From an uncultured bacterium (GTDB taxonomy: Bacteria > Methylomirabilota > Methylomirabilia > Rokubacteriales > CSP1-6): a stretch of 37,295 bases of DNA. The DNA lies in the NCBI GenBank assembly GCA_964372605.1, contig CAYJUC010000002.1, positions 1 through 37,295 of the forward strand. The letters run 5' to 3'. The position numbers and the translations under genes are program-made. Below, piece by piece: positions 1-37,295 of the stretch (positions within the stretch are counted from its first letter, which is position 1; the number at the start of each line of letters is the position of its first letter). The notes beneath the pieces are model-generated. The model did no database searches, was not told the DNA's origin, and saw nothing but the letters and a program-made list of their open reading frames with translations.

Positions 1-83
1 ACTGGGTGCCCGTAGAGGATGCCTCCGGCGACATTTCGGCGACGACCGAGAACGCCGCAGACGACCCCTGATCGGCGGCCGGA

Positions 84-1076
84 TCACAGGTCAATCCCCA
101 CGGCGCGTCTCACCTCGTCCATCGTGGCCTGAGCCACCTGGCGCGCCCTTTTCGAGCCTTCGCGGAGGATCTCGATCACCTCGTGAGGCTGTTCCACGAA
201 CCGCTGGCGACGCTCACGGATCAGGGCAAGGGGCGGGAGGAGGTGCTTCAGGAGGACATCCTTGCAGTCCAGGCACCCGATGCCGGCCGTCCGGCACCCC
301 TCGGCGCAGGCCCGCCGCTCCCCCTCCGGGGTGAAAATCTTGTGGAGGTCGAAGACCGGGCACACCTCCGGGTTGCCCGGGTCGCTCCGGCGCTTGCGCG
401 CGGGATCGGTCATCATCGTCCGGATCTTGGGGGTGATGACCTCCGACGGGTCCGAGAGATAGATGCAGTTATCGTAGCTCTTGGACATCTTCCTCCCGTC
501 GGTGCCCGGCACCTTCGGGATCAGGGTGAGCTTGGCGGCCGGCTCAGGGAAGACCGGCCCGAAGGCGCTGTTGAACCGCCGCGCGATCTCCCGCGTCAGC
601 TCGATGTGCGGGAGCTGGTCGACGCCCACGGGAACGTGCCTGGCTTTATAGATCAGGATGTCCGCCGCCTGGAGCAGCGGGTACCCGAGGAGACCGTAGG
701 ACGGCGAGTCGAGCCCGAGCTGCTCGATGGTCTCCTTGTAGGTCGGGACGCGCTCAAGCCAGGCGACCGGAGTCACCATGGAGAAGAGGAGGTGAAGCTC
801 CGCGTGCTCGGGGACCAGGGACTGGACAAAGATGGTGGAGCGCTCCGGCTGGAGCCCGGCGCCGAGCCAGTCGGCCGCCATCTCGATGGTGTTGGCCGGG
901 ACCGCCGCCGCCTGGGAGTAATCGCTTGTCAGGGCGTGCCAGTTGGCCACGAAGAAGAAACAGTCGTAGTCCTGCTGGAGCTTCACCCAGTTGTCCAGCG
1001 CTCCCAGGTAGTTCCCCAGGTGCAGCTTCCCGGTTGGCCGCATTCCCGAGAGCACGCGATCCAGTGTCATGGCCAT
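84..1076 (-). CDS. trpS: Tryptophanyl-tRNA synthetase (class I)
   Basis: 330-aa ORF from ATG 1076. It has a HIGH-type motif (TGKLHLGN) near the N-terminus and KMSKS at residues 196-200. Length and overall pattern are typical of bacterial TrpRS. Confidence 0.95.
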   Translation of the reverse strand: MAMTLDRVLSGMRPTGKLHLGNYLGALDNWVKLQQDYDCFFFVANWHALTSDYSQAAAVPANTIEMAADWLGAGLQPERSTIFVQSLVPEHAELHLLFSMVTPVAWLERVPTYKETIEQLGLDSPSYGLLGYPLLQAADILIYKARHVPVGVDQLPHIELTREIARRFNSAFGPVFPEPAAKLTLIPKVPGTDGRKMSKSYDNCIYLSDPSEVITPKIRTMMTDPARKRRSDPGNPEVCPVFDLHKIFTPEGERRACAEGCRTAGIGCLDCKDVLLKHLLPPLALIRERRQRFVEQPHEVIEILREGSKRARQVAQATMDEVRRAVGIDL

Positions 1077-1097
1077 GGTCCGTTTTATGGGCGCGGC

Positions 1098-1349
1098 TCA
1101 GGCATACATCAGCCGCGCTTTCGGTTCAGGGATCGGACGACCCTGTTCCTTTGCCGTTTCGATCCATTCTTGGATGATCACCTCCACGCTGGCCAGCGCC
1201 TGCCGGTACGTCGGCCCATCGGCCGCGCAGCCCGGCAATTCCGGCACCTCGGCAATGTAGGCGTGATCTTTCTCACTCCAGTAAATGATGATCTCGTATT
1301 TCCACTTACTCCTATCAGCTCCCCCGACCAGGCGGTATTTCACGATCAC
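1098..1349 (-). CDS. hicB: HicB-family (UPF0150-like) antitoxin, short form without an obvious DNA-binding tail
   Basis: 83-aa ORF with the HicB hallmark YIAEVPELPGCAADGPTYRQALASVEVIIQEWIE...GRPIPEP. The start is GTG 1349, or the second GTG at 1343, which is better spaced from GAGGG. Confidence 0.85.
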   Translation of the reverse strand: MIVKYRLVGGADRSKWKYEIIIYWSEKDHAYIAEVPELPGCAADGPTYRQALASVEVIIQEWIETAKEQGRPIPEPKARLMYA

Positions 1350-1448
1350 CCCTCGTACCTGTTTTACCCCATCTGCGCCACTGCGCCTAATTATCGATTA
1401 GCCGGCATTGTTCTTCTTCGACCCCGGGTTAACTTCTCGAAGTGGAAG

Positions 1449-1739
1449 TCACCGCCTTCTGGCCGAAGACCTGCCGCCCTGAAGTTTCTCCAGGACCCAG
1501 CGCCGGATAAGGATTCCCTGCCGGACGCCTCTCGCCTGCGCGATCCGCTTCACCTCTTTAGCTTCCTCCGGTCGCAAGCGAACCGTGACAATAGCTTCCG
1601 GCCTACGCTCGAAAACCGCTTCGGGAACCTCCTCCAATTGGTCTTCGAACTCGGTCAGGTCGTGCGTCTGCCAGAACCGGGACAGTTCCTCGATCGAGTC
1701 GGTTTGCGGAAGCCTCTGATTTTTCATCGCCTTTTCCAT
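1449..1739 (-). CDS. brnA: BrnA/CopG-type (ribbon-helix-helix) antitoxin
   Basis: 96-aa ORF. The N-terminal FWQTHDLTEF motif and the C-terminal VTVRLRPEE...LIRRWVLEKL pattern match the BrnA antitoxin layout. Its ATG (1739) lies inside the 3' end of the upstream BrnT-like reading frame. Confidence 0.8.
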   Translation of the reverse strand: MEKAMKNQRLPQTDSIEELSRFWQTHDLTEFEDQLEEVPEAVFERRPEAIVTVRLRPEEAKEVKRIAQARGVRQGILIRRWVLEKLQGGRSSARRR

Positions 1740-2008
1740 TGGCTGAATCGTCGCTTCTCCCTCTCCGTCATTGGACGAGCCATCACCGGAAAGCCTTTTC
1801 CATCAGAAAACTGGATCACAACACAGAACTAGCGTCGCCCAGAGGCGGTTTGTCCCAGAACGTAATAGACCGGATTCTTCCCTGAGGCCTTAGCGCGCCG
1901 CACCCAGGCTCCGCCAACGCAGACGTCTTCAAACTCCTCAGGTTGCACTCGGTGTCTTGCGATATGATCAACCCGGTCTTGTGTCCAAATGAACTCATGG
2001 ATTTTCAC
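1724..2008 (-). pseudogene. BrnT-like (DUF497) toxin gene interrupted by an in-frame TAG
   Basis: My own translation from GTG 2008 gives VKIHEFIWTQDRVDHIARHRVQPEEFEDVCVGGAWVRRAKASGKNPVYYVLGQTASGRR, then TAG (1831..1829), then FCVVIQFSDGKGFPVMARPMTEREKRRFSQWKRR and TGA (1726..1724). Both halves together resemble a full BrnT-type toxin. It is absent from the ORF track because each piece is under 60 aa. Confidence 0.7.
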
Positions 2009-2011
2009 CCC

Positions 2012-3679
2012 TCAACTGTACAACACCTCCGATGGCTTCGATGGAAGCCAGACCACCTGCGCAGCCTGGCGGTCCCTGCTGGCAAATGCATGCCTACTCA
2101 GCAGGCCCAAGGCTTCGGGGACTAGTTCCCTGCCACGAGCATCAAGGCCACGATAAAACGCCGACTCGCGGCGTCCTGAGCCACGTTGGGCAAACAGCTT
2201 CTTGAGTATCGTGAGCAGAACCTTCGTGCCTAAAGGAAGCCCAAGAGCGAGTATCGCGTTGGTTGTCTGAGCGGGATTCTCGGAGGTGTCAAAGGTACAG
2301 TCGAGAAACTGCTGGGGAGGCATGTCGCTTAACCCAGTGCGCCCGTCCACGGATCCGAAGTGACATCGAACAAAGCTCGGGAGGAGCGCGACAGACGTAT
2401 CCGCCGGCAGATCCAGCCGGCCAACGATGCAATCTTGGAATTGAACGCGAGCGAGACTGCCAGCAAATCCTTCGAGGAGGATCTCTGGGATGAGCACTTC
2501 CTTAACAAAGATATCTGTACTGTCGCATGACGCACCTGCATGAAACAACGTCAAGACGATGTCGGCGCATAACCTCTCCGACTTCGGCAGCTCGTGCACG
2601 CGCCGGAGAGCGGCCTCGATCTTCCCTTGCTTGATTCCCGCTGAGTAACACTTGCACGCCGCCACCTCGGCCCCGAGAGACCACAGGGAACTCTGCCAGG
2701 CTTCGCTTTCCAGAAGCTGACCATAAGGGTTGTCTATGAAATCAGCGATCGTGCTACCTCGGGCAGCCTCAGCAAAATCCTCGTCAATGAAAACGCGAGC
2801 GCCGCCTTCCGATGAGTGACCACCCAAACCGGGTAACCGTTCGAACTCGCTGACGTTCAGGAAGGAGAAGCTCTCGCCGAGGTTGAGACTTATCGCCATT
2901 TCCCTGACACTGTCGAAGAAGTAGGCCCTCCCGGCGAGCAGCACTCCGAAGGATGGCGGCGTGTCTCGCAAGAAGGCGCGGACAAGTTCCATGGACCGGA
3001 ATCGAAGGTCCCGAAGTTTTTTCATTTTCCCAGCCCAACCAGCTGTTGCTATCTCGTCAAAGCCGTCCAAGAGTGGGAGGGCGAGACCGGCACGCCACCC
3101 TCGAACGAGGTCGGACGGGCGCTGGAAGCCGACCAGAACGTACTTCTGCCCTTTTAGCAGGGCTGAGCATATGTCATCCACCGAGAGGAGCGAGCCGTTT
3201 TTGTCGACGATGTCGAGAGGTACGTAGTCGAGTGCGATTCGGGCCACACCGGTTTCTGGATCCCGAACGCTGCCGAACGGGTAGTTCTCACGAGCCGACA
3301 GGTAGGACTTCGCGTCCACGAGTCGAGAGCGGAATTGATCGAAGGAGACTGCGACAATCCGACCCTGCACCTTGCGAAACACGGCTCGCTGGTCCGCTGT
3401 TGGTTCCTGAAGGGTTACGAACCATCCCTTAACGAACTTCTGCGGATATCGTGCGCCAAGCTTTCGGACTAGTTTCTGGAGTTTATCAAGGTCTTCGTCT
3501 GCTTTTCGCTTGGATCGCGAGGTCGTGCACTCCAGGATGTGAACGAACTCTTCGGTTTCGAACACTCCGTCGCGTTCCCGGCCCTCTTCAATCGAGGCGC
3601 CGCCGAACTCGGCTGACGGCCACAGCAGCCGCGCGATGCGCCTAACCTCGCCTTCGAAGTCCCTGTCACTCGCGAACAT
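2012..3679 (-). CDS. Hypothetical 555-aa protein: restriction-endonuclease-like N-terminal domain plus degenerate STAND/NACHT-like core lacking Walker A
   Basis: Long ORF in the sense direction of the neighbourhood, with lower GC than its flanks. The N-terminus FEGEVRRIARLLW...GRERDGVF...VHILECTTSRSK resembles PD-(D/E)xK-type effector domains. LPLLDGFDEI (res 201-210) looks like a NACHT Walker B, preceded by KYVLVG, but no GxxxxGK[ST] occurs anywhere. Function is inferred only from pattern recognition. Confidence 0.75.
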   Translation of the reverse strand: MFASDRDFEGEVRRIARLLWPSAEFGGASIEEGRERDGVFETEEFVHILECTTSRSKRKADEDLDKLQKLVRKLGARYPQKFVKGWFVTLQEPTADQRAVFRKVQGRIVAVSFDQFRSRLVDAKSYLSARENYPFGSVRDPETGVARIALDYVPLDIVDKNGSLLSVDDICSALLKGQKYVLVGFQRPSDLVRGWRAGLALPLLDGFDEIATAGWAGKMKKLRDLRFRSMELVRAFLRDTPPSFGVLLAGRAYFFDSVREMAISLNLGESFSFLNVSEFERLPGLGGHSSEGGARVFIDEDFAEAARGSTIADFIDNPYGQLLESEAWQSSLWSLGAEVAACKCYSAGIKQGKIEAALRRVHELPKSERLCADIVLTLFHAGASCDSTDIFVKEVLIPEILLEGFAGSLARVQFQDCIVGRLDLPADTSVALLPSFVRCHFGSVDGRTGLSDMPPQQFLDCTFDTSENPAQTTNAILALGLPLGTKVLLTILKKLFAQRGSGRRESAFYRGLDARGRELVPEALGLLSRHAFASRDRQAAQVVWLPSKPSEVLYS

Positions 3680-3753
3680 AGGGCCTTACTTCAAAGCGAG
3701 CCACGTCACTCCCAATAGTACCATCAGAACGAGCTTCTTCATGGTGGGTGGTC

Positions 3754-3759
3754 AGCATA
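3754..3759 (-). promoter_or_regulatory. Candidate -10 element (TATGCT) inside a 13-mer shared with the clpC upstream region
   Basis: The minus strand reads CTGGGATATGCTG (3765..3753), 74 nt upstream of the 555-aa ORF ATG. There is a 12/13 match to CTGGGATATACTG upstream of clpC. No convincing -35 was found. Confidence 0.25.
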
Positions 3760-3842
3760 TCCCAGTCAGAAACTTCGAACGACCGCAGGAATTCTTTCCG
3801 GCTGGCAGGACTGGGCAAGGTCTTCAGAGCCCCCTACCCGAT

Positions 3843-4631
3843 TTAGCTCCGTTCCGAAGTTCCTTCCCCGGTCGGGCGAAGCTGGCGCTCCCAGACCTTC
3901 GCCGTGCGGAGAAACACATAGTGAGCATAGAGGACGGCCAGGACCAGCCCACGCCATCCGTCGAGGAATCCCCCGTGCAGCAGGTACATGGCGAGAAACC
4001 GCCAGAGCGGGCGGAGTATCAGATCCCCCATCCCCACCCGCCTGCCGCGCCCGAGGAGATCCTCGGCCGCCAGCGTCGAATACCGGTTGGAGCGCTGGAC
4101 AAATTCCTCCAGGCTCCGGTAGCTCTCGTGAACAAGCGGGGACGCGAGGCGAGCCACGCGGCCGTTGACCGTGACCGACTCGTGCACGACCTGCTCGACG
4201 AACCGCCCCCTCCCCCGCCTGAACAGCCGGAGCTGGGAATCGGGATAGAGGCGCCCGTGCCGCACCCAGGCGCCCCAGAAGAAATTCTTCCGGGGGATCA
4301 GGTAGCCGTCGGCGGGCCCGTCGTTCCGGATGATCCGCTCGATCTCGTCACGAAGCTCTCGGGGCACCCGTTCATCGGCGTCGAGGGAGAGGATCCACTC
4401 CCGCGTGGCCTGATCGAGGGCGAAGTTCTTCTGGAGCGGGAATCCCGGCCAGGGCCGGACCCAGATCCGGTCGGTGAACTCGCGCGCCACCTGGACGGTC
4501 TTGTCGGTGGACTCGGCGTCCACCACCACGATCTCCTGGGCCCAGTCCACGCTTTCGAGGCATGGGCGCAGCCGTTCCTCCTCGTTCCAGGTGATCACGA
4601 TCACGGTGAGCCCGCTTTGGGGTGCGTTCAT
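3843..4631 (-). CDS. Family 2 glycosyltransferase (LPS-core KdtX/WaaE-like)
   Basis: LTVIVITWNEEERLRPCLESV.WAQEIVVVDAESTDKT...SLDADERV pattern and a hydrophobic C-terminal tail typical of this GT2 subgroup. The start is set at ATG 4631 (MNAPQSG), because the longer ORF-track N-terminus runs through REP-like hairpins. Confidence 0.85.
   Translation of the reverse strand: MNAPQSGLTVIVITWNEEERLRPCLESVDWAQEIVVVDAESTDKTVQVAREFTDRIWVRPWPGFPLQKNFALDQATREWILSLDADERVPRELRDEIERIIRNDGPADGYLIPRKNFFWGAWVRHGRLYPDSQLRLFRRGRGRFVEQVVHESVTVNGRVARLASPLVHESYRSLEEFVQRSNRYSTLAAEDLLGRGRRVGMGDLILRPLWRFLAMYLLHGGFLDGWRGLVLAVLYAHYVFLRTAKVWERQLRPTGEGTSERS
4619..4631. repeat. Direct repeat copy 1 (plus strand GGGGTGCGTTCAT; minus strand ATGAACGCACCCC), containing the GT2 start codon
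   Basis: An exact 12-nt match (GGGTGCGTTCAT) to 4808..4819. The flanking CTT(T)G also matches, with one indel. Confidence 0.9.
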
Positions 4632-4634
4632 CAG

Positions 4635-4672
4635 CCTCGGAGGGGGCTCCGCCCCCTTCCGAACCTCCCCCC
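4635..4672. repeat. REP-like element module A (hairpin GGGGGC-TCC-GCCCCC with TCGGA/TCCGA outer stem)
   Basis: CCTCGGAGGGGGCTCCGCCCCCTTCCGAACCTCCCCCC. It is near-identical to the reverse complement of 22705..22744, differing by one compensatory extra G:C pair and two loop substitutions. Confidence 0.85.
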
Positions 4673-4695
4673 TGCAGTTCGAGCGCGACGGGTTC

Positions 4696-4716
4696 GGCCT
4701 TGCCGCGAGGCAGGCC
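4696..4716. other. GC-rich stem-loop with GCGA tetraloop inside the 188-bp insert
   Basis: GGCCTTGCC-GCGA-GGCAGGCC, giving 4+4 bp of stem with one bulged T. Seen by eye only. Confidence 0.4.
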
Positions 4717-4743
4717 ACCCGACGCGCGAGGCCCGAGTTGGTT

Positions 4744-4762
4744 GCGCGGGCAGAGCCCGCGC
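4744..4762. repeat. REP-like element module B (hairpin GCGCGGGC-AGA-GCCCGCGC)
   Basis: Matches the reverse complement of 22676..22694 (GCGCGGGC-AAA-GCCCGCGC) together with the flank TCG.A.CGG. Confidence 0.85.
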
Positions 4763-4807
4763 TCGAACGGCCGCGGGGTAGCTCAACAACCTGCCAGCGA
4801 TTGTCTT

Positions 4808-4819
4808 GGGTGCGTTCAT
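4808..4819. repeat. Direct repeat copy 2 (plus strand GGGTGCGTTCAT), overlapping the waaC stop codon
   Basis: Exact 12-nt duplicate of 4620..4631. On the minus strand it reads ATGAACGCACCC, with the ATG overlapping the waaC TGA. Confidence 0.9.
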
Positions 4820-5820
4820 GGCAGAAGCTCCATCGCCGTCCGAAACGCCACCTCCGGCTGGATGGCCGCCATGGTCCCGTCGGGGCTCTGAATGGCGCGG
4901 CCGGTGGGACCGTAGGGCCCGTTCCGCCTGCCCGAGGTCGGGCCGTAGAGGCCCAGCGTCGGCCTGCCCAGAGCGGCCGCCAGGTGAAGCGGCCCCGTAT
5001 CGCTTCCCACCATCAGCGCGCAGCGTCTCAGCAGGACCGCCAGCTCGGCCAGCGACGTCCGGGGCCCCAGGATCGGGCGAACGGTCAGGCCATCGGCGAT
5101 CTCCCGGACCAGCGCCTCTTCGTCCGGACCCCAGAGCAGGACAATTCGGGCCCCCGCGTCCACCGATAACCGTTCGGCCAGGTCCCGGAAGTGCGAGAGA
5201 GGCCACCGCTTCCCCGGTCTCCCTGCCCCCGGGTTCAGCGCGACGAGACGATCCCGGGACTTGATTCCGTGGTCGGCGAAGAACTCCTCGATCCGCTGCT
5301 CCGCCTCGGGGCTCGACGGCAGATGGAACCGAGGCCGCGGGGCGCGGACGCCCAGGGGCTCCAGGAGGGCCAGATACTGGTCCACCACGTGGATCCGGGA
5401 CGGAGGCGGCACGACCCGCACGTTGGTGAAGCACGCGTTGAGCGCTTCCCGGCAGCGCCTCGAGCCGAAGCCGATCCGGAACGGCGCCCCGGTCAAGGCC
5501 GTCAGGATCCCGCTCTTGATGAGCCCCTGAAGATCGATGGCGACGCCGAACCTTTCGTCGCGGAGCCGTCGGATCGAGCGCGAGAGCTCGGTTCCGACTT
5601 CCCTGGCTCCGCCCGGACTCCAGAGACGCCGGCGCCACTTCCGGGTGTCCACAGGGATCACGCCGTCCAGGTCCGGATGGTCCTTGAGCAGGAGAGACTC
5701 GCGCGCCTCGACGATCCACAGGATGCGGGCGTCCGGGAAGCGGTGACGGAGGGCATGCGCCACAGGCAGCGCGTGGATCACGTCACCGAGCGCCGAGAGC
5801 TTGAGAATCGCGATCCGCAT
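4816..5820 (-). CDS. waaC: ADP-heptose:LPS heptosyltransferase I (GT9)
   Basis: 334 aa from ATG 5820 (MRIAILKLSALGDVIHALP...WIVE...VIPVDTRKWRR...DLQGLIKS...GSDTGPLHLAAALG), recalled to resemble E. coli WaaC. The 692-aa track ORF is an N-terminal overextension. Confidence 0.85.
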   Translation of the reverse strand: MRIAILKLSALGDVIHALPVAHALRHRFPDARILWIVEARESLLLKDHPDLDGVIPVDTRKWRRRLWSPGGAREVGTELSRSIRRLRDERFGVAIDLQGLIKSGILTALTGAPFRIGFGSRRCREALNACFTNVRVVPPPSRIHVVDQYLALLEPLGVRAPRPRFHLPSSPEAEQRIEEFFADHGIKSRDRLVALNPGAGRPGKRWPLSHFRDLAERLSVDAGARIVLLWGPDEEALVREIADGLTVRPILGPRTSLAELAVLLRRCALMVGSDTGPLHLAAALGRPTLGLYGPTSGRRNGPYGPTGRAIQSPDGTMAAIQPEVAFRTAMELLP

Positions 5821-5961
5821 CAGTTCACTCAGAGGGGGGGGCCACCCCAGCGCCGAAGGGCGCCGTCGAGGGCGACGAAGACGGCCGGATATCGGGGCAT
5901 CGTGAGGCAGTGTAATCCGAACGCGCTGAATGTTCAACGAATTTTGATACGATGGGGTGCC

Positions 5962-7470
5962 ATGAGAGAGCGGACCGCCACCGACGTTCAACGCCTCGCC
6001 GCCAGGAGCGCGGCGGCCTTCCTGGAGAGCTATCTCGTCGACGGGGTGTACCAGCGGGACGCCATCGCAAAACTCTGCAGGCTCGCCACAGCATGGGACG
6101 ACGGCCTGAGCCGGGTCGGCCAGCACGTCATCTTTTCCGATCTCGTGGAACGGCTCAGCGATTCGTTCGACAGCCGATCGGTCGCGCTCTACGATCGAAT
6201 ATTCGCGCAGATCATCGAGTTCTGCCGGCGCCTCCCGACCGGAAAGCCGCTCGACGCCATGCTGGGTCGTTTCGGCATGCGGGCGGAGCGAGACCTTCTG
6301 GACCGTAAGAAGAGGATCAAGCGGCCGGTAGCGTTCCCCCGCTCCCGGCGGGCGGCCGTCAAAAAGATATTCGTCCTCTCGAGAGTGACGCTGGGGGCCG
6401 AAGTCGCGGTGACGAGCCTTATCTTGAAAAAGATGAAAGAGGCCTTCCCCGGCGCTCGCGTCGTGCTCCTCGCGCATGCCCAGATGAAGGAGCTCCTGGG
6501 CGGCGACGCGAAGATCACTATCCAGAACGTGCCGTACGCGCGACACGGGCGGCTGCTCGAACGCCTCCAGGCATGGATCGATCTCGTCCGCGCTCTCGAT
6601 CACGAGCGGCGGGGGCTCCTGCCCGGAGAATACCTGATCGTGGACCCGGACTCGCGCCTCACCCAGCTGGGTCTTCTCCCGGTAACCGAGGGCGACGCCG
6701 GGTATTACTTTTTCGAGAGTCGAAGCTTCAAGAAACCAGGGATCAGGCGCATCGGCCAACTCACGGCCTGCTGGCTTACCGATCTCTTCGGGCCGGCGGA
6801 TCACGCGCTCTATCCGTATGCGGCTCTCCTTCCAGAGCACGCCCGCTTCGGCCGGACTCTCTGTCAGCGGATCCGGCTCGGCGGGGAACGCCACGTCGCG
6901 GCCGTCAGCTTCGGCGTGGGCGACAATGCGCGAAAAAGGATTTCAAACGCGTTCGAGACGGAGCTGCTTTCCGCGCTTCTCGATGACGGGAGCCGGATCG
7001 TCCTGGACAAGGGGGTCGGCGACGAGGTGGAGCGGGCAAACGGGATCATCGCCGCGCTCAGAGATCGGGGAAGGAACGTGGTCGAGGTCGAGGAAGGCGC
7101 GACCCCGAAGGGGAGCGCGGGCGAGAGGCTTCGGTGTGACGTTCTGGCCTGGCGGGGGGGGGTGGGTGTGTTCAGCGCTTTGATCGCCGCGAGCGACCTG
7201 TACGTCGGCTACGATTCCGCATTCCAGCACGTGGCGGCCGCCCTCGGGGTCCCCGTCATCGATATCTTTGCCGACCTCGGAAATCCGCTGTTCGTGCGTC
7301 GTTGGGAGCCGTATACCAGAGGAACAGTCAAGACCGTGAAGGCCGGTCCACCGCTTGAGAAAACCCTGGGCCGGGTCCTCGCCGCTCACCGGGAAATCAA
7401 GCGCCGGGCGAATCCCAGACGCTCGCCACGAAAGGTCAACGCTTCACGATCTTCCCGTAGAGCTCGGTGA
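5962..7470 (+). CDS. GT9-like (heptosyltransferase-fold) protein with an N-terminal extension of about 130 aa
   Basis: The only convincing plus-strand gene. It has high third-position GC in frame, KKIFVLSRVTLGAEVAVTSLILKKMKEAFPGARVVLLA, and a C-terminal GYDSAFQHVAAALGVPVIDIF resembling the GT9 GxDSGxxHLAAAxGxP motif. The start is uncertain: ATG 5962 was chosen, and an upstream in-frame GTG near 5901 is possible. Confidence 0.65.
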   Translation: MRERTATDVQRLAARSAAAFLESYLVDGVYQRDAIAKLCRLATAWDDGLSRVGQHVIFSDLVERLSDSFDSRSVALYDRIFAQIIEFCRRLPTGKPLDAMLGRFGMRAERDLLDRKKRIKRPVAFPRSRRAAVKKIFVLSRVTLGAEVAVTSLILKKMKEAFPGARVVLLAHAQMKELLGGDAKITIQNVPYARHGRLLERLQAWIDLVRALDHERRGLLPGEYLIVDPDSRLTQLGLLPVTEGDAGYYFFESRSFKKPGIRRIGQLTACWLTDLFGPADHALYPYAALLPEHARFGRTLCQRIRLGGERHVAAVSFGVGDNARKRISNAFETELLSALLDDGSRIVLDKGVGDEVERANGIIAALRDRGRNVVEVEEGATPKGSAGERLRCDVLAWRGGVGVFSALIAASDLYVGYDSAFQHVAAALGVPVIDIFADLGNPLFVRRWEPYTRGTVKTVKAGPPLEKTLGRVLAAHREIKRRANPRRSPRKVNASRSSRRAR

Positions 7471-8563
7471 ACGCGCGGGCCTGGGCCTCGTAGGTGAACG
7501 GTTCGGCCGCCGCCCGCGCCGCCTCGCGATAGCGGCCGGCCTCCCCATCCCTGAGCGCCTCGAGCCCACGGCAGATCTGGGCGGGATCTTCCGGGTCATC
7601 GACAATCCACCCGGTCTTGCCGGGGACAACCACCTCTGCGCCGCCGCTCCTCCCACTGGTGAGCACGGGAAGTCCCGACGCCAACGCCTCCAGGTGGACG
7701 TTCCCGAACGGCTCGTAGAGGGCGGGGAGCGCCACCAGATCGGCGGCGCCGTAGAAGCGCTCCACGTCGGAGTGAGGCCCGGCCCAGACCACGCGGTCTT
7801 GAATCCCCAGGCGCACGGCCAGCTCTTGATAGGGGGCGGTCCTCCCCTTGCCGACCACGCAGAGCCTGACTCGACGATCGGGGAGGCGCGCGACCCCTTC
7901 GATCAGCGGGCCGAGCCCCTTCCGCTCAAAGCCCGAGCCGACGAAGAGGATCAGCCAGTGATCCGCGCCGATCCCCATCTCACTCCGCGTCCGAGCCCGA
8001 TAGCGCTGGCGATTTTCGGGGGAAAACCGGGTGAGGTCCACGCCGTTATAGATCAGCGCCATCCGTTCGGAAGAAAGGCCGTAGAGCCTCTGGATCTCCT
8101 CCTGGCTCCCGCGGGAGATGGCCACGATCCGGGGTGACCGCTTGGGGTCAAAGATCCGGCGCTCGAGGGCCAGGAGGACACGGTGGTAGGGATTAGCCCG
8201 GAGGCTCAGTCGCCCCGCGACTCCCAGCCGGTGCGCCTTCATCTCGATATATGCCTTATGGCACCCCTCCCCCGCCCGATAGAGGTCGTGGACCAGCGTG
8301 CGCTCGTGACTCTGCACGACGTCGTAGCGCCCGTTCCGGACCGCGGCGCCGGCGACAAGCGTGAACGAGAGGAGCCGGGCCAGCGAGGGTTGGGAGAGAA
8401 CGGGAAGGCGGTGGACCGTGACCCCGCGCCACGGCGCCTGACCGGCCGTGGTCAGGAGGTGCAGCTCCAACCCCTGACGGACCAACTCGCCAATAAGCCC
8501 GGCGGTGGCGGTTTCAAGCCCGCCGTGAAACGCGAAGGGGCGGCAGATGATGGCGAGTTTCAC
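7436..8563 (-). CDS. GT4 glycosyltransferase, WaaG/RfaG-like
   Basis: 375 aa from a GTG start that overlaps the upstream stop (GTGA). Motifs: FHGGLE, VGSGFERKG and EPFGNVHLEALASGLPVLTS, as in LPS core glucosyltransferase I. Confidence 0.85.
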   Translation of the reverse strand: MKLAIICRPFAFHGGLETATAGLIGELVRQGLELHLLTTAGQAPWRGVTVHRLPVLSQPSLARLLSFTLVAGAAVRNGRYDVVQSHERTLVHDLYRAGEGCHKAYIEMKAHRLGVAGRLSLRANPYHRVLLALERRIFDPKRSPRIVAISRGSQEEIQRLYGLSSERMALIYNGVDLTRFSPENRQRYRARTRSEMGIGADHWLILFVGSGFERKGLGPLIEGVARLPDRRVRLCVVGKGRTAPYQELAVRLGIQDRVVWAGPHSDVERFYGAADLVALPALYEPFGNVHLEALASGLPVLTSGRSGGAEVVVPGKTGWIVDDPEDPAQICRGLEALRDGEAGRYREAARAAAEPFTYEAQARAFTELYGKIVKR

Positions 8564-9684
8564 GGCGTCGCGCGCTCGACCAGCGGAAAGAGGAGCTGGC
8601 GGGCAGCCGTATAGCTGTAGCGCTGGACGCAGCGCTCCCGCGCTTTGAGCCCCAGGGCCCTGGCCTCCTCCGGGTGATCCAGCAGGAAGGCGATGGCGGT
8701 GGCAAGCTCCCGGGGGTCGCCGGGCGCCACCAGAAGGCCACAGCCATCCAGGATCTCGGGGATCATGGAAACTTGGGTGGAGACGATGGGACGAGCCAGG
8801 GCCATAGCGTCGAAGAGCTTGGCCGGGACCTGCCCGACGGTGGCGGGGGTCAGGCGCTGGGGAACGGCGACAAGATCGGCGGCCGCCAGATAGTGCGGCA
8901 CCTCGTTGAACGGGATCTCACCCTGGAGCCTCACGCCGATCCCCGTGGCGGAAAGCCGGCGCCCCATGGCGCTCCTGGGCGGACATCCCACTATGGCGAG
9001 AACCAGGTTCCGACGCCCGAGCTGGCGGACGGCTTCGGCGAGATCGTCAACGCCCTTATAGCCGCGAGGCGTCCCGAGGAACATCACCACCTGTTCTCTC
9101 CCCAGGCCGAGACGCGAGCGGGCCCTGGCGGGATCCGCCGTCTCAGGACGCCACGCCTCGGTATCTCGCACATGGGGAATCAGGACTCCGCCGAACCGCT
9201 GGTGCAGAAAGCGGGAGGCCACCGTGAGGCCCTGAACGGCCCCGACCGCGCGTTCCGCCAGCCATGTCCAGGGCAGGCCGTTGGGGTTCGCCAGATTCAG
9301 GAATCTCCCCACCCGACCCCAGGCGCCCGACCGGTAGAAAAAGCCCACCTCCCAGTCGTCGATGTCCAGCAGGAGCGGGCGACGTCCGATGAAGCGCTTG
9401 AGGAGACCGACACCGAAGCTGGTGGGGCGGGGTTTCGAGGCGTAGAGGAGATCCCCGTCGGCCAGCCGGAGGAGCTGAGGGAGCGTCCCGGCGAAGCGCG
9501 GATAGCGGAAGCCGGGAACGCTTCGCTGCCTGATCGCGCCGTCCGCGACCGGACCCCACACCGCGGGCCCGAAGGTAGGACCGACCACCTCCACATCGTA
9601 GCGGGGAGCCAGCAGCCTGGCCAGGAGGTCCGCCCGGCCCGCGGCGTTGTCCGACAGATCGAAGCAGAGAACCGAGATTTTCAC
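8560..9684 (-). CDS. GT4-type glycosyltransferase
   Basis: 374 aa from GTG 9684 (VKISVLCFDL...), a GTGA overlap with the upstream gene, and a C-terminal GT-B pattern (QVPAKLFDAMALARPIVST). The 585-aa track ORF is an overextension. Confidence 0.8.
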   Translation of the reverse strand: MKISVLCFDLSDNAAGRADLLARLLAPRYDVEVVGPTFGPAVWGPVADGAIRQRSVPGFRYPRFAGTLPQLLRLADGDLLYASKPRPTSFGVGLLKRFIGRRPLLLDIDDWEVGFFYRSGAWGRVGRFLNLANPNGLPWTWLAERAVGAVQGLTVASRFLHQRFGGVLIPHVRDTEAWRPETADPARARSRLGLGREQVVMFLGTPRGYKGVDDLAEAVRQLGRRNLVLAIVGCPPRSAMGRRLSATGIGVRLQGEIPFNEVPHYLAAADLVAVPQRLTPATVGQVPAKLFDAMALARPIVSTQVSMIPEILDGCGLLVAPGDPRELATAIAFLLDHPEEARALGLKARERCVQRYSYTAARQLLFPLVERATP

Positions 9685-10805
9685 CGTCCGGCAAGCGACT
9701 GGTAGATCAGGCTGAGACGGGCCGCCACGCTGGCGCCGGAATATCGGCGCGCCACGAGATCGCTCCCGGCCCGGCCGAGGGCCGGGCCCAGTTGCGGAGT
9801 CTCCACGAGCCGGCGCAGCGCGTGAACCAGACCTGCCGGATCCCCTGCCGGCACGAGAAGCGCTTCGCGACCGTCGGTGAGAACCTCCGGCACCACTCCC
9901 GCCCGGCTCGCCACCAGGGGCCGGCCGACGGCCAGATACTCGAAGACCACCCGGCTCATGCCGTCCGACTCCAGCGGAACGTAGAGGGTGATATCCATCG
10001 CCGCCATGGCCTCGGGGGTGTCCGCGACGAAACCGGTCAGCGTGAACTGGTCGTTGAGGCCCTCCGCGTCGATGGCCTCCCTGATCCGCGGCTCCGTGGG
10101 CCCCTGCCCGACGAAGAGGAAGCGAGGCCGGACCCCCTGCCGCGCGAGCCTCTGCGCAGCCTCGACCACGACCCGATGCCCCTTCATTACCCGAAGCCCG
10201 CCGACCATCCCGACCAGTGGGACCTCGGGTGGAACGCCGAGGCGCGCTCTGAACGGCGCGCCGTTCACCCCCGGGTGAAAGCGCTCGAGATCGACGCCTC
10301 CCTGAATGGTCACACACCGCTCGGGTGGGAGCAGCCGGGCCGCCACGTACTGCCGGCGGATCGCCTCGGTCACCGTCACGACCACGTCAGTGGCTCGCCC
10401 GTAGAGCCAGCGGTTGGCCGGGTGGGGGCGCACCGCCTGGACAATGTGCCGGGTTCTGACCAGGGGGCGGGGGGTCGACGAGAGCCGGTTCGCCAGCGCC
10501 GCCAGCCAGTGCTCCTTCCCGCGGTGGACGTGGACGACATCGTAGCTCGGGAGCCAGGCGAGGAGCTGGCGGAGATCGGCGAGATCGTCCGCGGGTTTGA
10601 GGCCACTCCTGAGGGAGAGGGGACGGATTCCGTTCACCCCGATGTCGCGGATCTCCTTCAGAACCCGTTCATCGGCGCTCGCCCGGTAGCCGAGAGTCGC
10701 CTGATGACCGATCTGTTCCAGCTCTCGGACGACCCTGGCCGCCCAGTACGCATCCGAGCTCCACCCCCGGCAGCTCACGAGATGGAGGATTCGGAGCGGT
10801 TTCAT
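9681..10805 (-). CDS. GT4 glycosyltransferase
   Basis: 374 aa from ATG 10805 (MKPLRILHLVSCRGW...), an ATGA overlap with the upstream stop, and ESDGMSRVVFEYLAVGRPLVAS (E-x7-E region). Confidence 0.85.
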   Translation of the reverse strand: MKPLRILHLVSCRGWSSDAYWAARVVRELEQIGHQATLGYRASADERVLKEIRDIGVNGIRPLSLRSGLKPADDLADLRQLLAWLPSYDVVHVHRGKEHWLAALANRLSSTPRPLVRTRHIVQAVRPHPANRWLYGRATDVVVTVTEAIRRQYVAARLLPPERCVTIQGGVDLERFHPGVNGAPFRARLGVPPEVPLVGMVGGLRVMKGHRVVVEAAQRLARQGVRPRFLFVGQGPTEPRIREAIDAEGLNDQFTLTGFVADTPEAMAAMDITLYVPLESDGMSRVVFEYLAVGRPLVASRAGVVPEVLTDGREALLVPAGDPAGLVHALRRLVETPQLGPALGRAGSDLVARRYSGASVAARLSLIYQSLAGR

Positions 10806-11923
10806 GGCGATGCGCCGACGTCTCGGAGGGCGGCCCGGTAGAACGCCTCGACCTGGGAGACCTGGCGTCCCGGGCTGAACTCGCGTTCCACGCGCGCCTT
10901 CCCGGCGGCTCCCATGAGCCGGGCTCGCCCTGGATCGGTCAGAATCGACAGGAGCCCGCGGGCCAGCTGCTCCGGCCGGTCCTCTGAGAGGAGCAGACCG
11001 GTCTCGCCGTCCACCACGGTTTCCGGGAGCGCGCCCACTTTCCGCGCGACCACAGGTTTTCCACACGCCATGGCTTCCAGCGCCGCCCGGCACGACTCAT
11101 CCGAGCCCGCGCCCATCAGGGCGAAGCAATCCATGGCCGCGAGGACCGCCGGAAGATCTTGGTCTCTGTACCCGGCGAAGATGATCTCGCGCCGGAGCCC
11201 GAGCTCCGCCACCAGGGTCTCCAGCTTCGGCCGGGCCTCCCCTTTCCCGACCAAGAGGAGCTTCGCCTCGGGAAGCTCCCTGGTGAGCTCCCGGAATCCC
11301 CGGATCAGAAGCTCGTGGCCACGGTTATGAGCCAGGCGGGCCACTGACCCCACCACCGGCGACGAGCCGAGGCCGAGCTCCTGGCGGATCGCGCTTCCAT
11401 CCTCGCGGAGCTTGAACCGATCGAGATCCGCCGTCCCCCCGATGAACCGGAGGCGGGTCTCGGGGATCCCCGCAGCCCGGCAGCGATCCTCGATCTGACG
11501 GCTCACGGCGATCACCCCGTGGGTCCGACCATAGGGGAGGGCGCCCGACCATCGGGGCTTCACCGCGCGCAGGTTGTGGAAGGTCCTGAACAGCACCGCG
11601 CGCCCGCGCGCGAGCGCGCCGAGCCAGTGATCGTGGGAGTGGTGAGTGTGAACGACCCGGACCCCTTCCGCCCTGACCAGCCTTCGCAGGCGGACGAGAT
11701 CCATGATGAGGTCCCGGGGGGCGAAGCGGTTGTTCAGAGAAAGATCGGGGAGGAGCGGGATCCCGGCTTCCCGGGCCTTCTCCTCGAATCGCTCGCCGCG
11801 GATCAGACCGAGGAGCACGCGGTGCCCCCGGTCCCGGAACCCGCGGGCCAGCTGGATCACGGGGTCGGCGCTCCCCGTCCACCAACGGTTGGCGGCGAGG
11901 TGAAGGATCGTCAGACGGCTCAC
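10802..11923 (-). CDS. GT4 glycosyltransferase
   Basis: 373 aa from GTG 11923 (GTGA overlap). Motifs: ILHLAANRWWTGSADP... and SDESCRAALEAMACGKPVVA. Confidence 0.85.
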   Translation of the reverse strand: MSRLTILHLAANRWWTGSADPVIQLARGFRDRGHRVLLGLIRGERFEEKAREAGIPLLPDLSLNNRFAPRDLIMDLVRLRRLVRAEGVRVVHTHHSHDHWLGALARGRAVLFRTFHNLRAVKPRWSGALPYGRTHGVIAVSRQIEDRCRAAGIPETRLRFIGGTADLDRFKLREDGSAIRQELGLGSSPVVGSVARLAHNRGHELLIRGFRELTRELPEAKLLLVGKGEARPKLETLVAELGLRREIIFAGYRDQDLPAVLAAMDCFALMGAGSDESCRAALEAMACGKPVVARKVGALPETVVDGETGLLLSEDRPEQLARGLLSILTDPGRARLMGAAGKARVEREFSPGRQVSQVEAFYRAALRDVGASP

Positions 11924-13002
11924 CGGTTGATCAGATCACGGTAGAGACGCTCGAGGCAATCCACGACATGGGCGTGGGAGAAGCGAGACCGGACCAGAGC
12001 GCGGCCGCGCTCGGCCATCTCCCCCGCCCTGACCGGCTCGGTGAGCAGTGTTCGGATCGCGGCGGCCAGAGCCGCCGAGTCGCCAGCAGGGACCAGAAGC
12101 CCATTCACTCCGTGCTGCACCAGCTCGGGGATCCCGCCGACCGCCGTTGCCACCACCGGGCATCCCACCGCCATGGCTTGAAGAAGGGACTGGGGGACGC
12201 CCTCGGTACGAGTGGAGGCGAGGACAAAACAGCTCATGGCCCTGAGCAACTCCGGGACGTCGTCCCGGAACCCGGTGAACACCACTCGACCTCCGAGCCC
12301 CCGCGCTTCCGCCAGCTCCTCGACCGAAAGTCGTCGGGTCCCGGCCCCCACGAGGAGGAGAACCGCGGAGTGGAACTCGCCTGCGAGGCGGGCAAAGGCC
12401 TCGAGCAGCTCCGCGTGCCCCTTGGAGCCGCGAAACATGGCCACCGAGCCGATCACCGGGCCGATGAGACCCAGCTCGCGTCGGACCGGGGCGCATGCCG
12501 GTCCCGGGGAGAAACGGGTCAGATCGACACCCGCGGGGAATGCGACCACCTTGGAGCCTCTCACGCCGGCATCGATCAGGATCCGACGGATGGCCTCTCC
12601 GCTGGCGACAATCCGATCCGCGAGGAGCGAGTAGACCGGGTTCCAGCGACGCCGGATCGGAATCGAGACGTGACGGCTCCGCACGACCGGAACCCCGGCG
12701 AGCCGGGCGGCCATCCCTCCGAGCCAACCGTCCACCGAGCTGTGGGTGTGGACCAGCTCGACCCGTTCCCGGCGGATCAGCCCGCAGAGCCGGGCCAGCG
12801 CGATGACGTCCCACGGCGAGCGCATGGAGAGCGGAGTCACGGGAACGCGAACTCGCGGAGCATGGGCGAGGATCCCGCTTCCCGGCTGGCAGGCGATCAG
12901 CAGTCGCCACCCGCGCGCTTGGAGCCAGTCGATCTCTGTGAGGATGCGCACCTCCTGGCCTCCCCACCCCCGGGACGCCTCGGTGTGAAGCACCGTGTTC
13001 AT
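11920..13002 (-). CDS. GT4 glycosyltransferase
   Basis: 360 aa from ATG 13002 (MNTVLHTEASRGWGGQEVRIL...), an ATGA overlap with the waaF stop, and TRTEGVPQSLLQAMAVGCPVVAT. Confidence 0.85.
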   Translation of the reverse strand: MNTVLHTEASRGWGGQEVRILTEIDWLQARGWRLLIACQPGSGILAHAPRVRVPVTPLSMRSPWDVIALARLCGLIRRERVELVHTHSSVDGWLGGMAARLAGVPVVRSRHVSIPIRRRWNPVYSLLADRIVASGEAIRRILIDAGVRGSKVVAFPAGVDLTRFSPGPACAPVRRELGLIGPVIGSVAMFRGSKGHAELLEAFARLAGEFHSAVLLLVGAGTRRLSVEELAEARGLGGRVVFTGFRDDVPELLRAMSCFVLASTRTEGVPQSLLQAMAVGCPVVATAVGGIPELVQHGVNGLLVPAGDSAALAAAIRTLLTEPVRAGEMAERGRALVRSRFSHAHVVDCLERLYRDLINR

Positions 13003-14030
13003 GTCAGGGACAGACACGCCAGGACCTCTCGAAGCACCTCGTCGACACTGATGGAGCGCATACAGACATGCTCGATGGGACAGCGCGTGAGGAAGCACGG
13101 GGCGCAGGGAGGCTTTTTCCAGATGGCGGCGCTCCGGCTCCCCATCGGGCGCGTGCGGCGCGGGTCTGTCGGACCGAAGAGGACCACCACCGGCAGCCCG
13201 ATGGCCGCGGCCAGGTGGGCCGTTCCCGTATCCCCGCTGACGAGCAGGTCGAGCCGCGAGAGCAGACACGGGAGAAGCTCCGGGGAGTCCCGACCGGCGA
13301 GCGAGGGCACGCTGGAGACCGACAGTGCCTGAACCTCTCCGGCAAGGGCCGCCTCCGCCGGAGAACCCAGGAGGAGCGCGGCAATTTCCCGTGAGGCGAG
13401 AGCGTCGCAGAGCGATGCGACTCGCTCGGCAGGCCAGAGCTTGGATGGGCCGAACGCCGCTCCGAGTTGAACGCCGACCAGCGGTTTTTTCTCCCGGAGC
13501 CCCACCGAGTCGAGCAGCTGATCCAGCCGATGGGCATCCACTTCGACCGGCTCGAGCCGCCAGGTCGGCTCCCGTTCTCCCGGCGATAGGCCGAAGGCCT
13601 CGAGGAGGGCGAGATACTCCTCCACTTGATGGCGCCGTTCAGCGAAAGGTTCGATGGAATGAGTGAGGAGGCCGGCGCGTTGATCCGCCGCGAATCCGAT
13701 CCGCCTCCTCGCGCCCCAGAGCCACGCGGCGAGGGCGGACTCCAGCGAGTTCGGGAGGAGGAGCGCCGTATCGGCGCCGAGCGCGCGGATCGGCCGCGTC
13801 GCCGCCAGTCGATCCGTCCACGCCCGCGGATAGGCGAGCCAGTCATCCGCCACGGACTGGCCGGCCAAGAGGCCGGCCCACGCCCCCACCAGCGTGATCC
13901 GCGCGTGCGGCAGGCCGGCGCGGAGCGTCCGGAGCGTCGGAAGCGCCATAACACTGTCGCCGAGCCAGTTGGGGGTCCGGACGATCAGGTGCCGGATCGC
14001 CTCTGGGTGGACAGGAGTCACCGCCGGCAC
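12999..14030 (-). CDS. waaF: ADP-heptose:LPS heptosyltransferase II (GT9)
   Basis: 343 aa. Motifs NWLGDSVMALP, LLLPNSLESAL, GAAFGPSKLWP and GDTGTAHLAAAIGLPVVVLFGPTDP resemble WaaF. Confidence 0.85.
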   Translation of the reverse strand: MPAVTPVHPEAIRHLIVRTPNWLGDSVMALPTLRTLRAGLPHARITLVGAWAGLLAGQSVADDWLAYPRAWTDRLAATRPIRALGADTALLLPNSLESALAAWLWGARRRIGFAADQRAGLLTHSIEPFAERRHQVEEYLALLEAFGLSPGEREPTWRLEPVEVDAHRLDQLLDSVGLREKKPLVGVQLGAAFGPSKLWPAERVASLCDALASREIAALLLGSPAEAALAGEVQALSVSSVPSLAGRDSPELLPCLLSRLDLLVSGDTGTAHLAAAIGLPVVVLFGPTDPRRTRPMGSRSAAIWKKPPCAPCFLTRCPIEHVCMRSISVDEVLREVLACLSLT

Positions 14031-14034
14031 GCCT

Positions 14035-15237
14035 CTACTCGTCGGAGGGGGCCTCGACGGCCCCCTCCGAGACCTCCCCCAAAACAGGTTGCGCCGGCTT
14101 CGCCGGCGCTCGAAGCCCTGTCTGGTTCATGCCGTGATTGCCCCGGCACGCCTCCACGAGAGCCGACCGCCAGCGACCGAGGCCGTCCCCGAGCGCGAGG
14201 CGGATCTGTAGCACCCAGAGCGGCAGCGACGGGAGGGAAAGGCTCGAGAACCGCACCCAATCCTTCTCCGTGGTGATCAACCCCTCCGCACCGCTCTGCT
14301 CTGCCTCCCGCGCGAGGCGGAGCATCTCTTCCTCGCTGTACCAGTGGTGGTCCGGGAACTCGGTGAGGCGGGTCACGGTCACCCCGACCCGCTCCACGGT
14401 CGAGCGGAAATCCGGAGGGTGGGCGATCCCGGCAAAGGCCGCGAGCTTTCGGCCCTGAAGATCTTCCAAGCCCACCGAACCCGAAGCGTGAACTTCCCAA
14501 CATTCTACCGGCTCGTACTCACCCCCGACAACCGGAGCGGCTGGGTTATACTGCCTGATCACGGCGAGAATTCGCCGGAACGCGTCCGCGTCGGGAGACC
14601 GGGTCACCACCACCAGGTCGGCCCGCCCGAGCGCCGTGAGCGGTTCTCTCAGAATCCCCAGCGGAAAGAGGTGGCCATTCCCCCAGGGGGCGCGGCCGTT
14701 CAACAGAACCACCTCCAGGTCTTTCCGGAGCGTCCTGTGCTGAAAGGCGTCGTCCAGCACCAGCGCCTGAACCCGAAACTGCTCCAGGCAGAGCCGTCCA
14801 GCCCGAAACCGGTTCTCGCCCACCACCACCGGCACTCCGGGAAGTCGCCGGGCCAGGAGGAACGGCTCATCGCCCGACGACCTCGGATCCAGCCGGAGGC
14901 TCCCCCGATCCGAAACCACCTGGGTCCCGGAGCCACGCCGTCCGTAGCCCCGGCTCAGGATCCCCGGCTCGATGCCGGCCTCTTGGAGCGTCTGGACCGC
15001 CAGCTCCACCGCCGGAGTCTTTCCGGTCCCCCCGAGTGTCAGATTGCCGACGGAGATCACCGGGCACGGGAGCCTCCGGCTTTTGAACAACCCAGCCCCG
15101 TAGAGGAGGCTCCTGAGCCCCAGGAGCCCGAGGTAGCCGAGGCTCACGGCGCCCAGCCCGAGCCGGGCCGCCGGCGGAACGCCCTGCTCCCAGGACTGCC
15201 TCATCTTCACCCTCGCGGACGCCGACATCCGGTTCAT
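14035..15237 (-). CDS. lpxK: Tetraacyldisaccharide 4'-kinase
   Basis: 400 aa with the P-loop VGNLTLGGTGKTP followed by ILSRGYGRR, and an ATGA overlap with the waaA stop. It carries a C-terminal low-complexity extension of roughly 50 aa. Confidence 0.9.
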   Translation of the reverse strand: MNRMSASARVKMRQSWEQGVPPAARLGLGAVSLGYLGLLGLRSLLYGAGLFKSRRLPCPVISVGNLTLGGTGKTPAVELAVQTLQEAGIEPGILSRGYGRRGSGTQVVSDRGSLRLDPRSSGDEPFLLARRLPGVPVVVGENRFRAGRLCLEQFRVQALVLDDAFQHRTLRKDLEVVLLNGRAPWGNGHLFPLGILREPLTALGRADLVVVTRSPDADAFRRILAVIRQYNPAAPVVGGEYEPVECWEVHASGSVGLEDLQGRKLAAFAGIAHPPDFRSTVERVGVTVTRLTEFPDHHWYSEEEMLRLAREAEQSGAEGLITTEKDWVRFSSLSLPSLPLWVLQIRLALGDGLGRWRSALVEACRGNHGMNQTGLRAPAKPAQPVLGEVSEGAVEAPSDE

Positions 15238-16526
15238 CGGTCTTCGCCCTGCGGGCGGTGATCCATGAGATACCGCTGAATCAGCTCCAGCGTGTCCGCA
15301 ACCGCTCCGCGGCGCGTTTCCACCGCCTGAAACCCCGCCTCCCCCATCCTGGCTCTGAGCCCGGGATCGGCCAGAAGCCGTTCGATCGCCTTCCGGAGCT
15401 CCTGGCTGTCACTCACCTGGATTGCCCCTCCGGAGCGGAGCAGGAGCTTGGCGCTCTCGCGGAAGTTCATGTTGTGGGGGCCGAAGACCACCGGTTTCCG
15501 ATGGAACGCCGGCTCGAGCATGTTGTGCCCGCCCCAGGGGATCAGGCTTCCGCCCACGAAGACCACGTCGGCCAACCCGTAGAGCTGGGCCAGCTCCCCC
15601 ACGGTGTCGAGGAGGATGGCGTCCCGCCTGACCGAATTGCCAGGGAGTGTGGTTCGGCGAACCCCCACGAGCTTCCGATCCTGGAGCAGCCGCTCCACTT
15701 CGGGAACCCGTCCGGGATCGCGCGGAGCAATGACCAGCGTGAGGGACGGGTATCGCGCTCTGAGGTCGCAGAACGCGTCCAGGAGAATCACTTCCTCGCC
15801 ACGGTGAGTGCTCCCCGCCACCCAGACCAGCTCCTTCCCCGTCAGCCTCAGGAGCCGCTCCCAGACTTTTTCCGCTCCGGCCTCGTGCGGCGGGGGTTCG
15901 GTCTTCAAGTTTCCGGTCACCACCACCCGCTCCGCCGGGGCTCCCAGCGCGATGATACGCCGGGCATCTTCCTGCGACTGCATGGCAAACACGGTGATCT
16001 GCCGGAGGAGCCGCCGCAGCAGGAAGCGGATCCAGCGATAGCGCCGGAAGGAGCGATCCGAGATCCGGCCGTTGACGATCATCGACGGAATCCCCAGGCG
16101 GCTGAGCTCTCTGAAGAAGTTCGGCCAGAGCTCGGTCTCGAGGGCGATGAAGAAGACCGGAGCGATCGCTCCGACGGCCCGGCGAACCGGGCCCGGGAGA
16201 TCCAGCGGGAAATAGCAGTGGGTGACACGGTCCCCCAGCCGGTCCCGCACCACGCGAGCCCCCGTGGGCGTGACCGTCGAGAGGATCACCTTGAGGCGAG
16301 GCCAGCGCCGACGGATGGCGTCGACGAGCGGGACCGCGGTCGCAGCCTCCCCTACGGAGACCGCGTGGATCCAGCAGGACCTCGCGTCCCGACCCGTCGG
16401 CAGGCCACGGCCAAACCGCTGGCGGAACCCCGAGGCATAGCCGCCCGGCAGGAGCCGGCGGACGACAAAGACGGGGGTGTAGAAGAACACGGCCAGGGCC
16501 AACAGAAAAGAGTAGAGCGCGTACAC
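15234..16526 (-). CDS. waaA: 3-deoxy-D-manno-octulosonic acid (Kdo) transferase
   Basis: 430 aa with an N-terminal membrane anchor, GFRQRFG, WIHAVSVGEA and a GT30-type C-terminal half. Confidence 0.9.
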   Translation of the reverse strand: MYALYSFLLALAVFFYTPVFVVRRLLPGGYASGFRQRFGRGLPTGRDARSCWIHAVSVGEAATAVPLVDAIRRRWPRLKVILSTVTPTGARVVRDRLGDRVTHCYFPLDLPGPVRRAVGAIAPVFFIALETELWPNFFRELSRLGIPSMIVNGRISDRSFRRYRWIRFLLRRLLRQITVFAMQSQEDARRIIALGAPAERVVVTGNLKTEPPPHEAGAEKVWERLLRLTGKELVWVAGSTHRGEEVILLDAFCDLRARYPSLTLVIAPRDPGRVPEVERLLQDRKLVGVRRTTLPGNSVRRDAILLDTVGELAQLYGLADVVFVGGSLIPWGGHNMLEPAFHRKPVVFGPHNMNFRESAKLLLRSGGAIQVSDSQELRKAIERLLADPGLRARMGEAGFQAVETRRGAVADTLELIQRYLMDHRPQGEDR

Positions 16527-16529
16527 GGT

Positions 16530-17192
16530 TTAAGCCACGTTGACGAGAAGGTCGGCGCGCCAGGTGATCTCCCGGAGAGAGGCTTCCAGCTCTTTGCGAA
16601 GGTTCTCCTGCTCCGACCGATCCGCCAGTGGCGGCACAAAGATCGGCGCGCCGAAGTAGACCTGGACCCGCGCGAACGGCTTGGGGATGACAAAGGCGTC
16701 CCAGCTCTTGAGCCGCCAGCTCCGAGAAGCGCTCACGGTGACCGGGACGATGGGCGCCCCGGTCAGCTTGGCCAGGGCGATGACGCCGGGCTGGGCGACC
16801 TCGCGGGGGCCTCGCGGCCCGTCGGGGGCCACCGCCACTTCGGTACCGTTCCTGAGGAACTTCGCCAATCGTCTGAGGGCGAGAGATCCACCTCGGGTGG
16901 TGGACCCCCTGACCGACTCGAACCCGAAACTCCGGAGAAACCGGGCCACGAGCTCTCCGTCCCGGTGACGGCTCGCCATGACGTGGACCTTGCGGCTCTT
17001 CCCGTAAATGGCCGGCAGGATCAGGATGCGCCCGTGCCAGACAGCGTAGATCACCGGAGTCCGGCGCTCCCAGAGGCCGTTCACGTGGCCGGCGTCGACC
17101 ACTTCCACCCTCAGGGTGCGCGTCAAGAGCGCGACGGCCCACCCGCCGAACACCGGCGCGAGGGCCAGGAGGAGCCTGTCTCCGACCCTCAC
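16530..17192 (-). CDS. DUF374-family protein (lysophospholipid-acyltransferase-like)
   Basis: 220 aa from GTG 17192 (GTGA overlap with the lpxB stop). Motifs: AVWHGR, SRHRDGE, RGSTTRGG and APDGPRGP, typical of DUF374 proteins found next to waaA. Confidence 0.8.
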   Translation of the reverse strand: MRVGDRLLLALAPVFGGWAVALLTRTLRVEVVDAGHVNGLWERRTPVIYAVWHGRILILPAIYGKSRKVHVMASRHRDGELVARFLRSFGFESVRGSTTRGGSLALRRLAKFLRNGTEVAVAPDGPRGPREVAQPGVIALAKLTGAPIVPVTVSASRSWRLKSWDAFVIPKPFARVQVYFGAPIFVPPLADRSEQENLRKELEASLREITWRADLLVNVA

Positions 17193-18313
17193 CGCTCCCC
17201 TGCCACAGCCAGGACGCACCGGGCGGCCCGCTCGCCGACTCCCGGCTTGCCGAGCTCGGCCCGAATTCCCGAAAGGGCCTCCCGCTGGGCGGCCAGGCGA
17301 CCGGGCTCCCTCAAAAGAGAGAGCGCCTCCTGCGCGAGCCGCTCTCCCGTTGCGTCGTCCTGAATGAGTTCCGGTACGAGGGCCCTGTTCGCGACGATGT
17401 TGGCAAGGCTGATCCACGGGATCCGGATCAAGAGCCGCCCGATCAGCTCCGAGAACCGGGAGACCCGATAGCACACCACCATAGGCGTCCCAAGGCACGC
17501 CGCCTCCAGCGTCGCGGTCCCGGAGGCGATCAGAAGCAGGTCGGCCGCCGCCATGATCTCGTGGGTGCGCCCGGAGAGGACGTCGATCTTCGCCGGGCAG
17601 GCGGTGACCGCCGGCGCCACGGCTTCCGGCTTCACGGTGGGAGCGAGCGCCAGGGCGAATCGGACGTCAGGCCAGGCGTCCTGAATCCTGGTCGCGGCTT
17701 CGGTCATCGGCCCGAGGAGCCGCTCCACTTCCTCCCGTCGACTGCCCGGGAGGAGCCCCACCAGCGTTGACCCCTCCGGAAACACCATCCGCCGGCGGGC
17801 TTCGGCGCGATCGAGCGCCCGGGGCAAGCTGTCGAGGAGCGGGTGCCCCACGAACTCCACCGGCACGCCGGCCGACCGGTAGAGCGGGACCTCGAACGGA
17901 AACACCGCGAGCACTTTCGTCACCAGGCGGGCGATCCGCTTGACTCTTCCGCGCCGCCAGGCCCACACCTGGGGAGGGACGAAGTAGATCACGGGGATCC
18001 CGAGCCGCTTTGCCACCCGGGCGAGCAGAAGGTTGAATTCGGGAAAGTCTATGAGGACCAAGCCGCGCGGGCGGGTCTCCGCCATGGCTCGAGCGAGGGT
18101 CCGGTAGGCGCGATAGAGGCGTGGGAGTCGGCCCACCGCCTCGCTCCCCCCCACCACCGCGAGCCCGGTGAGGTCTTCCAGAAGCCCGACGCCCGCCTCG
18201 GCCATCCGGAAGCCTCCCATTCCTGTGAGCCTCACAGCGGGGGCGAGGGCCCTGAGGGCGCGAGCGAGCTCGGCGCCGTGGAGGTCTCCAGAAGCTTCCC
18301 CCGCCGACAGCAT
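17189..18313 (-). CDS. lpxB: Lipid-A-disaccharide synthase
   Basis: 374 aa from ATG 18313 (MLSAGEASGDLHGAEL...). It has the GT19 pattern, including VIYFVPPQVWAWR. Confidence 0.9.
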   Translation of the reverse strand: MLSAGEASGDLHGAELARALRALAPAVRLTGMGGFRMAEAGVGLLEDLTGLAVVGGSEAVGRLPRLYRAYRTLARAMAETRPRGLVLIDFPEFNLLLARVAKRLGIPVIYFVPPQVWAWRRGRVKRIARLVTKVLAVFPFEVPLYRSAGVPVEFVGHPLLDSLPRALDRAEARRRMVFPEGSTLVGLLPGSRREEVERLLGPMTEAATRIQDAWPDVRFALALAPTVKPEAVAPAVTACPAKIDVLSGRTHEIMAAADLLLIASGTATLEAACLGTPMVVCYRVSRFSELIGRLLIRIPWISLANIVANRALVPELIQDDATGERLAQEALSLLREPGRLAAQREALSGIRAELGKPGVGERAARCVLAVAGER

Positions 18314-18317
18314 GAAG

Positions 18318-19127
18318 CTAGTCGTCAGGGGCGACGCCGACAATGGCGATCCCTTCTCGGTCAGCACGTTCAACGACGATCTCGGGATCGAGGCAGAGGA
18401 TCTTCCCGCTCTCAATCGCCAGGACCGCGGCCTTCCCCGGCGCCAGCGAGGCGACGGTTTCCACTCCCACGGTGGGAACGTCGAAGCGATAGTCGTTCCA
18501 TGATGCGACCGCCTTCACCACCACCGCGCCGGGACCCGCGAGCCGGCACCCTCGCCGGATCGCCTCGTCTGTCCCCTCCATGGCCTCGATGGCCGAGGCG
18601 GCGCCCCGGTGGATCACGACAGTCTGTCCCGCCCCGAAGGTCGCGCACCACCGGGCAAGCTTGAACCCGACCGTGATGTCCCCCCACTGGGCTTCCGTGG
18701 GGACACGCAGGGTGAGGGGGCCCGGCGACACGAAGAGCGGCGCCAGAAAAGTCCGCTGATCGAGAACCCGGACGCCCGCTCCCTCCAGGAGCGCGAGAGC
18801 GGCCTGGCCGAGCGATAGGTCGGTGAACTGCCCGCCATGCGCCAGGAACTGGTGGCCGTACGAATCCTGGGGGAGGAGATGAATCAGCTCTGGCTTCCGG
18901 AGCGTTCCGGAGAAGACGACCGAGGTAATCCCCTCCTGCCGGATCGCCTCCAGCGCGGTCCCGATCTCCGACACGCGGCACGGAACCAGCCGATCGACGG
19001 CGCCGTCGAGACCCGGAGCGTCGCCAAAAACAAGAGCCACGACGCGCCAGCCCTGGCGTCTGGCCTCCCGCGCCACGCGGCCGGGAAGCTGCCCGGCCCC
19101 CGCAATCAGCCCGAGCGAGTTCGCCAC
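18318..19127 (-). CDS. lpxI: UDP-2,3-diacylglucosamine hydrolase, LpxI type (DUF1009)
   Basis: 269 aa. LGLIAGAGQLP and GQTVVIHRGAASAIEAMEGTDEAIRRG match my recollection of Caulobacter LpxI. The GTG start overlaps the upstream gene by 22 nt, so the start is uncertain. Confidence 0.85.
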   Translation of the reverse strand: MANSLGLIAGAGQLPGRVAREARRQGWRVVALVFGDAPGLDGAVDRLVPCRVSEIGTALEAIRQEGITSVVFSGTLRKPELIHLLPQDSYGHQFLAHGGQFTDLSLGQAALALLEGAGVRVLDQRTFLAPLFVSPGPLTLRVPTEAQWGDITVGFKLARWCATFGAGQTVVIHRGAASAIEAMEGTDEAIRRGCRLAGPGAVVVKAVASWNDYRFDVPTVGVETVASLAPGKAAVLAIESGKILCLDPEIVVERADREGIAIVGVAPDD

Positions 19128-20134
19128 GGAAGATCCTCCGGCAGGGCGGCCTCCCCCCGCCCCTCTCGGATCATCCGCTCGATCTCCAGCGCCACGGCCA
19201 ACGAACGGAGGTCTTCCTCTTCGGGCAGCTCCACCCGGCTGCCCGCCCTGGCCGCCCGCACCGCGTCAACCAGATGGCGGATCTCCAGCTTCAGCGGGTT
19301 GTCTTTGTGGACGAACAGGTGCTCGACGAAGGACGCCTGCCGGTAGCGAATGGACTCGCGGTTCAGCGTGTATTCCTGGGCCGCGCGCCGGTGAATCTGG
19401 ATGTTCTGGTCCGCGTAGTCGAGGACGATGTAGGCATCGGGCTGCGTGATGGCGAGGGTCCGGATCTTCTGCTCGGTGGCGCGGCTGGCCGTGATGTTGG
19501 CGATGGTACCCGTGTCGAAGACGATCTGCACGTTCGCCACGTCGGGCGCGGCGGAGTAGAGCGCCCGCCCCATGGCGCTGATCCGGCGGGGTTCTCCGTC
19601 CACCAATCCGAGGACGATGTCGATGTCGTGAATCATGAGGTCCATGACCACGGTGTCGTGCTGGACCCGCGGGACAAAGGGGCCCAACCGCCTGGACTCG
19701 ATGAGGATGGGCCGCTCAACGATCTTCTTGAGCTCCTGAACCGCGCCGTTGAAGCGCTCCACGTGCCCGGCGTGCATCACCGCCCCGTGCGCCCGGGCCA
19801 GCCGGAACAGCTCCTTCGCCTCTTCCAGGGTGGGCGTCAGCGGCTTCTCCACAAGCACGTTGATCCCCGCTTCCAGCAGATCTCGCGTCACGGCGAAGTG
19901 CAGCGGCGTCGGGACGGCCACGCTCACCACGTCCACCTTGCCGATCAGATCCCGGTGGTCCGGAAAGGCCCGCGTGTCGTACTGGGACGCGAGCCGCCGG
20001 GCCTTTTCGCCGTCCGCGTCCACGATCCCCACAAGCTCCACGTCCCACAGCTCGGCGTAAGCCAGAATGTGGTACTGCCCCATGTGGCCGGTCCCGACGA
20101 CTCCGGCCCTGATCCGTCGGTCCCCGTTCGGCAT
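19106..20134 (-). CDS. Gfo/Idh/MocA-family NAD(P)-dependent oxidoreductase (possible GnnA-like)
   Basis: 342 aa. It has the Rossmann motif VGTGHMG and the EKP motif (VLVEKPL). It sits between lpxA and lpxI, and its ATG overlaps the lpxA stop by 1 nt (TGATG). Confidence 0.85.
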   Translation of the reverse strand: MPNGDRRIRAGVVGTGHMGQYHILAYAELWDVELVGIVDADGEKARRLASQYDTRAFPDHRDLIGKVDVVSVAVPTPLHFAVTRDLLEAGINVLVEKPLTPTLEEAKELFRLARAHGAVMHAGHVERFNGAVQELKKIVERPILIESRRLGPFVPRVQHDTVVMDLMIHDIDIVLGLVDGEPRRISAMGRALYSAAPDVANVQIVFDTGTIANITASRATEQKIRTLAITQPDAYIVLDYADQNIQIHRRAAQEYTLNRESIRYRQASFVEHLFVHKDNPLKLEIRHLVDAVRAARAGSRVELPEEEDLRSLAVALEIERMIREGRGEAALPEDLPWRTRSG

Positions 20135-21009
20135 CAGAAACCCCCGAGCTCGTCCTCTCCGCCGGCAGGCACCCCGGCCGCATCGTCTCCCTCGCCCGAC
20201 ACCTCCGCGCCGTCCCGGCGCGCGGGGCCGCAGATGCCGCGCCGCGACGACTCGATGAACAGGACCAGGTGGTCGATGACGGCGGATGGGGGGATCTCCG
20301 CCCGGATCCGCTCAAGCGCGCTTCTGGGGGAGAGGCCGGACCGGTACAGGATGCGGAAGGCGCGCTGGAGGGCCTGCCGGATCTCGGGCCCGATCCCGTT
20401 GCGCCTGAGCCCGACGACGTTCACCGACCGGGCCGTGGCGGGGTTTCCGTCCACGATCACGCACGGGGGCACATCCTGGACGACCTTGGCGCACCCCCCG
20501 ATGTAAGCGTAGGCGCCGACACGGGCGAACTGATGAATCCCCGTCAATCCCCCGATGACCGCGAAATCCTCGACCTCCACGTGCCCGGTGAGCCCCGCGT
20601 AGTTGATGACGACGATATGGTTTCCGAGCCGGCAGTCGTGGGCGATATGGCTCGATGCCATGATCAGGTTTCCGTCCCCGATCTCCGTCCGGCCGTGCTC
20701 GCGAGCGGAGCGGTGGATGGTCACGTGCTCCCGGATCACGGTATCGTTCCCGATCCGGACGCCCGACGGTGTGCCCTCCCGGTACTTGAGATCCTGGGGC
20801 GGGGATCCGATCACGCTGCCGTGCCCGACCCGGCAGCGGTCGCCGATCTCTACTAGGCCCTCAAGCACCACGTGGTGGCCGATCTCGGTTCCGGCGCCCA
20901 GGCTCACCTCTTCTCCGATGACCGAGTAGGCCCCGATCCTGATGTCCGGCCCCAGCGCGGCGCGTGGATCTACGATCGCCGTCGGGTGAATCTCAGACGG
21001 ACGCATCAT
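20134..21009 (-). CDS. lpxA: Acyl-ACP:UDP-N-acetylglucosamine O-acyltransferase
   Basis: 291 aa from ATG 21009 (MMRPSEIHPTAIVDP...), with left-handed beta-helix hexapeptide repeats, a helical C-terminal domain and an acidic tail. The longer track ORF is an overextension into lpxD. Confidence 0.9.
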   Translation of the reverse strand: MMRPSEIHPTAIVDPRAALGPDIRIGAYSVIGEEVSLGAGTEIGHHVVLEGLVEIGDRCRVGHGSVIGSPPQDLKYREGTPSGVRIGNDTVIREHVTIHRSAREHGRTEIGDGNLIMASSHIAHDCRLGNHIVVINYAGLTGHVEVEDFAVIGGLTGIHQFARVGAYAYIGGCAKVVQDVPPCVIVDGNPATARSVNVVGLRRNGIGPEIRQALQRAFRILYRSGLSPRSALERIRAEIPPSAVIDHLVLFIESSRRGICGPARRDGAEVSGEGDDAAGVPAGGEDELGGF

Positions 21010-22072
21010 CCTGCCCCGCCGACGACCCGGGAAGGCCCAAACGACGCTCAAGCTCGACGATCCGCCGCTCAAGAAAACGCACCCGCTTGAGCAGCCCGGG
21101 CAAGCGGGGGAGCGCGGCAAAGATCCGCCGGGCTTCGGCTGCCGGGCGGGTCGGTGTCCCCATGTAATCCTGGCCGGCGTCGAGGTCGTGGGGAACGCCG
21201 GACTGTGGCCCGACGCGGGCGCCCTCGCCCACGGTCACGTGGTCGGCCAGCCCGACCTGGCCCCCCAGCACCGCGCGGTTTCCGACGCGGCTGGAGCCGG
21301 AGATCCCCGCCTGGGCCACCACGATGGCATCCTCGCCGATCTCCACGTTGTGCCCGATCTGGACCAGGTTGTCCACCTTGGTTCCGCGGCGGACCACGGT
21401 ATGGCCCAGGGTCGCGCGATCGATAGCCGCGTTCGCCCCCACCTCCACGTCGTCCTCGAGGATCACGCCCCCGACCTGCGGGATCTTCTGATGCGCGGCG
21501 CCGTCAAACGCGTAGCCGAACCCGTCGGCCCCCACCACCGCGCCGGGGTGAATAATCACCCGGCGACCAATCCGAACCCCTTCCCGAATGATCACGTGAG
21601 GGTACAGGAGGGCTTCCTCCCCGACCTCGACCCCCGCCCCGAGGTAAACGAACGGAAAGATCCGCGCCCGGCGCGCGATGACGACTCCGTCCTCCAGGAC
21701 GGAGAAGGCTCCCACCGACGCCTCCGTGTGAACCCGGGCCGTGGGCGCGACCAGAGCTGACGGGTGGACGCCGGGCGTCGCGGCGGGTGCCGGGTGGAAG
21801 AGCTGGAGCAGGGAAATGAGCGCGCGCTGGGGGGAGCGCGACCGCAAAAGCGGGCCCGAGAGGCCGACGGCATCCTCCGGCACCAGGAGGGCGCCGGCGC
21901 TCGAAGTCCTGGCGCGGGCGAGATACTTCGGATGCGTCAGAAACGCGATCTGGTGGGATCCCGCCGTCTCCAGCGGCGCGACCCCCGTGATGACCCGCCA
22001 CGGATCACCTTCGAGAGACGCTCCCAGGGCCCGGGCAATCTCGCCCAGCGTGTACGGACCGGCAGGCGCCAT
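20993..22072 (-). CDS. lpxD: UDP-3-O-acylglucosamine N-acyltransferase
   Basis: 359 aa with the N-terminal uridine-binding pattern (YTLGEIA...IAFLTHPKYL) followed by hexapeptide repeats. Confidence 0.9.
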   Translation of the reverse strand: MAPAGPYTLGEIARALGASLEGDPWRVITGVAPLETAGSHQIAFLTHPKYLARARTSSAGALLVPEDAVGLSGPLLRSRSPQRALISLLQLFHPAPAATPGVHPSALVAPTARVHTEASVGAFSVLEDGVVIARRARIFPFVYLGAGVEVGEEALLYPHVIIREGVRIGRRVIIHPGAVVGADGFGYAFDGAAHQKIPQVGGVILEDDVEVGANAAIDRATLGHTVVRRGTKVDNLVQIGHNVEIGEDAIVVAQAGISGSSRVGNRAVLGGQVGLADHVTVGEGARVGPQSGVPHDLDAGQDYMGTPTRPAAEARRIFAALPRLPGLLKRVRFLERRIVELERRLGLPGSSAGQDDASV

Positions 22073-22077
22073 TCCGA

Positions 22078-22626
22078 CTATTTCTTCCGCTTGGCCGATT
22101 CCTGGTCATAGGCCTTGATGATCTCGTCGGTCACGTCGGCCTCCGGGGATACGTAAACAACGCCGGCCCCCCGACGCTCGACGATGATCAGGTAGCCTCG
22201 TTGCTTTCCGAACCGCTCGGTGACACCGGTGATTTCCTGCAGGGCCGCCTGGAGAAGCCCCTGCTCCTTTTTCTCCAGTTCCTTCTGAAAGTCATCGGCC
22301 ATGCGGCGGAGATCCCGGACCTTCCGCTCCAGGGTGTCCTGCTTCTCCCGGCGCGATTCCTGGCTCAAGAGCGCTCCCTTTTTTTCCAGCTCTTCCCGGA
22401 GCTTTTCCGCTTCGGTTCGTCGGGCGTCGATCTCCTTCTGCTTCGACGCCTTGTCCCGTTCCAGGTCTTCCCGCGCCGCGGCGCCGGCCGCGGACCGGGC
22501 GAGCACGCGCTGGACATCCACGTACCCGATCCGGGCGCCGGGAGATTGGGCCAGGACAGACCCATTCGAGAGCAGAGCGCACGCTGCCAAGAGAATCAGA
22601 ATCACGCAAAGGCGGAACCGCAGCAC
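22078..22626 (-). CDS. skp: Periplasmic chaperone Skp/OmpH
   Basis: 182 aa with a signal peptide and then a Lys/Glu/Arg-rich coiled-coil region. It sits in the canonical position between bamA and lpxD. A strong SD (AAGGAGGGAGGAG) precedes the GTG start. Confidence 0.85.
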   Translation of the reverse strand: MLRFRLCVILILLAACALLSNGSVLAQSPGARIGYVDVQRVLARSAAGAAAREDLERDKASKQKEIDARRTEAEKLREELEKKGALLSQESRREKQDTLERKVRDLRRMADDFQKELEKKEQGLLQAALQEITGVTERFGKQRGYLIIVERRGAGVVYVSPEADVTDEIIKAYDQESAKRKK

Positions 22627-22675
22627 TTCTCCTCCCTCCTTAACGTTTCGCTCACCTCGATGCTTTCCGCTCCGA

Positions 22676-22694
22676 GCGCGGGCTTTGCCCGCGC
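22676..22694. repeat. REP-like element module B, second locus
   Basis: Plus strand GCGCGGGC-TTT-GCCCGCGC, a perfect 8-bp stem. Its reverse complement matches 4744..4762. Confidence 0.85.
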
Positions 22695-22704
22695 CACCCT
22701 TCCC

Positions 22705-22744
22705 GGGGGGAGGTTCGGAAGGGGGGCAAAGCCCCCCTCCGAGG
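22705..22744. repeat. REP-like element module A, second locus (inverted relative to locus 1)
   Basis: The reverse complement reads CCTCGGAGGGGGGCTTTGCCCCCCTTCCGAACCTCCCCCC. It starts 3 nt after the bamA TAG and has a 7-bp G/C stem plus a 5-bp outer stem. Confidence 0.85.
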
Positions 22745-22746
22745 GG

Positions 22747-24993
22747 CTAGAACGGGGTGCCCACCGAGAAGTGAAACTGGTACGGCTTCTCTCCCGACTT
22801 CTGGTCCAGATTGTACCCCAAGTCGAGTCGGATCGGCCCGAAGGGGGATTCCCAGCGGACGCCCGCGCCCGCCGCCTTCCGCAGCTCGAGTGGGTCGAAC
22901 TTGGTCCCGAAGCCGTAGGCGTTTCCGGCGTCGAAAAATGTGGCGAGCCGGATCCCGAAACCCACCGGGACCAGGTGCTCCACATTGAAGAGCAGCTCGG
23001 AGTCCCCGCCGATCAGCGTGCCGCTCTCGTCCCTGGGGCTGATGGTCCTGGACTTCCGGCTCCGCACGGAATTGGGCCCGCCCAAGTAGAATCGCTCGAA
23101 CAGCGGGAAGTCCTTGCCGCTGTACCCGAAGCCGTAACCAGCCTCGGCTCGGGCCGCGAGGACGGTTCCCCAAAAAACCGGGTAAAAGTACGTGGTCTCG
23201 CCAATGGTCTTGACAAACCGGTTATCCCCTCCGAGGCCGGCGACATCGAGCGCCACGCTTGACCGGCTCCCTCGGGTGGGCGCGAACACGTTGTCGCGAG
23301 AGTCGCGGGTCAACGCCCCCCCGATAAGGGACGTCACCGTGGTCCCCGCCTGCTCGAGCAACACCCTGGAGGCGTTTGACGCGACGTCGGAGATTTCGTC
23401 CCGCGTGAGCCGATAGCTGAGATGCCAGCGAGCATACTCCATGATGGGGTGGCTCAACCGGGCGCCGCCGCCGAGGCTGTCGACCGTGTACTCGAGGAAG
23501 AGCCGGCGGGTCAGGAAGATATCGAAGCCGGCCGAGAGCGGGCGGTCAAACAGCCACGGCTCGGTGATTCCGATGACGCCCTGCTGGGTCCGCGCGCCCC
23601 CCCGCGCCCGGAGGAAGACCTCGAGCCCCTTCCCGAGGAAATTCCGCTGGGAGAGGTCGAGGGTTCCGATAAAGCTGTCCACGGAGCTGAACCCGGCGCC
23701 GAGACTGAACAGGCCGGTGGGCTTCTCGGTCACTTCGATGTTGATGACGATCCGGTCCTGCCGGGAGCCGGGGACGGTCGTGGCCTTGACGTTTTCGAAA
23801 TAGCCCAGGTTCGTGAGCTTCTGCTTGGCCCGCTCGAGCTTCTGGCTCGTGAAGAGATCGCCTTCGTCCATGGGAAGCTCGCGGCGGAGAATCTTCTCGG
23901 CGCTCCGGACGTTGCCGCTGATGTTGATCCGCTCGATGAACACCTCCGGGCCTTCCTTGACCTCGAAGGTCAGGTGGATCTTCCGCTCGACCGGATCCTG
24001 GCTGGTCGCGACGTTCATGTCGGCGGAGGCCCGCCCGATGGCGCTGTAGAGCGCGATGATGGAATCGATGCTCTCGCGGACCTTCCCCCGGGAGAAGATG
24101 TCTCCCGGCTTGAGCAAAATCTGGCGGCGCACTTCTTCCATCGGAAGCACGTTGGGTCCGGTGAGATCCACCGAGCCCACGGTGAACTGGGGTCCTTCCA
24201 CGACAGCGATCCGAATGGTCACCAGAGCCTTTGTCCTGTCCACCGAGATGTCGTGGGACTCCACGCGCGCCTGGATGTATCCGTGGTCGTTGTAGAAGGC
24301 GACGATCCGCTCGATGTCCTGCTCGAGCCTCTGGCGCTGAACCGTCCCGCGGAGGATGAAAAACTGCCGCTCCTGGGTCGCCATGACCGACTTGACCTGC
24401 TTGGGAGTCAACCCTTTGGCGCCCTCGATGACGATCCGGTCGATCTTGATTTTTCGCCCCTCCACGATCCGGAAGACCACCCTCACGTCGCCGTCTGGAA
24501 GCTTCTCGGTGTCGGCGGTGAGCTGCGCTTCGAAATACCCCTCCTCCTCGTAGTGATCTCTGAGCTGGTCCCGCGCTTTCTGCACTTCCACCGGGTTGTA
24601 CACGCTGCCCAGCTTGAGATCGATCTTCTCTTGCAGGCCTTTGGCGTCGAGCTGCTTCGCGCCAACGAACTCGACATCCCGGATGAAGGGGCGCTCCGCC
24701 ACCACGAAGGTGACCTTGAGGCCGCCCTCGAACTCGTCAACCTTCAGCCGGACGTCGTCGAAAAACCCGAGGGCGAAGATGCCCTTGATGTCCTCGGCCA
24801 ACCGGGCGGGAAGAAACTGGCTGCCTACCTTGCTTTGGACACGCCCGAGGATGACGGCCTCCTGAACCCGCCGGTTCCCCTCGATCGCGATCTCGTTGAT
24901 GCGGATCTGCCGCTCCTGGCCCCAGGCCAGCGCGGGCAGGCAGGTCGCCCAGACAAAAAAAATGGAGAGAAACACTCTCCCCACACGGTTCAT
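22747..24993 (-). CDS. bamA: Outer membrane protein assembly factor BamA (Omp85)
   Basis: 748 aa with a signal peptide, POTRA-like repeats and a C-terminal beta-barrel ending in ...FHFSVGTPF. Confidence 0.95.
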   Translation of the reverse strand: MNRVGRVFLSIFFVWATCLPALAWGQERQIRINEIAIEGNRRVQEAVILGRVQSKVGSQFLPARLAEDIKGIFALGFFDDVRLKVDEFEGGLKVTFVVAERPFIRDVEFVGAKQLDAKGLQEKIDLKLGSVYNPVEVQKARDQLRDHYEEEGYFEAQLTADTEKLPDGDVRVVFRIVEGRKIKIDRIVIEGAKGLTPKQVKSVMATQERQFFILRGTVQRQRLEQDIERIVAFYNDHGYIQARVESHDISVDRTKALVTIRIAVVEGPQFTVGSVDLTGPNVLPMEEVRRQILLKPGDIFSRGKVRESIDSIIALYSAIGRASADMNVATSQDPVERKIHLTFEVKEGPEVFIERINISGNVRSAEKILRRELPMDEGDLFTSQKLERAKQKLTNLGYFENVKATTVPGSRQDRIVINIEVTEKPTGLFSLGAGFSSVDSFIGTLDLSQRNFLGKGLEVFLRARGGARTQQGVIGITEPWLFDRPLSAGFDIFLTRRLFLEYTVDSLGGGARLSHPIMEYARWHLSYRLTRDEISDVASNASRVLLEQAGTTVTSLIGGALTRDSRDNVFAPTRGSRSSVALDVAGLGGDNRFVKTIGETTYFYPVFWGTVLAARAEAGYGFGYSGKDFPLFERFYLGGPNSVRSRKSRTISPRDESGTLIGGDSELLFNVEHLVPVGFGIRLATFFDAGNAYGFGTKFDPLELRKAAGAGVRWESPFGPIRLDLGYNLDQKSGEKPYQFHFSVGTPF

Positions 24994-25050
24994 AGGCTTC
25001 AGCGGGCCCCCGTCTGATCAGCAAAAGGACGGCAAGTAACGGGACCTCCC

Positions 25051-27498
25051 CTAGTGTTCCGCAAGTTCTAGGGGGGGCTCCACGGGCTCCCGCTCCCGGA
25101 AGGCGAAGGAATCCCCCTCAGCGTCAACCTCGATCCGCGTTCCCCCGGAAAACTGCCCTCGAACGATGGCCTCCGCCAAAGGGTCTTCAATCTGCTTCTG
25201 GATCGTCCGGCGGAGTTGACGAGCCCCGTAGGTGGCGTCGTACCCCTTTCGGACCAGAAGCTGCTCGGCGCTCGGCGTGAGCTCGATCTCGATCCCCTTC
25301 TCCAGGAGCTGTTTGTTGAGCCGGGCCATCATGAGGCGGATGATGCCCATGATGTGATCCATGGACAGGGAATGGAATACGATGATGTCGTCGATCCGGT
25401 TGAGGAACTCCGGCCGGAAGGCGCGCTTCATCTCCTCGAGCACCCGTCCCTTCATCCGCTCGTAGGACTCCCCCTCCGAATCCTGGAGAAAGCCCGGCGT
25501 GGTCCGCTTGCCGATCAACTGCGTCCCCAGATTCGAGGTCATGATCAGGATGGCGTTCTTGAAGTCCACCACGTGCCCGAGGGAGTCGGTGAGGCGACCG
25601 TCATCAAGCACCTGAAGCAGCATGTTGAAGACGTCTGGATGCGCCTTCTCGATCTCGTCGAACAAGACGACGGAGTAGGGACGGCGCCGCACCTTCTCGG
25701 TGAGGAACCCGCCCTCGTCGTACCCCACGTACCCCGGCGGCGCCCCCAAGAGCCGCGAGACCGAAAACTTCTCCATGTACTCGGACATGTCGATCCGGAT
25801 CAGCGCGTTCTCGTCCCCGAAGAGGTACTCCGCCAGCGTGCGCGCCAGCTCGGTCTTCCCGACTCCGGTGGGGCCGAGGAATACGAAGGAGCCGACCGGA
25901 CGCTTGGCGTCCTTGAGGCCCGCCCGTGACCGGCGGATGGCCCGGGCCACGGCCGCGATGGCGTCGTCCTGCCCCACGATCCGGCCGTGAAGGGCTTCCT
26001 CCATCCGGGTAAGCTTCTGCGACTCTTTCTCCTCCAGTTTCGCCAGCGGGATTCCGGTCCAGCGGGAAACGATGAACTCGATGTCCTCCTCCTCGACGGT
26101 CTGCTGGGCCTTCCCCTTGTGCTTCTCCCACTCCCGCTTGAGCTCTTCATCCCGCCCGCGAAGCAGCTTCTCTTTCTCCCGGAGGGACGCGGCTTTCTCA
26201 AACTCCTGCGCCTCCAGGTACATGTCCTTTTCCCGCACCACCCGCTCGATCTCCTTCTCCAGCTCTTTGATCTCGGGCGGCGGGGTCAGGGCCATCAGCC
26301 GGGTCCGCGAGGACGCCTCGTCGATCACGTCGATGGCCTTGTCCGGAAGCTGCCGGTCGGTGATATACCGGTCGGCGAGCTTGACCGCGGCATCGACGGC
26401 CTGGTCGGTGATCTTGACCCGGTGGTGCGCCTCGTACTTGTGCCGCAACCCCTTGATGATTTCGATGGCTTCGGGAACGGACGGGGCTCGCACGATGATC
26501 GGCTGGAAGCGTCGCTCGAGCGCGCCATCCTTTTCGATGTATTTCCGATATTCGTCGAGGGTGGTCGCCCCGATGGTCTGGATTTCCCCGCGGGAGAGCG
26601 CCGGCTTGAGCATGTTGGAGGCATCGATGGCCCCCTCGGCCGCGCCGGCCCCGATGAGCGTATGGAGCTCGTCCAGAAAGAGAATGACGTTTTCCGACTG
26701 GCGGATCTCCTTCATGACGGCCTTGAGGCGCTCCTCAAACTGGCCGCGGTACTTGGTCCCGGCCACCAGGGCGCCGAGGTCGAGTTGGAGGAGACGCTTC
26801 TGCACCAGCACGTCGGGGACATCGTGGTTGATGATCTTCTGGGCCAGCCCTTCGACGATGGCGGTCTTCCCCACGCCGGGCTCGCCGATCAGGACCGGGT
26901 TGTTCTTGGTCCGTCGTGACAGGATCTGGATCACCCGCTCGATCTCCATCTCCCGGCCGATGACGGGATCCAGCTTCCCTTCCCGCGCCAGCTGTGTCAG
27001 GTCCCGGGCGAACTCGTCCAGGACCGGGGTCTGGGAGCGCTTCTTGGGGCGGGGGTAGTACTGGTCCCCGAGGAGGGCCAGCGTCTCCTGGCGGACCTCG
27101 TCCAGGCGAGCGCCGAGGGACTCGAGGATCTTGGCGGCGATGGACTGCCCCTCCTTCATCACGCCGATGAGCAGATGCTCGGTCCCGATGTAGTTGTGGC
27201 CCAGCTGGCGGGCTTCCTCGATGGAGAGTTCCAGAACGCGCTTGGCCTGGGGGGTGAACGGCACTTCCCCGAACGTCAGGGTCTTCTGAAAGCCGGCCAG
27301 CGCCCGCTCCACCTCCGCCTTGACGGTCTCGAGGCGAAGGCCGAGCCGCTGCAGAACCGCCGTCGCTATCCCCTCTCCGTCCCTGATCAGCCCCAGGAGA
27401 ATATGTTCGGTCCCCACAAAATCGTGGCGAAACCGGCCAGCCTCCTCACGGGCTAGAATGATGACCCGCCGCGCCCGCTCAGTGAATCGCTCGAACAC
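25051..27498 (-). CDS. clpC: ATP-dependent Clp protease ATP-binding subunit, ClpC type
   Basis: 815 aa with tandem Clp_N repeats, two AAA+ modules (GEPGVGKT and GPTGVGKT) and a UVR-like linker ([13 protein letters not shown]). A GTG start follows SD GGAGGA. Confidence 0.9.
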
Positions 27499-27555
27499 TG
27501 GTCTATCCTCCGGGTCTTATTAACGTTTTCGTTCCGAAGCTGCCATTCCGCCCAC

Positions 27556-27561
27556 AGTATA
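27556..27561 (-). promoter_or_regulatory. Candidate -10 element (TATACT) upstream of clpC
   Basis: The minus strand reads CTGGGATATACTG (27567..27555), 57 nt upstream of the clpC GTG. There is a 12/13 match to 3765..3753. No good -35 was seen. Confidence 0.25.
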
Positions 27562-27616
27562 TCCCAGACAGCCTTCCCTGATCTAGCCTTTTCTTTGACC
27601 TCCCCGGATCGCCCAA

Positions 27617-28312
27617 TCAGGGCCAGGGCGCCGCCCGCCCGTCGATCAATCGATAGCTGTGGTCCGCTCTGCGGGCGAGGTCAGGGTTGTGGGTCGCGAT
27701 CACGAAAGTCAACCCCCGCTCCGCCTGGAGCCGGAGAAACAGGTCGAAAATCACCTCGCTGGTCTTGGGGTCCAGGTTCCCCGTGGGCTCGTCAGCCAGG
27801 ATCAGCCGGGGGCGATGCACGAGCGCCCGGGCGATGGCGACACGCTGCTGTTCGCCTCCGGAAAGCTCGCCGGGACGGTGATGAAGTCGATCGCCCAGCC
27901 CCACCCCCTGGAGGGCCTGCGCTGCCAGCTCCCGGGCCTCGCTCCACGGTCGGCGCTGGAGCAGCACGGGCAGCAGCGTGTTCTCCAGGGCCGTCATCTC
28001 GCTGAGGAGATTGTAGAACTGGAAGACAAAACCCACCTCGGTGCGCCGAAACCGGGCCAGCGCGGCCTCCGACTGGGTGAAGACCGGTCCGCCATCGAAC
28101 CACACCTGGCCCGCGGTGGGGCGGGCCAGGGCGCCAAGCAGGTAGAGGAGCGTCGACTTCCCCACTCCCGAGGCGCCGACCAGCGACACCACCTCCCCCT
28201 GCCCGACCGCGAGATGCACGCCCCGCAGCACTCGAACCGGCTCCGGACCGATTCGGTACTCCTTTTCCAAACCCTGGGCGACCAGAAGTTCCCGAGCCGG
28301 AGGGCTACTCAT
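27617..28312 (-). CDS. lolD: Lipoprotein-releasing system ATP-binding protein
   Basis: ABC ATPase with GASGVGKST, LSGGEQQRVAIARAL and ILADEPTGNLD. ATG 28312 is preferred over TTG 28327. Confidence 0.85.
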   Translation of the reverse strand: MSSPPARELLVAQGLEKEYRIGPEPVRVLRGVHLAVGQGEVVSLVGASGVGKSTLLYLLGALARPTAGQVWFDGGPVFTQSEAALARFRRTEVGFVFQFYNLLSEMTALENTLLPVLLQRRPWSEARELAAQALQGVGLGDRLHHRPGELSGGEQQRVAIARALVHRPRLILADEPTGNLDPKTSEVIFDLFLRLQAERGLTFVIATHNPDLARRADHSYRLIDGRAAPWP

Positions 28313-29543
28313 AGCGAAGCACCTCAACCGGGTCCAACCTGGCCGCCCTGCGGGCCGGGGAGAGCGTGGCTAAGAACGAGATGAGGAGCGTGGCCCCGAC
28401 CACCACCAGGAAATCCGGAGTGGTCAGCTTCATCGGAAGATGGTCGATCTGGTAGACGTCGCCAGCGAGCCGGATGATCTTGTAGTGGTTCTGGACGTAG
28501 ATGAGCGCGAGCCCGACCAGACTCCCCGCCGCGGTGCCGACGATCCCGATCAGCATCCCCACCGCCAGGAAGATCGCGGCAATGCTCGTGGACGGAGCGC
28601 CCATGGCCTTCAAGATCCCGATCTCCTTCCGCTTCTCGGCCACCAGGAGCACCAGGTGCCCGATGATGGCGAAAGCCGCCACCAGCACGATGATGGTCAC
28701 GATGATGAAGAGCGCGGTCTTCTCGAGCTGAAGCGCCGCGAACAGATTCCGGTTCATCTCCATCCAGTCCCGCACCCAGTAAGGGAAGCCCAGCTCTCGT
28801 CGGATGGCCTGGGCCACGGCCTTGGCCGCGAACGGGTTCTGGAGCTCTACCTCGATCCCCGTCACGCGCTCCCCGAGGGCCGCGAACTCCTGAGCCGCCG
28901 GCAGCGCCACGTAGGCCAGCGAGGCGTCGTATTCGAACATGCCCACTTCGACGGTCCCGGCCACCTTGAACCGCCGCATCTTCGGGACCATCCCCACAGC
29001 CGTCATCGCGCCCTGGGGGGAGATCACGGTCACCGACTCTCCCGGGATGACCCCGAGGGTCCTGGCCAGCTCGCGTCCCAGCACGATGGCGGGCGGCGCT
29101 CCGGGCGCCGCCAGTTCTTCCAGGCCTCCCGTTTTGAGATGGCGCGCGAGATTCGACCGTACCGCCGGCGCAGTGAGGTCGACACCGCGGACGAGCCCGC
29201 CGGTGGCCGCGCCGGCGGCGGTGAACAGCGCCTGCTGGATAACGAAGGGAGTGGCCGACCTGACCCCGGCCACGGCGCGAACGCGCCCGGCCAGCGCCCC
29301 GGCTGCCTCCACCCCGCGGCCGCCGGCTTCGAGGACCAGAATGTGGGGGTTGGCGGAGAGAATCTTGTCGCGGATGCCGTCCTGGAAGCCGGTCATGACC
29401 GCGAGCACAACGATCAGCGCGCTGACGCCCAGAAAGACCCCGCCGATCCCGATCCAGACGAACAACGAGAGGTTGGCGCGATGCCCCTTGGCTCCCAGGT
29501 AGCGAAGCCCCAGGAACAGCTCGAAGGGGAGCCCACGCTTCAT
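28305..29543 (-). CDS. Lipoprotein-releasing system permease, LolC/LolE family
   Basis: 412 aa with MacB/FtsX-type topology: an N-terminal TM helix, a periplasmic domain and a C-terminal FtsX-like TM bundle. It lies immediately upstream of lolD. Confidence 0.85.
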   Translation of the reverse strand: MKRGLPFELFLGLRYLGAKGHRANLSLFVWIGIGGVFLGVSALIVVLAVMTGFQDGIRDKILSANPHILVLEAGGRGVEAAGALAGRVRAVAGVRSATPFVIQQALFTAAGAATGGLVRGVDLTAPAVRSNLARHLKTGGLEELAAPGAPPAIVLGRELARTLGVIPGESVTVISPQGAMTAVGMVPKMRRFKVAGTVEVGMFEYDASLAYVALPAAQEFAALGERVTGIEVELQNPFAAKAVAQAIRRELGFPYWVRDWMEMNRNLFAALQLEKTALFIIVTIIVLVAAFAIIGHLVLLVAEKRKEIGILKAMGAPSTSIAAIFLAVGMLIGIVGTAAGSLVGLALIYVQNHYKIIRLAGDVYQIDHLPMKLTTPDFLVVVGATLLISFLATLSPARRAARLDPVEVLRYE

Positions 29544-31045
29544 CAGCCGTCGCCCTCGGCTTCCGGCTCGGCACTCTTCCGGGTCTCGGGCTTGAGCAGG
29601 GGAAAGAGGATCACGTCCCGGATCGAAGGCTGGTCGGCGAAGAGCATCACCAGGCGATCGATGCCGATCCCCTCTCCCGCCGTCGGCGGCAGGCCGTACT
29701 CGAGGGCGCGGATGAAATCCTGGTCGAGCAGTTGGGCCTCATCGTCTCCCCTCGTCCGCTCCATCGCCTGGTGAAAAAATCGCGCCCACTGCTCTTTCGG
29801 TTCATTCAGCTCCGTATACGCGTTGACGATCTCTCGCCGGGCGACAAAGAGCTCGAACCGTTCGACGAGGCTCGGCTCTCCCGGTTTCTGCTTTGCGAGC
29901 GGCGAAAGCTCAACGGGAAAGTCCACCACGAACGTTGGCTGCACAAGTGTGGATTCCACGAGGGATTCAAAGGCGGCTTTGTAAATTTGGGCGGCGGTCA
30001 CTCCGGGATCTATATGCGCCAGCCGCTCTCCTGCCAGCGTGAGAATTTCACGAGGTTCTGTGGTCGGTGTAACCTCACTCCCAAGGGCGCGCGAGATCCC
30101 CTCAAAAAACGGGAGCCGGCGCCAGGGCGGGGTCAGGTCGATGGACTCCTCCTGATACGTCAGCGTGAGGCGTCCCAGGAGCGACTGGGCGAGGTGGACA
30201 AAGAGCGCCTCCGTCAGCTCCATCAGGTCGTTGTAGTCGGCATACGCCTGATAGAACTCCAGCATCGTGAACTCCGGGTTATGCTGGGTCGAGACCCCTT
30301 CGTTCCTGAAATTCCGGTTGATCTCGTAGACTCGATCGAACCCGCCGACCACGAGCCGCTTGAGGTAGAGCTCGGGCGCGACGCGAAGGTAGAGCTTCAT
30401 GGCGAGCGCGTTGTGGTAGGTCTCGAACGGCTTGGCGGCGGCGCCCCCCGGAATCGGCTGCATCATCGGGGTCTCCACCTCCAGGAAGCCCCGCTCATCA
30501 AAAAATGTCCGCATGGCTTTTGTGAGACGGCTGCGGAGGCGGAACACCTCCCGCACCCCGGGGTTCACCACCAGGTCCACGTAGCGCTGACGGTAACGGG
30601 TCTCCACATCTTTGAGCCCGTGCCATTTTTCGGGGAGCGGCCGGAGCGACTTCGCAAGGAACACGAACGCCTTCACGGCCACCGTCAGCTCGCCGGTCCG
30701 CGTCCTGAACAGCTCGCCGGTGACCCCGATGAAGTCACCCACGTCGAGGTCCGTGAAGAGCGCGTAGTCGTCGCCGAGCTGGTCGGCCCGGGCGTAGAGC
30801 TGGACGGTTCCCGTATGGTCCATGATGTGGGCGAAGCAGGTCTTGCCGTGGTGCCGGAGGGCCAGGAGGCGCCCGGCCATGCTGACGGGCCCGAAGTCCC
30901 GGAGCCGCTCGTCCCGGTCCCGGTCGCCGAACAGCTCCGCCAGGTTGCCCGCCCAGTGGGTGACCGGGAAGCGGGAGCCGAACGGGTCGATCCCGCGCTG
31001 CCGGAGCGCCTCGAGCTTTTCCTGCCGCCGAGCGGGCGTGCTCAT
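29543..31045 (-). CDS. lysS: Lysyl-tRNA synthetase (class II)
   Basis: 500 aa with an N-terminal OB anticodon-binding domain and class II motifs (FRNEG...[13 protein letters not shown]; GIGIDRLVM). Confidence 0.95.
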
Positions 31046-31055
31046 GAAAGGTATT

Positions 31056-32154
31056 CTACGCTGACTTCCCGGAGAGGAGGTACGCCTGGATGAACGGGTC
31101 GAGGTCCCCGTCCATGACCGCGCTCACGTTGCCCACCTCGAGGCCGGTCCGGTGATCCTTGATCAGCTGGTAGGGGTGGAAGGTGTACGATCGGATCTGG
31201 CTCCCGAAGGCGATTTCCCGCTTCTCGCCGGTCAGTTCGGCCAGCTCCTGCCGCTGCTTCTTCTCGTAGATCTGGTAGAGCCGCGCCCGGAGGATCTTGA
31301 GCGCCGTGTCCCGGTTCCTGAGCTGGGAGCGCTCGTTCTGGCACTGGACCACGAGCCCGGTGGGGAGGTGGGTGATCCGCACGGCGGAGTCCGCGGTGTT
31401 CACTCCCTGACCACCGGGACCCGAAGACCGGAACACGTCGATCCGCAGCTCCTCGTCGCGGATGACGACCTCCACGTCTTCCACTTCGGGGATGACGGAG
31501 ACAGAGGCGAAGGAGGTGTGGCGCCGGCGAGAGGCGTCGAAGGGAGAGATTCGCACCAGCCGGTGGACGCCCGTCTCGCCCTTGAGATAACCGTAGGCGT
31601 ACTCCCCGACGACGGTGATGGTGACCGATTTGATCCCGGCCTCGTCGCCGGGCAGAAGGTCCACCACCTCCGCCTTGAACCCGACCCGCTCCGTCCAGCG
31701 GAGGTACATTCGCATGAGTATCTGGGCCCAGTCCTGGGACTCGGTGCCGCCGGCGCCGGGGTGGATGGAGAGGATGGCCGTCTTCCCGTCGTGGGGGCCG
31801 GAGAGAATCACCTTCAGCTGGAAGGCGTCGACAGCCTGGCGGACCTCCCGGATTCCTTGCTCGATCTCCGGGGCAACGCTCTCATCCGATTCTTCGCGGG
31901 CCAGCTCCCAGAGGAGCCGGAGCTCCTCCACCTTCTGAGCCAGCTCCCGCCACTGCCCCACGAGCCGCGCGAGATCGGAGCGCTCCTGGACCACCGCCTG
32001 CGCCCGGCGGCTCTCCTCCCAGAACGCAGGGGAGGCCATCTCCTCCTCGATCTGGCGGAGCCGCGTCTCTTTGGCCTCGAGGTCAAAGATGCCCCCGCAG
32101 GTCGTCCAGCCGCTTCTCGAACTCCACTACCTCTCGCTTCAAGTCGCTGAGCAT
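31056..32154 (-). CDS. prfB: Peptide chain release factor 2, expressed via programmed +1 frameshift
   Basis: Frame 0 runs from ATG 32154 through 23 codons ([23 protein letters not shown]) to CTT (32088..32086), followed by an in-frame TGA (32085..32083). The +1 frame from GAC 32084 continues [22 protein letters not shown]... to 31056. SPF and GGQ motifs are present, and the joined product is 365 aa. Confidence 0.92.
32082..32097 (-). promoter_or_regulatory. RF2 autoregulatory +1 frameshift site
   Basis: The minus strand reads CGG GGG CAT CTT TGA C. This is an SD-like G-run 3 nt upstream of the slippery CTT and the in-frame TGA followed by C, as at the E. coli prfB site. Confidence 0.9.
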
Positions 32155-32171
32155 GACCGGTCTCCAAGGGC

Positions 32172-33731
32172 TCAAAACCCGACGTTTCTACGCTGCACCA
32201 ACGCCCAGAGGCCGCTCGCCCCCGTCAGCCCGAGACAGAGATAGGCGAACAAATCGCCAAACCGCGTATAGAACGTCACCCTGCGACGGAGGGGCAAGCG
32301 GGCCGTGAGCACGCCCCGCTCGAAGAGCGGGAGCGTCGCCCGGATGCGCCCGCTCGGCTCGATGACCGCCGACACCCCGGTGTTCGCCGCTCGGGCCAGG
32401 GCCACGCGGTGCTCGACGGCGCGAAACGGAAGCACCGCCAGATGCTGCCACGGTCCGCTCGTCCGCCCGAACCACGCGTCGTTGGTGATGTTCACCATGA
32501 AGCGCGCCCCACCCGACACGAAGCCCCGGAACAGCTCGGGGAACAGTCCTTCGTAGCAGATCACCACCCCGAACGATCCCTCCGCCAAGGGGAACACCGT
32601 CTGGCGGGTTCCTGCGGCAAACTCGGAGATGAACTCCGCCCACCGCTGGACGAATCCGATGAGCCACCGAAGCGGGATGTATTCTCCGAACGGAACCAAG
32701 TGTATTTTATCATAAGACATTTCGATCCCCCTGTCGGACAGGAAAACGGCGCTGTTGTAGTAGCGATTGCCGCCGAGCCCTCCCACATCCACGGCCCCGA
32801 GGATCAGCGGAGCCCGGATGGCTCCGGAGAGTTTCGTCAGGCCGTCCAGCATCGGCGGGTCCAGCCTGAGAATAGCCGGCACCGCGGTCTCCGGCCAGAT
32901 CACCACGGCAGGGCCCGACCGCGCCGCCTCCAGGGTGAGGGCCTGGTAGACTGCCATCGTCCGAGCCTGGAAGTCCGGGTCCCACTTGATCGCCTGCTCG
33001 ACGTTGGGCTGCACGATGGCCACGACAAGCGCCTCTTCTTCGGCGGTCGTCACGCTCCCCCGCCCCACCCAGACCGCCAGCAGCACGAGCCCGACCGCTC
33101 CGAGAAGGCCGGGCGCGCCCCGCAGCCACCCTGCCGCGAGCGCTCCCGCCAGGGCCGCGTTCACGAGCGCGATCAGAAACGACACGCCGTAGACTCCGGT
33201 CCACTCCACCACCTGGATGAGGGGCAGCTGACGATACTGGGAATAGCCCAAGAGCCCCCACGGAAAACCCGAAAGTAGATGTCCCCGCAGCCACTCCGCG
33301 GCCACCCAGAGAACCGGCACGGCGGCCAGCGCCCATCCTCTCCCCAGGTGGCGCGCCAGCCAGCTTGCCGCCGCCGCCACGCCTCCGATGTAGAGCCCCA
33401 GATATCCGGCCAGGCCGACGATCGGCAGCCAGGTGAGCGGCCAGGGAATCGCGCTGTAAGTCCGAAAGGTATAGTCGAGCCATCCGAGCAACAGGGTGAA
33501 GAACACTACTCCGGCCAGCCAGCCGTCCCCGAACGCTTCCCTGGGCGGCCTCGCAAGGGCGCACCCGAAGACCGGAACCAGCGCCACCCAGGCGAGGAGG
33601 GGAATCTCGGTGGCGGGAAAAGCCAGGGCGAGCGCTCCCCCTGAAGCAAGGAGGAGCGGGACGCGGGCGACCCGGGGAGTGAGAAGCGCCAGGAAGCCGC
33701 GGGGTGCCGACTCCAGGGGCTCAGACCCCAT
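32172..33731 (-). CDS. lnt: Apolipoprotein N-acyltransferase
   Basis: 519 aa from ATG 33731, with a multi-TM N-terminal half and a CN-hydrolase domain carrying the catalytic-Cys motif VVICYEGLFPE. The 612-aa track ORF overextends into the upstream gene. Confidence 0.85.
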   Translation of the reverse strand: MGSEPLESAPRGFLALLTPRVARVPLLLASGGALALAFPATEIPLLAWVALVPVFGCALARPPREAFGDGWLAGVVFFTLLLGWLDYTFRTYSAIPWPLTWLPIVGLAGYLGLYIGGVAAAASWLARHLGRGWALAAVPVLWVAAEWLRGHLLSGFPWGLLGYSQYRQLPLIQVVEWTGVYGVSFLIALVNAALAGALAAGWLRGAPGLLGAVGLVLLAVWVGRGSVTTAEEEALVVAIVQPNVEQAIKWDPDFQARTMAVYQALTLEAARSGPAVVIWPETAVPAILRLDPPMLDGLTKLSGAIRAPLILGAVDVGGLGGNRYYNSAVFLSDRGIEMSYDKIHLVPFGEYIPLRWLIGFVQRWAEFISEFAAGTRQTVFPLAEGSFGVVICYEGLFPELFRGFVSGGARFMVNITNDAWFGRTSGPWQHLAVLPFRAVEHRVALARAANTGVSAVIEPSGRIRATLPLFERGVLTARLPLRRRVTFYTRFGDLFAYLCLGLTGASGLWALVQRRNVGF

Positions 33732-34449
33732 GGGCCAGCCGGTCGGCGAGGATAGAGGGAAGCCCGGCTTCGCGGATTTTCGCCTGGGCCGCGCGCGTGT
33801 CATAGGAGACGCGGTGAATCGTGATCGTCTGAGCGTCGGTATCCCAGATCGCGCAGGCGGCTCGCGGGTCCCTGTCTCTCGGCTGGCCGACACTCCCCAC
33901 GTTGACGATGTACCGATGCCCGGGGAGAAGCTCCTGCTGGCTGGGGTAGGGTTCGAAGCGGACCCCGTCGGGGCCCTCGATCCAGACCCCGGGACGGTGG
34001 GAGTGGCCAACGAAGCAGAGCCGCGTCCTGAAGAACGGGAAGACCTCGAAGCCGTCGCGTCCCGAAATCAGGTAGTCCCAGTTCTCCGGGGCCCGCGGGC
34101 TGGCGTGGACGAGCGTCGCCCCATCGACCCGGGCGATGAGAGGAAGGCTCGAGAGATACGCCCGCTGGTCTCCGCAGAGCTGTTCGGCCGTCCAGCGGAC
34201 CGCGGCCCTGGCGAAGGGATTGAACCAGTCGAGATCCAGACGCCCCACCGCCCCGGCTTCGTGGTTGCCGCTCACGACGGCGACGGCCTCCTGGCGTACC
34301 CGCTCGACGCACGGCCCGGGGTCGGCCCCGTACCCGACGATGTCTCCGAGACAGAGGAGCCCGTCGGCGCCCCACGCTCTCACGCAGGTCAGGACGGCGG
34401 TGAGCGCTTCGAGGTTGCCGTGGATGTCGGAAAGGATGGCGTACCGGAT
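33721..34449 (-). CDS. Metallophosphoesterase (YfcE/MJ0936-like), probable non-canonical ATC start
   Basis: Motifs GDIVGYG, GNHE and GHSH lie within the track ORF. The first motif (ILSDIHGN) is in frame upstream of the first GTG (34383) with no intervening stop. ATC 34449 sits 6 nt after GGAGG. Confidence 0.75.
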   Translation of the reverse strand: MRYAILSDIHGNLEALTAVLTCVRAWGADGLLCLGDIVGYGADPGPCVERVRQEAVAVVSGNHEAGAVGRLDLDWFNPFARAAVRWTAEQLCGDQRAYLSSLPLIARVDGATLVHASPRAPENWDYLISGRDGFEVFPFFRTRLCFVGHSHRPGVWIEGPDGVRFEPYPSQQELLPGHRYIVNVGSVGQPRDRDPRAACAIWDTDAQTITIHRVSYDTRAAQAKIREAGLPSILADRLAHGV

Positions 34450-34471
34450 GAGCTCCCTCCGGTAGGCGGGG

Positions 34472-34930
34472 TCAGGGATCCCGCCGCAGCTCTTTGAGGA
34501 CGCGGTCGAGGATTCCGTTGATGAAGCCGCTGGACTCCTGCGTGCTGAACTTTTTGGCGACCTCGAGCGCCTCGTTGATGACCGCCTTCGGCGGCACTTC
34601 CGACACCCACAAAAGCTCGAAGATCCCCTCGCGGAGAATATTCCGGTCCACCACCGCCATGCGCTCCAGCTCCCAGTTCTCCGCGTACTGCTGGATCAAC
34701 TCGTCGATTTTTCCCTGGTGGAGCTTTGTCCCGCGCACCAGGTGCTCGGCAAAGCTCTGAACCTCCGGATCCACCGGATGGCGACGCCAGAAGTCGGGCA
34801 ACTGCCGGCTCGGATCGGCCTCGTTCTGGACATCGAGCTGGTAGAGGCACTGGAGCGCCAGCTCCCGCGCCTTCCGTCGCTTACCCACGGCGGGATGCCC
34901 TCCGGCTTGCCCTGACGCTCTCCCTGACAA
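34472..34930 (-). CDS. nusB: Transcription antitermination factor NusB
   Basis: It has ARELALQCLYQ and the C-terminal NGILD pattern, and follows ribH as in many bacteria. The start is uncertain: ATG 34930 (50-nt overlap with ribH) or GTG 34888. Confidence 0.85.
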   Translation of the reverse strand: MSGRASGQAGGHPAVGKRRKARELALQCLYQLDVQNEADPSRQLPDFWRRHPVDPEVQSFAEHLVRGTKLHQGKIDELIQQYAENWELERMAVVDRNILREGIFELLWVSEVPPKAVINEALEVAKKFSTQESSGFINGILDRVLKELRRDP

Positions 34931-35399
34931 GCTCGGCCATCTCGAGGGCCGCCAGCGCGGCCTCCTCTCCCCGGTTGCCCACCTTCCCCCCTGCGCGATC
35001 CAGCGCCTGTTCTTCGGAGAGCGCGGTCACCACGCCGAAGGCCGCCGGCACCCCCGTGGTCAGGGCCACGCGGGAGATCCCCGAGGCGGCCTCGCGGGCG
35101 ACGTGCTCGAAGTGGGGGGTCTGCCCTTTGATCACCACTCCGAGGCAGACGAGGGCGCGGAACCGACCGGTCCGAGCGAGGTGAAACGCCGCCTGGGGAA
35201 GCTCGAAGGAGCCCGGCACCCAGATTACCTCCACATCCCGGCCGGGCACCCCGTGGCCACGGAACGCTTCCAAGGCGCCGTCAAGGAGCCGCTTTGAGAT
35301 GGGCTCGTTGAAGCGGGCCACGATCACCGCGTAACGGCCACGGGCGCCCCGCGGGCCCGCCGCCTGCTCCAGCTTCCGTCTCGGCGCCCTTCCAGCCAT
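34881..35399 (-). CDS. ribH: 6,7-dimethyl-8-ribityllumazine synthase
   Basis: 172 aa with VIVARFNEPI..., VPGSFELP and the GVVIKGQTPHFEHV motifs. Confidence 0.9.
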   Translation of the reverse strand: MAGRAPRRKLEQAAGPRGARGRYAVIVARFNEPISKRLLDGALEAFRGHGVPGRDVEVIWVPGSFELPQAAFHLARTGRFRALVCLGVVIKGQTPHFEHVAREAASGISRVALTTGVPAAFGVVTALSEEQALDRAGGKVGNRGEEAALAALEMAELVRESVRASRRASRRG

Positions 35400-35400
35400 C

Positions 35401-36636
35401 TCAGTCGGTCGAGAAGGCGGTGAGCAGGTGCCCGAGCTTCGCGTGCTTGGTTCGAAGGTAAGCCCGGTTGGCGTCGTTGGGGGGAATCTCGATTGGCACG
35501 CGCTCCACCATCGCCAGCCCGTACCCTTCCAGCCCGACGATCTTCTTCGGGTTGTTGGTGAGGAGCCGCATCTGCCGAACTCCCAGGTCCACCAGGATCT
35601 GGGCGCCGACCCCGTAGTCGCGGAGGTCCGGCTTGAACCCCAGCGCCAGGTTGGCCTCTACCGTGTCCTTTCCCTGGTCCTGGAGCTCGTAGGCGCGCAT
35701 CTTGTTCAGGAGCCCGATTCCCCGCCCCTCCTGCCGCATGTAGACGAACACCCCGCGCCCCTCTTTCTGGATGATGGTGAGGGCCTTCTCGAGCTGGGAG
35801 CCGCAGTCGCAGCGCATCGACTGAAACACATCTCCGGTGAGACACTCGGAGTGGACCCGGACCAGGACCGGCCTGCCGTCGGTCACGTCGCCGACCACCA
35901 GGGCCAGCGGCACCCGATCATCCACCGTGGTCTCGTAGGCGATGGCGGTGAACTCACCCAGCTCGGTGGGCACGGTTGTGGTAGCCACCCGGCGGACCAT
36001 TTTCTCCTTCCGGATCCGGTACTCGATCAGGTCCTTGATGGTGATGATTTTGAGGGTGTGGGCGCGGGAGAGGGTGAGGAGCTGGGGAACCCTGGCCATG
36101 GTCCCATCCTCATCCATGACCTCGCAGATCACTCCCGCGGGGGTAAAGCCCGCCAGCCTCGCCAGGTCGACGGCAGCCTCGGTGTGCCCGGCCCGCCGGA
36201 GAACGCCGCCGGGCATCGCCCGCAGCGGGAGAATGTGGCCGGGCCGCGTCAGGTCGTCGGGGCGGGTGGCCGGGTCCACGAGCGCCTTGATGGTGACGGC
36301 CCGGTCGTGAGCCGAGGTCCCCGTGCTGACCCCCTTCTTGGCGTCGACGGTGACGGTGAAGGCGGTTCCCATGGGAGCGGTGTTGTCGGACACCATCATG
36401 GAGATCTGCAGCTTGTCCAACCGGTCCCCGACCATCGGCACGCAGATGAGGCCCCGGCCGTACTTGGCCATGAAGTTCACGGCCTCGGGCGTGGCCATGT
36501 CGGCCGCCATGACGAGATCCCCCTCGTTCTCCCGGTCTTCATCGTCGACCACGACCAGGATCCGGCCAGCCCGGATCTCCTCGATGGCGGTCTCGATGGT
36601 GGCGAACTCGCGTCCGGTTTCGTCAGCGCTGGTCAT
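35401..36636 (-). CDS. ribBA: Bifunctional 3,4-dihydroxy-2-butanone-4-phosphate synthase / GTP cyclohydrolase II
   Basis: 411 aa with [11 protein letters not shown] (DHBPS) and [13 protein letters not shown]...CDCG (GCH II). Confidence 0.95.
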
Positions 36637-37256
36637 TCGACACTCCTTTGGGGTTCGGGGCGAAGGAGATCCTGCGAGAAGCGGTAGAGGTACTTCCCGA
36701 TGACGTCCATCTCGAGATTCACGCGGGCTCCTTCGGCCCTCTTGCCGAGCGTGGTGACGGCAAGGGTGTGCGGGATCAGCATCACCTCAAAGCTCTCCTC
36801 ATCAAGGGCGGCCACGGTCAGGCTCACGCCGTCAACGGCCACGGATCCCTTGGGAATAAGATAGCGCATGAGCGACGGCTCCGGCACCCTGATCCTGGCC
36901 CTGACCGTGTCGCGGTCGGGGATCACCGTGGCCAGCGTTCCCACGCCGTCCACATGCCCCAGGACGAGGTGGCCGCCCAGCGGGGCGCCCAGGCGAGCGG
37001 GGCGCTCCAGGTTCACCCGGTCGCCGAGGACGAGATCGCTCAGCGCCGTCGCTTTCAGGGTCTCAGGTCCGAGGTCGAAGGCCAGCAGTCCCGCGCCCCG
37101 CTCCACGACGGTGAGGCAGGCGCCGTTGACGGCCACGCTGTCGCCGACCCGGCTCCGGTTGACAGCCGGACCGGCCTTCACGGTGAGCCGCCAGGCCCCC
37201 TCGCGGGCCTCGAACCCCGTGACGAGGCCCATTGCCTCCACGATGCCGGTAAACAC
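36633..37256 (-). CDS. ribE: Riboflavin synthase (alpha chain)
   Basis: 207 aa with a GTG start. MFTGIVE... and an internally duplicated beta-barrel pattern (NGACLTV / DGVSLTV). Its stop overlaps the ribBA start (ATGA). Confidence 0.9.
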
Positions 37257-37295
37257 TCACGCTCCCCGCTGAAGATCGCCCTCGATCAGAAAGTC
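37257..37295 (-). CDS. 3' end of an upstream CDS, probably ribD (partial, runs off the window)
   Basis: An open frame ...DFLIEGDLQRGA ends with TGA (37259..37257) directly abutting the ribE GTG. Identity is inferred only from the conserved ribD-ribE-ribBA-ribH order. Confidence 0.4.
   Translation of the reverse strand, partial: DFLIEGDLQRGA

What the first reader, a model, noticed from the sequence alone, without database searches (positions are those of the whole stretch)
1098..3842. Lower-GC accessory islet between trpS and the LPS-core operon
Hand counts of single 60-nt lines give 27/60 G+C (2461-2520), 32/60 (3661-3720) and 36/60 (2101-2160) inside the islet, against 38/60 (9001-9060) and 46/60 (12001-12060) in the flanking housekeeping DNA. 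The islet holds only conflict-type genes, all co-oriented and nearly contiguous: the 555-aa REase/STAND-like ORF, 3 nt later a BrnT-like toxin (disrupted), an overlapping BrnA antitoxin, and about 100 nt later HicB. No integrase, tRNA or obvious att repeats were seen. It may be an old, partly decayed acquisition, or a compact four-gene cassette of a kind I do not recognise as a named system.
Basis: partly seen in the sequence, partly recalled or inferred. Interest (0 to 1): 0.6.

Follow-up and report, generated by a model that had tools for sequence, protein, structure and literature searches.

The report
Decaying defence and toxin-antitoxin islet
A 2.8-kb stretch of foreign, lower-GC DNA wedged between two normally touching housekeeping genes holds the broken remains of three independent conflict modules (an NLR-like antiphage gene and two toxin-antitoxin pairs), so it is a real but ordinary decaying accessory islet, not a new four-gene system.

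Summary
Window 1077-3842 has 57.3% G+C against 67.2% elsewhere, and third-codon-position G+C (GC3) of 0.55-0.71 against 0.86-0.90 in the flanking genes.

In 16 of 16 informative related Methylomirabilota loci the GT2 stop abuts or overlaps the trpS start. The islet is therefore an insertion.

It is not a cassette. It is a mosaic of three modules that occur separately elsewhere, and the harmful part of each is disabled.
1. The 555-aa ORF is a copy of a uniform ~757-aa family: PD-(D/E)xK nuclease, NACHT NTPase, C-terminal domain. It has lost the Walker A region (56 aa), the helical/winged-helix region (123 aa) and the last ~28 aa.
2. brnT (94 codons) carries an amber codon at conserved Leu60. 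brnA is intact.
3. hicA is reduced to its last ~18 codons. A 1-nt deletion removed hicB's ATG and fused that hicA tail to hicB.

A closer relative (trpS 87% identical) has intact hicAB at the same site with different upstream cargo. The site is thus a layered, turning-over spot.

No integrase, tRNA, flanking repeats or Rfam hits were found.

Verdict: a new member of a known kind; low interest.

The parts
1077..3842 (.). The whole inserted islet, 2766 nt, between the GT2 stop and the trpS start.
   Evidence: G+C 0.573 against 0.672. GT2 and trpS are adjacent or overlapping in 16 related loci.
3843..4718 (-). Native flank: family-2 glycosyltransferase, the last gene of the lipid A / LPS-core array (LpxB, WaaA, LpxK, three GT4, GT9, GT2).
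   Evidence: PF00535 at 9.6e-16. Array genes identified. GC3 0.86.
3680..3842 (-). Non-coding leader between the GT2 stop and the NACHT-remnant start, G+C 0.546. No recognisable promoter, RNA family or conservation.
2012..3679 (-). 555-aa ORF: an in-frame deletion derivative of a ~757-aa PD-(D/E)xK-NACHT-C-terminal-domain protein. Judged a non-functional defence gene.
   Evidence: 644 homologues, nearly all 727-795 aa and carrying PF05729. Gaps fall at P0002 residues 183-238, 336-458 and about 731-758.
3275..3679 (-). N-terminal restriction-endonuclease-fold domain (residues 1 to about 135). It is intact, with the family-invariant D37, E50, T52 and K66 present.
   Evidence: Weak Card1_endonuc, Csx1 and CARF_PDDEXK hits. 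AF2 model pLDDT 82; best PDB neighbours are Nt.BspD6I, Can2, Cdn1 and Card1, at E 6e-3 to 7e-2. Invariant residues.
3128..3139 (-). Deletion junction 1 (KYVL|VGFQ). 56 codons are lost, including Walker A GDYGAGKS, helix 1 and strand 2. The junction lies between two Val-Gly dipeptides (microhomology).
3053..3067 (-). Retained Walker B motif D-G-F-D-E (residues 205-209). This matches the NACHT-specific D[GAS]hDE signature.
   Evidence: Alignment. Motif definition from Kibby et al., bioRxiv 10.1101/2022.07.19.500537.
2837..2848 (-). Deletion junction 2 (VSEF|ERLPG). About 123 codons are lost, covering the helical and winged-helix domains after the nucleotide-binding domain.
   Evidence: Secondary structure of the P0002 model.
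2027..2842 (-). Retained C-terminal domain (putative sensor; beta-rich segment plus winged-helix-like end). No Pfam family. It lacks the last ~28 residues of the family.
2012..2026 (-). Breakpoint where NACHT homology stops (..SKPSE) and a 3-codon foreign tail plus TGA follow. brnT starts 3 nt later.
1724..2008 (-). brnT pseudogene: 94 codons, with an amber codon at codon 60.
   Evidence: Up to 82% identical over 100% of its length to 94-aa PF04365 proteins. Read through, it gives PF04365 at E 6.5e-4.
1829..1831 (-). In-frame TAG replacing the Leu/Ile that is conserved in all 14 aligned homologues. A single TTG-to-TAG change would do it (inference).
1449..1739 (-). brnA antitoxin (96 aa), intact. 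It overlaps the brnT frame by 16 nt, as in the intact module of L086.
   Evidence: PF12441 at 2.7e-7 and 31.7 bits, above the cut-off of 28. L086 has a 94 + 96 aa pair with the same overlap. DNA homology to L086 spans 1446-2002 only.
1368..1448 (-). 81-nt spacer of unknown origin between the brnA stop and the hicA stub.
   Evidence: No homology to L086 or L093. No Rfam hit.
1314..1367 (-). 3' stub of hicA (VKQVRGVIVKYRLVGGAD). The rest of the 87-codon toxin gene is gone.
   Evidence: 87% nt identity to the end of the intact hicA in L093.
1313..1314 (-). Site of a 1-nt deletion (GATGAGG to GAT-AGG). It destroyed hicB's ATG and fused the hicA frame to hicB.
1098..1349 (-). hicB ORF (83 aa from the GTG at 1349). 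The HicB-homologous part is 1098-1313. Homologues are 72 aa. The N-terminal 11-12 residues come from the hicA stub.
   Evidence: PF15919 at 1.5e-8. More than 8000 homologues, 80-90% identical.
84..1076 (-). Native flank: tryptophanyl-tRNA synthetase.
   Evidence: PF00579 at 6.7e-67. GC3 0.90.

Best explanation
The segment is a horizontally acquired islet, assembled in layers and now decaying. It sits in a Candidatus Methylomirabilota genome at a junction where the LPS-core glycosyltransferase gene (GT2) and trpS normally touch.

It contains three unrelated conflict modules.
1. A single-gene NLR-like antiphage protein of the bacterial NACHT kind. Intact members would presumably sense infection through the C-terminal domain, oligomerise through the NTPase and switch on the N-terminal DNase (inferred from characterised relatives).
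2. A brnTA type II toxin-antitoxin pair.
3. A hicAB type II toxin-antitoxin pair.

In each module the component that can harm the host has been knocked out.
- The NACHT gene lost its P-loop, its helical/winged-helix domains and its C-terminal tail.
- brnT has an amber codon at codon 60.
- hicA is deleted apart from a stub.

The two antitoxin genes remain open.

hicAB is the older layer and was co-inherited with trpS. The DNA upstream of it has turned over, and that turnover clipped hicA.

The islet has no terminator-like or promoter-like signals and is co-oriented with the operon. It is therefore most likely transcribed by read-through from the LPS-core array towards the essential trpS (inferred). 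As a defence or addiction device it is most likely inert. At most, BrnA and the HicA'-HicB fusion persist as orphan antitoxins.
For: Shown directly:
- Composition: G+C and GC3 drop over 1077-3842.
- Synteny: the junction is empty in 16 of 16 informative relatives with trpS 73-79% identical. Gaps between GT2 and trpS are -28 to +35 nt by tblastn ends and 0-3 nt where read directly.
- An independent assembly of a closer relative (L093/L094/L095, trpS 87% identical) has hicA-hicB-trpS. Its hicB and trpS are equally diverged from the window's: 87.5% and 85.4% nt identity, 74% and 72% at third codon positions. Its upstream cargo is different and also low-GC.
- NACHT remnant: homologues are a uniform ~757-aa family, with 510 clusters at E <= 1e-30, almost all 750-770 aa and matched in one full-length stretch. 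They carry PF05729 above the Pfam cut-off and an NLR/Avs-like fold. The window copy lacks P0002 residues 183-238, 336-458 and about 731-758 and gives no NACHT hit. No other member of the top 120 shares these deletions.
- brnT: the stop codon sits at an otherwise conserved Leu/Ile.
- hicA stub, and loss of the hicB ATG through a 1-nt deletion.
- Modules occur independently: five intact NACHT homologues stand alone beside varied neighbours (gatB, serS, resolvase, IS110, a DUF433/Mut7-C-like gene pair) with no brnTA or hicB. brnTA pairs occur without either partner.

From the literature:
- A Walker A lysine mutation abolishes bNACHT01 defence (bioRxiv 10.1101/2022.07.19.500537).
- bNACHT25/32 need their PD-(D/E)XK nuclease (PMC12169576).
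Against: - The 555-aa reading frame stays open through both internal deletions. At family-conserved columns in the retained regions it shows no excess of substitutions (4 of 135 changed, 3.0%, against a family mean of 3.5%). So either the deletions are recent or the shortened protein is still under selection. These data cannot tell the two apart.
- The contig is a metagenome assembly. I could not check reads, so the deletions and the amber codon rest on one assembly.
- Transcription through the islet, and inactivity of the remnants, are inferred and not shown.
- No insertion mechanism was identified: no integrase, att site or tRNA.
Confidence: 0.85

Rival explanations
1. The four ORFs form one functional, co-evolved cassette (nuclease/STAND protein plus BrnT, BrnA and HicB), an unnamed defence system.
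For: The genes are co-oriented and nearly contiguous. All are conflict-type families.
Against: - Each module is found on its own elsewhere and never with the others in the loci examined.
- The NACHT homology ends 15 nt before brnT, at a truncation of the family's C-terminus.
- brnT carries a stop codon at a conserved residue.
- hicB sits next to a hicA stub.
- No protein in a 5.8-billion-cluster database shares the 555-aa form.
Confidence: 0.02
2. The shortened 555-aa protein is a selected, neo-functionalised product. It would join a PD-(D/E)xK nuclease to the C-terminal sensor domain without a working NTPase, acting for example as a decoy, a regulator or a constitutive low-activity nuclease.
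For: - Both internal deletions are in frame.
- The nuclease-domain invariants D37, E50, T52 and K66 and the C-terminal conserved residues are retained.
- The substitution rate at conserved columns is not raised (3.0% against 3.5%).
Against: - Two in-frame deletions have a chance probability of about 1/9, and the ORF was noticed because it is open.
- Deletion 1 removes strand 1, the P-loop, helix 1 and strand 2 of the Rossmann-like core, but leaves Walker B and sensor 1. The central part is unlikely to fold.
- The C-terminal tail is also lost, to an apparent junction artefact.
- The form is unique to this contig.
- The neighbouring toxin genes are decaying too.
Confidence: 0.07
3. Assembly or binning artefact: the low-GC segment, or the internal deletions, come from chimeric joining or collapse in a metagenome assembly.
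For: The source is a MAG contig; P0001 comes from a single 38,464-nt NCBI contig. Exact-sequence look-ups found no second assembly of the NACHT ORF or of brnA.
Against: - The hicA-stub/hicB/trpS arrangement is reproduced at 85% nt identity in independent ENA and Logan assemblies.
- The composition boundaries coincide with gene boundaries at a junction that is tight in relatives.
- The deletions are precise, in frame and, for the first, bounded by microhomology. That is typical of biological slippage rather than of assembler behaviour.
Confidence: 0.05

Closest known systems
Bacterial NACHT (NLR-related) antiphage proteins with an N-terminal PD-(D/E)XK nuclease, e.g. bNACHT25/bNACHT32 (clade 6; Kibby et al., bioRxiv 10.1101/2022.07.19.500537; PMC12169576)
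   Same: Intact relatives of the 555-aa ORF are single-gene proteins. They have an N-terminal restriction-endonuclease-fold domain and a central NACHT module: Walker A GDYGAGKS, Walker B DGFDE matching D[GAS]hDE, and PF05729 above the cut-off. A C-terminal domain follows that could act as the sensor. The model's best PDB neighbours are NLRC4, NLRP9, NLRP3, NAIP5 and Avs3.
   Different: - The window copy lacks Walker A and the HD/WHD, so it cannot work that way.
- The family's C-terminal region is mixed alpha/beta with a winged-helix-like end, not obviously the all-helical NCH1 domain.
- No sequence comparison with bNACHT25 was possible.
- The family is not hit by PADLOC v2.0.0 models.
- No member has been tested experimentally.
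Avs/AVAST STAND NTPases with nuclease effectors (e.g. SeAvs3 and SeAvs7 with Cap4 nuclease; PMC13581612)
   Same: The logic is effector nuclease, then STAND NTPase, then sensor in one polypeptide. Avs3 (8dgc) is the third-best structural match.
   Different: Avs proteins are much longer and have TPR sensors and Cap4/Mrr-type nucleases. This family is NACHT-clade, about 757 aa, with a short non-TPR C-terminus.
BrnT/BrnA type II toxin-antitoxin system (DUF497 ribonuclease toxin plus CopG/RHH antitoxin; first described in Brucella abortus - from my own knowledge)
   Same: The toxin gene comes first, followed by an overlapping CopG-type antitoxin gene. Sizes (94 + 96 codons) and the 16-nt overlap are identical to intact pairs.
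   Different: The toxin has an amber codon at conserved Leu60. The pair has no upstream region of its own, since it begins 3 nt after the truncated NACHT ORF.
HicAB type II toxin-antitoxin system, short 72-aa HicB/UPF0150 form
   Same: hicB is 80-90% identical to thousands of 72-aa HicB proteins. These sit 3' of, and overlap, an 87-aa HicA gene.
   Different: hicA is deleted apart from about 18 codons. hicB's ATG is lost. The ORF now starts in the hicA stub.
Defence / accessory-gene hotspots between conserved core genes (E. coli: PMC10121019; P. aeruginosa: PMC10250203)
   Same: A fixed chromosomal position flanked by core genes is empty in most relatives and holds different conflict cargo in two lineages.
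   Different: - The scale is very small (2.8 kb).
- No mobile-element genes are left.
- The site lies inside a tightly coupled gene pair, where GT2's stop overlaps trpS's start in relatives.
- Only two occupied lineages are known, so calling it a 'hotspot' is tentative.

Membership tests
NACHT-clade STAND NTPase (bNACHT) | Walker A P-loop GxxxxGK[ST] | tested here: not met
   GDYGAGKS is present in all intact homologues. It lies inside the 56-aa deletion of the window ORF.
NACHT-clade STAND NTPase (bNACHT) | Walker B with the NACHT-specific D[GAS]hDE signature | tested here: met
   DGFDE at window residues 205-209, invariant in the family. Motif definition.
NACHT-clade STAND NTPase (bNACHT) | Pfam NACHT (PF05729) at or above the gathering score | tested here: not met
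   The window ORF gives no NACHT hit. Full-length homologues score 29-33 bits against a cut-off of 26.7. So the family is a member, and the window copy is a remnant.
NACHT-clade STAND NTPase (bNACHT) | Helical domain and winged-helix domain after the nucleotide-binding domain | tested here: not met
   P0002 residues 336-458 (helices 337-446 in the model) are deleted in the window.
NACHT-clade STAND NTPase (bNACHT) | NLR-like fold of the NTPase module (family level) | tested here: met
   AF2 model of P0002: pLDDT 87, pTM 0.84. Foldseek top hits are NLRC4, NLRP9, Avs3, NLRP3 and NAIP5 at E 1.5e-8 to 2e-6.
NACHT-clade STAND NTPase (bNACHT) | Protection against phage | not testable with these tools
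   No member of this family has been tested. The claim is an inference from other bNACHT clades.
bNACHT clade 6 (bNACHT25/32) | N-terminal PD-(D/E)XK nuclease effector | tested here: inconclusive
   The fold-level neighbours are all PD-(D/E)xK nucleases, but at E 6e-3 to 7e-2. Pfam Card1_endonuc scores E 0.011, below the cut-off. The conserved D37...E50-x-T52 with K59/K66 is not a canonical D...ExK motif.
bNACHT clade 6 (bNACHT25/32) | Sequence or phylogenetic affinity to bNACHT25, and an NCH1 C-terminal domain | not tested
A DNA search of E. coli genomes with the Erwinia homologue found nothing.
BrnT/BrnA type II TA | Intact BrnT (DUF497, PF04365) toxin ORF | tested here: not met
   Homology is clear: 82% identity to 94-aa PF04365 proteins. 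Codon 60 is TAG. The read-through product scores 20.4 bits against a cut-off of 34.5.
BrnT/BrnA type II TA | CopG/RHH BrnA antitoxin directly downstream and overlapping | tested here: met
   PF12441 at 31.7 bits against a cut-off of 28. The 16-nt overlap is the same as in L086.
HicAB type II TA | HicB antitoxin N-terminal domain (PF15919) | tested here: met
   35.3 bits against a cut-off of 27. 80-90% identity to 72-aa HicB proteins.
HicAB type II TA | Cognate HicA toxin gene upstream | tested here: not met
   Only the last ~18 codons remain (1314-1367). The intact 87-aa HicA (PF07927) is present in L093 and L090.
HicAB type II TA | Native hicB start codon | tested here: not met
   The ATG was removed by a 1-nt deletion. 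The ORF now starts at a GTG inside the hicA stub.
Classical integrative genomic island | Integrase, tRNA/att target, flanking direct repeats | tested here: not met
   No tRNA in the window. There are no credible flanking repeats; the best is a 25-nt pair at 76% identity that does not lie at the borders. No integrase ORF.
Horizontally acquired insertion (generic) | Atypical composition, plus absence from the orthologous site in relatives | tested here: met

The most novel reading that the evidence does not exclude
The 555-aa ORF is not a dead gene. It would be a selected 'NTPase-less' derivative of a bacterial NLR, joining a PD-(D/E)xK nuclease directly to the family's C-terminal sensor domain. 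It would be kept in frame because it does something, such as acting as a decoy for phage inhibitors, as a regulator, or as a nuclease controlled by the neighbouring antitoxins. The surviving BrnA and the HicA'-HicB fusion would then be retained as orphan antitoxins that protect against incoming TA-bearing elements.
Probability: 0.06. Interest if true: 0.5.

Novelty: new member of a known kind. Interest (0 to 1): 0.22.

Why it matters
It matters little on its own. It is a clean, small example of three known processes.
- Conflict genes lodge between core genes.
- They are replaced layer by layer.
- They are disarmed toxin-first, while the antitoxins linger.

Two by-products may be useful.
1. The intact relatives define a large, very uniform and untested family of ~757-aa nuclease-NACHT proteins. 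There are at least 510 clusters at 50% identity, mostly from soil and groundwater metagenomes. PADLOC v2.0.0 does not detect them, so they are candidates for antiphage testing.
2. For annotators, the 555-aa ORF, the 59-aa 'BrnT' and the 81-83-aa 'HicB' should be flagged as remnants or fusions, not as normal genes.

Tried and rejected
- Exact-sequence look-ups of the 555-aa ORF and of BrnA, to find independent assemblies, returned nothing. Cluster look-up gave no names or accessions.
- PADLOC on the four ORFs gave only weak hits to the nuclease domain of Csx1 and CARF_PDDEXK. It gave nothing for four full-length homologues. NCBIfam gave nothing useful.
- A PDB sequence-profile search found only P-loop noise.
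- I looked for att-like direct repeats, tRNAs, sigma-70 promoters, intrinsic terminators and Rfam families in and around the islet. None were found.
- I looked elsewhere in the window for the deleted NACHT segments or the missing C-terminal 28 codons, as a test of 'brnTA inserted into the NACHT 3' end'. None were found. A deletion or illegitimate junction is therefore more likely than a simple insertion.
- I compared the upstream leaders of five intact homologues with the window leader. There is no conservation.
- I tried to reach E. coli bNACHT25 through an Erwinia plasmid homologue (28% identity) and a DNA search of E. coli genomes. There was no match, so clade assignment stays open.
- I first guessed that the brnT stop replaced a Tyr. 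The alignment shows Leu/Ile.
- I considered that the low G+C might reflect amino-acid content only, as at 22-27.5 kb. The GC3 values reject this.

Full report

Yes.
- The six 500-nt windows spanning 1001-4000 have 0.564-0.598 G+C. The rest of the window ranges from 0.618 to 0.718.
- Using the gene boundaries, 1077-3842 is 0.573 G+C against 0.672 for the remainder. The inside windows average 3.6 sd below the outside ones. No other 2766-nt segment falls below 0.625.
- Codon position 3 is more telling. GC3 is 0.65 for the 555-aa ORF, 0.55 for brnT, 0.71 for brnA and 0.70 for hicB. It is 0.90 for trpS, 0.86 for GT2 and mostly 0.79-0.90 for the heuristically picked native ORFs, with a few doubtful picks at 0.68-0.77.
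- A milder dip at 22-27.5 kb is BamA plus a Clp-type ATPase with GC3 0.87. That dip reflects amino-acid content, not foreign origin, so it serves as an internal control.

**2. Is it an insertion?**

Yes.
- The flanks identify the organism as Candidatus Methylomirabilota. trpS is 74-79% identical to three species-representative MAGs.
- The upstream genes form a lipid A / LPS-core array: LpxB, WaaA, LpxK, three GT4, a GT9 heptosyltransferase and GT2.
- In those three genomes, GT2's stop and trpS's start are 0-3 nt apart or overlap, e.g. GCGTGATGG.
- A metagenome scan added 13 more loci with trpS 73-78% identical in which GT2 abuts trpS. Gaps by alignment ends are -28 to +35 nt. Two further loci lack upstream sequence.
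- So 16 of 16 informative relatives are empty, and the window carries 2766 extra bases exactly at that junction.

**3. An older layer: hicAB.**
- The best HicB homologue (90% identical) lies on an ENA contig (L093; the same sequence is in Logan contigs L094 and L095). Its order is [unknown 150 aa]-[HSDR_N-like 357 aa]-hicA(87 aa)-hicB(72 aa)-trpS-scpA-scpB.
- Its trpS is 87% identical to the window's, closer than any GTDB representative.
- DNA homology to the window runs from 76 to 1367 at 84.5% identity. It then stops inside hicA.
- hicB and trpS are equally diverged: 87.5% and 85.4% nt identity, 74% and 72% at third positions. hicAB was therefore already beside trpS in the common ancestor.
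- The window keeps only the last ~18 codons of hicA (VKQVRGVIVKYRLVGGAD, 1314-1367).
- A 1-nt deletion (GATGAGG to GAT-AGG, at 1313/1314) removed hicB's ATG and joined the hicA frame to hicB. The '83-aa HicB' is thus a HicA'-HicB fusion starting at a GTG, whereas homologues are 72 aa.
- In L093 the DNA upstream of hicAB is also low-GC (0.56-0.58) but encodes different proteins. The cargo on that side has turned over.

**4. brnTA.**
- Read through its TAG, the brnT frame is 94 codons. It is up to 82% identical, end to end, to 94-aa PF04365 proteins.
- The TAG (1829-1831) replaces a Leu or Ile present in all 14 aligned homologues (GR[HY]LFCVV against GRR*FCVV). One TTG-to-TAG change would suffice (inference).
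- brnA is intact at 96 aa and scores above the PF12441 cut-off.
- Intact pairs elsewhere have the same 94 + 96 codon sizes and the same 16-nt overlap. They lie among unrelated genes, with no NACHT gene or hicB nearby.
- DNA homology to such a pair covers 1446-2002 only, from the brnT start to the brnA stop. The pair has no upstream region of its own here.

**5. The 555-aa ORF.**
- Its 644 detectable homologues are almost all 727-795 aa, typically 757, and carry Pfam NACHT.
- An exhaustive search finds 510 clusters at 50% identity with E <= 1e-30. Nearly all are 750-770 aa and matched in one full-length stretch.
- Alignment shows that the window copy lacks three parts:
  - P0002 residues 183-238, holding the end of strand 1, Walker A GDYGAGKS, helix 1 and strand 2;
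  - residues 336-458, the helical and winged-helix domains;
  - the last ~28 residues, replaced by Leu-Tyr-Ser-stop immediately before brnT.
- It keeps the N-terminal domain, Walker B (DGFDE, the NACHT-specific D[GAS]hDE), sensor 1 and most of the C-terminal domain.
- The first junction lies between two Val-Gly dipeptides, consistent with slippage at microhomology.
- No trace of the lost segments exists elsewhere in the window.
- Shorter database members are N-terminal truncations. None shares these deletions.
- The window ORF gives no NACHT hit in Pfam, while full-length homologues pass the cut-off.

**6. What the intact family is.**
- An AlphaFold2 model of the closest homologue (P0002) has pLDDT 87 and pTM 0.84. 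It matches NLRC4, NLRP9, Avs3, NLRP3 and NAIP5 best.
- The window's own N-terminal 163 residues, modelled with the family alignment (pLDDT 82), resemble PD-(D/E)xK nucleases: Nt.BspD6I, Can2, Cdn1, Card1 and Mus81. The E-values are marginal, 6e-3 to 7e-2. This agrees with weak Card1_endonuc, Csx1 and CARF_PDDEXK profile hits.
- The C-terminal ~300 residues have no Pfam family. The model shows a beta-rich segment followed by a winged-helix-like unit.
- Five intact members sit alone beside unrelated neighbours: gatB and a GT28; resolvase and AlpA; a DUF433/Mut7-C-like gene pair (a putative toxin-antitoxin pair, by my reading of the Pfam domains); IS110 and a resolvase; serS.
- A 28%-identical member lies on an Erwinia persicina plasmid, next to an integrase and a Phd/RelE pair.
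- This is the pattern of a mobile single-gene defence protein of the bacterial NACHT kind. The closest described architecture is bNACHT25/32: PD-(D/E)XK, NACHT, C-terminal domain (PMC12169576). I could not test membership of that clade.

**7. How it most likely works now.**
- In characterised bNACHT proteins a Walker A lysine mutation abolishes defence. In STAND nucleases the effector is activated by NTPase-driven oligomerisation (PMC13581612).
- A copy without the P-loop, helix 1, strand 2 and the HD/WHD cannot do this, so I judge the gene dead as a defence sensor (inference; probability about 0.9).
- BrnT truncated at residue 59 of 94 lacks the conserved C-terminal half and is very probably inactive. 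HicA is gone.
- All three harmful components are thus disabled, while both antitoxin ORFs are open. This is the expected order of decay for addiction modules, since losing the antitoxin first is lethal (established reasoning, not tested here).
- The retained parts of the NACHT ORF show no excess change at family-conserved columns: 4 of 135, or 3.0%, against a family mean of 3.5%. Its deletions are therefore either recent or the remnant is still constrained.
- The islet has no promoter-like or terminator-like sites and is co-oriented with the array. trpS is therefore probably transcribed through it (inference).

**8. Rivals.**
- A functional four-gene cassette is contradicted by the independent occurrence of each module and by the junction anatomy.
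- A selected NTPase-less protein cannot be excluded, but rests only on two in-frame deletions (chance about 1/9) and on unchanged conserved residues.
- An assembly artefact is unlikely for the hicB-trpS part, which independent assemblies reproduce. It remains untested for the NACHT deletions and the amber codon.

**9. Novelty and score.**
- Every element belongs to a known kind: a bNACHT-type defence gene, BrnTA, HicAB, and an accessory islet at a core-gene junction (compare PMC10121019 and PMC10250203).
- The intact nuclease-NACHT family is untested and is missed by PADLOC v2.0.0. That is a modest lead rather than a discovery.
- Interest: 0.22.

Noticed in passing
window 22001-27500: A second, milder G+C dip (0.62-0.65) covers BamA (22747-24993) and a Clp-type AAA+ ATPase (25051-27498). 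GC3 stays at 0.87, so the dip reflects amino-acid content and not foreign origin.
   Followed up: yes
L093:1-1640 (ENA ERZ27284380 k139_360784): In the closest relative, the same site upstream of hicAB-trpS carries different low-GC cargo. One gene is a 357-aa HSDR_N-like (PD-(D/E)xK) protein (PF04313, 4.8e-9). The other is an unknown 150-aa ORF. Neither matches a PADLOC system convincingly.
   Followed up: partly
L178:4001-7671: An intact member of the nuclease-NACHT family (P0013) sits directly upstream of, and co-oriented with, a seryl-tRNA synthetase gene. This echoes the window's position upstream of trpS and may be coincidence.
   Followed up: no
family of P0002: The ~757-aa nuclease-NACHT family is unusually uniform in length, with at least 510 clusters at 50% identity. 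Its N-terminal domain has a conserved D37...E50-C-T52 motif with K59/K66, not a canonical D...ExK. PADLOC v2.0.0 and PDB sequence searches do not recognise it.
   Followed up: partly
window ~3688-3744 (- strand): A short signal-peptide-like ORF (MKKLVLMVLLGVTWLALK) lies in the leader between GT2 and the NACHT remnant. It is probably chance.
   Followed up: no
L096:5980-10412 (Erwinia persicina plasmid NZ_CP146502.1): A distant family member (28% identity over 94% of P0002, annotated as a NACHT domain-containing protein) lies on a 37-kb plasmid. It sits next to a site-specific integrase and a Phd/RelE toxin-antitoxin pair.
   Followed up: partly
P0431: One other family representative (653 aa) matched in two stretches. 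It may be another internally deleted copy. I did not examine it.
   Followed up: no

Follow-up and report, generated by a model that had tools for sequence, protein, structure and literature searches.

Probable relic of a bacterial NLR-like NACHT gene beside decaying toxin–antitoxin genes in an uncultured Rokubacteriales bacterium

The window analyzed here, a stretch of 37,295 nucleotides from an uncultured bacterium of the Rokubacteriales, contains an ORF of 555 codons on the minus strand (2012–3679) that begins with ATG and ends with a TGA at 2012–2014, with the GTG of a BrnT-like ORF (2008) lying 3 nt further downstream. A sequence-only reading of this DNA had described this ORF and its spacing to the toxin–antitoxin genes in the same terms, and had also placed it in a low-GC islet; indeed, the GC content was found to be 0.572 across 1369–3806 versus 0.673 in the remaining window, and the GC3 of the ORF is 0.65, compared with 0.8–0.9 for host genes. 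A promoter and terminator scan of 1000–4000 returned zero sites, and there are no tRNA genes in the window. The features of the region, with the evidence for each, are as follows.

1098–1368, minus strand: in-frame fusion of hicB with what is left of hicA, its last ~20 codons (alignment with L053 and L055; Pfam HicB_lk_antitox)
1369–3806, no strand assigned: foreign cassette of 2,438 bp with the NACHT relic, the interrupted brnT, and brnA (blastn against L053, synteny, GC 0.572)
1449–1739, minus strand: BrnA/CopG-type antitoxin gene, apparently intact (Pfam CopG_antitoxin, 31.7 bits, cut-off 28)
1724–2008, minus strand: BrnT-like toxin gene with an in-frame TAG at 1829–1831, its frame running to a stop at 1724–1726 (translation)
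2012–3679, minus strand: NACHT remnant ORF, 555 aa (ORF call and homologue alignment)
2012–2026, minus strand: foreign codons VLYS and TGA, replacing the tail (alignment)
2027–2275, minus strand: helix-helix-helix-β-β region, winged-helix-like, aa ~469–551 (P0002 model, alignment)
2270–2512, minus strand: four β-strand repeat units of ~23 aa each, aa ~390–470 (P0002 model)
2837–2848, minus strand: deletion-2 junction, aa 278–281 (E-F|E-R), break at 2843/2842 (alignment, tblastn)
3050–3073, minus strand: NACHT-type Walker B LLDGFDEI, aa 203–210 (motif position; invariant columns L204–I210)
3128–3139, minus strand: deletion-1 junction, aa 181–184 (V-L|V-G), break at 3134/3133 (alignment with relatives)
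3326–3679, minus strand: PD-(D/E)xK-fold (restriction-endonuclease-like) domain, aa 1–118 (AF2 model, Foldseek, invariant columns)

In close Methylomirabilota relatives, GT2 and trpS are either adjacent (L056 and L057) or arranged in the order GT2-hicAB-trpS (L053), and the segment 1369–3806 is therefore a foreign insert of 57% GC. Comparison by blastn aligned positions 2036–3398 of L053 with 1368–1 of the window, and positions 732–1541 with 4616–3807, the cassette standing in place of the 5′ part of the hicA present in L053. The own ATG of hicB has been destroyed by a 1-nt deletion near 1313, and its ORF now starts at GTG 1349. Within the cassette, the read-through BrnT product matched Pfam BrnT_toxin over residues 14–84, spanning the stop, with an E value of 6.5e-4 and 20.4 bits (cut-off 34.5), and the 59-aa BrnT fragment alone gave no Pfam match. 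The pair is thus no longer one of an intact BrnT with a CopG-type BrnA, since BrnT is interrupted and BrnA alone passes. Overall, the islet that separates GT2 from trpS (1.1–3.8 kb) amounts to a graveyard of conflict genes. No repeats explaining the deletions described below, or marking the ends of the island, were detected in a repeat search.

A search with the 555-aa protein returned 644 database protein matches, the best being P0002 (E 4e-256), with an identity of 73% over shared columns. Nearly all of these 644 matches are 750–770 aa long and contain the Pfam NACHT domain, which is also present in the best ~110, of 740–800 aa, and the relatives that pass the Pfam NACHT threshold are 60–73% identical to the window protein. 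The Pfam NACHT profile (PF05729) scored 29.5 bits for P0002, 30.1 bits for P0015, and 33.3 bits for P0096, all above the gathering cut-off of 26.7, and did not match the window protein itself even at E ≤ 1. An AF2 model of P0002 was obtained with a pLDDT of 87.8 and a pTM of 0.85; the best PDB matches of this full-length-relative model were NLRC4, NLRP9, NLRP3, and NAIP5 (E 6e-9 to 7e-6), with E values of 6e-9 to 7e-7 for NLRC4 and NLRP3. Thus, the NACHT relationship suggested from the letters alone holds, through the relatives of the protein.

The intact relatives (~757 aa) contain a PD-(D/E)xK-fold nuclease domain (aa 1–~118), a NACHT module composed of a nucleotide-binding domain (NBD), helical domain 1 (HD1), and a winged-helix domain (WHD) at ~180–560, and a C-terminal β-repeat and winged-helix-like region, which is probably the sensor. 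Proteins with this combination occur in many phyla and also in a temperate Pseudomonas phage. No conserved partner gene was found across 35 genomic loci of the family, an FAD/BBE oxidase being a neighbor in at most 4 of them, and the family is therefore a single-gene one. Neither the intact relatives nor the window protein gave a family-level match in PADLOC or NCBIfam. A PDB sequence search with the window protein returned nothing, and one with the family profile returned only P-loop matches to ABC ATPases. The window protein matched 857 representative clusters, nearly all of them in exactly three stretches, with breaks at aa 184 and aa 279.

The N-terminal part carries the motifs FEGEVRRIARLLW (aa 8), GRERDGVF (aa 33), and VHILECTTSRSKRK (aa 46), and had been proposed to be a PD-(D/E)xK-type effector head. 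Modeling of aa 1–182 of the window protein with AF2 (pLDDT 83.5) gave the elements H5–19, a β-strand, β38–41, β45–52, H57–77, β82–89, H95–104, and β108–112, with a DSSP pattern corresponding to an α-βββ-α-β core topology. The top Foldseek matches of the head were Can2, Cdn1, Card1, R.BspD6I, Nt.BspD6I, Mus81-Eme1, and MspJI (E ~3e-3, probability ~1.0, TM 0.4–0.47), and the top 25 are nearly all PD-(D/E)xK nucleases. Profile matches were weak: Pfam Card1_endonuc gave E values of 0.004–0.011 and 15.8–17.2 bits, below its 26.4-bit cut-off, and the PADLOC Csx1 and CARF_PDDEXK models, which have no curated cut-off, gave 0.0015–0.03 and 11.6–15.7 bits. The family-invariant residues D37, E50, T52, A60, and K66 are all kept in the window copy, with D37 and E50 on β2/β3, T52 at the third (D/E)xK position, and K66, together with the nearly invariant K59, on the helix after β3. 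The assignment of the head to this fold is thus supported by its topology, its structural matches, and the weak profile matches.

Residues 179–210 of the 555-aa protein read KYVLVGFQRPSDLVRGWRAGLALPLLDGFDEI and end in LLDGFDEI, which fits the NACHT Walker B signature D[GAS]hDE as defined by Kibby et al. (bioRxiv 10.1101/2022.07.19.500537) and whose columns are invariant in the family, as expected of the NACHT-style Walker B that had been pointed out. The same reading had found no GxxxxGK[ST] motif, and the motif scan likewise gave zero occurrences of the Walker A pattern G/AxxxxGK[ST] across the whole 555-aa protein, the GK[ST] tripeptide also being missing. Walker A is missing because it lies inside a 56-aa segment, residues 183–238 of P0002, that is absent from the window copy relative to full-length relatives. 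This in-frame deletion (deletion 1) follows VLVG and removed the Walker A sequence GDYGAGKS(A/T)T (GDYGAGKSAT in P0002) along with the next three secondary-structure elements, that is, helix α1, strand β2, and the following helix or helices; the proposed in-frame loss of the P-loop was therefore correct. Mapped on the P0002 model, this loss does not coincide with a whole domain but interrupts the core β-sheet of the NBD. In the closest relatives, the segment corresponding to deletion 1 has GTnGGn (Val-Gly) at each end, a 6-nt microhomology of which the window copy has retained one copy.

The P-loop is not the only part lost, and the earlier account overlooked both a larger deletion and a C-terminal truncation. 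Deletion 2, also in frame, comprises 123 aa corresponding to P0002 residues 336–458, and with it the last NBD helix, HD1, and most WHD helices are gone; a tblastn search gave two HSPs split at this point. With residues 183–238 and 336–458 of P0002 both absent, the window copy does not contain a complete NBD-HD1-WHD module. Downstream, the C-terminal half carries the motifs VQFQDCIVGRLDL (aa 412), FVRCHFGSVDG (aa 436), and FLDCTFDT (aa 458), which had been interpreted as pentapeptide-repeat-like. This idea was not upheld: a Pfam search of the C-terminal 276 aa gave no family at E ≤ 10, PF00805 included, and the recurring unit is one of ~23 aa with the motif h-x-F-x-x-C-x-h-x-x-h-x-h, formed by strand pairs (P0002 strands 569–572/575–580, 591–594/597–602, and 614–616/619–624, followed by strand 641–645). 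These units form a putative sensor region. In the P0002 model, they are followed by H648–656, H662–675, H699–708, E712–717, and E720–726, an H-H-H-β-β pattern consistent with a winged-helix tail. In the window copy, family homology stops after KPSE, and the conserved last ~24–28 family residues (YRRRALSILAAP..D..) are replaced by four foreign codons; judged from the alignment, this tail replacement marks the point where a rearrangement joined the gene to the brnTA cassette.

None of the relatives inspected (~270 of the 857 clusters) shares the deletions of the window copy, and the other short relatives are truncated at a terminus or carry different damage. In the full-length relatives inspected (~235, roughly 750–770 aa), [AG]xxxxGKS is kept in 109 of 109 and 126 of 126. 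The idea of a conserved sub-lineage lacking the P-loop was rejected, since all nine full-length representatives failing the strict G-x4-GK[ST] pattern have AxxGxGKS. With respect to the age of the damage, the pairwise dN/dS to the closest relative is 0.07, which reflects a long functional history; however, dS is saturated at 2.49, and the terminal branch is therefore unresolvable by dN/dS. Recency was judged instead by conserved-column and relative-rate tests. The window copy deviates in 2 of 86 columns that are at least 95% conserved, the family mean being 2.0, and one of these two deviations is E280 at deletion 2, which replaces a 99%-conserved Q. Of 12 sister/outgroup comparisons by Tajima relative-rate tests, 11 gave no sign of acceleration (unique changes of, e.g., 46 versus 47); the exception, with P0002 as sister and P0006 as outgroup (56 versus 35, p = 0.028), would be lost under multiple-test correction. 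Because the retained parts show neither excess substitutions nor rate acceleration, the damage is recent. Of the two options that the sequence-only reading had left, a fresh relic is supported, with two deletions that no inspected relative shares, and a naturally NTPase-dead or NTP-independent variant has no support: homologues of the same length and architecture, which would have spoken against a relic had they been widespread, were absent from the ~270 inspected.

Several known systems resemble the intact family. In the clade 7 "REase+NACHT" protein WP_147454831.1 of Corallococcus sp. AB004, the REase and NACHT regions have been assigned to residues 4–116 and 183–690 (Kibby et al.). Compared by boundaries alone, these coincide with the window family (REase fold at aa 5–118, NBD β1/Walker A from ~179–185), which also has Corallococcus members (P0096); the window copy differs in having no P-loop, HD1/WHD, or C-terminal tail. 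The clade 6 proteins bNACHT25 and bNACHT32 of E. coli (REase 2–178, NACHT 185–558, NCH1 575–747) have been shown by experiment to be antiphage, with DNA degraded on triggering (PMC12169576). They share with the window family a three-part layout, a length of ~750 aa, an N-terminal effector of the REase type, and an FGSV motif right before the NBD, and the NBD of bNACHT25 is alignable to the family by profile (hhalign probability 83%, E 9e-6, 21% identity). However, this similarity is remote and confined to the NBD. In a comparison of the first 399 of 752 bNACHT25 residues, the nuclease heads did not align, and a DNA-level search for an E. coli homologue linking the family to bNACHT25 gave no match. 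Unlike bNACHT25 and bNACHT32, the window copy has lost parts of its sequence and is presumably inactive.

Avs/AVAST proteins (e.g., Avs3, PDB 8dgc) likewise combine an N-terminal nuclease, a STAND NTPase oligomerization switch, and a C-terminal sensor, and Avs3 and Avs5 are among the structural matches (rank 14 for the full-length-relative model and rank 45 for the head), but they belong to other STAND clades, are much larger, and have TPR-type sensors, whereas the window family has the NACHT-specific DGFDE Walker B. For the nuclease domain only, Card1, Can2, and Cdn1 gave the best structural matches and the sole profile matches, with scores below family thresholds; unlike them, the window family has no CARF domain, and at the position of the canonical ExK lysine it has a threonine (E50-C-T52), its invariant lysines lying on the next helix.

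The best explanation of the ORF, with a probability of roughly 85%, is that the gene for a widespread NLR-like bacterial protein of the NACHT clade of STANDs, of a single-gene kind, was acquired by horizontal transfer and that this copy has recently been inactivated. Intact relatives probably work like bNACHT25 and the Avs proteins: their C-terminal part would sense a phage-derived trigger, the NACHT module would then bind NTP and oligomerize, and the clustered nuclease heads would cut DNA and abort infection. Mutants in the Walker A lysine of bNACHT01 lose defense, and the REase effector of bNACHT25 degrades DNA (Kibby et al., bioRxiv 10.1101/2022.07.19.500537; PMC12169576). Considering the structure together with such mutagenesis in other NACHT proteins, the window protein would be incapable of nucleotide binding, switching, and oligomerization, and thus a non-functional relic. 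It still has the look of a gene because the length of both deletions happens to be divisible by three and decay has not had the time to go further. The window gene, a copy of a common ~757-residue gene that was damaged not long ago, is an ordinary decaying defense gene and no new kind of system, and it matters little biologically, being one further pseudogenized defense gene.

Certain observations sit less easily with a relic. The 555 codons are uninterrupted, both deletions being in frame has a chance of only ~1 in 9 if random, and the nuclease head and C-terminal region still have all their family-conserved residues, all of which would also fit selection on the shortened protein. The product could then be a functional, NTP-independent derivative that couples head to sensor, regulates a full-length paralogue as a decoy or in a dominant-negative manner, or is a leader whose translation is coupled to that of the downstream antitoxin. 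Working STANDs with degenerate Walker motifs, such as KpAvs8, have been reported (PMC13581612), and STAND domains that are inactive, likewise without the canonical nucleotide-binding motif, occur in conflict systems (Kaur et al.). However, these cases are conserved lineages with point-degenerate motifs and an otherwise complete fold, whereas the window copy is a singleton missing ~180 fold residues, with deletion 1 slicing the NBD core sheet and not a whole domain. Furthermore, its architecture is shared by no other protein among those inspected, and nothing therefore points to a lineage under selection; the conserved C-terminal tail is lost too, and the adjacent genes are plainly decaying. 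A derivative of this kind is very improbable, and equally so is the expression of the 555-aa product in a new NTPase-switch-free role, as a constitutively monomeric nuclease-sensor fusion or a dominant-negative/decoy modulating full-length NACHT proteins, which, if true, would mean that both in-frame deletions were selected and not accidental.

A slightly less improbable explanation, though still an unlikely one, is that the lesions are assembly or binning artefacts and that the real genome has an intact ~757-aa NACHT gene whose reads were collapsed or mis-joined. Indeed, the protein is a singleton cluster on one NCBI contig, and its lesions are known from one metagenome assembly alone. An artefact would nevertheless have to account for three separate lesions in the NACHT gene and three more in hicA, hicB, and brnT. 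The ORF contains only imperfect repeat matches of 14–25 nt, none at the junctions and too short to collapse an assembly graph; the junction microhomology of 6 nt is far under assembler k-mer sizes; and no remnant of the deleted segments or the missing tail occurs elsewhere in the window. As for a chance resemblance of the DGFDE motif and REase-like head in a protein unrelated to NACHT, the missing Pfam NACHT match and the sub-threshold nuclease matches of the window protein would fit, but the homologue search, the alignment at 60–73% identity to proteins above the Pfam NACHT threshold, the Pfam scores of those relatives, and the structural match to NLRC4 and NLRP3 refute it, and its probability is negligible.

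Read as a relic, the locus offers a worked example of the death of a single-gene STAND, in which in-frame deletions flanked by microhomology were combined with truncation by an arriving toxin–antitoxin cassette. For annotation, a Walker B without a Walker A in an intact ORF calls for alignment with relatives before an NTPase-dead variant is proposed. The intact ~757-aa family, with 857 clusters and no PADLOC or NCBIfam models, is more interesting than the window copy, and the GT2-trpS junction in Methylomirabilota is a landing site that has been used repeatedly.

The 555-aa ORF at 2012-3679 on the minus strand, starting with ATG, is present as described in the sequence-only reading, with each of the peptides quoted there found in its place in the protein. 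A motif scan of the whole protein detected neither [AG]xxxxGK[ST] nor any GK[ST] tripeptide, consistent with the reported absence of a Walker A motif, and the NACHT-style Walker B is kept as LLDGFDEI, conforming to D[GAS]hDE, the signature that defines NACHT modules (Kibby et al., bioRxiv 10.1101/2022.07.19.500537). A search of 5.8 billion proteins returned 644 relatives (best E 4e-256), with the best ~110 being 740–800 aa in length and in the majority carrying a precomputed Pfam NACHT match. Furthermore, 1.84 billion cluster representatives were scanned exhaustively with HMMER, giving 857 clusters, 328 of them at E ≤ 1e-30; proteins of 750–770 aa make up nearly all of these, and the query is matched in exactly three stretches, with breaks at its residues ~184 and ~279.

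Alignment with 15 relatives and, at the codon level, with the nearest of them, P0002 (73% identical across shared columns), located three lesions: (i) in-frame loss of 56 aa after K-Y-V-L, removing VGDYGAGKSAT (Walker A) through ...ERHARQ; (ii) in-frame loss of 123 aa between NVSEF and (Q)RLPGLGG; and (iii) VLYS-stop after KPSE in place of the conserved last ~24–28 residues of the family. The suspected in-frame loss of the P-loop was thus real, with the damage extending beyond it to the second deletion and the C-terminal truncation. The reading frame has stayed open because each deletion is a multiple of three, and tblastn over the whole window found no other copy of the missing segments. In the closest relatives, GTnGGn (Val-Gly) lies at both ends of the first deleted segment, one copy being kept in the window ORF, the signature of slippage or microhomology-mediated deletion.

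With 109 aligned relatives as input, AlphaFold2 gave a confident model of P0002 (pLDDT 87.8, pTM 0.85). Its best PDB matches are NLRC4, NLRP9, NLRP3, and NAIP5, followed by Cdc6/ORC, the Avs5 filament, Apaf-1, and CED-4, and the intact family is therefore a NACHT-clade STAND. Intact relatives score above the Pfam NACHT threshold (29.5–33.3 bits vs 26.7), and a Pfam profile search with the window protein gave no NACHT match at all. On the model, the P-loop, helix α1, strand β2, and the two NBD helices that follow are lost with deletion 1 (P0002 183-238); deletion 2 (P0002 336-458) takes out the final helix of the NBD together with helical domain 1 and most winged-helix-domain helices; and the truncation takes away the terminal helices.

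A PD-(D/E)xK-type head had been proposed for the N-terminus, and this fold assignment is supported by the predicted α-βββ-α-β-α-β topology of residues 1-182 (pLDDT 83.5) and by Foldseek matches almost exclusively to PD-(D/E)xK nucleases (E ~3e-3, probability 1.0, TM 0.4–0.47; Can2, Cdn1, Card1, R.BspD6I / Nt.BspD6I, AF1548, Mus81-Eme1, MspJI, BstEII, and EcoO109I). Matches to the Card1_endonuc and CARF_PDDEXK profiles are weak and under threshold. D37 and E50 are invariant across the family; T52 occupies the place of the usual ExK lysine, and in the next helix K59 and K66 are (nearly) invariant. Catalytic activity is putative. The C-terminal half matches no Pfam family, even at E ≤ 10, leaving the idea of pentapeptide repeats unsupported; the stretches read as such fall within four ~23-aa units (h-x-F-x-x-C-x-h-x-x-h-x-h), which the model shows as strand pairs, with an H-H-H-β-β segment resembling a winged helix after them.

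Judging from its TrpS homologues, the host belongs to Methylomirabilota (NC10/Rokubacteria). GT9, GT2, and trpS are directly contiguous in two related loci (L056 and L057; TrpS 84–88% identical), and the order is GT2-hicA-hicB-trpS in a closer relative, L053 (94% aa, 90% nt identity). By blastn, window 1369-3806 stands in place of 494 bp of L053 that hold the promoter and the greater part of hicA. This segment is the low-GC islet noted earlier (GC 0.572 vs 0.673 in the remaining window), and GC3 is 0.65 in the 2012-3679 ORF vs 0.8–0.9 in neighboring genes. Two damaged features accompany the ORF:

1098-1368, minus strand: hicA remnant (last ~20 codons) fused in frame to hicB, the ORF start now being GTG 1349
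1724-2008, minus strand: BrnT-like toxin gene with an in-frame TAG at 1829-1831, spanned by the BrnT profile match

The native hicB ATG was destroyed by a 1-nt deletion (GAT-AGG in the window vs AATGAGG in L053 and a further related locus, L055). The TGA stop of the NACHT-related ORF lies, as reported, 3 nt ahead of the GTG of the BrnT-like ORF, whose frame past the TAG runs to a stop at 1724-1726 overlapping the brnA start; BrnA looks intact, and the BrnT-like gene is probably a toxin pseudogene beside an intact antitoxin. The GT2-trpS synteny, truncated hicA, lost hicB ATG, and BrnT TAG therefore identify the islet as a stack of insertions, mostly decayed. The GT2-trpS junction (window 1077-3842; L053, L056, L057) was observed in three states (empty; hicAB; hicB + brnTA + NACHT relic), suggesting that conflict genes have repeatedly landed here in related Methylomirabilota.

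Comparison of relatives, conserved columns, rate tests, and mutants of another NACHT protein together indicate that the window gene is a recently inactivated copy. Walker A is present in 109/109 full-length relatives of a first set and 126/126 of a second (the AxxGxGKS form in nine of the latter), and none of the other proteins inspected shares the window protein's deletions; therefore, there is no P-loop-less lineage, and the alternative that the shortened protein is a functional, NTP-independent variant, also raised in the sequence-only reading, is without comparative support and highly improbable. In bNACHT01, phage defence is abolished in Walker A lysine mutants (Kibby et al., bioRxiv 10.1101/2022.07.19.500537). 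That the lesions are an assembly artefact is unlikely, given that six independent lesions are spread over four adjacent genes.

The suggestion of a fresh relic proved correct. The window protein deviates at two of 86 retained columns conserved at ≥95% (family mean 2.0), one being the deletion-2 junction residue, and in Tajima relative-rate tests with two sisters and six outgroups, 11 of 12 comparisons gave no sign of acceleration (e.g., 46 vs 47 unique changes); the remaining one (sister P0002, outgroup P0006; 56 vs 35, p = 0.028) would lose significance under multiple-test correction. The pairwise dN/dS of 0.07, with dS saturated, reflects the long functional past of the gene. The remaining short family proteins are N- or C-terminal truncations, except two differently damaged copies: P0258, with internal gaps around P0002 residues 267-385, and P0365, whose P-loop region is scrambled in a way that suggests a double frameshift. 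Given these, decay in the REase-NACHT family may not be rare. The window gene is an unexceptional, decayed example of a defence gene of known kind.

Family loci occur in Acidobacteriota, Nitrospirota, Myxococcales, Gemmatimonadota, Bacteroidota, Chloroflexi, Streptomyces, Kitasatospora, Alpha- and Gammaproteobacteria, and others, frequently amid housekeeping genes or adjoining toxin-antitoxin pairs. No neighboring gene is conserved across 35 loci, indicating a single-gene system. Two homologues reside on mobile elements:

L058 4980-7280 (PQ571161.1 CDS0030): full-length 766-aa homologue in the temperate Pseudomonas phage Haddon, annotated only as hypothetical
L059 4980-7217 (NZ_CP146502.1): distant member (27.7% identity) on a 37-kb Erwinia persicina plasmid

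The Haddon protein (35.5% identity over 95% of P0002) is encoded near an excisionase gene, next to a gene for 384 aa on the reverse strand, possibly the integrase, and would lend itself to tests of the intact family. The Erwinia gene is flanked by a pentapeptide-repeat protein gene on one side and by an integrase with a Phd/RelE pair on the other. We infer that such locations are typical of defence cargo. The P0002 gene (L001 6814-9090) is also low in GC, 0.57 vs 0.65 in its flanks, and stands alone between gatB and a glycosyltransferase gene; the family seems to be carried as foreign DNA.

With respect to known systems, a Corallococcus 'REase+NACHT' protein of clade 7 (Kibby et al. Table S1) has the same domain boundaries as the window family, and bNACHT25 (REase + NACHT + NCH1, 752 aa), shown by experiment to be antiphage, is laid out in the same way, although its first 399 residues, those compared, align over the NBD only (hhalign probability 83%, E 9e-6). 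An FGSV motif just ahead of the NBD, in the linker, was observed in both the family and bNACHT25 (PFGSVRDPETG, nearly invariant in the former; FFGSVGINN in the latter; family alignment A2), possibly as a conserved element that couples effector and NACHT.

In four of the 35 loci (L009, L031, L032, and L048, from Manganitrophaceae and three Streptomyces), a FAD_binding_4/BBE-type oxidase gene follows the NACHT gene downstream at a distance of 85 bp to ~3 kb, probably by coincidence or lineage synteny. The homologous gene at L007 10001-12185 (Acidobacteriota MAG, CAWGPK010000004.1) is apparently interrupted, with the ORF from 10001 ending at 11542 (513 aa) and the tblastn match extending to 12185, which could reflect a frameshift, a stop codon, or a long-read sequencing error.
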